64,000 nt of DNA from Lama guanicoe (Eukaryota), in the NCBI GenBank assembly GCA_013239625.1, contig MU053588.1:1808508-1872507 (forward strand), read 5' to 3'. The translations under genes were made by a program, and so were the position numbers. Positions 1 through 64,000 of this stretch are shown piece by piece; the stretch's first letter is position 1; every line of letters begins with the position of its first letter. The notes beneath the pieces are model-generated. The model did no database searches. It was not told the origin of the DNA and worked only from the letters and a program-made list of their open reading frames with translations.

Positions 1-59
1 CTTAGCATGCATGAGGTCCTGGATTCAATCCCCATCCCTCCACTTAAAAAAAAAAAAAA
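1..59 (+). mobile_element. tRNA-derived SINE (vic-1-like), partial
   Basis: cttagcatgcatgaggtcctggattcaatcccc followed by an A tail. Confidence 0.85.
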
Positions 60-2141
60 GGAAGATGGGAAGTTGTGTTATGCTCATGCTGGGTTTTTTT
101 GAGCAATGGCTGCTGAAGGCAGGCAGTTGCATCCCACGGATTCCCCCTTTGATGTACTTCCTGGTGTCAGTGATGTGTCACCTGTGGCAGAGTGTTGGCA
201 CCATCACCGTATACATCCATGAGTCATTCCAGGAATAGTACTGACTGGATGATCAGAGAGTGATGACTGGAGTTCTCTGATTCACCGCTGTAAGGGAAGA
301 GTCCTGCACCCAAGTCAGCAGGCCCTTTAAAGTGCAGGCTGTGATCCATGGCTTTGCCTCACGGGATGCTGCAGGCTGAGCCCAAGGTAGCAGCTGCTGG
401 GGCAAGAAAAACCATCTCAGATGGTTAGCACTCACAGGGAAGGAAAGTTATTCTGGTCCATATCCCTTCCCTTTAAAGGTGAAAGGAAGCAGAGCCGCAG
501 AGGACTAAAGTGGAAGGCATTCCACAACGGGTCATTTTTTTTTCTCTTTTGGCAGGGCTTTTAATCTTTCAGGCCTGGAATTACTGCATTTACCACAATG
601 ACAGTAGTGAATAAAGTACCCTAAGTGATCACTCCAAAAAATCAGAAAAAAAAAAGACAAAAAATCAAAATGCCTACAAATGCACAGAAATCAGACAGCC
701 TTGGTTCAGATCTTGGTTCTGCTACTTATTCGGCCAAGTCACATCACCTCTCTGTGCCTTAATTTCCTTATCTGTAAAATGAGACTAGTAAAAGAATCTG
801 CTTCAGAAGGTTATGAGTATTAGCTAAATTAATAAATACAAAGCATTTTATAACAGAGGCTGGCATATAATAGATGCTCACTAAATGTTTGTTCTCAATA
901 TTATGCTAAAAGAGGAAAGCCTATTTCAAGTTCATTTCACAGAGAAACCAACTGAAGCCTAGAGAAGAGTAGAGACTTGCCTACCATCACACAGGACATT
1001 CAGGGTCTTTCTTGATCCTCCTGGTATTTGGGACTCAGGCCCAAGATTTAGCACAGGGAGGGCTCTCAGGGGTCAGGAAGCACAGTGGGCCATGACCTCT
1101 CCTCTGCTCGAAATCTTGCATGAATCCAAATAAGTCTGGACCTGACCTAATAGCATGGGACCAATGTTAGTATCCTCGTTTTGACAATGTACTGTGGTTA
1201 CATAAGATGCTGTTATTGGGGAAAGCTGGGTGAAAGATACAAAAGAATTTTCTATACTCTTCCGCAACTTCTTGCAAGTGTTAAAACTGTTTCAAAATAA
1301 AAAGATAAATATTTATTCAGTGCCTACTGTGTGCCAGGCCTTGTTTTAGGAGCTGGGGATTTAGCAGTGAACCAGACAGGTTTCCACCCTGGAGGAACTC
1401 ACAGTGTGATAGAGTCCTTGGCAGAGGGGTTCTGTGTCAGGACCCTGAAGCCTGACAGCTTGTTTGAATCCTGGCTTTACTGCTTATCAGCTGTAGGCAC
1501 ATGTGTAGCACTTAGCTCTGTATAAATGTAAAATCTGTTACTGTTGCTCATTATGATTTTCTGCAGATCTCTCGGTTGTCCCCCTTCTAAGAAGCCCTCC
1601 CTGATTGCCCCAGACTGGTTCTAGCACCTCTTCTGGGATCCCACAGGTCCATGTGCTTCCTCACCACATCTCTGACCCCCGTGCCTGTGCTTCCTCCACC
1701 CTCACCCTGACCTCACTGGGCTGTCATTGTTTGGCGATGGGTATATCTCCCACACTGGACAGGGAGCCTGATCACTGGATGTAGGCTTGCCTGATCACTG
1801 CTCTGGCCCCAGAATCACCCAGCACAGGACTGAGCACATAGCAGGCACTCAGTAATCAGATATTGAACTCATGAATGTTAAGGACACTGGCAGTCTGTGT
1901 GTTCCTTACCCTGGAGGTGAGGATTAAGGGAATGGGAATTATCAGGCGGGATCTGGAGGTCCCGGCCCCATCCTGGCCCAAAGCAGTAGAACCTGCGCGC
2001 TGAATGGAACCCCATGTAACAGCGCCCGTTTGTGGTCGCCTCCCATTTTAGAACCCTGCGCGGTTAAGGCTCTCCCTGCCCAAGGCAGGAGGGCCTGGCG
2101 GGATCCCACCCCGGGTTATCTGGGGTCCGCCCCTGACCACC

Positions 2142-2935
2142 ATGAACAACCAGGAGCGGGCCCCAGGCCCCACCCCGGCCCGGACCTTGGCTTCGGTCCG
2201 GGCCTCAGTTCCGGCCCCGAGTTCGACTGTGGTCAGAAACTCCATCCCGGTCCGGACTCCGACTCTGGTCCGGACCTTGGCCCCGATCCGGACCCCAACT
2301 CCAGTCCGGACTCCAACTCCCGTCCAGACTCCAACTCCCGTCCGGACATCAACTCCCGTCCGGACCCCGACCCCTGTCCGGACCCCAACTCCAGTTCGAA
2401 CCCCGACTCCGGTTCGGATCCCAACACCGGTTCGGATCCCAACACCGGTCTGGACCGCAACTCCAGTCCGCTCCCCGACTCCGGTCAGGATCCCGACTCC
2501 AGCTGGGATCCCAACCCCGTCCCCGTCTCGGATCCTGGTCCCTGCCTTGGAACCCCTCCCAAACTCCGGCCTATCTTCGGATCAGCCCCCAGAACCTGAT
2601 CCCCAGCTCACTTTGTCGCCTGATCAGGATCCTGCGCCGACCCTGAGGGTGAAGCCCATCCCATCGTTCACCAATGGCTTCGATCCCACCCAAGAGCCCT
2701 TTCCTGCCCTTACTCCATTGGCCACCGATTTCCTGGGGTCCACCCTCGAGTCCAGCCCGAGGGCAGACCCATCGGCCACCAAGTTGATAGATTCCACTTC
2801 TGGACATAGCCTGGCGACGCCCATCCTTGGGACCATCCCGTTGGCCGTCACCTTACCGTTTTCTGCCAACGCATTCGCCTCCACCAGCGAGAACATCCAA
2901 GTGGACAACAAGATCATGATTCGTGTGGTCTACTG
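2142..2935 (+). CDS. SELENOV: Selenoprotein V, coding exon 1 (Pro/Thr-rich N-terminal extension to ...IRVVY-C)
   Basis: ORF MNNQERAPGPTPART...ENIQVDNKIMIRVVY matches SELENOV as I recall it. Donor TG|gtcagg at 2935/2936 (phase 2). CpG-rich. Confidence 0.96.
2248..2530 (+). repeat. Coding 18-bp tandem repeat (V-R-T/I-P-T-P units) in SELENOV exon 1
   Basis: Repeated gtccggaccccgactcc-like units; about 15 imperfect copies visible in the translation. Confidence 0.9.
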
Positions 2936-3687
2936 GTCAGGGGCTGTCCCCACCCACAGCGGCTTCCTCCCCCGGGGCAAGGGCTGGAGGGGGTAGGCGC
3001 CACCTGCCGTTCTCTTTGGAACTAGCGATCTTTGGGTTCACTCGTTCACTCTCCTGTGAACAGAGCCACCTGCTTTCCTCCCCTGTAGAGCAGAGGGCCC
3101 TGAGGGAGGACAAGGGGTGGGAGAACTTCAGAGGCTGGGTGTTCAGGGACAGTCTTTCTCAGGAGGTGGCGCTTAGGTTGCTACTTCTCAGTGAGGAGCC
3201 ACTAAGAAGAGTGGAGAAGGGGGTACGAGTAGGGAGATCAGGTCGCCCCTGTGATGGGGGTGGGAGCGTGGGGGATGGATGGTGGAGGGAGGGGGGAAAA
3301 GGGGAGATGAACAGCCAGTGCAAAGGCCGAAGGAAGCTGGCTTTAGTCTGCATTCCTGGTCCCAGAGCTGAATCTTTGTGTCCCCACAACAGTAACAGCA
3401 GTGACCTTCCTTTGCTCTTACTGAGACCCAGGGCTGGATGTGGCCGGGCGAGGGGCATTGTCTTCTCCCTAATCCCTGTGCCTCTCTCCTGCTCTAGAAG
3501 GTCCTTCTGTCCTGTTTTCTGTCTCTCCAACTCACAGCCATTTTCCCTTTCCCTATGTGGTGTGTCTCTTTCCCCATCTCCCCACCCCACCCCCTTTCTC
3601 TGCCCATTTCCTCCTTCCAAAAATTTTTTAAAAACTTTTTCCCTTCCAGTTTATTGAGATTCAATTGACATACAGCACTGTATATTT

Positions 3688-3796
3688 GAGGGGGATAATT
3701 AGGTTTATTTGTTTTAATGGAGGAACTGGAGATTGAACCAATGACCTCATGCATGCTAAGCATGCGCTCTACCACTGAGCTACACCCTCCTCCCCA
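3688..3796 (-). mobile_element. tRNA-derived SINE (vic-1-like)
   Basis: A/B-box tRNA head on the - strand. Confidence 0.88.
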
Positions 3797-4527
3797 TCTT
3801 CTCCTTTCTATCTCTCTGACTCTATGGATTCATTCATTGTTTTGTTTCTTCAACAACCATTTATTAAGTAAATCCCTGCTTATTCACTGCTGTGTCTCTG
3901 ATGCTGGCCTTGTTCTCAGTATCAGAGACATAGCAGTGAATAAGACAGATCCCTGTGGCATGGACATTCTGGTGTGGAGGAGCAGGGATGGACAATAAAT
4001 ATGACACATGGCAAATTATTTAGGATCTTAGAAGGTAATCAGTGCTATGGATCAAAGGCATCTTGGGAGGGGTGTCACAGTTTTAGCTGGGGTAGTCAGG
4101 AAGTCTTCACTGAGGAGGTGATCTATGAGCAAAGACTTGAAAGAGGGGAGAGGTGGAGCCTTGTGGATACCAAGGAAAGAGCATTCTGCATAGGGAATGG
4201 CCAGTGCAAAGGCCCTGGGGCAAAGCATGCCTGGAACATTAGGAAGAAGAGCTATGAAGTCCCTATGGCTGGACTAGAGTGGGCCGGGGTAGGGGGACAG
4301 TGCGAGGAGATGGAGCAGAGAGGTGGTAGGGCCAGATCCTGTGGGGGCTTGTGGACCACAGGGAGGACTTTTTTTGCTGAGTGAGGTGGCGTCTTGGGAG
4401 GCTTTTGAGCAGGGGAGGGATGGGATTTGACTTAGGTGTTCACAGTGTCCCTCTGGTTGGGGAGTTACTGAAGCAGTGTCTTCCCTCCATCTCTCTCTGC
4501 CTCCCTCCTCTTGCCCTTGACATCCAG

Positions 4528-4552
4528 TGGCCTCTGAAGCTATGGCCTTAGG
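4528..4552 (+). CDS. SELENOV: SELENOV coding exon 2 (C-G-L-U-S-Y-G-L-R); Sec TGA at 4535-4537, CxxU motif
   Basis: catccag|T GGC CTC TGA AGC TAT GGC CTT AGG|gtgagt. Phase matches exon 1. Rdx/SelW-family CxxU motif. Confidence 0.96.
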
Positions 4553-4697
4553 GTGAGTAGTTTTAACTTTGGAGGTGGGGGAGTGTGAACCATGAGGTCT
4601 GGAAGGAGTTCCTATTTCCCTTCCCTCAAGACCTGTGACCCCATGACCCTTTGGTCCTCTGATCCTGTGACCACACGGTCCCATCTCCTCCCCACAG

Positions 4698-4751
4698 TAT
4701 ATCCTACTGAAAAAGAGCCTGGAGCAGCAATTTCCAAATTGTCTACTCTTT
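4698..4751 (+). CDS. SELENOV: SELENOV coding exon 3 (YILLKKSLEQQFPNCLLF)
   Basis: cccacag|TAT...TTT|gtgagt, 54 nt, in frame. Confidence 0.96.
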
Positions 4752-4864
4752 GTGAGTGCACTGGTGGCCCAGGGGAATGGGTTGGGTATTCAGGCTGCAA
4801 GACCCCCAAAGGGGCTTTGAGGGGAGCTCTTAGCCTCTGCCAACACCTAATATTCCCTCCCCAG

Positions 4865-4939
4865 GAGGAGGACGTATCTGCCCAGGCTACAGGGGAGTTT
4901 GAAGTGTTTGTGGACGGGAAACTGGTCCATTCAAAGAAG
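4865..4939 (+). CDS. SELENOV: SELENOV coding exon 4 (EEDVSAQATGEFEVFVDGKLVHSKK)
   Basis: cccag|GAG...AAG|gtgatt, 75 nt. Carries the Rdx-family TGxFEV motif. Confidence 0.96.
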
Positions 4940-5033
4940 GTGATTCTGAGCAAGGGTCCTGGACAAGGAGGGAGGGTGGTGTTCCAGGGGGTGGGAGACA
5001 GACACATTTGTACTCTTTCCCCTCCGTGCCCAG

Positions 5034-5111
5034 AAAGGTGATGGCTTTGTGGATGAGACCAAGCTGCGGAAAATTGTGAGCCTTATCAATGAGGAGATCA
5101 AGAAAAGGTAG
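5034..5111 (+). CDS. SELENOV: SELENOV coding exon 5 (KGDGFVDETKLRKIVSLINEEIKKR*)
   Basis: cccag|AAA...TAG. Total CDS 1026 nt = 341 aa. Candidate donors at 5122 and 5133. Confidence 0.96.
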   Translation, partial: KGDGFVDETKLRKIVSLINEEIKKR

Positions 5112-5744
5112 CAGGCAACTGGTGAGCCGGAGGTGAGGTGGGAGGGGTGGAGACCGGGCTGTGGGTGGGTGGGTGGACAGGAGGCAGGGCCCTGTGTTGG
5201 AGTCAAAGACACCCTAGCCCCAGTCCTAGTGCAGCCAGTCCTCAGTGTTACAGTCAGGACAAATCATCTACATCCTTTTATGAACCTTGGTTTCCTCATC
5301 TATAAAATGGGGTTATTGAGATGATTTCATAAGATGCCTCTTATAAGGTAATAAATAGTGCATGGCTCAGAGTAGGGCGCAGTGTACTACAGTGATATAT
5401 TTTTTCCAAAAAAGCTTTTGTCTTTTTTTTAGCTTTTAGTTGTGTGTGTGTTTTGTTTTGTTTTGTTTGGTTTGGTTGTAAAGCTGTAATGGTATGTGAC
5501 TTTTCAACTTATAATTAAGTCGATTAAAATTAAGCACATTAAAAATTCCATTATTAGTCGCACTAGCCACATTTCAAGTGCTCACGGCCAGATGTGGCTG
5601 GCTGCCGTATTGGACAGTGCAGATGTAAAACATGGAAGCTGTCATTGCAGAAAGTTCTATTGCTAACATTGTTTTAAGATATTAAAGCATAGACACAATA
5701 ATTTATTTGCCACCAATACTGGATTTTTTAATATATTTTTAATT

Positions 5745-5995
5745 TAATTATAATTTTTAATGAAGGTACTGGGGATTGAACCCAGGACCTTGTGAGTGCC
5801 AAACACTTGCTCTACCAATGAGCTAAATGCATCCCCCAATCCTGGATTTTTTTTTTTCTTTGAGATGGGAAGGGAGGTAATTAAATTTTCTCTTTTTTTT
5901 ACTTTTTTTTAGAGGAGGTACTGGGGATTGAACCCAGGACCTTGTGCATGCTAAGCATGCACTCTACCACTTTGAGGTATACCCTCTCCCCTTCC
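5745..5995 (-). mobile_element. Two tandem tRNA-derived SINEs
   Basis: Two copies of gtactggggattgaacccaggacc. Confidence 0.88.
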
Positions 5996-7891
5996 CAATA
6001 CTGGACTTTTAAAACCACTTAGTACATAGGTATTTGTAGCTGCTACTAATTTAATACTTTGTCTGTTGCATATCTACCTTACAGTTGTTTTCAACTTTAT
6101 TGAGGTGTAAATGATGTGTAAGAAACAGTACATGTTTAAAGCATGTAAGTTGATGAGCTTTGACATACCAATACACCCATGAAACCAGCGCAAAACCAAG
6201 ATGATGAACATATCTGTCACCCCCCAAAGTTTCCTCAGCAATTTCTGTAATTTCTCCCACCCTCTCTCCTGTCCCAGGCCACCATTAACTTGCTCTCTGT
6301 CAGCATAGATTCGTTTGCAATTTCTAGAATTTTATGTAAGTGGAGGCTGTAATTTTTTCAAACCTTTATGGTGGAAATTTTTAGACATAAATACTAGTTG
6401 GGAGACTCGTACGATAAACTCCATGTACGCATCACCCAGGTCAACTAGTATAGCTTTCTCTTCTCTCATTTCATCTTCTCTCCTGCCTCCTTTTTTTTTT
6501 TGGCTCTGTCCTATTTTAAAGTATATTCCAGACCTCATGTTTTTCACCTGTATGCATCTCTAATAAATAAGTTTTTAAAACAGAAATACAAGGCCATTTT
6601 TTACACCCAACAAAAATTTTAAAATGTCTTAATACAATCTAATACCCATCCTAGGGTCTCAAAAAGATCTTTTTACAGTTAGTTTGTGGAATCAGGACAC
6701 AGACAAGGTTCATATGTTATATTAGCTGTTTTTAAAGAATTATAAAGAGGATTTTTGGAATCCTTAGTATGTGCCAGGCTTTTAGTAGGTCTCCTTTTAA
6801 GCAGCCAAGCTGGGGGTGAGGGGCAAGGGAGGCGGAGGAGAGATCTGTTTCTCACACTTGCAATATACAGAATATGATCGTAGTTATCTACGTAGCCTCC
6901 AGGGTCACAGAGACTTAGATTCAAATCCTGGATCCATCAGGCCCACAAAGCTGAAGTGGGGTGAAGTAGATTTGTGAGGTAGGAACCCTTTAGTGAGTGA
7001 CAGCTGTTGTTATTGGAATCAGTCAGGATGTTTCTAATTGCAGCAGAAAACTGTTCCAAATGGCTTAAGAAATAAAAAATTGGCTCATGGGAATAAGTCT
7101 AGGGGCTAATTTAGTTAGCTGCAGGCATGGCTGGGTCCAAGCACCAAAAGGTTGCCATTGGGAATCTGACTCTCCTTTACTCTGGGTTCTGCATTTTTCC
7201 ATGGGCTAACTTTACTCTCAGGCAGGCTTCCTCTCTCGGTGCCATAAATCCTGCCAAAGATTCCCACTGGCATAGCTTAAGTCACATGTCCATCCCTGAG
7301 CCAATCACTGAGGCCCAAGGGAATGCAGTGCTCTCTTTGGCCCATCGTGGGTCGTGTGTCTTTACCTCATTGGGTTTCATTGTATTTAGCAAGTATTTGC
7401 TGAGTACCTACTCTGTGCTGGACACTGTTCTAGATCCTGGGGATGATGATACAGCAGTTAACTAAACAGATACAAACCCCTGCCCTAGTGGAGCTGACGT
7501 TCTAGCCGGGGAGACAGACAATGAACAAGACATATAGGCAAATAGAAAACATTTAGGAGGAGATAAATGGTGGGAAGAAAAATGAATCAGGGAAGGGGCA
7601 CGGGTGCTGCTGGGAGTTTTCTGCAACTCTAAGTTGAGTGGTCAGGGAAGACCTCATTAGGAAGGTGATATTTAAACCCTTGAAGAATGTGCAAAGGCCC
7701 TGTGGTAGGAGTGTGTCTGGTGTGTTTGAAAATGGTGGAGAGACTCTACTGGGCATTGTAATCCATGGAAAGCATTAGAATGGTTCCTGACACATAGTAA
7801 GCCCTATAGATGCTATTTTTTTTTTTGGAGTTGTTGTTGTCATTCTCATTGTTATTAAACTTTTTTTTTCTTTCCTCTCTTCCCATCTCAG

Positions 7892-8290
7892 GAGCCTCAG
7901 CAGGATGGCGAGAAGGGCTGAAATGTTGCCAAGTCAGGTCCTTTTCTGATGGTGGCTGGGGCTGGGGTGGGGTCAGGGAGGGGTGAAGAGGGAAATACAT
8001 AGAGTTGGCCTCCCTGTGCTTTGGTCTGACTGTGTTTGCTGTCACCACATTCACTCCTGACATCTGAGGAAGTCACCTGCTACCTGCTACTGGGTTCCCA
8101 GCATCTCCTATGTCCTGGACCTGGGTGGTGGGGAGAGGAGGCCAGCTTTGAACATGAGGCTAGTCCTCTTGCTCCTGAGCTTTGCTCCTGATGGTCTAGC
8201 CTCAACTCCTCATGCTGTTGAGGTCAGCATCTTTCTTTTGTGGCTTTTTTATTTCCCCTGCCCGGGTTCAAAATATGTTTTGAAAACTTC
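7892..8290 (+). other. SELENOV: SELENOV terminal non-coding exon (3'UTR); 3' end uncertain
   Basis: Strong polypyrimidine tract and acceptor catctcag| at 7891, immediately followed by a SECIS-like hairpin. Confidence 0.75.
7893..7963 (+). promoter_or_regulatory. SECIS element of SELENOV, with variant core AUGG...UGAU
   Basis: Helix I AGCCTCAGC (7893-7901) pairs with GCTGGGGCT (7955-7963). Helix II GAGAAGGGCTG (7910-7920) pairs with CAGGTCCTTTTC (7935-7946). Apical AAA at 7921-7923; 3' core TGAT at 7947-7950; 5' core ATGG at 7905-7908. Confidence 0.85.
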
Positions 8291-9001
8291 CCATCTCATT
8301 GGCATTTTTAGAGGTTGAAAGAGAAATAGGGATTGTGGCAAGACATCCCAGACTTCACTTCACAGGTCTTAGAATCTCAGTGTTGGAGGGGGACTTGATG
8401 ACCTGGGAGAGGGACATTGTTGCATTCGGTGGGTATTGATGAACCCTCTACCCTGCACCTGGCTCCGGGGGGTCACTGGGCATGTGCCAGGAGGTCCAGG
8501 CAAGGCATGGGAATCAGAACTTTACCACGGAGTCACTCTGTGACCTCCAACAAGGGCTGCCACCTCTCTGAATCTCAATTTCCTCCTCTGTCAAATGATG
8601 GTTGTAATTCTCCTTAATCATAAAATTTCCAAAGTCTGGCACAGAATATGTAAGTTTCGGTCAGACATAGATTTCAATCAGGAGTGCTCTTGCCGGCAAG
8701 TAGCAGCAAACTGGACTGCCAGTGGCTCACACCATAGGAAAAACAAATTGTTTTCCTTGTGAACTGGTCGGAGGCGGCTGGAGTCAGCCAGCTGTCCAAC
8801 TATGCCGTCAGGGACCCATGGTTTTTCTCTGTTTCTTCTCTGCCATCATTAAGGTATGACAGTGGGCTGGCTCTGGGGCTCATGCATGTTGTTTCATTGT
8901 TGCACCTTTACCCATTACGTCTGTATTCCAGGCGGAAGAGGGTTGAAGAAGGTAAGGACACGCCTGCTGGACCACTGTCTTTTTTAGGAAAGCAAAACTT
9001 G

Positions 9002-9093
9002 GTGGGGCAGTGGTATAGCTCAGTGGTAAAAAGCATGCTTAGCATGTAGGAGGTCCTGGGTTCAATCCCCAGTACCTCTTTAAAAGAAAAAAA
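9002..9093 (+). mobile_element. tRNA-derived SINE with TSD aaagcaaaactt
   Basis: gtatagctcagtggta...ggttcaatccccagtacc. Confidence 0.9.
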
Positions 9094-9134
9094 AAAGCAA
9101 AACTTTCCCAGAAGTCCCACCCAGTCTTCTGCTG

Positions 9135-9282
9135 TGACTCTGAGATAGTGCCCTGGCCCCTTCCCACCCACCCACCTCACCTCCCTCACCTCACCTGCAG
9201 CTCACCAGTTGCCTGCTGCCTTTCTCTGCTCTCACTGATAATGCTCACAATTTTCTGCAGCCTGGCCTCACCCAAAGCCATC
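9135..9282 (-). pseudogene. Inverted, diverged copy of SELENOV exon 5 plus start of intron 5
   Basis: Reverse complement gatggctttgggtgaggccaggctgcagaaaattgtgagcattatcagtgag...gcagcaggcaactggtgagctgcaggtgagg...gagtca aligns to 5040-5205. Confidence 0.92.
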
Positions 9283-9491
9283 TTGATTATAATTCAATAT
9301 GGATTGAATAGGGATAGGAAGCAACAGTTGGGGGCACTGTCAAAGTCCAAAGTCTAACATATACTAGCATTGGGAGGATGTGAGTGAGTGAGAACAATGA
9401 GTGAGTTAAAGGATTAGACTGTAGGTTTCTTATTATGTCATAAGGTAAATGTGATAAATCATAATAAGGTAATCAATACTTCTAAGGTTTT

Positions 9492-10152
9492 TATGGTAGG
9501 CGGACTTCTAAGGTGACCTTCAATGACCTGCACCTTCATATAATCTCCATCTTGTGAGTGTGGGTGGGACATGTGACTATAATGGTGTATCATTCACATG
9601 ACTGTGTCACATCATATGACAAAAAGAATTTTGCGTTGAGTTTGAGGCTATCAGATGGGAGATTATCTTGGGTGGGCGCGACCTAATCAGACGAGCTCTT
9701 CCAAGAGACAAGAAGCATCAGAAGAAATTCTCCCGCTTACTTTGAAGAAGTTGTGGATTGTTGTGAGAAGGCCACTTGGCTAGGTCTTGAGGACAACCTC
9801 TAAGAGCTGAGAGTGACCTCCGGCTGGCAGGCAGCAAGAAAATGGAGATCTCAGTCCTACAACTACAGGGAACTGAATTCTGCCCACAATAGGAATAAGC
9901 AGGGAAACCACAAGTGAGGATATACTCCTGGCCACCCATGTGATTTCAGCCTAGTGAGACCCTGAGCAGACATCCAGCTAACCCAAGTCTGGATTCCTGA
10001 CCATGGAATTTATGAAAATTAATAATTATTAAATTTAATAAACAATAAAATATTTAATACTTATTAAATATTTATTAAGTGCTTAATAATATTTAATACA
10101 TTTATGTTGTTTCAAGCTACCGAATTTGTTTTGCCACAATGGAACACTAGCA
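9492..10152 (+). mobile_element. MaLR (MLT1-like) LTR
   Basis: gggagattatcttgggtggg, agtcctacaactacagggaactgaattctgcc and gtgagaccctgagcaga are MLT1 hallmarks. Confidence 0.8.
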
Positions 10153-10669
10153 CAATTTTGACCAAAGGTTTTTGCTATGACATTCGATCATATCAGTCAC
10201 CATAATAACAATAATAATAATAAAAGGTGACACTTGGAGGGCTTACAGTGTGCCATTTCAACATTCCATTTGGGATCATTCAGAGTTTCAACGTTTTGGT
10301 CTCAAAATCTTTTTATTTACACAAATTGAGGAACAAAGCACTTCTGTTTATGTGAGCTGTACCTACTGATATTTACTGTATTGAACATTGAGACCGTAAA
10401 AATATACGAATTGATTGTAAAATAAGCTCTACTTTTTCAAGGAGAAAAATCCTTTCCAGAAGGCTTAGCCGATGTGTGCTCTTAAATCTGATTGGTTCGC
10501 CTCGGATCACATGCCAATCCCAGGCCAGTCAGTCCCTTGCAAATAGGAATGGGATTGCCAAATTTAGAGCAGCAATTCTCAAATTATTTGGTCTCAGGAT
10601 TGCCTTACACTTGCAAAAGTTATTGATCACCCAACTGCTTGATCCCCAGTTTTTAAAAAATCTTCCCAT

Positions 10670-10790
10670 TTTTTTGAGGGGGGGTTTAAGTTTATTTAAT
10701 TATTATTTTTGATGGCAGTACTGGGGATTGAACCCAGGAGCTCATGCATGCTAAGCACACACTCTACCCTTGAGCTATGCCTTCTCCCCT
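10670..10790 (-). mobile_element. tRNA-derived SINE
   Basis: Family consensus match. Confidence 0.85.
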
Positions 10791-11659
10791 CCAGTTTTTG
10801 TTTCTGCGGATTCATGTATGGTTATTCACATCTTAGGAATTAGAACTGAGAAGTTCTACAAACTATTTAAAACAATAAGCCCATTACATGTTAACATAAA
10901 TAATATTTTTAATGAAAACATAACCATTTTCCAAAACAAAAAATAGTGAGAAAAGTGGCATGGCCTCACAGTTTTGTGAATTTCTGTAACATCTGGCTTT
11001 GGAGAAGATACATGACACTGTAAATCAACTATGATGATGATAATAAAAAAGAAAGTGTGTGATAAAATAGTCCTGAGTTGGGCAATGGCAATACCTGTTT
11101 TCAGATGATTTGTTCTTTTGACCCCCATGGTTTTAAGTTTTTCTGAATTCATTTTCAAAAATGGAAAATAAAGCACTTTCACACAAAATCTCCATTCCCA
11201 GCTTTTCTTGAAGCTGTAGTGGTGCTGGACTTGTATTTCCACATGGCACAAATGGCCAAAGTTGAGAAGAAGCTGATGCCTTTGGAGTCACAATCTGCAA
11301 GTCCCCACCACTCCCTGTTGTCCCACACTCACTTCCACTTTGGTCCTGTAGAAATTTGAGTTAGTGACCTCCGATTATAAGGGTCATTTCTGGGTGCCTG
11401 ACCCATCTCCCTCTTAGGATTGGGGCCCCTGCCTATCTCCCTCCTCTGTATGCTCAATACCTCAGGCCCTATAATCATGGCTTTGAGGACTTTGTAATTT
11501 CTCTGAAGGGTTTTGACTGGGAAGAGACTGAAAACTAGAGCCACTTATTCAGGGGTTATGAATTCATTAAATGATAGGCAGGAGGAGGGGAGCCAGGACA
11601 TGTGGGGACCCAAAGAGGCCTGGGTTTCCAGAGAAGCTTATGGAAACAGAGGCCTCCAA

Positions 11660-14200
11660 TTGTTTTAATTGAAGCATAGTTGATTTACAATGTTGTATTA
11701 GTTTCTGGTGGGTGGCATAGTGATTCCACGGGCACTTAGGTTGTTTCCATATTTTGACTATTGTAAATAATGCTGCAATGAACATAGGGGTGCATATTAT
11801 CTTTTAAAGGTAATATTGTCAAAGTCTTTGGGTAAATACCCAGAAGTCAGGTAGTTGGGGTCATGTGGTAGTTCCATTCTTAATTTTTCCATAGTGGGTG
11901 CACCAATATATACTCCCACCAATGGTGTATGAGGGTTCCCTTTTCTCCACATCCTCACCAACACTTGTTACTGTCTTTTTGATAGTAGCCATTCTGACAG
12001 ATACGAGGTGGTATTTCATTGTGAGAATTGCTTCTTGTGTCTGCCCCCTGGTGGTTGAGGCTGGTCTAGGGGCCTGTCTAGAGGCGCCTGTCCTGTGGTT
12101 GGTGGAGATGGGTCTTGGCTTGCTAGTGGGCTGGGCCGTGTCTAGGGGTGTCTAGAGGCGGCTCGGGGCCCTCCAGTCCCCAGGCAGCCCATAATTGCCT
12201 AGCCTGAGGCTTCCCAGCACCGGAGCCCACAGATCGCTGGGCGGGGCCAGGTCCTGGGGCCAAAGAGCCAACATGGGAGCCTCAGAGTGTCTTCCTCCAG
12301 TGTCCACGTGCCCAGGGCAAGCTGCAGCCCCCTCCCACCTTTCCAGGAGACTCTCCAAGATCAGCAGGTAGGTCTGGCCCAGGATCTCAAGCCACTGTGT
12401 TTGTCCTGGGTCCTGTGTACCTGAGACCCCGTGTGAGCCCTTTAAGAGTGAAATCTCTACCTCCCCAGTCCTGTGGGGCCTCCCTGCAATCAACCCCCAC
12501 TGGCCTTCAGAGCCAAATGCTCTGGAGGCCCATATTCTCAGTGCTGGACCCCCAGGCTGAGGAGCCAGACTGGGGACCCAGAACTCTCACTCCTGTCTGA
12601 GAACCTCTGTAATACAAGTTCTCCAGGTTGTGGGTATGGGCTTTGATTAATTGCAAGCCTGTCCCTCCCACTCATCCCACGTGGTTCCCTCCCTATGTCT
12701 TTAGTTGTGGAAGGTCCCCTCTGGTAGGCACCAGCTCCTTTTCATCGATGGCTGTTGTGCAGACAGCCGTGATCCTGGTTCACTCATGAGGAGGTGAGCC
12801 TAGGGACCCTCTGCTCCACCATCTTGGCCACTCTCCAATTATTTCTTTAAATACATTCTCCACCCCCTTCTCTCGTCTCCTTTTGGGATACCCACTACCA
12901 TAATGTTGCCCTTCCTAAAAGAGTCAGGTAGCTCTCGTAGAGTTTCTTCACTTAAAAACTAGTATTTCTCTTTCTTCTACTTGCATCACAGATTTCTACG
13001 AGCTCACTAATTCTCTTTTCCATACGGCCTGCTCTATTTCCAATGCTTTCTAATGCATTCTTCATCCCGTTTATTGAGTTCTTCAGCTCCAGCATTTCTG
13101 TTTAGCTCTTTTTCAGAGTTTCCATCTCTTTGGTAACGTATTTCTTCTCTTCATTTTATTCCTGAGCTCGCTGAACTACCTTTCTGAGTTTTCTCATAGC
13201 TCCTTTGAGTTTCTTCACAGAGCTATTTTGAAATCCCTATCAGTAAGTTATCAATATTCCTATATAAGTTTGGTTTCTGGAGAATTGTCTTATTTTTTTT
13301 CATGTTACAATGTTACCGTGGTTCTTCATGGTGCTCGAGGGGTGTTTCTTTGCTGATGCGTCTGAAGTAGGGGGCACCTTTCCGCTTGATTCTAATGATT
13401 TAACAGGTTAGAAATTGAAGCGTTTCTTCTGTTTTCCAGTAGGTGGTGCTATAGCACAGGTTTGGGTTTCTTAATTGCGCTGCCTCTGGTTATATTTCAG
13501 CCTGCATTTTCCACGCTGCACTGCTTTTGTCAGAGGTGTTGCTCCAAGCCCTCCCTATTGCTTCTTGTGCCTCGGGGGTCATTGGTGTTTTGCTTCTGCC
13601 AATGTTGCTGGTGTTGCCGCCTAGGGCACCGAGATGGTGGGCGCTTCCCTTACATCCGGGATCTCCCGGGTAGGAGACTCAGCCACTGAGGGGAGGGGGC
13701 GGGGGAGCCCGTGTTGCATGGGCGTCACTGCGGTGTCCAGTGTTGTAAGGTCTGCCGGCTCCACCGCTGCGGATGGGTGGCCAGGGGCCGGAGTTGTGAA
13801 TGCCTCTGCAGCTGGAGGGGCCGGATCCCAGGCGGCCACTGCTGCTGCTGCTGCCGCCGCCGCCCAGTGAACCGAGGTCGTGGGCACCGCTGCTGCTGGG
13901 AGGCCAGAGTCGTGCGTGCCACCATCCCTGCTGCTGCCGCCGCTGGTGGTGGTTCTCAGGGGCTGCGGGCTCAGCGGCCATGGCAGGAGGGCTGGGGTTG
14001 CTGGAACCACCTCCCTGTCCCTTCAGTTCCGTCTCCTCTACATGTCCCAGTACACCTGCCTCCAGATGTACAGATGTGTGGAATACTCTGGACGCCTGGT
14101 GTGTTGGGCAGAGGCACCTTTGTTGTGTTGTGGATGTTTTACTGGTTGTAGACTGAAGAAGAAAGAGGAGGAGAGATTTTCATCTGCCATGTTGCTGAGC
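11660..14200 (-). mobile_element. Composite LINE-1 remnants (3' end 11660-12025; GC-rich 5'UTR/ORF1-like 12026-14200)
   Basis: [22 protein letters not shown]2 tail. 12030-12835 resembles 60700-61310; both end gccatcttggccactc-like, typical of a reversed L1 5' end. Confidence 0.7.
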
Positions 14201-14296
14201 TCATGCCTCAGAAAGTTATTTTTCATAAAGTTATGTTAACATTTAATGGCTTTTTAAAATATTACAAAGTAAGTCAATACATATTTAAAAAAAACT

Positions 14297-14716
14297 GAGG
14301 AGACAGGGTATACCTCAGTGGTAGAGTGCATGCTAAGCATGCATGAGGTCCTGGGCTCAATACCCCGAACCGCCATTAAAATAAATAAATAAGTAAATAA
14401 ACAAACCTAATTACCTCCCCCCAAAACAAAAACAGAGCAAAAAAAAAAAATTAAAACTCACAAAACTCTCAGTCTTGGGGGAGGGTATAGTTCAGTGGTA
14501 GAGTGTATGCTTAGCATGCACAAGGTCCTGACCCCCCGGTACCTCTATAAAAAACCAAAAACTCTCAGTCTTAATTTCTTTTTTGGGGGGAAGGGTGGGG
14601 GAGGTAATTAGGTTTATTTATTTATTTTTATTTAATGGAGGTACTAGGGGATTGAACCCAGGACCTCATGCAAGCTAACCATGTGCTCTACCACCTGAGC
14701 TATACCCTCCCCACCC
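14297..14716. mobile_element. Cluster of three tRNA-derived SINEs (+, +, -)
   Basis: Heads at ~14297 (+), ~14477 (+) and ~14716 (-). Confidence 0.88.
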
Positions 14717-15435
14717 TAGTCTTAATTTCTAATCTAGTAAATACTGACAAACAATCCACACAAACAAGAGCTCTTCTAGGCTTTTCCCACCCAGGTGACA
14801 GACATGTGAGTGAACCATCCTCGGTATTGCAGCCCAACTGAGCTTCTGGCCAACATCAGGTGGAGCAGAACTGCTGCGCTGAGCAGGGTCAACTTGCAGA
14901 ATAGTGAGCCAGGATAAAATGGTTGTTGCTTAAAGCCATTAAATTTTAGGGTGGTTTGTTACACAGCAATAGATAACTGGAACATCAGTGTTTGGAGATG
15001 GAGACTTACTTCCCTCAGAATTCATAGAAAGGACAGGATTAGTTTGGAAGAACCATCAGATTATACAATAGATAATCTGATTGGCCTTTGCCCCTGATTC
15101 TTAGAAGCTAACCTGTAAATCTTTGGAATTTCCAGGGGGTGTCTTTGTTACTCATGGTGGGCCCGCTGGGCAACACTTAAAGAGTTTTAGAGAGTTTGAG
15201 CCTCATGATTTCAGTCTGACTTCAGGGCACAGTGGCGAGATTCCCTGGTTGGTTATGTTCTTCATGCTTTCATATATCGTACCGGTGGATGACGCATCCC
15301 TAAGGATGACAGCGATGTCGTATTTGGGTCCTCCCAGACCTAAGTCTGGGGAGTTGGTGTCAGAAACCCTGATACATGCTGACACGCAGCTTAAATTGTT
15401 CAAGGAAGAGAAAATGCTCATTAAAATCCTTTGAG

Positions 15436-15570
15436 GAGGGGGAGGGCAGAGACCAATGGTAGAGAGCATGCTTAGCATGCACAAGGTCCGGGGTTCAATC
15501 CCTAGTATCTCCATTAGATATAAACAAACAAACAAACCTAATTACCCTTCCCCCTAAAATTAAAAAAATG
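15436..15570 (+). mobile_element. tRNA-derived SINE
   Basis: Family consensus match. Confidence 0.85.
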
Positions 15571-15664
15571 CTTTAAGAAGTATTTACAATAGTCAGGACG
15601 TGGAAACAACCTAAATGTCCATTGACAGATTACGGGATAAAGATGTGGTGTATGTATATGTATA

Positions 15665-15704
15665 TGTGTGTGTGTGTGCGCGCACACACACACACACACA
15701 CACA
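15665..15704. repeat. (TG)7-CGCG-(CA)11 compound microsatellite
   Basis: Read directly; 15665-15696 is a perfect 32-bp palindrome. Confidence 0.95.
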
Positions 15705-15837
15705 AAATGTAATACTACCCAGCCATAAAAAGGAATAAAATGATGCCATCTGCTGCAACACGGATGGACCTTGAGATCATCATTCTTAGTGAAGTTAAGC
15801 CAAAAAGAGAAAGAAAAATACCATATGTTTTAATATT

Positions 15838-15965
15838 TTTATTTTGGAGGGAGGTAATTACATTTATTTATTTTAATTATTATTTTTTAAATGGAGGTAC
15901 TGGGGATTGAACCCAGGACCTCACGCATGCTAAGCATGTGCTCTACCACTGAGCTATACCCTCCC
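15838..15965 (-). mobile_element. tRNA-derived SINE nested in L1
   Basis: Flanked by a gaaaaataccatat duplication. Confidence 0.88.
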
Positions 15966-17847
15966 TGAAAAATACCATATCACTTATATGTGGAATCTAA
16001 AAAGACACAAATGAACTTATTTACAAAACAGAGACTCACAGACACAGAAAACAAACTTATGGTTACCAGCGGGGGAAGGAGGTGGGAAGGGATAAGTTGG
16101 GAGTTCAAGATTTGCAGATACTTAACTACTATATATAAAAATAGCTAAACAACAAGTTTCTTTTGTATAGTACAGGGAACTATATTCAATATCTTGCAGT
16201 AACCTATAATGAAAAAGAACATGAAAACAAACATACGTATGTATACGTATGACTGAAACATTATGCTGTACACCAGAAACTGACACACATGGTAAACTAA
16301 GATAAACTGCCTTTGTGATTGATGTAGTAATAGTAATATAAACAAAAATAGCCAGAAACACTCTGAAAATGAAGTATAATCAGAGGTTTGAGCATTACTA
16401 AACATAAAACTAGTTAGAGAATTTAAAATACAGTTTAGTAAATGATGAAGAGGCGTCTTTAAGCAAAGTTAGTGGGGAAAATATGGACTAGTTACTAAGT
16501 GGTACTGGGATAGCCAGGTAGCCATCTAAAAAGGAAATTTTGGATCCTTACCTCATACTGTACATCAGGATAAATTCCAAAAGGTTTAAAGATTCAAATA
16601 TGAACAATGAAACCACACACACACACACACCAAGAAAACCTGAGATTCAAAATCTTGAGGGTTTAAAAGAAACAAAAGCAAAAATCTCCATGCCAAAAGT
16701 CTTTCAGGAAAACCAAAAGCAAATGACAAACTGGGAAAAAAAAATCTGTAACTCACATTATAAGCTATTATCAAATCTCATCTCACTATTTCAGTAATAG
16801 TTACTAAAGTCAATAAAGAAAGGACAAAATTATTCAGGAGAGAAGTGGAAAAACGATGTGAACAGATAGTCTGTGGAAAAAGAAATATATATGATTCAAA
16901 TGAAAAGATAACTAACTTCACTCAGAATGAGAGGAAAGCAAATTAAAATTGATATACCATTTTTCAACTACATAGATTGGCAAACACCAGACATCTGATG
17001 ACATTGTGTTGGCCAGGGTGTAAGGAAGCGTCTGTGTTCATCAGTTGCTGGGGGTGGGGGTGTAAAATGGTGCAACATATATGGAAGGCAAATAAGCATT
17101 ATCTATAAACTTTCAAATGAGTGCATTTGGCTCAGAATTCTCACTTTTGGAAATTCATGCTACAGATGTTATACACAACGAAGAATCTAAGAAGCTGCTG
17201 GTTATAAAGTACAGCATTATTTTTATGAAAATGCTGTTATTATGCCATCAAATGTAAGATATACCTCAATTTCAGAGATGTCGATATATGAAAAGTATAC
17301 TTAGAATCACAGCAATACTGTATTTGTGCACATGCCCTATGATATGCATACTAGATTAAGACAGCAAACTTTTTGGCCAATATAAAATGGGAAGAAAACC
17401 TAAATAACCATCAATATATTCCTGGTTAAGTAAATTACACCATAACCACAGAATGAAATAAAATGCAGCTCTACAAAAGAATGAGGAAATGTCGTGGTTT
17501 GGAACAATCTTTAAGATAAGTTCTTACTGAAAATGCAATGCATAAATCACTAAATATAACTTGCCAACTTTTGTGAAAAAAATGAAAAACCCCATCCAGA
17601 TTTGTATTTGCTTGTGTATACAGGGACACTGGAAGGACAGACAAGGTATTGGGGTTACAGATGGGGACTGAGATAGGTAGTGGAGCGAGGGGGACAGGGA
17701 TGGAAGACTTTTCACTGTACATTTTATATTTTGGGAGCTTATAAATAGATTATTTACCCAAAAAAGTATTAAAAACTGAATGAAAGATAAAACTCGGAAA
17801 TTTCACATATTTTTGAACACATAATTTATCATGTAATATATACAGTA

Positions 17848-17853
17848 TTTATT
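17848..17853 (-). terminator. Probable EID2 polyadenylation signal AATAAA
   Basis: tttatt on + strand, ~500 nt past the stop codon, at the end of the unique 3'UTR before old L1 sequence. Confidence 0.65.
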
Positions 17854-18354
17854 TTGCTTGCCATTTGAAATGCCTCAGAAAACACAAAACAATCTTACAC
17901 TAAAAACTTCTGTTGAATCTGACGGGAAGAAAGCACATATTCTGACAATTTCACATTCTTCCCATGGCCTTCCAGTCCTAGTAACTCAGCTGGAACTCAT
18001 ATTTCTATCATTGCTATTTGAGGATTTCTTTCATCATCATTAGTTCCGTTACTGGCAATTTTTCTTTATCAAACCTCAATATTATAAAACTATTCTTCAC
18101 TTTAGTGAAGCAATTTTGAAAGACATTTCTACAATGCAGGGAAAAGAATCTGGATCAGTCACAAACTCTAAGGATGTTAAGGGAGTCCTTTTGACCCTTT
18201 CTTCTATTTCTTTTCTGATGCTTTTTCATGAGAAGCTTTCTTCTTCTTTTTTAAACTATATTGTTGTATACTTTGACTTTTAAAAGTCAAGTTGCAGGAT
18301 TGGTATGACTGTCTTGAATGCAGAGGTTCTTCTTGAAGTAGCTTCGTCACTAAA

Positions 18355-19014
18355 CTATTCTCTACTTATAAACTTATCACAACCAAGTTCTTCTATCAGA
18401 GGATTGATAACTTCAGATGCAGTCAGAGCTATAGTCAATGTTAAAACATCAAAATCCATCCTCCGAGGATTCCGCTGATACTCGGCATCAAACGCCGCTT
18501 CCCTGGCTCTGCAGGCTTCCACGAATCTCCTGCGGCGTTCTTCAAGCTCCTGTATTCTGCCCGGAGCAATCGGGTAGTTTTCCAGATAGTGGCGGAGGAA
18601 CTGCTGGTAATTAATTCCTAAAACTCGAAGCGGGTGACGGAGACGGAGATACGGCAACGCAGCCAGGCCTGGGCCGTTCCCCGGCCTGGACCGGGGTCTG
18701 CCCTCAGGCCCCTCTTCTTCCGCTGGGTCCTCCAACAATCGGGCGACCTCTGCCATCCGGGCGTCCCTGGCCGCGGCCACGGGACCCTCCCTGGGCGCCG
18801 CCATCGGACCTTCCCTGGCCGCCGCCATCGGACCTTCCCTCGGCACCGCCATCGGAACTTCCCTGGCCGCCGCCATCGGATCTTCCCTGGCCTCCACAGG
18901 CGGCGCCAGGGCTGGCTCCCGCCTCCCTCTGCCTACCTCCGCCTGCGGGATGTCACCGTTGTCATTCGCCGCGTCCGTCGACGGGACACTGCTGTCTGCG
19001 GGCAGCTTGGACAT
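18355..19014 (-). CDS. EID2: EP300-interacting inhibitor of differentiation 2, intronless, 219 aa
   Basis: [11 protein letters not shown]...[48 protein letters not shown]...[14 protein letters not shown] matches EID2. Syntenic next to SELENOV. Confidence 0.97.
18751..18892 (-). repeat. Coding 24-bp tandem repeat ([12 protein letters not shown], about 6 units) in EID2
   Basis: Repeated gccatcggaccttccctggccgcc units on the + strand. Confidence 0.9.
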
Positions 19015-19290
19015 CTCCCACCGCCGGGTCAGCTCCGCCGCTCCCAGAAAAATAGGAATAATGGGACCGCACGACTAAGGGTGAGCACGTAAATGCGCGT
19101 GCGTGAGCGTTATGCACACGGGTAAACGCTGTGTGCAAACCCACGTGCAAGAGCCTAGCGTCCGCGGCCGACCCTAAGAGCACACTGCGCACGCGTCATC
19201 CCGAAGCGCCCGCGATCCTCCAGGTGCCACCTAGCGGCCGGGAGAGCCAATACGTCTGAAATCGTCCCCTGTTACCCAGAACGTCGAAGG
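19015..19290 (-). promoter_or_regulatory. EID2 CpG-island promoter/5'UTR with E-box and CTCF-like motif
   Basis: High CpG density; CACGTG at 19142-19147; CCGCTAGGTGGCAC on - strand at 19224-19237. Confidence 0.75.
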
Positions 19291-21339
19291 GCAGAGCTGT
19301 ATTTTATGTCTCAACCAGTTTAAATGTTTATAAGGAAAGTCTCACAAGATCACTTCCTGTTGGCTTTCCTAAGATTACAGCCTAGGATATCTCTATTCTA
19401 TACCAAGATATTCTAGGCTCATGGGTTTCTTTAAGGGGGTGGGGTGACGTTCTTTATTGTTTTCCATTTATTCATTTGTTTATCTTCATACCAATCCTCT
19501 TAACTACTAAAGTTTTATAAAAATATTTCCTTGTTATTTTAAAAGTTGCTTTGGCTATTCTTAGACATCAATTTTTTAAATAAATCTTATTTGTTAAATC
19601 TTATCTGCAATATAATGTGCAGAAAAAAGTATACAAAATGTAAATATACAGTTGAATGACTTATCACAAAGTGATCCATGTAATCAGCATTCAGATCAAG
19701 AAATTTAATACTTCCAGTATCCCAAAATCCTTTTCCCCTTCTTATCACTATCCTCTCCTTTCTAGCCAGAGGTGACTGCTATCCTGATATTTATGGTAAT
19801 CATTTCCTTGCTTTTTTTTTTTAAACTACCTAAGGGTACAGTCCTGATACTGTAGTTAATTTTGCTTGTTTTTTGCGCTTTATGTACTCCTGTGTCTGGC
19901 TTCTTTTGCGCAACATTGTTTTTATGAGATTCATCCATATTTTTCACTGTGGTTATAAATAATTTTCTTGATAGTAACATATTCATCACCATTACTTTTA
20001 AGTATCCCATAATATTGTAACATGCATCTTAAATATTGACTCTCCAGTTACTTTCTCTTTATACTAATTAACGTGAGAAACCTCATATAAGGATTTCACT
20101 GGTGGCGACTACCACTGTGATGGCGTGATTAATGGATGTCAGCAAATTACTGCAGTGACTCAGTGTTCTCTGCCTTGTTGGGAATAGCTATTCTGAGGCA
20201 TTAGGTCTTATCCGCAGATCATGAGGCTGCATTTTTATTTCCCTTGTCCAAGCACCACATTTATAAAACGCAACATTCAGCCTACGTGCTGCTTCAAACG
20301 TGGCTTCCCACCAAGCATCTCTGCAATCACTGGATGTGTGGTTCCTTCAAAAGGCAGCTTCCGGGCTAGGCTGGAGGCTCAAGGTCCATTGCTCCCATCC
20401 TCAGGCTGCCTGGAAAATCACAAATATGGAACAAAAGAATTCCCAGACTTAGGTAATAAAGTATATTATTCAAGGAGAAACTATAAATTGTAGTAATTTG
20501 CTATAATCCTACAGAGACAGACAGAATCCTGCCTTCTGAGGCCAAAAATCACCTTCCAGGAGAGGCTGAAAGTCCCTCTTCTTACGCGGGAACAGGAATG
20601 GCTTTAAACAAAATTGTGGTGTATTAAACAGAAGGGCTCATGTGGGGAGATAAGAACAAACATCTGAAATAGATTCCAGGTTAGCTCTTGCTCCCGAGAC
20701 TGTTCCCATAGCGGCTGCAGCATCTTTGCCTCTGACTCACTGCCAGTATTTCAGGAGCATTTGAGGACAATTTCAGTCACGCTGCAGACTAAACAACTAA
20801 GGAAGCTGATATCAGGAGTTCCGTGATATATTTTTACAGGAAAAAAATAGAGAAGAGAATTTAAACCCATGGTCATCAATTCATATTTTTAAAGAGGAGT
20901 GAAGAGTTTATAAGGAAAGACACAGGATCTGCTTCTCCCAAAGGCTGCAAAGCCTGAAATAATTAACACTGGTGGGAAATTTGTCCTTACTGTGAACAAA
21001 GATTTCCTTGAAAGGATAAATACTCATGTTGACCTTGGACCTTGAATCAGTACATTTATGGCTGTGGGATGAAACCACAACTCAGAATCTGCACCTGGCT
21101 TAGGACAGTTGGGGAAATCATGATGTCATTCTTGCATCTTTATTGCCCCTGATTATTCTAGGCTTTACGTCTCGTGCTCACTAGATGACCTTGAGCTGAC
21201 TTATGAGTAAGCGGTAGTCCTTTCTCTGAGCTCTGACTAGTGGATTTTCCAGATTTGCTTATCTCTCCTGAGATATTAAATGCTGTGCTGAGGTCTAAAC
21301 ATGATGTTACAAGCCTTGTCTCTTTTCCCAAGATTGTAC

Positions 21340-22335
21340 TGTGCTAGATTAATTGTAAAAGTGGCCCACATTCTCCATCTTATTTCTGCACCCTTTGGAC
21401 TATGAGTTTGCAGCTCTTCTCATCAAAAGCTAGATTCTTTTTCTCCGTGCCTTGAATCTGAGCTGGCCTTGTGACTTACTTTGACCAATAGGATGTGGAA
21501 GAGATGATGAGGTGTCAGTTTTGAGACTGAGCCTCGAGGCATTTCATGCTTCCATTCCTGTCTCAACCAAGAGAACAACTCTGAACTAGCTTTCTGGATG
21601 GTGGAAGACAATAATGGAGCTGAGGAAAGTGGTCTCAAGATCAGTCAGTCCCCAGCCGACCTACCAGCTGACTTCTAGGCTCATTGGCTAAATAAATGCT
21701 TGTTATTTTATGCTACTGTGTTTGATGTGATTTGTCATGCAACATTGTTATAGCCATAGATAACTGCTCCAGAAGTTGGCATCAGGAGTTTTAGCCCTAA
21801 CAAAAGGCTAATATACATAGGGAAAACGGGAAATATTTTTATTTGAGCAGGAAAAATGGTGACTCTACGTTATGAGGTAGTGAAATAATTTGGTAACCTG
21901 TTGCCTGTGATTACCCAGAAGATGGAAAGTATTTCTAATGAACTGTGTTATTTGGCTAAGGAGATACCCAGGCATAATGCTGTTTACTCCCTCATGAGTA
22001 TGATAAGGTGTAGCAAGAGAGGGTTGACCTATAGAAGGAACTGGCTGATTTTCCAGAAGAATTTAGAGGAAATATAGAGAGACTGTGACTTGCTAGGTTG
22101 GGAAAGGAAAGCTTTTCTCACATCCAGTCTCTCCAGCCGCAAAATATGGTCAAAGTGAAAGACAGCCCGAATATAGATCAAATGAAAGGTGTGGCTTTAT
22201 GATCCTTTGTTAAGAGTTCAATAATGAGAGACAGTGCCTAGGAGAGCCTCCCAACTAGACAAAAGGGTTTCTAGGAAGCTTATGGGCACAGTCCTGCAGA
22301 AACCTGATCTTGAAATAGCAAGAGATCTAGGGAGA
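21340..22335 (+). mobile_element. MaLR (MLT1-like) LTR plus internal remnant
   Basis: ccttgaatctgagctggccttgtgacttactttgaccaatag...aataaatgcttg...atagataact, then MLT-int-like sequence. Confidence 0.7.
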
Positions 22336-22349
22336 AAGGTATATTTTAT

Positions 22350-24165
22350 TCCTCAGCTTTATTGAGGTGAAATTGATACCTCAGTTCTCAACGACATTGT
22401 AAGTTGTACAGTGTGATGGTTTGATACATGTATATATTTTGCAATCACAATAGGGTTCGTTAACAGTTCTGTCACTTCACATAATTACTTTTTTTTTTTA
22501 GTGGTGGAAACATTTAAGTTCTACTCTCTTAGCAACTTTCAAATATATAATACAGTATTGTTAATTATAATCATCATGATGAACATTAGATCCTCAAAAC
22601 TTACTAATCTTATAACTGTAAGTTTGTACCCTTTGTCTATATCTCCCCATGTTCCCCACCTCCCAGCCTCTAGCAACCACCAATCTACTGTCTGCTTCTG
22701 TGAGTTTGGCTTTTTAAGTTTCCACATATAAGTGATATCATATATATCCACATATAAGTGGTATCTGTCTTTCTCTATCTGGCTTATCGCATTTAATATA
22801 ATGCCCTCCAGGTCCATCCATGTTGTTGAAAATGGCAGAATTTCCTTCTTTCTCATGGTAGAACAATATTCTATTATGTATATTACATATATTATATATC
22901 TGTATATCACTGTATCTGTCTGTCTATCTATCACATCTTCTTTGTCCATTCATCCATAGACAGAAATGTAGGTTGTTTCCATATCTTGGCTATTTGTGAA
23001 TGATGCTGCAGTGAACACCAAAGAGCAGATATCTCTTTGAGATCCTGATTTCATGTCCTCTGGACATATACCCAGAAGTGAGATTGCTGAGTCATATGGT
23101 AGTTCTATTTTTATCCTTTCAGAAACTTCCACATTGTATTCCACTGTAGCTGTACCAATTTACATTCTCAGCAAGAGTGCACAAGGTTTCCCACTTCTCC
23201 ACATTCTTTCCAAGACTTGTCATCTCTTGTCTTCTTGATCATAGCCATTCTAACAGGTGTGAAGAGATAACTCATTGTGGTTTTGATTTATACTTTCCAG
23301 ATGATTAGTTTTGCTGAGTATCTTTTCATGTACTTGTTGGCCATGTGTATATCATGTTTGGCAAAATGTTTATTCAAGTCCTCTGTCAATTTTCAAGTCA
23401 GATTTGTTTGCCTTTTTCCCCTTACATATTTTATTTTATTTTATTTTATTTTACATTTTTTATTGATTCATAATCATTTTACAGTGTTGTGTCAAATTCC
23501 ATTGTTCAGCACAATTTTTCAGTCATTCATGGACATATACACACTCATTGTCACATTTTTTTCTCTGTGAGTTATCATAACATTTTGTGTATATTTCCCT
23601 GTGCTATACAGTGTAATCTTGTTTATCTATTCTACCCCTTACATATTTTAGATATTAGTGCCTTATCGGATAGATGGTTTGCAAATAGTTTCTTCCATTC
23701 CAGAGGTTGCCTTTTATTTGTTTATTGTTTCTTTTGCTGTGTGGGCGTTTTTTAGTTTGATGTAATCCCACTTATTCATTTCTTTTTGCTTTAGATGTCA
23801 TATCCAAAAAATTATTGCCAAGACAAATGTCAGCATGCTTTCCCCATATGTTTGCTTCCAGGAATTTTAGTGTTTCAGGTTTTCTGTTTAAGTCTCTAAT
23901 TCATTTTGAGTTCATTTTTGTGACTGCTGTTAAATAGGGGTCAATTTTCATTCTCTGCATGTGATTAATCAGTTTTCCCAGCACCATTTATTGAAGAGAC
24001 AATTCTTTCCCCATTAGGTATTCTTGGCTCCCTTGTCAAATACTAGTTGACCATACATGGGAGGTTTATTTCCGAGCTTTTGATTCTGTTCCTTTGGTCT
24101 ATGTGTCTGTTTTTATGACAGTACCACACTGTTTTGATTATTATAGCTTTGTAATATAGCCAGAA
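22350..24165 (-). mobile_element. LINE-1 3' portion (ORF2 end and 3'UTR)
   Basis: EILPFSTTWMDLEGIIL and IELPYDSAISLLGI on the - strand. Confidence 0.9.
23434..23634 (-). mobile_element. Young L1 3'-end insertion nested in an older L1
   Basis: TSD ccccttacatatttta at 23418-23433 and 23635-23650; same 3'UTR as the 55 kb L1. Confidence 0.92.
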
Positions 24166-24182
24166 ACTTTTGTTTCAACGAC

Positions 24183-24304
24183 TTTTTTTTTTTTTGAGGA
24201 GGAAGATAGGTTTATTTATTTTTTTAATGGAGGTACTGGGGATTGAACCCAGGACCTCATGCATGCTCACACGTGCTCTACCACTGAGTTATTACCCTCC
24301 CCCC
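24183..24304 (-). mobile_element. tRNA-derived SINE
   Basis: Family consensus match. Confidence 0.87.
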
Positions 24305-25181
24305 TGGTGAGGACCTATTTTTCAACATGCAAATGGATAAGTTAGTTCCTGTCAATAAGGTTAATCAGTTTACTAGCTTTAATTTATGATTCTTTACAGT
24401 ATCTGAGTTCACTTCAGAAGCAGCCAAGACAAAGATAGTCAAGATGTAGTCAAGACAAAGGCAGGTTTGTACTCATGAGAGATAGTTTCAGTCCATCCAG
24501 TTTCAACAAATTGAAGTTATAAGCATATGAAAATTTGATGCCGTTTCACTAAAGATATTTTCCTTCACCCCCACCCCTTGTCCCCAGGAATTAGAATGGT
24601 TTGGAATTAACTGTCAGTGGAGCTGGAAAGTTATTGGACAACTCTAGAATACAGGTTGAATCCTGCTTGTCATCTGCCTGTCTTCAGGATTAAAGTAGAC
24701 TCGGGTAGACTCAGGATGCTTTCAGGAGCACCCAGCATGATTTCTCCATGGTTTGGATCGCCAATGAGAAGTGCGTTTTGATTCTATTTGGGGAGAAAAG
24801 TCAAATCAATAGTAAGAGATAACTGAATTAAATTGCATAATTAAAAATTACTCCAGGGGGTTCTTACATGTTGTTGGTTACAAATCAGACAAATGTGGTC
24901 TTGAGCCTGAGTTCTGATGAGTAATCACCTTTGTAAATTCCAATAGATAGCTCTTGAAGCATGACTGAGATTCTATATTCTAAATCCACTGTTTCTCTAA
25001 CTGGCAAGAAATTCAAGGACAAATTCTTGCCTCTGTACATTTCCCCCTTTGCTCTCAATGTGTCTGGAGTTTTGGCTCATTAATTCCCCTTGTCCAGTTA
25101 ATGTTAGTTTAAACAGGATAAAACACTTTTCCAATATCCCACTGGATCAGAAAAAAGGAGAGGGATCAGTGTGGCTTCTGT

Positions 25182-25880
25182 TTGTTGTGGGTTTTGCCCA
25201 GCAAAGATCCTACCGCAGAAGAAATTACTCAAGGCTTTATCAGGTCAAGAGAGTGAGAGGGAGCTGGAGACCAACTCCCTGAGCTCCTCCAAAGCTCTTG
25301 TATTTATTGAGAATAGTCAAACAAAGAGTCAAAGTAAAATGCCTCATAGGAATGAGTAACAGGCATGGCGTACCTGCAGGGATGCAGATCAGCAGTTTCA
25401 GTTCTTGAAAAACAGAAACATTATAATCTTAATTTATATTTAGAGAAAAGGTTACAATATTGATAGTACAAATGGTTGTTTTAAGCCTCAATCAATCATG
25501 AGCAAGGTTACAGTGTTCCAAATAATTGATAATGAAAACCCAGACCACCACAAAGTCTCCATACAATGATTAGAAATTGTCTAAGCATGCGAAGCAGCCC
25601 CGCTGTTCCCAGCTAAGGACTAAGTTACAGTCTTCTGTGAGCAAGAACAGCCTACACCATCCACCTACGCCTGATAAGGGAAGCATGTCCTGCCAGTTAG
25701 GGCAAGGGACGAGTTATGGTTTTCCACAAGTACAAGCAGCCCTCAATCTATGACCTTGAATTAAGCAAAGCAAGCAAAGCATGTCCCTGCTTTTTACAGC
25801 AAGGAGACAGATTGTAGCAATTCCTGCTAGCAAAGCAGCTTCAAGGCAACTAAGCTAAGTTCCATAGATATAAGGTGGTG
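25182..25880 (-). mobile_element. ERV LTR (probable solo)
   Basis: tgttgtggg start; AATAAA on - strand at ~25303; LTR-like composition. Ends approximate. Confidence 0.55.
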
Positions 25881-26830
25881 ACTGGTATTGAGAGTTTAGT
25901 CTTTTAAGCTTTTGGACATTTTGCTTTGAAGCAGCAGTATAAAGTCAAATATAGAAAGCATTGGTTTTTATTATACATTTCTTATGTGTTTACATAAAGG
26001 TGAGAATATGATTTGGTAAAAGCAATTATTATAATATCAAAGTTTGTTAACCCAAGTTTGCACTCCCACAGATCAACCTTGTAATAACATCTGTCCTGCA
26101 ACAAGTTATTTTCTAACCAAATCCTTGTAGTACGTGCAGTCATATTGCCCAATAGCTAATCAGACGAACAGTGACATCGTGCAGATCCATGATGTTAATT
26201 CAATTGTGTTATCTTCACTCCTTGTTCTTCCTAACCCACCCACATTGGAGACCAGCCTACCCTTGGTAAATATTTCACTCTAATAATTCTATGGGCCATC
26301 CTTTGTCTACTACTTGAGCACTGATAACAGTGTCTGGTACAGAGAAAATGTTGAACACATATTTATTGAATGAAACAGTAAGTTCTTATTTTTTTCACAG
26401 ACCAAATTTTTCCAGCATAGCATGACAACCTCTTTCTTCTCCCCAGTTCTAAACAAATTATTTAGGTTATGTTGAGTCTCTGACCAATCAATAATTATTT
26501 AATAGACGGATGACTTGGCTCTTCTTCAAAAGGTGTATTAAAAAAAAAAAGATGGTCATTTTGCTTTACTCTCTAGCCTACAAATTTTTGGTAACATTCT
26601 TACGCTGTCCAAGTTTGATTCTTTTCTTGCTGTCCTTTTCCCCAAGTCACTACTGTGAACACATCTTGGAAAGATAAATTTCCACATAAACCTCTACAGA
26701 GAGTTCACTCCTCAGAGGGTCATTGAAGTGCTTGTCCAGAATCCACACTCCGGTAGGACCATGAGGCAGTGTAGCCCAGCCCATGATTTCACTTGATTAT
26801 CATTCTTGGATGGGTCAGTCAGTCTTCTGC

Positions 26831-26844
26831 CCACTAGAGGGCAG
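26831..26844 (+). promoter_or_regulatory. CTCF consensus motif CCACTAGAGGGCAG
   Basis: Near-perfect match to CCASYAGRKGGCRS in non-repeat sequence. Motif only. Confidence 0.55.
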
Positions 26845-27394
26845 TCAAGTTCAATTCTTGATGGAAACAAGGGCTTGAAAAAAAGGAGTTCTGGGGCTTT
26901 TCCAGATTTGCTGATGGCTTGTGAGACCATGGATGCTGTGAGAAAACAATGCGTGAGCTGTCACACACCATTCATGTCTTCCTGTGAGTGTTGTCTGGGG
27001 TCATGTCAGAGTAGTGTATTAAGTACTTACTCTGCTGTTAACTTGCTGAGTGGACATCTTTTCTGGAATTTCATCTATATTTTGAGATGGACTATTTCTG
27101 GGAGTACCCACAGAACTGGAACTGAGCTTCCCCATTCAAAATCTACTGGCTCACTGACTTCAAATAAGCAAAAAAAAAAAAATTGGTGAAACATTCTTGT
27201 CTTGGTTCCTTTTTACCCTTTGTGTTTCACCGAGGAAAATGACACCAAAGTGGTCTTATTCATTCTGCTGGGTTTGTTAAAATTAGGCTACATTCAGATA
27301 AGTGTTACCCTAAAATTTCCCAGTGCCTCTTGTGGAGAATATTACTATGCTCCACAGAATAACATCAATCCTGGGACAAATTATTCTTTTAACC

Positions 27395-27559
27395 CACTGG
27401 TTCTCAGTTCACATTCCAATCACCTGGAGCTTTAAAAACTACTGATGCCCAAATCCCTTCCTTCGAGATTCTGACTTTATCATCAGAAGCATCCTAGGAT
27501 TGGGGTTTTTAAGAGCTTCCCAGGTAATTTTAATGCATAGGCAGCGTTAGAACCACTGT
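27395..27559. mobile_element. MER5-like hAT DNA transposon
   Basis: cactggttctca...ttagaaccactg terminal inverted repeats; aatcacctggagcttt...gagattctgact. Confidence 0.7.
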
Positions 27560-29364
27560 TCTAACCAAACATTTGCAAGAGCCCCACAACTCTGGTTTGA
27601 AAGCTAATGAGAATAATCTACTCATTTGTTAATTCAGTTATGTTGCCTTCATTTCTCATAGTTCCTAATCCACCCACAATCCTGGCCAGTTGAAACACTA
27701 TGAACTATGTCACTGTAATACTCCTACATTTCCCATCCCTTGTTTATTCCAGCACTTTTAACAGTTTCTGACAAGGTATGTGTTAAGCATATATTTACTG
27801 GATTAATGAGTCCCTATTCTCGGGACATATTCTTTCACAATACCAAGGTCTCCAATATACCCAGAACCATTCTCTTTTCATCCAAATTTTAAAATGTAAG
27901 TGACATTGTGTTTCCTGGGGAATCATTACTCCATGAATACGTTGTTTCTTATGGGCTTTTCCTTCACTAGGTGTATTAAAGAAAGATGGACATTTTGCTT
28001 TCGTGTCTAGCCTGTAGGACCAAGCTTACAAAGGAAAATTTCTGTTGTGCTTGATATGACTCCACTGGCTAGGACAGCATACTCCAGCGGGAGGCTGGTG
28101 GATCTCCACATCAGGGAGAGACACTGTTCTCACGTTTCCCAGACCTATTGGAGTTTCACAGATGCTTTTCTTTACAAATGAGTGAATACTGCCAATGGTG
28201 GGAAACCATATTCACTACCCCAAGGGCATTATAAATAACTCAGGCTGAGCCCCTGAAACTTCTAGCCCTCGTGATTCTCTTCTAAATGCTTTTGAAGCTG
28301 TCCCACCTCCCTGTGCATGGCTCTTTGCCACGTGTGATAACAAAGGATGTGTATGTGTGTGTTTGGAGGTGATGTAACTTAGTCTCTTCCCTGTCCTAAG
28401 GATATACTATGTACTTATAGGAACACTCAGAGGCCACAGCTGAAATGGTCAGGAACTTGAACTTTGGGGTCATTCAGGTTCAAGTCCAAGCACCTTTCCT
28501 TTCCTTATGGTTTGTTTGGCAGCAAGCAGCTCTTTCTTTAGGCCTGACCCTCTCATTAGGGGGCAGAAACTCTTTCCTAATGTATGTGGCTTCCTTGGGA
28601 TCCCTCAAGAACCAAGTGAAGAAGACTCCAAGCTGGTTTCAGAAATCCAAGGAAATTCCAAGTGATTCTATGAACCTTTCGACATCCACCAGCAGTGTCA
28701 GAGCAGGAAACGGTGAAGCCCAAAGTGAACTTTGAAGAGAAACCATTAGAATGTGTTTAAAGTTAAGGAGATCTACATGTTACCTTTGAATGTCACCAGT
28801 TTAGCAAAGCCTGCTGCTACTGTAAGGCTGTGGGACAGACGTGTGATGAATAAATACAGGGTAAACAATTCAGAAACTGCTATATTCTCAATCAGTGGGA
28901 GAATATTTTTGCTGAAGCAAAGAGCTCTTCTTCCCAAAGAATCATTCCAAACGGTTCTGAAGGGAAATCCAGATAAGTAACCCCAAAGGATGACTTGGTG
29001 TCCATCAAGCTTTTGCAGCGGTAATAAACACTACCAAATTCTCAATGGTTTATGACAATAGTTTATGCTTTTTACTTACACCACATATCTGCTCTGGGTG
29101 GGCTATAGCTCTGCTCTCTGCATCTTCCTCAATTCAAGATTCAGCCTGAAGAAGCCTTGCCTATTTGGGACATCCCATTCGTATGACAAGATGGAAAATG
29201 TAAATGATGGAAGTGGCCAACGCTCTTCAAACTTGTATTCAGAAGTGACATTTATCACTACTGCCCACATTTCACTGGTCAAATGGCCAAGCCTGACGTC
29301 ATTGGGTGGTAGGTCTACTCCTCTGTTGAGACCAATAACATAACTGACCTCCCCAATGCACTTT

Positions 29365-29454
29365 GGTTGTTGTTGTTAGTTGAGGTCCTGGGGATTGAAC
29401 CCAGGACCTTGTGCATGCTAAGCACCCACTCTCCTATTGAGCTATACCCTCCCC
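29365..29454 (-). mobile_element. tRNA-derived SINE
   Basis: Family consensus match. Confidence 0.85.
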
Positions 29455-30315
29455 GCTGAAGGCATTTTGGAAGAACACGTTAAGACCTGATAACTGTGAT
29501 TCTGTGTGGGGTTGCAGTGGGAACTGAGTGCATGGGGAACAGGCAAGGAAGACTCTTCCCTGTATTTTTTTATACCTTTTCTCTTATGAGCCTGGTGAAA
29601 CTACTACCTATTCAAAAAATAAAATATATGAAAGTGTAAAAGTTAAGCAAAAATATGTCATTTTCATATTTCAGATGTTCTTGAAAACACTTTAACACAT
29701 AACATATACAATATATGCTTTGTTCTATTTTGATTTCACCTGTCACTTAAAATATTTTGGAAGAGACAAGATTAATCTTCCACTAAGTAATCAGTCTTTA
29801 TTGGTTATGACACAAAGGGATTACAGATTCTGAAATTTCCGAAGTTCCTCAGTAGACCTCCATTCCTAATTTTCCAGATGTAAGTTTAGAAATTTGGGCC
29901 TTGTAGTTGTTTCTTTACTCATCTTGGTTAATATCCATGGGTTTTAGTATTGGCAAGCTGTTGAGTCAAGTTTTATTCTTGTAAAACCAACCTTTGCAGT
30001 GAGGCAAACATAAGATACTTTCTACAATGCAAGGGAAAGAATCTGCATCAATCAGGATTTTTCTAAAAACCTGCTTCAGAATATCCAATATTTATTCTAC
30101 ATGTTTTCTGTTGTTTTCTGCTGACACTCTTCCCTTTTTTCCAACGGTGCAAGAATTGCTTTCTTTTCCCTTATTTACAGCCCGCCTCCCCCCAATAAAA
30201 CTGTTTTAGTTGTAGAATTAGCAAACGACTCTGTGTTACATGAATTGAAAAGAGAATGAATGGCAGGATTCTCTAAAGGTAGTTTCCTCTTCGATGTACA
30301 GGACATTGTGTGTAA

Positions 30316-30794
30316 CTATTCTCCGACTTTCAGCCAATCGCAGCCAAGTTCTGTGGCCAAACGACTTAGAGCCACAGATGCAAAGAGATCTTCGATAAAC
30401 GTAAAATAATCCAGGTAGACGTTGGGGTAACGCGTTTGCCAGCTGGCTTCGTGGGCTACTTCCCTTGCTCTACACACATCCAGAAGCACCCAGTTGGGTT
30501 CGTCAAATCCTCTTAGCCGGCTGCCGTGGGCGCTGGGCACCTCTTCCCCACAGGCTGCGCTTTCCCGAAGCCAGGCCCGAAGCCGCCGGGGCTTGTGCTG
30601 GGGACGTGTGAACGCAGCCAGACCGGGCCGTCCCCATGCCCGGCCGGCTCTCGGGGTCTCCCCGGCCAGCCCTGTCCGTCACCCGGGTTCCTCACGCCGC
30701 GCTGGGACCGCCTCCCGCCAGCGGTAGGACGTCGCGGTCGCCATTCACCGCGCCCGTCGGCGGAACTACTACCGTCCGTGGGCATCTCTCGCAC
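30316..30794 (-). pseudogene. EID2-like paralogue, frameshifted pseudogene
   Basis: Across frames: VREMPTDGS / VPPTGAVNGDRDVL...AA* ... PESRPG / RPGLAA ... LDVCRAREVAHEA...LATELGCDWLKVGE*. Aligns to the EID2 N- and C-termini. Start codon is GTG; at least 2 frameshifts and 1 stop. 3'UTR block ttctacaatgca.gg.aaagaatctg at ~30020 is shared with EID2 at ~18128. AATAAA on - strand at 29797-29802. Confidence 0.88.
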
Positions 30795-31030
30795 TTCTAA
30801 CCGCGGGGTCAGCCTGTCCGCGCTCTGACAAAACGGGAATAACGTGGCAGCGCGATTGCGCATGTGAATACGTACGCACGTGCACGTGCGCGCGCGTGCG
30901 CGTATACTCGCGAGAGTGCGCGTTTAACTCGCGGGCTTATGTGGAGGGAGACGCTGCTGACAAGAATGTTATTTGTTCTAAGTTTGGGCCAGGCTGCGGT
31001 TGCTCCGAGTCCCAAACGAACGACGAGGGC
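30795..31030 (-). promoter_or_regulatory. CpG-island promoter-like region of the EID2-like paralogue
   Basis: Dense CpG; TGCGCATG at 30857-30864; tandem CACGTG at 30877-30888; ACTCGCGAGA at 30906-30915. Confidence 0.65.
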
Positions 31031-31174
31031 TGCTTCCTATTTTAAAATTTAGTCAAGTAATTCTTGGTAAGACACCTACATCATCGATATTTTGGTCCCT
31101 GTGCTAATTTAGAAAGCTGTGCACATTTTGGTGCTGGAGGCCTGAAACTGTTCTCCTATGGCTGCTGTTACGTC

Positions 31175-31420
31175 GGTTACTTTTTCCCCTCTTGACGTTC
31201 CCCTCGTGCTTTTCTCCTTCCCCTCCTGTCTTCCATTTCCCCCTCTTTCCCTTCTTTTCCACCCTCTCTTCCCCTGCTACCTCGTCCTTCCACCTCTCCC
31301 TGACTTCTCTCTCTCTTATCCTTTTCTTCATCTTCTCTCCTCCCGGCCTTTCGTTTTCCTTCTCCCAGCCTCCCTTTCTTCCATTTCTTCCTCCCCACCC
31401 CCTAACCCTTGCCCTCTGTC
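31175..31420 (+). repeat. CT-rich low-complexity (polypyrimidine) tract
   Basis: About 245 bp, almost all C/T on the + strand. Confidence 0.85.
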
Positions 31421-32985
31421 TCAAGTCGAAGTCCTTCTGGTAGGCCTCTCTGCCTACTCTACTGTTGTGACTCCTCGAAGTTTCAGCCCAGACCGCTTCT
31501 AACTTCTAGCAGATCTGTCTTCCAGACTCACTTGTAATGCCACCTTTTCTATTATTTGTTTTTTATCGACACCAATGCAGTATGTCTTACTCTAATTGTA
31601 TCAAGCACTTTAATATGTGATCTGTTGACATCAAATGAAGCTGAGTCTTCCCTCCTAGTTCTTCAAGATTGTCTTAGCTATCCTTGACCTTTTTACACTG
31701 TGTGTGAATTTTTGAGTCTGAGAATTTCTTTAAAGTCCTATTGGGATTTTGCTTAGAAATTCATGACTTATTCGATTAATTTACGGGAGAACTGGAATCT
31801 TTAAAATTGATTCTTTTCCATTCATGTGATGTGTGTGTCCACTTATTCAGTTTTGTATTACATTCTGTAAGTTCTATAGGTTTTTTTCCTAATTGATTTG
31901 TGGACATAGATAGTAAAACTGTAACTCGAATGAATGAGAAACAAATTCAAAATAGAGTTTACTTGGGAAGGTGAGTAAAGTGGAGGCAGTGGGGAGGGAC
32001 AACTAGGGAGATTATAAGGTACTAATGTTTTATTTCTGAAGCTTGGTGGTGGGTACATGAATATTTTGTTTTTTTTTAATTTTAATTATTCTGATTTGTG
32101 AGTTTTATGTGCATAATTTCACAATTTAAACAAATCCTTCGTGCCTTTTATTTGATTGAATTTTAGGAGCATTAAGGGTTTAGTTGCTATTGTGAATAAG
32201 CTCTTTATTGCAAATGGACTCTTAAGCTGGTGTATAAGAATGCCATTGGTTTTCATGTCTTGTCCAGTAACTTCGCTGAATGTTTGTAAGTTCTAATAGA
32301 CTTTTAAAAAGTTTCTTTGCCAACTGTTAATAATTTGAGCTTTCTCTCTTTTTTCTTGCTCAGTATACCTAAAGGTTGCCAGTTTTGTTAATCTTTTCAA
32401 GGAACCAACTTTTGGTTTTTGATTTTGTCTATTGTTTTTCTCCTTTCTACTTCATTTATTTCTTTTCTCATCTTTTATTATTTCCTTCTGCTTGTTTTGG
32501 ATTTAGTTTGCTCTTCCAGTTTCTTAAGGTGAAAGGTTATTTATTTGAAAGTTTTCTTTTGTGTTAATTTAGGAATTTATAACTATAAATTTCCCTGCAA
32601 ACATTACTTTTGCTGCATCTCATAAGTTTAGGTATGTTGTGTTTTTGTTTTTATTTATCTAAAAATATTTTCTAATTTCTCTTGTGATTTGTTCTTTGAC
32701 CAGTTGGTTATATGGGAGTGCATTGTTTAATTTCCACACATTTGTGAATTTCCCAAATTTCTTTCTATTCTTGGTTTCTAATTTAGTTCCATTGTGCTCA
32801 ACATACTTTGTATGATTTCAGTCCTTTAATGTTTTTGAGAATTGTTTCATGGCCTAACATGTTCTATTCTGGACAATAATCCATGTGCCTTTGAGGAGAA
32901 TCTGCATTCTCCTGTTGTTGGGTGAACTGTAGATTTCTGTTAGACCTAATTGTTTTATAGTGTTGTGCAAGTCTTCTATTTTCTT

Positions 32986-33228
32986 TTTTTCTTTAACATT
33001 TTTTATTGATTTATAATCATTTTACAATGTTGTGTCAAATTCCAGTGTTCAGCACAATTTTTCAGTCATTCATGGACATATACACACTCATTGTCACATT
33101 TTTTTCTCTGTGAGTTATCATAACATTTTGTGTATATTTCCCTGTGCTATATACAGTATAATCTTGTTTATCTTTTCTACAATTTTGAAATCCCAGTCTA
33201 TCCCTTCCCACCCTCCACCCCCCTGGGA
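32986..33228 (-). mobile_element. Young L1 3'-end insertion nested in an older L1
   Basis: TSD aagtcttctattttctt at 32969-32985 and 33229-33245. Confidence 0.92.
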
Positions 33229-33309
33229 AAGTCTTCTATTTTCTTGATCTTCTGTCTAGTTGTACTATTCATTATTGAAAGAGGAGTATTAAAGTCTCCA
33301 ATTGTTACT

Positions 33310-33472
33310 GTTTTTTTTTTATTTTTTTAATTAAATTAAAAAAATTTTGTTTTGTTTTGGTGGGGGAGGTAATTAGATTTATTTACTAATTTTAATGGAG
33401 GTACTGGGGATTGAATCCAGGGCCTTGTGCATGCTAAGCACGCAGTCTACCACTGAGCTATGCTTTCCCCCC
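33310..33472 (-). mobile_element. tRNA-derived SINE
   Basis: Family consensus match. Confidence 0.85.
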
Positions 33473-34106
33473 TAGATGAAATGCTGCCTTTTACGATGTT
33501 GTTCTTTGTCTCTAGTAATAATTTTTATCTTCTTTTTTTAATTGAAGTGTAGTTGATTTATAATGTTAGTTTCTGGTGTACAGCAAAGTGATTCAGTTGT
33601 ACATATATATATTTTTTTCTGATACTTTTCCATTACAAGTTATTATAAGAAATTGAAGATAGTTCCCTGTGCCACACAGTAGGTCCTGTTGTTCATCTAT
33701 TCTACATGTATAGTAACGTGTGTCTGTTAATCCAAAACTCCTAATTTTTCCCTTCCCTGCCTTTTCCCTTTGGTAACTATAGTTTGTTTTCTATGTCCAT
33801 GAGTCTATTTTTGGTTTATAAATAAGATTTGTATCATTTTTTAAAATTTCACGTATAATAGATAGCATATGATATTTGTCTTTCTCTCACTTAGTATGAT
33901 AATCTCTATGTCCATGTTGCTGCAAATGGCATAATTTCATTCTTTTTTATGGTTGAATAATATTTCATTGTATATATACACCACATCTTTTTTAATCCAG
34001 TATCTGTCCTCGCTCTTTCCCATCTGCTGCCACACCCCTCTTGGTGGGGACCACTTACTCTTTTTTCCCTGAAGCAAGAACCAAATTGTATTAATTTCTT
34101 AGAAGT

Positions 34107-34112
34107 TTTAAT
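34107..34112 (-). terminator. Galectin polyadenylation signal ATTAAA
   Basis: tttaat on + strand, ~120 nt after the stop codon. Confidence 0.7.
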
Positions 34113-34228
34113 GACCAAGTTTTGGGGAAGGGTGGGGAGGAAGCATTCTGTTAGTGAACTCTGGGAGTCTCATGGTCACTTAGATGGCGGGATCTCCTTG
34201 ACGGTGGGGAGTTTGGTCACATCCCTCT

Positions 34229-34342
34229 CTAGCAGATACACACTGAGGTCAGAGAGACATCTCTCCACACCTGCACCAACTTCACAGATTGCGGTGGGAG
34301 TCGATGGTTAAGGCTGTAAAGATGCTTGCCATTTACCATTAC
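34229..34342 (-). CDS. Galectin coding exon 4 ([37 protein letters not shown])
   Basis: tctttcag|GTA...TAG, 114 nt, open. Not in the ORF track; translated by hand. Confidence 0.95.
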
Positions 34343-35796
34343 CTGAAAGAGAAAATGTGTCAGAAATACAGTATGCCATCAAACAAACTCAGTCTTCCTT
34401 TCTGTTTCTGCCCTAGTATACACACCATCTACTAGGAAAACCCCTTCTCACACTTCAAAACCTGGTAGATATGCTGCTTTTTTATCGACTACGTTTGTGA
34501 CTCTTTTGGAGTCTTGTTCACTCTATTTTCGGTACTTCTCTTATTCCTCCAGTGAGGTTCTACCACTGTCTGTTGCATGGTCTATATTTGTTTGGCGTTT
34601 CCTCTCACTTCAAAGATTCTCATGGCCAAGAATTGTCTCTCATGAATCTTGAATCCCTGTATCTTGCCCAGAGCATCACAGGCTGAATGGTTGACAAGTG
34701 TTCATTGAATGCATACATCTCAGTTCTGCAAATCTTTGCTGCCATTTACTCTGATGACCCAGTTTTTCCTTTGAGTAGCCCAGATCTGGAGTGATGGTGT
34801 GAAGAATGAAACTCAAGTGATCTTAAAGAAGTAGAAGCGTACATATAGCTAAAAAATAGTATATTATTTTAACAGCTTATAAACATATGAAATGATGCTT
34901 CACCTTGGTCTTAAAAATGTTATTGTTTAGCCTAGCTATTTAAAAAGTTCAGACTGTTTGAACATACTCTTTGTTGGTGAGGCTGTGGAGAAGCAGTCAC
35001 TTTTTAGGTGTTCATTTGTCATATTTAAAATGCATGTGCTTTTTGAATCAGTTCCTCCAGTGTTAAGTACTGGGAAGTTGATAGTGACAAAAGTGTGGTA
35101 TCAAAACCGTAATGCGGCATCATTTGTGAGAGCAGAATATTGGAAACAACCTAAGTGTGCGTTAATAAAGGTCAAGTTAGATCATGTTCGGTAATCCTTC
35201 TACTGGAATAATATGCAAACATTAAATAATGATAGAGCATAATGGATAGAAGGATTTCTCTATGATACATTCTTTGACTGCAAATAAACTCTAGTCCTCA
35301 TGGTATAATATATAGAGAAACTTACAACACTGTTTAAAAATAAATGAAAGTACATATAAGGTAGACAGGTGGAGGTACTTGTATAAGCGTGTATTATCTC
35401 TGGAAGAAACGTAAAGAAACTAGGAACAGTTGTGCTGGCTTGAGAATGAGAGAAAGACTTAATTTGGGGTGGATCATGATTATTCGTATGCATATTTTAA
35501 TCATTTAGCTACACAAAAATTCAAATAATAACAGCATAGGTAGAAATAACTGTGGGTGAAGTCAGAGGAAATTCTCCACTTTGAGGGAAATGGCATGTGA
35601 GCTGATCTTGACCCTGATTAGATTTGGGAAAAGACCTGAGGATGGTGGTACAGGCAGAGGGTGCTTTGTCATTAAAGGGGCAAGAGTAGTTATGGGAGGT
35701 GGATCCTGAAGGACCCTGGGGCAAGCCAGGAAGGGAGAGCTGTGTCCTGTGAGGCCTGTGGAGGCTGTGGACCTGATGGTTCCTGGGCACCCTTAC

Positions 35797-36007
35797 CTGG
35801 TACTCATTTTGTAGCACCAAGATGTGCAGTTCAAATTCTTGGCCCTCCACAAAGGGCACTTCGCAGGATGAAACCTCGCAGTTCCAACTCCCATTCTGAC
35901 GGCTGTTTAGCTTCACAGATATGCCAAAGTACACTCGGAAATGGAAAGCGATGTCCGAGTTCTCATCAGTTCCAGTATGGAAATCCACCTGCATTTGTGG
36001 GTGCTTG
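35797..36007 (-). CDS. Galectin coding exon 3 (KHPQMQVDFHTGTDENSDIAFHFRVYFG...WNCE...PFVEGQEFELHILVLQNEYQ)
   Basis: catcag|C...CAG|gtaagg, 211 nt; galectin carbohydrate-recognition-domain motifs. Confidence 0.95.
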
Positions 36008-36505
36008 CTGATGGGCAAAGCACATAGCATGTTGAACAGGGTCCCTTTCTTGTGGGGGACCCACATTTGACATACACATACACGTTCTTTCCCAACTCCT
36101 CCCTGGTAGAAGGGAGGCCTTCCTGGGGGATATTATAATCCTTGTTCTGAGGGGCTGCTTAAGCTCATCCTGCCCAGGGTGGAGAGATGCCCTGTTCCTT
36201 GGCCCAAGACTCAAATTGGGCAGCAGTCACTGGCCTGGCCCTACCCATGGCTCATCCCCCGGCAAGCCTGTGCCCCTTGATAAAGAGCCACAGCCCTGAC
36301 TCCTTTCCCCAGACCCCACAGCCTGCCAGCAGTCCTGCACCTGTAGGCTTAATGCCTGATACCAGAGGGTCTCCAGGACCTGCACCTGCATGGTGGTGCC
36401 ATTATGCTAGTTATGCATTTTAACATCACTCGTACATGAAGTGACCCCCAACTCTGATATTATCACTTCTCCTTCCCCTCCCCACCCCTGAAATAGAGTA
36501 CCCAC

Positions 36506-36582
36506 CTGAAACAGATAGCAGGTTTCCCTCTGACTGTCACTGAAGAACCAACAGACAAGGACACAGCCCGTGTGTAGGGGAC
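36506..36582 (-). CDS. Galectin coding exon 2 (VPYTRAVSLSVGSSVTVRGKPAICF-S); non-canonical AA acceptor
   Basis: 77 nt, open frame, donor AG|gtgggt. Preceded by ctccccacggcaa, with no AG at the expected position. Confidence 0.88.
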
Positions 36583-38174
36583 TTGCCGTGGGGAGGTAAG
36601 AGTGGATGAGGGGGCATGGCCAGGTGTGGGCTCCCCTCCTACAAATCAGGGCTTCCCAGGGGCTCCCAGGTTAGACATCAGAGGACAAACTCTGAGGACC
36701 CCCACCTCTCCACCTCAGCACGGTCAGGTCCCTGTGTCTTTGAAGAGATGAGAGGGTCGTAGTTAAGAGCAAGGGTTCAAGAGCCCAGCTGCCTGGATTC
36801 AAATCCTGATTCTGCCCCTTACTAGTGGTGAGATCTTAGATCTATTACTTGAACTCGCCCTGCCTCAGTTTCCTCGGAACAAGGAGGATTATCAGAAATT
36901 CCTACTTCATAGGGTATTCTCAGGATAGATGAGCTAATATATGCAAAACCTTTAGCCTAATCACTGGCACATACAGGGTCCACCCAGGGGCGACTATCAG
37001 AAGGGGGAGGCCCTTCTGGAACACTGCCTTCCGATCAGTGTCTACTATCTGAAACTCTGAAGGCAAGACTTGAGGATGTAAAAATATACAAACATAAAAG
37101 TTCACTCCAGTGAAAAACGTTTGTTTAAAGAAGAGGGAAATAGTAATGGAAAAGGAAACCCCGTGTGTGGGATGGACATGCATCAGAATTATCAAGGGGA
37201 AGGCATATCCTTTCCAGAATGTGTACAAGTTGTTGAGAACACAGCACTTGTACAAGGGGTGCAGGAAAGCAATTGGGGAGAATATGCAAGTTGTTGACTG
37301 ATATCTCCCGTAAATTCTGTCTGGACTGAGGCTGAATTAGTTCCTTCTAGCCTCAGGAAGGATTGATTCTCTGAAACCAAGTCCCACAACCGCCTTTCCC
37401 CAGGGGCCAGGGTCTGCTCACCCTCCTTCTGTAAGGCGATGGGAATGACTGATTGGAGGGCAGACGCCTGAGCCAAAGAGGGTGTCACTGTACTGACTGA
37501 GACTGGAGACGCAACCCCCTCCAGCCTGAGGTCGCCTCCCCCCACTCCACTTGAGAAGAGGCATCTAAGGAATCACTCATTCTGCTCTCATTAATGCTCA
37601 GAGATGAGTCTTGGGTAACTCACAGTCCCCGAGACTTCCAGTTCTGACCACCAGGATTCACACTGATATGCATGAAAGACCCACAGTCACTTAGACCGTC
37701 ATTGCCATGTAGGGGAGAACCTCACATGCAGACAAAGACATGCACACATTCACAGGTGAGCACCCAGTCCCAGATTCACACACACACACACACACAAAAC
37801 ATGCACGACAGGCAACTCACACGTCACACACAGCTCTCCATACTCCTCACTGTGACGTGCACTGTGAGCTGTACTCACACACAGTCATGAAGACACACAC
37901 AGTTTCACCCCCTCATCCCAGTCAGGGGTCCACCTCCCACACGGAGTCACAGTGTCTCCACAGAGTTCACTCTCAGACACTGTCAGATGCTGACAGATAA
38001 TTACACTGGCCCAGGCTCAACATGTGATTCCCCACAAGGATTCCATGTAGTATATCCCCAGGGTCTCTCTCACACACTCACAACTGTCAGGAAAACAGTC
38101 CAAATGGAAATGCACATATTTTCATCTTATACAGTCTCCTACATTTGCCTCCTTTTTAAAAAAATCAATTGCCC

Positions 38175-38484
38175 CTGGGGAGAATACAGCTTAAGTGGTA
38201 GAGCTCATGCTTAGCATGCACAAGGTCCTGGGTTCAATCCCCAGTATCTGCATAAAAATAAATAGACAAATAAACCTAATTACCTCCCCCCTCAAAAAAA
38301 ATAAACAAATAAATAAAATTTAGGAAAAATCAATTGCCCATTAGGCCAATATTTAAATTTATTTTATTATTTTTTTGGGCAGGAAGAGACAATTAGGTTT
38401 ATTTATTTAACAGTCCTGGAGATGGAACCCAGGACCCTGTGCATGCTAAGCATGCACTCTACCACTAAACTATACCTTCCCCTC
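38175..38484. mobile_element. Inverted (tail-to-tail) pair of tRNA-derived SINEs in galectin intron 1
   Basis: + copy at 38175-38324 with TSD aaaaatcaattgccc; - copy at ~38358-38484. Confidence 0.9.
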
Positions 38485-38540
38485 TTCCTCTTTCTTTTAT
38501 GTCCCCTGAGATTATTGAAGGCTATGTCTTTTCAGCTCAC

Positions 38541-38555
38541 CTGTTGCTTTGACAT
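38541..38555 (-). CDS. Galectin (LGALS13/14/16/CLC cluster) coding exon 1 (MSKQQ)
   Basis: acaacaATGTCAAAGCAACAG|gtgagctgaaaag; 15 coding nt, as in this gene family. Confidence 0.85.
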
Positions 38556-38626
38556 TGTTGTGTCTTCCTTTGGGCAGCTCTTCCAAACTGTGTCTGGTTT
38601 GGTGTTTGAATCCCTTGGAGTTGCAG

Positions 38627-38635
38627 AATATAAAT
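38627..38635 (-). promoter_or_regulatory. TATA-like box of the galectin gene (ATTTATATT)
   Basis: About 75 nt upstream of the ATG, consistent with a short 5'UTR. Confidence 0.6.
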
Positions 38636-38980
38636 GATCCCCGGCAGCCCCACCCTTTGGCTTTGTTCCTGTTTCTAAGCCTCAATGTCCCAACAGGGTC
38701 AGAGGGTAAAGTGTCAGAAGTAGACTTAATCCCAACTCTGCCTGTGATTGTGTCCTTGAGCAGGGTATATCTGATACAACAGGAACTCCAGTGAAGGGAA
38801 TGCCCAGGGAGGAAGGAGTAGCGGGGGAAATGCAGGAATAGGGGTGACAGAGTGACGGGGTGAGTGGGTCTAAAATCCAGCCTTCATGCCTCTTACCAAG
38901 TCTTTAGTCCACAGGCAGAATCTACTCAAAAGGTGCACATTTTTATAACTTGCACAGTGGCAAAGAATTGGTGATCCTGG

Positions 38981-39779
38981 TGTGACCCAGCTGAACTTGG
39001 GTCCACTTGCCCACTGTGCAGCAAAACCAACTGACTGACACTGGGTTGTGGGAAAGGAAAGTAACAGCATTTACTGCAGGCACCAGGCAAGGAGAACAGG
39101 CAGCCTGATACCAGAATACCTGAACTCCTTGATGGCTTCGAGGGAAGGGTTTTTAAAGGCGACATGTGGGATGAGGGCTGCAGGGATTATGATTTTCTGA
39201 TTTTCTTTTGATTGGTTGATGGGGAGGTAACAGAGCGATGTTTCGGGAATCTGAATCATCAACCTCCTGGTTCGAACCAGTCTGGGGTCTGCTAGCTTGT
39301 GGGCCATGGAATCACCATCCTCCACCTGGGTGGGGAGAGGTCTAAGCTTCTGCAGAACACCCCAGAGACATGCGTCAGATTGTTATGCGTATCCCCTGAG
39401 GAGGAATGAGGACTCTGAGGAATCCGTTTTATCCTGAACCATGTTTAAGTGGTCATTGCTTTTCTTGCTCAACTGCTCATCCTTTGTGTCTGTATTCCCT
39501 CACATCCCCAGTTAGCAAGTGCTTGAGTCTGCTCTGTGGAACTCAGGGAAGGCCTAGGACACTAAAGCTTTTTTCTACAGACAAGAAATGGGGGACACGG
39601 AGGGAATTTGTACCTGGGAGCGCCTTGCAGGATCCCACTCAGTTTCAATCTCCTCTTTCCTTTTGTCCTCTCAATCCTGAGGGGACCAGGGGTGAGACAA
39701 GAAAGGGAGTAGAGTTTTGAATAGAGATGTTAATCATAAACTTGGGAGGAGAACTTGGTTTTGGGGGAACTTGGTTTCA
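38981..39779 (-). mobile_element. Solo ERV1-like LTR upstream of the galectin
   Basis: TG...CA ends; 4-bp TSD ctgg at 38977-38980 and 39780-39783; TATA-like (~39150) and AGTAAA (~39070) on the - strand. Confidence 0.8.
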
Positions 39780-42357
39780 CTGGGGCTGAGGCCTCTCTTC
39801 CAGAGGTTGTGTGAAGGCACATTGACTCTCAGCAGACCCGAGACAGATGTAGAGAAAGTTTTTGAGTTATCGCCACCCTGCACTGGGTCCCTTGGGACCA
39901 ACTGTGTCAGGTAAGGGCTGCTCAGACTGTTTTCTCACACACCTGGAGTGCAGCACACCTTCTCCGAGCCCTGATTCTTCTTTACGTTCTAGGAGAAGTG
40001 TAAGGTCCTTAAGTTCTGCTTGATTTGTGTGCTCCTTGACTCCAGGCTTGTCTGAGCAGAGGGACCAGTACAGGTAATTGCACTTCAGCTATAATGCAGG
40101 ACCCCTCTTCAGATTCTTCTTTTGGGGTGAGAGGAGTCCCCTTCAAATCCTAAATTAGGAATTTAAAGAAGGGATATATTAGAATTCAGTTGTCGTTGGC
40201 ATGAAGTAGTGTTTTCATCACCTGACATTAAATTGCTGATTATTTGAGGATTCTGTCCATGGCAGAGATTGAGAACAGAAGTCTTTCAGCCATTTTGGGC
40301 AGCAAATGGGGTCACTTTCTGCCACTCAGGGTCTCTGCATAGTAGTTAGTGGTCCCTGGGCATCCTCTGTGAGGTGATGCTCAGTGACCCGCATCCTCTT
40401 GAAAATCCTCAAAAGGTGTTGGTGTTCATGTGATAAAAATAAGGTACTTGCTTTAATGTGCTGTATTCATTTGTTTAGATGGTGGGTTATGTTTATGGAG
40501 GAAACATGAGGTTATGATCTAAGCAAGACTCTGTAAAGGGGCTATTCTTCCATCTTTCTCTGTAGAGTGCAGCTGCATCTCGTGCTTGTTAGGTTCTGGG
40601 AACCAAGAGAGCAAATACTTTTTTAAATGTGGGATCACTTCAAGCTTCTCCCACAACAAATCACAACCTTGACTAGGAAGGCCATAAAATTTTTTTCTTT
40701 TGACTCCCTCTTCTTGCCAAAGCAAAGTGAAGAAAAACTAGGGGTGAAGGGGGTATGGCAAGATGAAAAGATTCTTGCCTTCAGAATAAGAAAATGCAAC
40801 CAAATATAAGGTACAAATATCTTTTGGAAAAATAGTTACAGACCTTTTGTTTCACCTTCTTGGTCAACTTCCAACATACATCAAGATGGGACAGTTGAAA
40901 CAGACCATTATTTGTAACATTCAAACTTGAGTAAGTTATTATTTAACTTTGGGGAACTGTTCAATAAATTATAGCACACCCAATTAATGACACATTTTTA
41001 GAGTCACTGAAAGGAGTTAGATGAGAGTGTTTTCAAATATTAAGATTTCAATATGGTATAATGAGTTTAAAAAATAAAAGTCAGTTGTAAAAATCTGTTG
41101 AGTATAAACTTTATCATAAGTTCCTGTCTTTCGGTGACCTGATTTTGGCTCTGGAAAGATCTATGAAAATGTATCACCATACTTCCTTTGGATAAAAGAA
41201 GCTTTAGATTAAAAATTTTCTGAACTATTGAAAGTTTAAACATAAGCATTTATCAGTTTCCTTCTGAATATTGTGTTCATAGCAGGGAGGAACAAATAAT
41301 TTGAGATGGACCATTTCCTCCTTCCTTATTTTCTTCCTTTCTCTCTGTTTACTCTTTCAGAAAAATCTATGGTTCTCCCATAATAAAACAGCCTTGAGGT
41401 GACCCCTTCTCCTCACCTACCAATTTACTGAAGGCTGATATTTTGTTTGTTGTGTTTAATACTGAGGGCCTGGCTTATAGTAGATGCTTGACAACTATTT
41501 AAAACACACATGCATTTTTAAAAAAATAACTTCCTTCTGGAATGCAAACAAGGTAACATTTCTCAGAAATCAGTGGTATGTTTGAGAAGTGAAATGTATC
41601 TGTACTATGTGCTTCTTCAGAATGTATTTATGGTTTTATGACTAAAAGAGAAAATGAAGCAAACCTGGATGTTCGGTTAGGTTTCACAATTTAGTCAGTA
41701 CAATAAGGAACTGAAGTTCTGGAGAACAAATGCTGAGTGTAGGCAGGGTGCCACTGTGGATGGAATAGGGTTTAGTAACTGAGCTGTCCTTTTTTTTTTC
41801 TCATGATAAACCAGGAGAAAAATTTTAACCCATAATTCAAACACTAATTACAGTATCTGTGATATATAAAAAGCACCACAAAACAAAAAGGACCATTTAG
41901 GAGAAGATTTGAGTAATGTATGAATTGGCCAAATCACAGAAGAAATAAAAATGTCCAATGACTGGAATCATGCGCTAACTCACTAGAAAAGAGGAAGTAC
42001 AAACAACGTCAGGGTTGATGATTTTCACTTATCACACAGGCAGAAGAGGAAAAGGTGAATCATTTGCCTTGTTGGAGATGACCTGCCAGTGGGGTACCAT
42101 TCTGCATTGTGCATAGTACGGCACGCTTTGGAGGGCATTCTGAGGACTCAGTCAGTACTTGTAATGCTCACAAAGATCCCATGTGTTTGCATATGCATGG
42201 GGGAGAGGCTAAAAGGAATAATCGATAGAGAACCAACTCCACAGAACCTCGAGATGTTGCGTGTGAATTCCTTGGTTCTAGTCCTGTGCTGAATATGTGC
42301 TCAATCAGTGGCATGTAGGAGGAGAGACTGAAGTCAGAGTCAATGCTCTCTTGTTTA

Positions 42358-42516
42358 TTTGTTTTTCCTTTTAAGCTTATTTATTTATTTTTGGTGGGGA
42401 GAGGTAATTACATTTATTTAGTACTCATTTATTCTTGGAGGAGGTACTGGGGATTGAACCCAGGACCTCATGCATGCTAAGCATGCACTCTGCCACTGAG
42501 CTACGCCCTCCCCCCT
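42358..42516 (-). mobile_element. tRNA-derived SINE with TSD aatgc(t/c)ctcttgttta
   Basis: Family consensus match plus TSD. Confidence 0.9.
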
Positions 42517-43147
42517 TAATGCCCTCTTGTTTACCGTCAAAACCACACTCCTTCCTCATAGAGTTGTTTGGAATATGATCTCCTACCCAAGGCAGTACAT
42601 AAGGCTCCATGGTCAAGAATTCAGGACTGTTTCCTTCTTTTCTTCTCATATGGAGCTATGTTAAGATCCCTTTTCTCCTTGTCTGTAGAATCTCTGCCAC
42701 CTGCTTAGACCAGATCCTGGGCTGAGGCCAACAGCAGGGCCTGTAAGTTACCAGTACAAATGATGCCTCTGTGTGAACTTCAACAAGGTGCCCTCTTCAG
42801 GATAGATGAATTTCTAAATGATGCCTTTTCTGTGACGATTCATTACAGCAACGTGCCCCTACTCCAGTGGAGTGTGCGCTCCTCTGCCTCTGTTCTTTTC
42901 CTCCTTATGGTGGGCAGCGTCTCTGAATCCCACTGCCCTTCTGCTGTTCAGGTCCTGCCTCAGGGTTTCTCTGAGCCTCTGTTCTACTGCAGGTTTGCTG
43001 GTACTGAGGCATAGGAGCCTGAGCCCTAACTGTCTCTGGAAGTCTCCTTCCCTCATTGACTCTCAGAACTTGATGCATTGTGGTTAATCTCTAAGCTCTG
43101 AGAGTGTCTGAGCATCTTCAGCAACTTTTTGTTCTGTTCATCTCACT

Positions 43148-43640
43148 GTAAAGGAAGACATTTTCATGCCCCTTGTGAAGGATAGTAAGAAAGGCTTCAT
43201 TCAAGAGGGACTGCTGCAATGGGGTTTTTACAGTAGGGGAGAGGTGGAGCCTTATCTCTGATTGAAAGAGTGGGAAGTGGTGATTTAATAGCCAAGGAAC
43301 AGGGAGGGAACTGTAGATAGAAAATTTCCAAGAAGAAATGTCAGGGGTAAGGAATTCTGGCTAAACATCTTGACAGGGTTCTTGGGGAGGCAGTCCAGGG
43401 TGATAAGATAAGGGTGGAAGTATTTGTTCATTTATCAAGGATGGTTATATACCAAGGGTGGGGAATGAGAAATTTGTTCAGATACTGAATGTAGAAGATT
43501 TTTGCTAACCTGACCCAGCAGAATTCTTGCTAAAACCAGGCCAAGTGAGCCGAGGACAGAGTTTAAGGTCAGGGCCTAGTCAAGAAGCGAGCTCAGAATA
43601 GCCTGACTCAGGTTTGGTCAAGGAGAGAGTCTTTGTCGTC
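43148..43640 (-). mobile_element. ERV LTR remnant (MER21-like)
   Basis: tgtaaaggaagac...ggactgctgcaatgggg...gcctgactcaggtttggtcaaggagagagtctttgtc. Confidence 0.55.
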
Positions 43641-44848
43641 CCGCATTTCAGTGTGGTTTTAATTTGCATTGCTTCTGTTCTTAGTGTTGTTGAACATGTT
43701 CCTGAGTGTGTAAAAGCCATTATGTTTCCTTTTCTATGAAACGTCTTTTTTTTTTTCATGCTCTTTGTCATTTTTTTCTGTTGGGTTTTTGGCATCTGTC
43801 TTACTACTTTTAAAGAACTTTTTATAGATTAAACGTCTGAAACGTCATATGCCATTTGTGTTGTTTTGCTCCATTTGTTGTCTTTATTTTTTTGGATTCC
43901 TTCATATCATCTGTTGCCTGTAAAAATGTCTAAATTTAATGTGTTTAGTTATATTCATTTTTGATGGATACCATTTAAAATTTTTACTTAACTTTTCTTG
44001 ACCTCTTCATTGTTAGTTTTAATCCAGTGTAAATTAAATAATGAATGAGTTGTGTTTTAGCTAATGAACATTCGCCCTCTGTGAAGATGTCCCGGTTCTC
44101 CTAAGTGCTGGGTTATGATGGTGAACACGACAGGCAGGGTCTTTGATCTCATGGACATGACATGAGTGGAGGGAAAAAAACTCATGAATGGCCTAGAGCA
44201 TAGTTACAGGTTGGCCAAGGGATTCAAAGAGGAGCACCTGATGTTGTGAAAGAGCAACTTATTTTGTGAAAGGCAGCATCCATGAGGGGCAGAAATTTGA
44301 CCTGAGAACAGAAGGATGAGAGAGAGTCTGATATTTGGACGCTGGGCTTGGATGTCCCTGGTTATGAGAACAGCACATCTAGCACCCTGCTGTGGGAAAG
44401 AACTTGATTAGTTAGGGATGAAGGAGCCTGGAAGGATGTCACGTGACCAGTTGAAAGCGAGTGTTGGACTATAGGGAAAGGTCAGTCACGGTGCCTTGTT
44501 GCCATTGAACAGGGTTCTATTCTATTCTAAGTACAGTAAGTGAATCATTTCTGGGGACTGATGGAGAGTGACATAATTCAGTCTATCTGGCAGCTATTTT
44601 GAGAACAGATTATAGGGGCCAGGAGAGGATGTGCAGGGCCAAGAGGGGGTCTGGGCATTGCTCTGGGGTGAGGCCTCAGCAGCTTTGCCTGGGAAAAGGA
44701 GGAAGTAGTGCCAGAGATAAATGATATGAGGACAGGGCACGTTTTCAGATATTCGAAATGAGGGTGAGGGAAAGGAGGAATCAGAAAAAGGTATGGGTCA
44801 AGGGCTGGAGTATCTTAATGGCTAGTAAGTATTACTTTAATAGTGAGG

Positions 44849-44982
44849 TGGGGGAGGGGATAGCTAGCTCAGTGGTAGAGCGCATGCTTAGCATGCACGA
44901 GGTCCTAGGTTCAATTTCCAGTACTTCTGGTTAAATAAATAAATAAATAAACCATATCCCACCCTGTACCCCTGCCAAAAAA
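44849..44982 (+). mobile_element. tRNA-derived SINE
   Basis: Family consensus match. Confidence 0.87.
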
Positions 44983-45684
44983 ACCTCTGAACTAATGGTG
45001 AGGAGAAGAAGAGAAATCACAAACAGTTATTTTGGTGGAAAAGTTACAGATTTTTGCTTTAGGTATGTTATTTATACAAAGTAATTTATTGACTAGGTAA
45101 AACATTAGCCTGGAACCTGGACACATCTTCTGCATTGTACACAAAAGCATCTTATTTGCTCATAGTGCCTTTTGGCCCTGTTTCCTCCTGGCACCATCTG
45201 GTGATTTGATATCCTGCCCAGGGAGGGGAATATTCAAGCAGGTGACAGACACTTTGTAGAAGATCTCAAAACTATGTTACTTTTGCTTTCCATCTTGCTC
45301 AGTACTTCTAACAGCCTCATGCATAACCCTGCGTTCTTTGGAACCAGGGTCTCCCAACCACGATGCAGAACAGACGACAGAAAATCTTTTGAAATGGAAA
45401 CACGCTCAGTGACTCTTGTTGCGCACATACATCCCTGTGCTGTGCGCTTGAGATATGGATGTAAATGAGACACACTGCTGGCTTTGTGGTGTTTCCAGGG
45501 TAGAAGGGAGATCAGACGATGCAAAGGCTAATACAGTCAGGAGTGAGGAAACTGTATTGCAGGTGCGAGAGAAGCAGAAGGAAGAGAGGGCAACATGGAG
45601 AAGTTTTCCTGTGAATAGGAGATACCATGGAGGACACCTGTTTGGGTTTACACTTAGAAAGAACACCAGTTTCAGGGATAGTGG

Positions 45685-45945
45685 AATCCTGCATTTCTGT
45701 ACCAATTTTGACTCTTCTAGGTAGTGGTAGCTGGAAACCCCTGCTGCAGCTTTGCCCACCGCATCCAACCAGTGTTGGGAAGATGATGTAGGTGGGAACG
45801 ACAGATCTGCCTCAGCGGATGCCTTTTCGACAGAGAGGGAGCATCTTCTCTGTCGTGAGGAGACTCTTCTCTATGCAACCATGGCTCATCCGAGATCTCA
45901 CTAAGGAGGAGGACCCACCACGCAGCACTCTCCCCGGTGGTCAGG
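45685..45945 (+). pseudogene. Galectin exon 4 plus 3'UTR relic, inverted relative to the intact galectin
   Basis: ctcttctag|GTA GTG GTA GCT GGA AAC CCC TGC TGC AGC TTT GCC CAC CGC ATC CAA CCA = VVVAGNPCCSFAHRIQP, then frameshift and GKMM*V. Flanking intron and 3'UTR words (agaggga, aggaga, accatg, tcactaa) match 34100-34375 in reverse complement. Confidence 0.8.
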
Positions 45946-47409
45946 CTTTGTTGCTTTTGAGGGAGAAACATGTCATTGGACCCAGAGTGAGAGTGGGGCT
46001 ACGGAGTAACAAGAGAAAAGCATTCCCTTGATCAAGCAGTGAATGAAAAGTCATCAGGAACATCTGAAAGGGAAAAATACAGTAACAGTAACAAGTATAA
46101 AGCTCTGTGGAGTTCCTATTGTATAATATATTCTTTTTGATGGCAGCAGCCCATTTCCCACTTTCAGATGATCAGTGGAGCTGCAGTTTAGTTTGCCCTT
46201 TGCTATAATTTGATGGTGGTGGCTTAGCAGTAGACATGACTGGGAATTGTACGTGACTCTGACACCTAGAACTGCACTTGGATGAAGCATGTCAACATCT
46301 CCAATACAATTAGAACCGGCTTCTTGTTACCACAGTGGACTCTGGATAGTGCAGACTCAACACACTTGTAGAGTCACGAATTTCCGAAGAACAGAGGGCA
46401 GGGCTCTGCAGCCTGAGCGAGAGGGGTCAGGAGTGACTCACCTCCTAACAGCTTTTCAGGGCACCTTCTCCAGACAGGCTCACAACAGGTTTCAACAGGG
46501 AAGGCAGAATCACTGGGGATGATGAAATCCTTAGTGTGAGGGATGGGAAGGAGGGATCTGATCACCTCTGCTTCTTGGGCTGGGTCACTTGGGCGCAAAT
46601 CATTGAATGCAACCTGGTAGAGAATGAGAAAGAGAATGTGTGTGTGTGTGTGTCAGTGAGAACCATTGGCTTTGCACACTTGTCTGTCTTTTGCATATGT
46701 TTTTCTCTGGGTTTGGAAGTGTTTGTATGTAATATGTGTATCTGTGCGTCTGAGTGCAGATCTGGACACAGATGAATGTCTCCTTGTCAGAGGTGTCCTG
46801 ATGTCCCTTTGCTGCAAGAGGAAAGCATGTTCTCTGTCTGATTCTGCCTGAGTACCAGTGTGGGAGAGAAAGTGTCCCACATTGTTAGTGAGGAGAGGAT
46901 ATGGGTCCAGGGGGTGGGATCCCTCAAGGCCTGGGTGCCTCTCTATTTGAAATTCCCCTGGTTCACTCCTGGGCTCTGTTATAGGCCCCATAGTTTTGAG
47001 GATTGAGCAGAGAGTGGGTAGAGGATCCTGTCAAGGGCCAAACATTAAAGATGGAGTCAGCCTCCTTATCAGCCTTTCCCTCCTACCAGCACACTCGGGC
47101 CTTCCCGCAGCTTCCATCCAGTCCACCTTTACATCTCTGTCCCTGTCACAGCAGCTCAGGCCCAGCCTGAGTTATTGCTGCTCCTCTTTGTATCACATCA
47201 ATTTGTGCTCTGTCCACAAGTCCTATTGGCTCTACCTGAAAATTCTTCATCAGTGGACCACTGCTCGTCACCTGAGCGCTCAGTGCAGGCAGAGGTTGTG
47301 CCTGACATATTACTGTGCCATTCCCACATCCCAGAAAGTGCCTTACTCATGGTAGGTACTTCATAAGTATTGTATAATCCTTTGTTTATATGAATGTCCT
47401 CTCTTCCTT

Positions 47410-47529
47410 CTTTTTGTTTTGTTTTTTTAACATTTTTTAAATTGAGTTACAGTTATTTTACCATGTTGTGTCAAATTCCAGTGTAGAGCACAATTGTTCA
47501 GTTAGACGTGAAACATACATGTATTCATT
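47410..47529 (-). mobile_element. Short L1 3'-end insertion (related subfamily)
   Basis: TSD tcctctcttcctt at 47397-47409 and 47530-47542; shares tgttgtgtcaaattccagtgt. Confidence 0.85.
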
Positions 47530-50500
47530 TCCTCTCTTCCTTGTGAGGTGAAAGCCACGTAGCATTTCCCAGAAATGAGCACTGATTTTATTGCTTCAAC
47601 AAACCCCAGATATTTCTTCAGAATCTCTTTGATTGCATAACCTAAGGAAAAATCAGTTGATAGCTCATGTTGGGTTTAAAAGATTAATCAGCATAATGAA
47701 GTGAAAATTCTGGTGAAAATATGCTGGGCTATCTGAGAACTTAGTGTAAACAGTATTTTAGAGCTGTGCCAACCTTGGTTGTAATGCCAAGCCAGGAGGA
47801 AGTACTCTATGACTTTATAAAATATAATGAATGTGTATAACACACAAATAATTTGAAAGAAATTATAAAAAGAGAACAATTGGCAACATTTTCAGGGAGG
47901 CCAGTTGGCAGAATTAGTAATTGTGTGAACTCTAAATCTGTGCTTAAAATTACTGTTGATGAGGAAATTGCAAATAATACCATCAGTGCTGACAATCACC
48001 TCATCTTCGAGGAGAGAAGACTACTGTCCTGTGTTTTGGGGCATCTTCCTAGGAGTTTGGCAGGAGTAGAATTAGCACGGGAGTCTTACTGCATCGTTTT
48101 GAAGAATCAGTCAAAATATGTGATCGTGCAGTTTACCTCATGTGAGGCAAAACGAAAAGTATGTGGGAAGTTAGGAGAAAATTGTAGAAGTAAAGCAAAT
48201 TTGTACTAAGATGAAAGGTTTATTTGCTGAATTTGAACTGAGGCTAAGTGAGGCAGAAACTAAGACAAATGCCAGACTTAATGGCTTGGACATGCAACTG
48301 GAGGTAATTAACCAAGAATAGAGGTGGGAAAACATTAGGTGAAGAGATCAGGAATTATGTTTCATATGTTCAAATTTTAAAAATTAAAAAAATTGAGTTA
48401 CAGTTTATAAAATATGTTAAGTTTTTAATTCCACGGTGCAAAGGCCGCTTTCAAAAAAAATATATCACCAGCAGTGTCTCCCAGCTGTGTCTGCTCTTGG
48501 CACCACTGTTTTGTGTATTTTGACTTTCTGCTAAGAAGGTGATTTCCAAGCATGTTTCAGAGTCTTGTGGGCAGAAAAGGCTGTCAATCACGAGCTGATC
48601 TAGTGCCCGACAGAGGGAAAGAGGAAGGAAACAGCTCTTGATTGACCCTTCTGGGTCCCTAGTCAGTTGCTTCTTTAGAGAAGTAGGATTTGTGATGTGT
48701 GTGTGTGTGAATCTTGTAGTCTCTGACCTTGTTGAACTCACTTATTAGTTCTACCATTTTGAGGGGGAGTGTCTTCCTTGGAGTTTTCTACATAGACCAT
48801 CATGTCATCCGAACATAAGGACAGTATTATTTCTTTTCTGATTCCTAGTCAATATTTCAGTTCTATTCCAAAGGCAGGAAATGTCCCTCTTACTCTAGGT
48901 GGGGTCAGCCTTTCTGTTCTATTCATTTTACGTCCTTTTCTTGCCTTATTGTACTGACAGACCCTCTAGTACTAGGCTGGGGAGCAGCGATGATAGTGAG
49001 TCTTGCCTCGTGTTGGCTCTTAGAGGGAAAATGTTCAGTTTTTTCACCACTGGGTGTGATGTTGGCTGTAGATTTATTGTAATTATCAGGTTGAGAAATT
49101 TACCTTCTGTATCTAGTTTGCTGAGTTTTTTTTTTTTTAAAGAAAAACTTTTCTTGGAAAGAATCACAAATTCTCAAGAAGTTGCAAAGGTAGTGTAACC
49201 AGGTCCCAAGTACCCATCACCTGGTTTCTCCAGTGGTTCCACCTTACATAATTATGGTCCAATGTCAAAACCAGGGGTTTCACAGTGGTACATTGTGTGT
49301 GTGTGGTTCTGTGTCATTTTATGAGAAATGTAGGTATATTTGTAACCAGCACCACAATCAATATACAAAATGATTCCAACACCCAGAAGAGAGCCCACCT
49401 GCTGCTCTTTTATAGCAGCATCTGACACTTCTACCTCACCCCCATCCGTAACCCGTGACACCACCAATCTGTTTCCTACCTGTGTAACGTAAGAATTTTG
49501 AGGATGTTGTATAAATGCAGTTAAACAGTATGCGACCTTCTGAGGTTGTTTTTTTTCCCTCAGGATAATGCTCTTGAAATCTCTTGGTTTCTTCTTACCT
49601 CACTGGTGGTTCCTTCTCTCTGTCCTTCAGAGCTCCCTCTTTTAGTCTTGGCTCCTTTATTCTGGGACAGCCCAGTGCTGATTCTTTGCTGTGTGTTTAT
49701 TGATTTAGCTGTACTCACTCCCTGGGTGGCCTCCACCTGTCAGAGTTTTAAAGGCCATCTGTATGTTAGACCTTCAAACATTATCTCTCCAACCAGACCT
49801 CTCTTTCAGATTCATGTATTAACCTGTCTACACTGGGGTGTGTGTTAGGCATGTCAGCCTCAAATTCCCGAAGCTGAGTTCCTGATCTTCCTCCCAAATT
49901 GTTCCCCACAGTTTTGCCCTTCTCAGTGCATGACTTCTTCAGTAGTTCAGTCATAAGACACAAATCCTAGTAGTTGTCCTCGATTCCTCATTTTTATATT
50001 TTTAATTGAGGTAACACTGGTGTAGAACGTTACATAAATTTCATGTGTACAGCATTATGTTTCTTCTTCTGTATATGCTACAGCGTGCTCACCACCCAAA
50101 ATGTAGTGTCTGTCCATCACCACACAACAGTTGAGCAGCTTCACCCATTTTTTCTTCCCCTTCTCCCTTCCCTTCTGGTAACCACTAATGTTTTCTGTAC
50201 CTATGTGTTTGTTTTGCTTTTGTTGTAATTTTACTTTGTTTTTTATTTTTTGTATTTCATACATAAATGAAATCATATGGTATTTCACCGATTATAATAC
50301 TGTCAAGGTCCATCCATGTTGCTGCCAATAGGATTATTCCATTCTTTTTTATGGCTGAGTAATATTCCATTATATACACCATGTATATAAATATATATTT
50401 AAAATACATAAAAATACATATTATAGTTATAAATATATTTAATCTACATATCTAAAATATATTTTATAAATTTATCATACATATTTCAAATATATCTATA

Positions 50501-50654
50501 TTTATATATAACAACTATATAAATATGTATATGTGCGTGTGTGTGTATATATATATAAAACATCTTTATTCATCTATTGATCGACACCTGTGTTGTTTCC
50601 TTGTCTTGGCTGTTGTAAATAGTGCTGCTATGAACATTGGGGTTCATATATCTT

Positions 50655-50748
50655 TCTGTTTTTGTTTTTTGGGGTACTGGGGTTTGAACCCAGGACCTCA
50701 AGCATGCTAAACATGTGCTCTACCACTGAGCTATACTCACCTCCCCAC
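50655..50748 (-). mobile_element. tRNA-derived SINE nested in L1
   Basis: Family consensus match. Confidence 0.87.
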
Positions 50749-52423
50749 CTTCCCAATGTATCTTTTGGAATTAGAGTTTTTGTCTTCCCTGGGTATGTAC
50801 CCAGGATTGGGATTGCTGGATCATATGGTAACTCTATTTTTAGTGTTTTAGGGAACCTCCATACTGTTCTCCATAGTGGCTGCACCAATTTACATTCCCA
50901 CCAACAGTGTAGGAGAGTTTCCTTTTCTCCACACTCTTCGCCAGCATTTATTATTTGTAGACTTTTTGATCATAGCCAGTCTGACTGGTGTGATATGATA
51001 CCTCATTGTGGTTTGGGTTTACGTTTCTCTAATAATTAGCAATGTTGAGCTCTTTTCATGTGCCTGTTGGCCATCTGAATGTCTTTGGAGAAATGTCTAT
51101 TTAGGTTTTCTGCTCATTTTTTGATTGTGCTGTTTGTTTTTTCATTATTGAGTTGTATGAGCTGTTGGTATATCTTGGATATTAGTGCCTTGTCAATCTC
51201 ACGTTTACAAATATTCCTCTCATTCCGTAGGTGGTCTTTTCATTTTGTTTGTGGTTTCCTTTGCTGGGGTAAAGCTTTTAAGTTTGATTAGGCCCCATTT
51301 GTTTATTTTTGCTTTTGTTTCTTTTGCCTTGGAGCGTGATCTAAGGAAATAACTGCTACAATTTGTGTCAGAGAATGGTTTCCCTAAGCTCTCTTCTAGG
51401 GGTTTTATGGTGTCATGTCTTATATTTAGATCTTTAAACCATTTTGAGTTTATTTTTGTATGTGTTGTGAGGGAGTGTTCTGATTTCACTGATTTACCTG
51501 TAGCTATCCAGCTTTCCCAATACTGCTTGCTGAAAAAACTGTCTTTTCTCCATTGTATATAGTCTTGTGTTTTTTTGTCATAGATTAACATAGGTGTGTG
51601 GGTTTTCAATCATTTGTTTTTGTCAGTATGGACTCATGGACATATATTTTACACTTTGAATTATAATCCAGATTTTATTTTTGTTGTTCAGATTGTCCCA
51701 GCTTTGGTCCTTGGGAGCTCTTTCAGTTGGCTCCTCTGTCCCTTTGACCTTTCCCCATCGTTGTGGGGTTTTGTTTTGTTTTTGAAGACGTCCTTAATTT
51801 CTGAAACTCCAAGATGCTCCAGGTTTATCTTGTCTATTTTGTGCTTTAGTCCCAGAGTTAGTCATTTTCCCAAGGAACCCTAGTTCCTTTTATTGTAGGA
51901 TTTCATTAGCAACCCAGATCTGGGTTTTAGTGTGATCATTACTACTGGAGTGTCATTGCTTTCAGGTCTCGAGCTGACAGAGCAAGGAAACCTGAGTATA
52001 TACACATATCTATAAATATTTATATATGTAAACATCTATATCTATATTAAACCAAGCATGAATCCATACTGATATCTCCAACTCTAACACATTACACAGT
52101 GCATCATTTTAGCTGCCTCCTTATGCTTATCTATAAACTCACTCCAGCAGTGAGAAACCTCGCCACCACTATCCATTATGAAGTTAGCTGTTCATTTCCA
52201 CTATTCATGGATAGTAATGTCAGGATATTGTCAATATTCTTTTACTTTTAACCTATTTGTGCCTTTATATTTAAAATGTGTTTCTTACAGGTAGCATATA
52301 GTTGGGCCTTGTTTTTATTTTTTAACCCAACATGGTAATCTCTGCCTTTTAATTGGATGTTTAGACAATCTATATTTAATTTAATTATTGATACGTTTAA
52401 ATTTAAGTCTAACATATTGCTAC

Positions 52424-52553
52424 TTTTTTTTTTGGTTGGGAGAGGTAATTAGGTTTGTTTATTTACTTACCCTTAGAGGAGGTACTGGGGATTGAACCCA
52501 GGACGTCATGCATGCTAAGCATGTGCTCTACCACTTGAGCTGTACCGTCCCCA
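52424..52553 (-). mobile_element. tRNA-derived SINE
   Basis: Family consensus match. Confidence 0.87.
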
Positions 52554-53387
52554 TCTTGCTACTTGTTTTCTGTTTGTCCCATCTGTTCTTTGTTCCCTGC
52601 TTCCTCTTTTTCTGCCATTTTTGGATTAATCAAGTGTTTTTATTGTTTTATTTTAAATCTTTATTTTGTTATCTTAGTGGTTGCTTCGGGGTTTTTAGCG
52701 TACATGTTTGACTTATGCAGCCTGTCTCAAGAGGTGTGATACTGCTTCGTAAACAGTACAGTAACTTTACAATAGTATATTTTCATTTGTCTCTGACTTA
52801 TATGCTATAGGTCTCATGTATTTTATTTTTATATAGGATATAAACTCTGTGATACATTGTTATAGTTTTTATTTAATAGTCAGTTACATGTTTACCCATA
52901 GAGCAGCCATTTCCTGTGTTCTTCATTCCTTTGTGTAAATCCAGATTTCCAACTGGTGTCATTTTCCTTCTCCCTGAAATATTTTCTTTAACATTTTTTG
53001 TAGTTCGGGTCTGCTGATGGTTGACCCTTCTCTGAAAAAGTCAAGATTTCACATTGTCTCCGAAAAATATTTTTCCTGGATTGGAAAAGTACACTTCAGA
53101 TTCAGTTGGAAAATTCAAACGTAATCTGTGCATTAGATGATATCAAGGGAGTTTTGTTCCTTTTCTGGAATGTTACAATGGTAGTTGTGGTTATGGTTTT
53201 TCTATAACCACATTTTCTAGATGCATTCTAATGTGTTTATAAACAAAATGACAAGATGGCTGAGACTTCATTTAAAATACTCCAGAAAAATAAGTAGGAG
53301 GAAAAATAAAACAAGAATGTTAGAATATTCATAATTAGTTGTAAGTGTGATAGTAATTACATAGGGGTCCTTAATATTATTCTTTCT

Positions 53388-53810
53388 TGAGAAAATTAAT
53401 GGGAAACCTCACTAAAATGAAGTTGGGAGGCCAGGAGAGGGAGCTCTCATGCACATATCAACAGATGTCATTTTAGATCCCAGCAGGAAGAGATGGACTT
53501 CGCATCTCTGGCAGAAAGTGACCTTATTTTACCACCACCAGCAGGAGGAAGAAAGATTTTCTCTTGGCTTGGAAACAGCTCAGCCAGTGAAAATCCAGTA
53601 TAAACTCTCAGTTTCCTCCAATGGACCTTTTGTTTATAACAGCCACTCCAAACTTTCCCTTCTCCTCTATAAAAGAGTTTTCTCTCCTTTGCTTTGCTGG
53701 GCTTGCATGTGTTTCACCGTAGTTGCATGCCCTGGATTGCAATTCTCTGGTGCTCCTGAATAAATCCATTTTGCTGGTAACATAACTGGCTGTTGTATTT
53801 TAGGTTAACC
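53388..53810 (+). mobile_element. ERV LTR (solo)
   Basis: tgag start; CCAAT, TATAAAA at ~53668 and AATAAA at ~53759 in LTR order. Confidence 0.65.
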
Positions 53811-55135
53811 TGCTTCTTCTTTGATGCATGTTTGAAATTTTTAATTATAAAGTGGGGGAAAGCAGGGAGCATCACTGCTGTTCTGTTCTAGAGATGAAAA
53901 TAGGTGCCCAGCAATCCCTTGAAAAAAATTCAAATGTGATGATTGTAACAAAGGGCAGGTACAAGGCTTTGAGGGCTAATTCTTGGGTGGATTGACCTGG
54001 CCAGGGATGTCAGAAAATATTTTCCTGGAGAAGAACATTTAGGATCTGAAAAAGAAGTAAGATTTAGCTTGCATAAGAGCAGAGAAGAAATCCCCAGGTG
54101 GAAAAAAAGTTTGTGCAAAGGTGTAGTCGGCATGACAGACCTATGGAAGACAGCATGGTAGGAGCAGAAGGTGTCAGAGGAAAAAATTAGGAAGTACATG
54201 CATGCCTGGGCCTCATAAAAAGCTGAGTGGCTATTGAGAGGGCTTTGATCTTCACCTGAAAGCTGGAGAAACCATTGGTACGGGAGTGGGACGTGATTAT
54301 ATGTGCGTTTGAAAATATACCCCTTGCTCCCTCCTGGAGAATGGAGTGCAAGAGACAGGGAATTGAATCAATTACTAGTTGTTCAACTGAGAGATGATGA
54401 TACCTGGGACTAGGGTTGATTGAGATGGGAAAGAGGACATACCTGAGAGATGTTTTGGAGGATAACTTGACTTGGATTGGTGGAAGGGGATTGAGTTTGT
54501 GATTCATTAGACATGGACAGATGTTGCCGCCAGTTACTAAAATGGGAAGCACTGCAAGAAGTTAGTTTGGGAGAATAAAATCAGGAGTTTGATTTAGGAG
54601 ATACAGAGATCCTTTGAGACATTCCAGATAAGCTCACAAGTCAAGCTATACAAGTCTCAAGCTCAGAGGAGAGGCTGATAACAATACCATAGGAGTTCCT
54701 GAGGGCCATGATAAGAATTAAGATAGGAAACTTTGGATTCAGACTGAATAGGTACAAACCTGATTTTGCCACTTGTTAATCCATGAGTAGTAACAAGTTA
54801 CTTAAATTCTCTGTCATTTAAGGGTCTCATCTGTAAAGCCTAGACAACAATAGACCTGCATCACAGAGTTCCTGTGAAGATTAAAGGAAACAGATGAAAT
54901 CACCTTAGAACCATACATGGCACAAAGAAAAACGTTAACTCTAATTATAGAACTGTGAGAGTGTTGTCTTCTCAAGTAGATAATCATAGGATGCTGGTTT
55001 CAGAGCTTTGAGTCATTCAATGAGATTAGATTTTACCAATCTAATTTGTGCAGTAGGTTTGTACCAGTAGGTCTCCTGGTATGCTTGCTGAATTTTTGAT
55101 GAAGGCAGTATTTGTGCTTTTTAGATGCAGGCATT

Positions 55136-57224
55136 TTTTTTAACATTTTTTATTGATCTATAATCATTTCACAATGTTGTGTCAAATTCCAGTGTTCAGC
55201 ACAATCTTTCAGCAATTCATGGACATATACACACTCATTGTCACATTTTTTTCTCTGTGAGTTATCATAACATTTTGTGTATATTTCCCTGTGCTATATA
55301 GTGTAATCTCGTTTATCTGTTCTACAATTTTGAAATCCCAGTCTATACCTTCCCACCCTCCACCCCCCTGGTAACCACAAGTCTGTATTCTCTGTCTGTG
55401 AGTCTATTTCTGTCCTGTATTTATGCTTTGTTTTTGTTTGCTTGTTTGTTTTTGTTTTTGTTTTTTAGATTCCACATATGAGCGATCTCATATGTTATTT
55501 TTCTTTCTCTTTCTGGCTTACTTCACTTAGAATGACATTCTCTAGGAGCATCCATGTTGCTGCAAATGGCATTATGTTGTCGGTTTTTATGGCTGAGTAG
55601 TATTCCATCATATAAATATACCACATCTTCTTTATCCAGTCACCTGTTGATGGACATTTAGGCTGTTTCCATGTTTTGGCTATTGTAAATAGTGCTGCTA
55701 TGAACATTGGGGTGCAGGTGTCATCCTGAAGTAGATTTCCTTCTGGATGCAAGCCCAGGAGTGGGATTCCTGGGTCATATGGTAAGTCTATTCCTAGTCT
55801 TTTGAGGAATCTCCACACTGTTTTCCACAGTGGCTGCACCAAACTGCATTCCCACCAGCAGTGTAGGAGGGTTCCCCTTTCTCCACAGCCTCTCCAGCAT
55901 TTGTCATTTTTGGATTTTTGAATGACGGCCATTCTGACTGGTGTGAGGTGATACCTCATTGTAGTTTTGATTTGCATTTCTCTGATAATTAGTGATATTG
56001 AGCATTTTTTCATGTGCTTTTTGATCATTTGTATGTCTTCCTTGGAGAATTGCTTGTTTAGGTCTTCTGCCCATTTTTGGATTGGGTTGTTTATTTTTTT
56101 CTTATTGAGTCGTATGAGCTGCTTATATATTTTGGAGATCAAGCCTTTGTCGGTTTCACTTGCAAAAATTTTCTCCCATTCCGTAGGTTTTCTTCTTGTT
56201 TTATTTCTGGTTTCCTTTGCTCTGCAGAAGCTTGTAAGTTTCATTAGGTCCCATTTGTTTATTCTTGCTTTTATTTCTTCTAGGAGAAAATTTTTGAAAT
56301 GTATGTCAGATAATGTTTTGCCTATGTTTTCCTCTAGGAGGTTTATTGTATCTTGTCTTATGTTTAAGTCTTTAATCCATTTTGAGTTGATTTTTGTATA
56401 TGGTGTAAGGGTGTGTTCTAGCTTCATTGTTTTACATGCTGCTGTCCAGTTTTCCCAACACCATTTGCTGAAGAGACTGTCTTTATTCCATTGTATATTC
56501 TTGCCTCCTTTGTCGAAGATGAGTTGACCAAAAGTTTGTGGGTTCATTTCTGGGCTCTCTATTCTGTTCCATTGGTCTATATGTCTGTTTTAGTACCAAT
56601 ACCATGCTGTCTTGATGACTGTAGCTCTATAGTATTGTCTGAAGTCTGGGAGAGTTATTCCTCCAGCCTCTTTCTTTCTCTTCAGTAATGCTTTAGCAAT
56701 TCTAGGTCTTTGATGGTTCCATATAAATTTTATTATGATTTGTTCTAGTTCTGTGAAATATGTCCTGGGTAATTGGATAGGGATTGCATTAAATCTGTAG
56801 ATTGCCTTGGGCAGTGTGACCATTTTAACAATATTGATTCTTCCAATCCAAGAGCATGGAATATCTTTCCATTTTTTAAAGTCTTCTTTAATTTCCTTCA
56901 TCAATGGTTTATAGTTTTCTGTGTATAATTCTTTCACCTCCTTGGTTAGATTTATTCCCAGATATTTTATTACTTTGGGTGCTATTTTAAAGGGGATTGT
57001 TTCTTTACTTTCTTTTTCTGTTGATTTATCGTTAGTGTAAAGAAATGCAACTGATTTTTGAACGTTGATTTTGTAACCTGCTACCTTGCTGAATTCTTCA
57101 GTCAGCTCTAGTAGCTTTTGTGTGGATCTTTTAGGGTTTTCTAAATATAGTAACATGTCATCAGCATATAATGACACTTTTACCTCTTCTTTTCCAATTT
57201 GGATCCCTTTTATTTCTTTCTCTT
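55136..57224 (-). mobile_element. Young 5'-truncated LINE-1 (ORF2 C-terminal half, 3'UTR, polyA)
   Basis: ORFs 56590-57237 and 55495-56547 are L1 ORF2 (YADDM RT motif; CWRGC...HCWWEC), in the same frame and split by one TAA. Flanked by TSD tagatgcaggcatt. Confidence 0.97.
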
Positions 57225-57240
57225 TAGATGCAGGCATTCT

Positions 57241-57524
57241 TTTTTTTTAACATTTTTTATTGATTTATAATCATTTTACAATGTTGTGTCAAATTCCAGT
57301 GTTCAGCACAATTTTTCAGTCATTCATGGACATATACACACTCATTGTCACATTTTTTTCTCTGTGATTTATCATAACATTTTGTGTATATTTCCCTGTG
57401 CTATACAGTGTAATCTTGTTTATCTATTCTATAATTTTGAAATCCCAGTCTATCCCTTCCCACCCTCTATCCCCCTGGTAACCACAAGTCTGTATTCTCT
57501 GTCCATGGGTCTATTTCTGTCCTG
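57241..57524 (-). mobile_element. Second short L1 3' end of the same family at the same target site
   Basis: Near-identical to 55136-55418; flanked by tagatgcaggcattct at 57225 and 57525. Confidence 0.93.
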
Positions 57525-57819
57525 TAGATGCAGGCATTCTTAAAGCTTTAAATTGTGTTATCTTCCTCTAAATAGATTAGCTTTTCAGGCAGTGAGAGTG
57601 GATATGTACTACATTCTTTCATCCAAATAAAAACAGAGCTGATTAGATTCAGTCTTACCTGCTTTGAGTGATGACTGATACACTTATTCCTCTAGGGTGT
57701 ATCCCTCTCAGAGCTTTAGCCTAAGCTGCTTATCAGATTCCTCCCCCCTTGGCAAGCACTAAGCTCCAGTTTTTGCACCTTCCACGTGACTGATAGATGT
57801 TCTGCTCTGCTGCTTATGA

Positions 57820-57975
57820 AGGGAGGGTAGAGCTCAGTGGTAGAGTGCGTGCTTAGCATGCATGAGGTCATGGGTTCAACCCCTAGTACCTCTGCTAAAT
57901 AAAAAATAATAACAATAATAAATAAATAAACCCAATGACTCCCCCCAAAAAGAAAAACAAGAAAATTTTTTAAAA
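57820..57975 (+). mobile_element. tRNA-derived SINE
   Basis: Family consensus match. Confidence 0.87.
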
Positions 57976-58171
57976 AAGAATTGTCAACTAATATATACTT
58001 CATATTTAAATTCCCCCAGTTATCCTAAAACATGACCTTTATAGCAGATTTTAAGCCCAGAGTCCAGTCAAGTTCTATGCATACCAATGGATTGCTGTGT
58101 CTCTTTAGTCTCTTTTAATCTAAAACATTCTTCTGCCTTGCTATACCATTTTTGTAAGTTTCCAGGGCAGT

Positions 58172-60000
58172 TTAGTAACCAGCAAGGGCTCATGTGCCCG
58201 TGGCCAAGAAAGACAAACTCTGACAGTGGGTGTATTGTAGGGAGTATTATGAGGGGCACCCAGCAAGGGAGTGGGAGACGAGCCCTCAGGTCTTTGAGTT
58301 AGGGGTTTTTATAAAGGGGAAGAGCAAAGAGGCTGGGATTAATCATCTTGTGACATTTCTATGACACTTCTTTTTTTAAAAATTTTTTTCTATTTTAAAA
58401 ATATATTGGGGGGAACAGGTAATTAGGTTTATTTGTTTATTTTTAATGGAGGTACTGGGGATTGAACCCATTTATCTTTCTTACTGGCAAATTTGCAGCA
58501 GATTGAATAAGATCTTATTTGACTTCTAGTAAACTTAGGTACATTCAAAGCATTATACTTTTGGTGTTGACTCTAAAGACATGTCTAAATTAATTAACTA
58601 GTGTCAACTAACTCTAATATCAGATATTAATTTAATACTGATTATTTTCCAGGTCAGATAATCCTGAAATTCTTCTGCTTAGTTTATTTTATATTTCTAA
58701 GAATTTATACAAGCCCTTAAGTTCCTTTAAGCCAGTTGAATAGAACACATTTACAAATTAATTTTGGTAATGCTCTTTCAAGGTAAACACATATTCATAA
58801 TGCACACGTAGATACATAGATACAACCGGAGATTTTATACTTTCATTTTAAAATTTAGTCATGCATCAGGTATTACCATATAAAAGTCATTAGTTTATAA
58901 ATAACAGTTGAAATAATTTAGGTTTAAAAGGATCTCTTGCCTTTTTCCCCGCCTCAGTCTCAGGAATTGGAGATGATCCTGATGAGGTGACAGGAGTTCC
59001 TGAGGACCCTGGTCAAAGATTTACATCTGAAGTCACAGGGAGAAAAAAAGCAAGCTCCTCCTAGAGAGACTTGTTCCCTTAGGGTCAGAATTCTGAAAAA
59101 ATATTTTATCAAGTTAGTAAAACCAGTTTTGGATTGTCATATGAGCCTTATCTTGGGCATTCTTCTCTAGAGTCTGAAGAATATTATGGCCATGCAGTGT
59201 TACCAAAAAAAAAAATCACTTTGGTTTTAGTAATGGAACCATAACAACTGAAAGTGGTCCAGTTTTGTAGGATGCATTTTAAAGGACTGTTTTTAGGAAC
59301 TGAGCTTCCCTTTTCCATGTCTGCCAATTAAAATAATGCACCTTCTTTAAGATAAATATATACTTACCGGAGAAACGTTGAACCACTTCCAAAAGGTTTA
59401 ACGTCAAACCAGTTTCAAAAAATTTAAAGCCAAACCAATTCCAAAGACGACTTTAGGCTCTTACTTTTCTCAAACCCAATTCCTCCCCCAATACCAGGCA
59501 ATGGGCCTAGAAGGGCACCACAATACTGGGAATAAATGTTTTTGGCCCACACTGTTGTGCTGGTTGCTTAGCACTAGATGTAGGTCAATCCAAAAACTGT
59601 TTCTTACTGCAAGCCTAGAACTTTGCCCAGTGTTGCTGATGCTGGGCTGCAAAGGGGATTCCCCAGCTAGATCCCTAGGCCAAAGAGGCCTGGGCATCTG
59701 CTGTATCCACAAAGGGAAATCCCTGAACCTGCAGAGATCCAGCAGACCATGGACACTAACTTCAAAGGAACCTGAGAGGTCCCTTTGTGGTTGTCAGATT
59801 GTAACTGAGCAGGAGCTCTTGTACTCCAGGTGCAGAAAGACAGATTCTGACAATGTGTATTTGCAGCAAAGTAAGGTTTATTGAAGGGTGCCAAGCAAGG
59901 ACTTTGAGACAAACCTCAGATCCATTCTGACATGGTTCTTTGCGTTAGGTTGCTTTTTGTTTGTTTGTTTTAAGGAGGAGGAACAAAGAGGCTGAAATTG
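58172..60000 (-). mobile_element. Degenerate ERV1-like provirus (paired LTR fragments at ~58172-58350 and ~59800-60000)
   Basis: The two segments are mutually similar (gtaac...gacaaactctgacag vs gacagattctgacaa; caaagaggctg). PBS-like ctgacaaccacaaagggac on - strand at ~59779-59797. Confidence 0.65.
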
Positions 60001-61312
60001 CATGGCCCAGGGAGTCCCTGTCCTGGTGCCGCCCCACTAGTGGGTGAGGCTGGGGCATGAGGCTGCTGGCTGTGGAGCCCCAAGTGTTCCAGGGCTAGTG
60101 GTGGCCCACGGGCGGGCAGAGCCAGGCTCTGGTCTGAATGGCTGAGGGGTCAGAGTCCCAGAGCTTGTACTGCCCTGCTGACATATGGGGCTGGATTCTG
60201 GGGCAGCTGGATCGGGGGCCCAAGGTGTCTTGGGGCTGGTGCCAGCTTGCTAGTGGTGATCCAAGTCCTGACTCAACTGACTGCAGGGTTGAGGTGGTCC
60301 TCAGGCTGGTGTCTGCACCCTGGTGGTTGAGGCTGTGTCCTGGGGATGTTGCTGGACCACTGGTGGGTGGAGCCAGGTCCTGGCGTTTCTAGCTATAGGG
60401 CACAGGGTTCCCAGAGCTGTGTCAGCCCACTGATGGGTGGTGTTGTGTCCCAGGGCCTCTGTTGTAGGGTTCTTGGGATCCTGGAGTTGGCGTCACCTAC
60501 TGGTGAGCAGAGCTGTGTCCTGAAGGCCAGCTGCAGGGCCCCGGGTCTCAGGGCTAGTACCAGCCCATTGGTGGGCTTGGCAGGGTCCTGGAGCCTCCGG
60601 TGGGTGGGGCCAGGTCCTGGGGCAGCCCCAGGACTGGTGCTAACTGACTAATGAACAAGTGTAAGTCCTGGTGCTAATAAGCTAAAGGGAGGATTCCAAA
60701 ATGGCACTTGTCAGCAGCAGCAGTGTCCTCGTAATAAAACGAGCACCCCAGAATGGCTGCTGGCAGTGTCTGTTTTCCCAGGGTGAGTCCCAGTTTCCTC
60801 CTGCCTCTCCAGGATGCTCCCCAAGATCAGCAAGTGTGTCTGACACAGGTTCCCTTCAGATTACCATGGCTGCCCTGGGTCTCAGAGCATGAGAGATTTT
60901 GTACGCACCCATTCAGAATGCAGTCTCTGTTTCCTACAGTCCTCTGATTCTCCCCCAAATCCCACTGGCTTTCAAAGCCAAATGTTCTAGGTGTTTGTCT
61001 TCCTGATGTAGAACCCCTGGGTTGGGGAGCCCACTGTGGGCTCAGACCCCTCCCTCCTTTGGAAGAACTTCTGCTGTGGTAACTATCCTCTCATTTATGG
61101 TTTGTCTAATTAGGGGTGTGGGTCTCTGTTATACTGCATCTCTGCCCCTCCTGCTTATCTTGTGGTTTCTTTGTATCTTTAGTTGTAGAAGATTTTTCTG
61201 CTAGTCTTCAGGTCATTCTCATAGATCGTTGCTTTGTAAATAGTTGTGATTTTGGTGTGCCCATGGGAGGAGGTGAGCCCAGGGTCTTCCTACTCTGCCA
61301 TCTTGGCCACTC
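60001..61312 (-). mobile_element. GC-rich L1 5' region remnant
   Basis: Repetitive ccactggtgggtg units; ends gccatcttggccactc; similar to 12030-12835. Confidence 0.65.
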
Positions 61313-61941
61313 AATGAATGTTTGTTTTTGTTTTTAACATACCGCAACTGATTCAACAAAAATATAAAATATAAATAGAACCATAAGAGTAGAGAGATTG
61401 AATCAGTAACCTCCCAATTAAAATCCCCTTAGATGAGATGACTTCACTGCTGAATTATATAAAACATTCTGTGAGGCCAAGGTTACTCTGATACCAAAGC
61501 CAGACAAAGATATCACAACAAAGGAAAATTATGGATCAGTATCCATATGTATTTTTCTACATGCCTGGGAAAGAGAAAATATAATTGGTGAGTATCTAGC
61601 TGTTCTCTCCCACAGTGTGAATCACTGGTGATTTTTACAGCATTGCAAATGACCCCTTTTAAACCAAATTCTCTCCAAATCATAGAAAGTACACAATTTC
61701 AGAAAACATTAAAATTAAAGTCTATCCGTAGTTGAAAGTAATTGAGTATTCCTGAAATTTTTAGACTTCATAATGACCTAAATTAAAATGGTTCTTTAAA
61801 ACAAAAAACTGGCATCAAAACTTGATATTGAAAATATTTATAACAGATACAGAGTTGGCCTAAGGCTTAATAGTTCATCCATGAAGTCACCAGGAGGTTT
61901 CAGTATATGTGAAAAGACTACCCTGGGGTTGCTAAGAAAAC

Positions 61942-62126
61942 AGTGATCCTCAAAGTGTGGTCCCCAGACCAACAAATCAGCCCATCTGGGAACTTATGAA
62001 AATGTATATTTGTGAGTCCCAGTCCGTATCTACTGAATCATAAACTCTGGGGGTGGGACCCAACCTTTTGTGTTTTTACAAGCCTTCCATGTGGTCCTCA
62101 TGCACCCTAAAGTTTGAGAACTACTG
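61942..62126. mobile_element. MER5A-like hAT DNA transposon
   Basis: cagtgatcctcaaagtgtggtcccc...aagtttgagaactactg. Confidence 0.8.
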
Positions 62127-62199
62127 GCTGAAAAAGATCTCTTTTCTGGTAAAGTAAAACAAACAAACAAGCAAGCAGACAAACAAAAAAACCCCACAA

Positions 62200-63295
62200 C
62201 CCTGCACACTCTCAAGAGAATGAGAAGACAAGCCAAAGATTGGGAGAAAGTAATTTCAGAACACGTATCTGGTAATATTGTTGTCTAAAATAAATAAAGA
62301 ACGCTTTAAAGTCAATGACAAGGAGAACAAATCAGTTTTTAAAATGGGCCAAAGATCTGAACAGACCTCAACAAAGAAGATATACAGATGTCAAATAAGC
62401 CTGTGATAAGATGCTTAACATCAAGTGTTATTAGGGAATTGTAAATTAAAACAAGATACCACTACACACTTTTAGTATGCCTAAAATTTAGAACAATGAC
62501 AACACCAAATGCTGGTGAGGATGTGGAGCATCAGGAACTCTCATTCATTGCTGGTGAGAGTGCAAAATGGTACAGCCAGTTTGGAAGATAGTTTGATGGT
62601 TTCCTACAAAACTAAGAATATTCTTACCATGTGATCCATGAGTTGTGCTCCTAAATGGTTTACCCAAAAGGGCTGAAAACTTTATGTCCCTAGAAAAACC
62701 TGCACACGAATGTTTATAGCAGCTTTACTCATGATTGCCAAAACTTGGAAGAAAACAAGATGTTTCTCAGTAGGTGAATGGATGAATAAATTGTGGTACA
62801 TCCAGACAATGTGATATGATTCAGCATTAAAAAGTATGAGCTATGGAGCCATGAGAAGACATGGAAGAACCTTAAGGTGAAAGAATCCAATCCGAAAAGG
62901 CTACATACTGTATGATTCCAACTATAGGATACTCAAAGGTAAAACTATGGTGGCTGTAAAATGATCAGAGGTTCCCAGGGGTGAGGGAGATGAGTAGGTA
63001 GAGTGCAGATTTTTAGGGCAGTGAAAATACTCTGCATAATATTATAAGGATGAATATATGTTATTATGCATGTGTCCAAACCCATCAGATGTACAACACC
63101 AAGAGTGAACCCTAAGGTAAACTATGGATTTTGAATGATTATGATGTGTCAGTGTAGGCTCATCTATTATAAGAAACGTACCACTGATGGGGCATGTGGA
63201 GAGTGGGGAGGCTCTGCATGTGTGGAGATGGTGTACATGGAAATTATTTTGCTCTCAATTTTGCTTAGAACCTAGAACTGCTCCAAAAAATAATG
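62200..63295 (+). mobile_element. Old LINE-1 3' end
   Basis: aatgggccaaagatctgaacagac...gtgaaccctaaggtaaactatgga. Confidence 0.85.
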
Positions 63296-63349
63296 TGTGA
63301 GAAAAGACATTAGTAGGAAAAGTGATGAAATCAAAATAAAGTCTGACTT

Positions 63350-63758
63350 ACCATATGGATAAAGATGTGGTATATTTATACAATGGAATACTACTCAGCC
63401 ATAAAAAGAATAAAACAATACCATTTGCAGCAACACGGATGGACCTGGAGATCATCATTCTAAGTAAGCCAAAAAGAGGAAGAAAAATGCCATGTATATA
63501 GTAATGTGTATCTGTTAATCCCAAACTCATAATTTATCTCTCCTCCCCCTTCCCCTTTGGTAACCATAATTTGTTTTCTATGTCCATGAGTCTATTTCCG
63601 GCTTGTAAATAAAATTTGTGTTTTTAAAAATTCCACGTGTAAGTGATATCGTATGGTATTTGTCTTTCTTTGTCTGACTTACTTCACTTAGTATGACAAT
63701 CTCCAGGCCCATCCATGTTGCAAATGGCATTTCATTTTTTCTGGTTGAATAATATTCC

Positions 63759-63811
<53 letters not shown>

Positions 63812-64000
63812 CCACATCTTCCTTATCCAGTCATCTGTTGATGGACATTTAGGTTGCTTGCATTTATTTGCTATTGTAAATAGTGCTGCTATGAACGCAG
63901 GGGTGCATGTGTTTTTTCGAATTAGAGTTTTCCCCAGATACGTGGCCAGGAGTGGGATTGCTGGATCATATGGTAAGTCTGTTTTTAGTTTTTAAGGAAC
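63350..64000. mobile_element. L1 3' fragments in opposite orientations (+ 63350-63495, - 63496-64000), with (AC)23 at 63764-63809
   Basis: The [23 protein letters not shown] segment is present on both strands. Confidence 0.85.

Follow-up and report, generated by a model that had tools for sequence, protein, structure and literature searches.

Results

A complete six-exon SELENOV gene

We analysed a window of 64 kb of Lama guanicoe DNA, the whole stretch of 64,000 nucleotides to which all positions below refer. By its predicted exons, the SELENOV gene that it holds on the forward strand is complete, with six exons spanning 2142-8020 (Table 1). A previous sequence-only reading of the window had named the gene SELENOV, and protein searches bear the name out. 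Querying with exon 1 returned 30 protein matches at E ≤ 0.001, the top 22 of them mammalian and 16 of those 22 named selenoprotein V (best E 6e-54); the best named matches are the selenoprotein V of many mammals. Over 59 C-terminal residues, the window matches with 100% identity a Camelus ferus protein (P0002) that carries the Rdx domain (Pfam PF10262, E 2.7e-12).

Splice sites were predicted from the sequence only. Joining the end of exon 1 (TAC TG/gt) to the start of exon 2 (T GGC CTC TGA) yields Cys-Gly-Leu-Sec (CGLU) at codons 265-268. The spliced coding sequence of 1026 nt contains no frameshift or extra stop and keeps TGA in frame at codon 268, in agreement with the earlier claim of an intact Sec codon and intact exons. 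Exon 1 contributes 264 Pro-rich residues, which falls inside the 228-334 residues given in PMC3316567. Its identity to 15 full-coverage orthologues is 69-84% across the last 68 residues (of 21 aligned sequences, the C. ferus protein was set aside along with five whose coverage was incomplete or absent), and the window keeps 26 of the 26 columns that are invariant among these 15. Only two of its residues are absent from all 15, and both are conservative (V for R/I and L for V/I/A).

Two further observations concern the protein ends. Within exon 1, an 18-nt tandem repeat at 2247-2500 (plus strand; 14.1 copies, 77% matches) encodes reiterated P-V-R-T-P-T hexapeptides; the N-terminal domain is described in the literature as the least conserved part of the protein. 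The C. ferus entry, a hypothetical protein, shows a weak MNNL (Notch-ligand N-terminal) match (E 4e-4, below the cut-off) fused to the SELENOV Rdx domain. Its gene model reads past the real stop, a mis-annotation of a kind common for selenoprotein genes.

The predicted exons follow the SelV layout set out in PMC3316567, in which the coding sequence occupies exons 1-5 of six and exon 6 is 3'UTR with the SECIS. The averages given there are 13 nt between the start of exon 6 and its SECIS core, and 152 nt for the 3'UTR. In this gene the hairpin begins 1 nt into the last exon and the core, at 7905, lies 13 nt into it, equal to the published average. The exon 5 donor is predicted to be CTG/gtgagc at 5121/5122. 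We placed the 3' end of exon 6 approximately, from a presumed AATACA poly(A) signal; if that signal is used, the 3'UTR would be ~136-140 nt.

Table 1 Features of the SELENOV gene and of its SECIS-derived hairpin
Feature	Position	Strand	Basis
SELENOV exon 1	2142..2935	+	ATG, Pro-rich N-terminal domain; ends TAC TG/gtcagg (first two bases of Cys codon 265)
SELENOV exon 2	4528..4552	+	T-GGC-CTC-TGA-AGC-TAT-GGC-CTT-AGG/gtgagt; CGLU redox motif, aligned to CGL(U/C/-)SY of orthologues
Sec codon TGA (codon 268)	4535..4537	+	in frame in spliced coding sequence of 1026 nt
SELENOV exon 3 (YILLKKSLEQQFPNCLLF)	4698..4751	+	read from the window, aligned with orthologues
SELENOV exon 4 (EEDVSAQATGEFEVFVDGKLVHSKK)	4865..4939	+	read from the window, aligned with orthologues
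SELENOV exon 5	5034..5121	+	codes to AGG at 5108, TAG at 5109-5111, then 10 nt of 3'UTR
SELENOV exon 6 (3'UTR only)	7892..8020	+	start after polypyrimidine tract and AG (7890-7891), read from the sequence
SELENOV SECIS-derived hairpin	7893..7963	+	profile match, fold, pair count, SELENOW alignment
Helix I, 5' arm	7893..7901	+	pairs with 7955-7963; 9 bp (8 Watson-Crick, 1 G-U)
5' core AUGG (consensus AUGA)	7905..7908	+	direct reading, profile, SELENOW alignment
Deviant G	7908..7908	+	opposite G7948, in place of the expected A.G sheared pair
Helix II, 5' arm	7910..7919	+	pairs with 7937-7946; 10 contiguous bp (7 Watson-Crick, 3 G-U)
Apical AAA motif	7921..7923	+	aligned to AAA of the model; C7909 to A7921 spacing 11 nt
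Helix II, 3' arm	7937..7946	+	pair count
3' core UGAU (U7947 G7948 A7949 U7950), canonical KGAW	7947..7950	+	direct reading
Helix I, 3' arm	7955..7963	+	pair count
AATACA poly(A)-signal variant	7994..7999	+	sole variant in 7892-8618, followed by CATAAA at 8619

Elsewhere in the window, the Rfam tRNA model has 16 gathering-level matches, which share near-identical heads (GAGGGTATAGCTCAGTGGTAGAGC...; for example 15892-15963, 42439-42510 and 3719-3789 on the minus strand and 9009-9080 on the plus strand). These resemble tRNA-derived SINE copies, not tRNA genes. On the minus strand, residues 18-104 of a 181-aa ORF (35524-36066) match the galactoside-binding lectin domain (Pfam PF00337, E 2e-18); the ORF probably represents a galectin gene, as an exon or as a copy, downstream of SELENOV. 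Also on that strand, a single-exon ORF of 219 aa (18358-19014) contains REGPMAA-like repeats and gave no Pfam match at E ≤ 0.01; going by the human neighbourhood, we take it that this may be an EID2-like gene. Two long minus-strand ORFs of 350 and 215 aa at 55495-57237 look by eye like LINE ORF2 pieces.

A SECIS hairpin with one deviant core base

The sequence-only reading had described an AUGG core, with G at 7908, in a hairpin that otherwise has its SECIS parts. Direct reading of the 5' core (A7905 U7906 G7907 G7908 C7909), alignment to the profile and a pair count all confirm this description. Its helix I of 9 bp stands; for helix II it gave ~11 bp, and we counted 10. Across the core, the facing bases are U7906/U7950, G7907/A7949, G7908/G7948 and C7909/U7947.

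The hairpin shares much with the SECIS consensus (RF00031 and PMC3753652): a stem-loop of helix I, internal loop, helix II and apical loop, an unpaired AAR, here AAA, a 3' KGAW core, and a site in the 3'UTR. The gene in which it sits has an in-frame UGA that aligns with the Sec or Cys of homologues. From that UGA to the core, the spliced mRNA measures 245 nt, against a published range of 207-5207 nt. The difference is in the 5' core: the consensus is UGAN, with tandem sheared G.A/A.G pairs, whereas the SELENOV hairpin has UGGC, with G7908.G7948 as the second pair, and so has no GA-AG tandem.

Against the Rfam model SECIS_1 (RF00031), the hairpin matched end to end at 7896-7960 on the plus strand (model positions 1-64), with AUGG aligned to the consensus AUGA. 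The match scored 23.8 bits; its E-value was 0.17 when 3 kb were searched and 1.4 over 24 kb. This is below the Rfam gathering score of 35 bits, and the hairpin is therefore missing from a gathering-level scan of the whole window; judged by score alone, the match is marginal. The minimum free energy fold of 7885-7970 reaches -34.2 kcal/mol (z = -2.0), a value equalled by 6 of 200 shuffles.

Two alternative registers were tried and rejected. Shifts of -3 (GGAU at 7903) and +3 (CGAG at 7909) leave 6 scattered pairs each, compared with 10 contiguous pairs in the canonical register, which upholds the earlier remark that both disrupt helix II. The same reading had found no second SECIS downstream, and our searches concur: no other SECIS_1 match at E ≤ 10 on either strand of 1-24000, and no SECIS at gathering level anywhere in the 64 kb window.

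Homology with the SELENOW SECIS

We then compared the hairpin with other SECIS elements of the same genome. One of them (L004, G000:C6946:2116032-2116099; 44.3 bits) has SELENOW-like exons 3-5 ~1.1 kb upstream (in L040), and we assigned it to the paralogous SELENOW on that ground. When the two elements are aligned, 59 of 106 columns are invariant, including the blocks GAAGG.CTGAAATGT, GGTCCTT and CTGATG, and ATGAC of SELENOW stands over ATGGC of SELENOV. As described for vertebrate SelV and SelW in PMC3316567, both lie in a sixth exon of 3'UTR only, and both have AAA and a 3' UGAU. They differ in that SELENOW has ATGA and scores 44.3 bits, whereas SELENOV has ATGG and scores 23.8 bits.

Scanning the whole genome with RF00031 gave 14 SECIS_1 matches besides the SELENOV hairpin, at 25.7-45.2 bits. 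The 5' core reads TGA in 14 of 14 (ATGA in 13, GTGA in one); this is not a census, because only 130 of 39765 first-look candidates were scored. Together with the SELENOW alignment, these matches indicate that the departure of the SELENOV SECIS is one A-to-G difference in an element that, as read from its bases, is otherwise orthodox.

Exon position, the 13-nt core spacing and homology with the SELENOW SECIS make the hairpin more than a chance match. Given its position, that homology and the lack of a competitor, we read 7893-7963 as the true SELENOV SECIS by descent. Since it lacks the GA-AG core and stays below the Rfam threshold, we class it as a SECIS-derived hairpin whose core is broken.

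The genome scan also brought up repeated elements. Two SECIS_1 matches on different contigs (L005, G000:C4287:17444-17509, and L006, C7292:5410484-5410549; 38.9 bits) are identical over 66 nt and represent either a recent duplication or one locus assembled twice. Four others (L007, L012, L013 and L014) are nearly one sequence (CCATGA.GGTGTTTCCT.TAAACCTGC.TGGAG...), and two of the group lie 24 kb apart on contig C55222 (L012, with L002 nearby). These four may be a small copy family or processed pseudogenes of one selenoprotein 3'UTR.

G7908 in sequencing runs

Whether G7908 is genuine was addressed indirectly, by searching sequencing runs for 31-letter words sampled from 7300-8900. All listed runs that hold such words are near-identical to the window. 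Eight runs from eight samples, spread over three organism labels (A, B and C) and two studies (P1 and P2), hold 1.00 of the 157 sampled words. About 1 in 10 words was sampled (157 of 1571); if the sampling is assumed to be random, some sampled word covers 7908 with a chance of ~96%, and none does with a chance of ~4%. The presence of every sampled word in eight runs makes an assembly error unlikely, although these full-share runs are not all independent, being flagged as possible sources of the DNA. Six more runs (X9-X14; labels D, E and F) hold 0.96-0.99 of the words; the missing ones may lie anywhere in 7300-8900. Overall, G7908 is probably real and not an assembly error.

We also looked for the position in other sequence collections. 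A two-block SECIS pattern designed for SELENOV orthologue DNA gave 0 matches in metagenome contigs and 0 in genome contigs. A looser 21-nt pattern picked up 24 metagenome stretches, none of which continues like a SECIS, and we took these as chance matches. In one plus-strand frame, the TGG at 7906-7908 would become TGA were 7908 an A. An exact protein look-up of the 58-aa ORF over 7906-7908, one shorter form of it and three minus-strand ORF forms found none of them in the collection.

Discussion

The hairpin in exon 6 of SELENOV departs from the SECIS consensus at a base on which published work places strict demands. The GA/AG tandem is stated to be 'needed for SBP2 binding' in PMC1874613, where SBP2 SELEX yielded UGAU in every selected RNA. 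PMC3316567 speaks of 'invariant GA/GA pairs' in vertebrate SECIS elements and discusses no exceptions beyond SelM and SelO with their CC apical loops. According to PMC3753652, the core consensus is UGAN/KGAW and SECISearch3 drops candidates with 'no GA-AG in the core'; going by that stated filter, it would discard the SELENOV hairpin. Recoding drops dramatically when AUGA is deleted (PMC2761289), and tandem-pair mutations abrogate binding of L30 (PMC3706390).

Kink-turn geometry offers a second view of the same base. As laid out in PMC5061560, a standard simple kink-turn has G.A at 1b.1n and A.G at 2b.2n, and the conserved 2b adenine accepts the key cross-strand hydrogen bond, from O2' of -1n; natural non-standard kink-turns mostly vary at 2n. 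Guided by PMC1874613, we infer that G7907 corresponds to 1b and G7908 to 2b, in which case the 2b position of the SELENOV hairpin would hold G. Non-standard kink-turns of the Kt-23 type likewise leave the tandem G.A/A.G at 2b.2n, but there 2n varies and A2b stays (PMC5061560), whereas under our mapping 2n (G7948) stays here and 2b becomes G. In the hairpin itself, G7908 faces G7948, so that the second sheared pair (A.G) would not form.

Natural departures from the AUGA_AA_GA consensus that work include GGGA in Toxoplasma, GUGA in C. elegans TrxR and the CC loops of SelM and SelO. Both the GGGA and the GUGA core retain the tandem-pair G and A. In each of these variants the core A is unchanged, unlike in the SELENOV hairpin. 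The CC forms alter the apical loop only (PMC3316567).

We set the chance at about even that G7908 is a genuine substitution and that it disables Sec insertion or strongly weakens it, as an early step in the loss of SELENOV as a selenoprotein. The published core, SELEX, deletion, L30 and kink-turn results are the grounds for regarding the element as disabled or much weakened. With the A.G pair prevented and the equivalent of kink-turn A2b presumably lost, the A-to-G change at 7908 would likely abolish or strongly weaken SECISBP2 binding. The UGA at codon 268 would then mostly be read as stop, leaving 267 residues with the Pro-rich domain only. Such a stop would lie 232 nt upstream of the last junction, between exons 5 and 6; by the usual 50-55-nt rule of nonsense-mediated decay, this would open the mRNA to decay. 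The normal TAG, 10 nt before the same junction, would not trigger it. Since neither the coding sequence nor any other part of the hairpin shows decay, the change is probably of recent origin.

Points against a disabling substitution come from that same integrity. The coding sequence shows no relaxation, judged by its invariant columns and open frame, and the intact remainder of the hairpin fits continued selection and a young mutation equally. Two reproductive-system RNA-seq runs hold 0.36 and 0.34 of the sampled words; these shares, like those of all RNA runs (X15-X20), may fall anywhere within 7300-8900 and are not taken as evidence of expression. If such words came from exon 6, the mRNA would not be wholly removed by decay.

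The same observations feed an alternative that we consider unlikely, namely that the hairpin is a functional non-canonical SECIS: SECISBP2 and L30 would still bind a core of G.A followed by G.G, perhaps more weakly, and Sec-containing SELENOV would be made in the camel testis. Both helices, the AAA at the right distance and the 3' UGAU are intact, the Rdx domain keeps all its orthologue-invariant columns with CGLU in place, and about a third of the sampled words is present in the reproductive-system RNA runs. The very wide range of human SECIS activities reported in PMC2761289 suggests that weak elements are tolerated, and non-standard kink-turns can fold in context or with protein (PMC5061560). 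However, the non-standard kink-turns documented there change 2n and not the 2b adenine, the SELEX cores were UGAU only (PMC1874613), and a young disabling mutation predicts an intact coding sequence just as well. Nor did the literature help: our search found no paper with both SECIS and AUGG, no published measurement of an AUGA-to-AUGG change and, among the papers listed, no title on camel selenoproteins. The proposal that AUGG might already be the documented state of SELENOV orthologues is thus unsupported.

Less probable still is that G7908 is not the normal state of the species, either through an assembly or consensus error or as a rare or heterozygous allele in the animal sequenced, whose usual counterpart is AUGA. 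The assembly is fragmented (2.05 Gb in 55231 contigs), contigs drop minor alleles, and runs X9-X14 lack 1-4% of the sampled words, which may lie anywhere within 7300-8900. Were the error private to the assembly, run contigs that were assembled independently would nonetheless lack the words over 7908, unless 7908 went uncovered (~4%, under the sampling assumption), and eight runs retain every word, a weight lessened by their partial dependence. Finally, Sec insertion could depend on a different SECIS, located in a longer 3'UTR or in some alternative last exon, with 7893-7963 as a relic. A longer 3'UTR is conceivable, with the next poly(A) signal after AATACA being CATAAA at 8619, and the RNA runs hold more words of 7300-8900 than a 130-nt exon would give. 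This idea is close to refuted: 7893-7963 is the sole SECIS_1 match in the ranges searched, and its exon start and 13-nt core spacing match the published SelV architecture (PMC3316567). A rescue element for a disabled SECIS is missing from those ranges too. The sequence-only reading had left three readings unranked, functional, losing recoding, or an allele or assembly error; our results shift their balance without settling it, and an error is made unlikely, if indirectly, by the eight runs.

A loss of Sec-containing SELENOV would have precedents. The gene is reported lost in gorilla (PMC3316567) and in gorilla and Odontoceti (PMC13134290), and it is described as the least conserved mammalian selenoprotein, young and testis-specific (PMC13134290 and PMC3316567). 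On these grounds SELENOV appears dispensable in evolution. Under a disabling substitution, the lineage of this window would also stop making Sec-SELENOV from the same gene, with a difference in route: the gorilla loss is stated to be a deletion (PMC3316567), whereas SELENOV here is whole and one SECIS base differs. Neither PMC3316567 nor PMC13134290 names a camelid as a SELENOV loss, and camel or Camelidae occurs 0 times in the main text of the latter.

Among the features of eukaryotic SECIS elements, the GA/AG tandem is the one regarded as invariant, and it serves as a filter in prediction tools. An apparently fixed natural A-to-G change within the tandem, in a gene that is otherwise whole, amounts to a ready-made experiment. 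If Sec insertion persists, the recognition rules of SECISBP2 need widening. The AUGG hairpin would then be the first natural SECIS to lack the GA/AG tandem, SECISBP2 and L30 could use a core of G.A plus G.G, and search filters that demand GA-AG would miss real elements. If Sec insertion fails, the first step of a selenoprotein loss would be dated, and that loss would have come through a regulatory point mutation invisible to homology-based gene prediction. Camels would then join gorilla and toothed whales as lineages giving up SELENOV.
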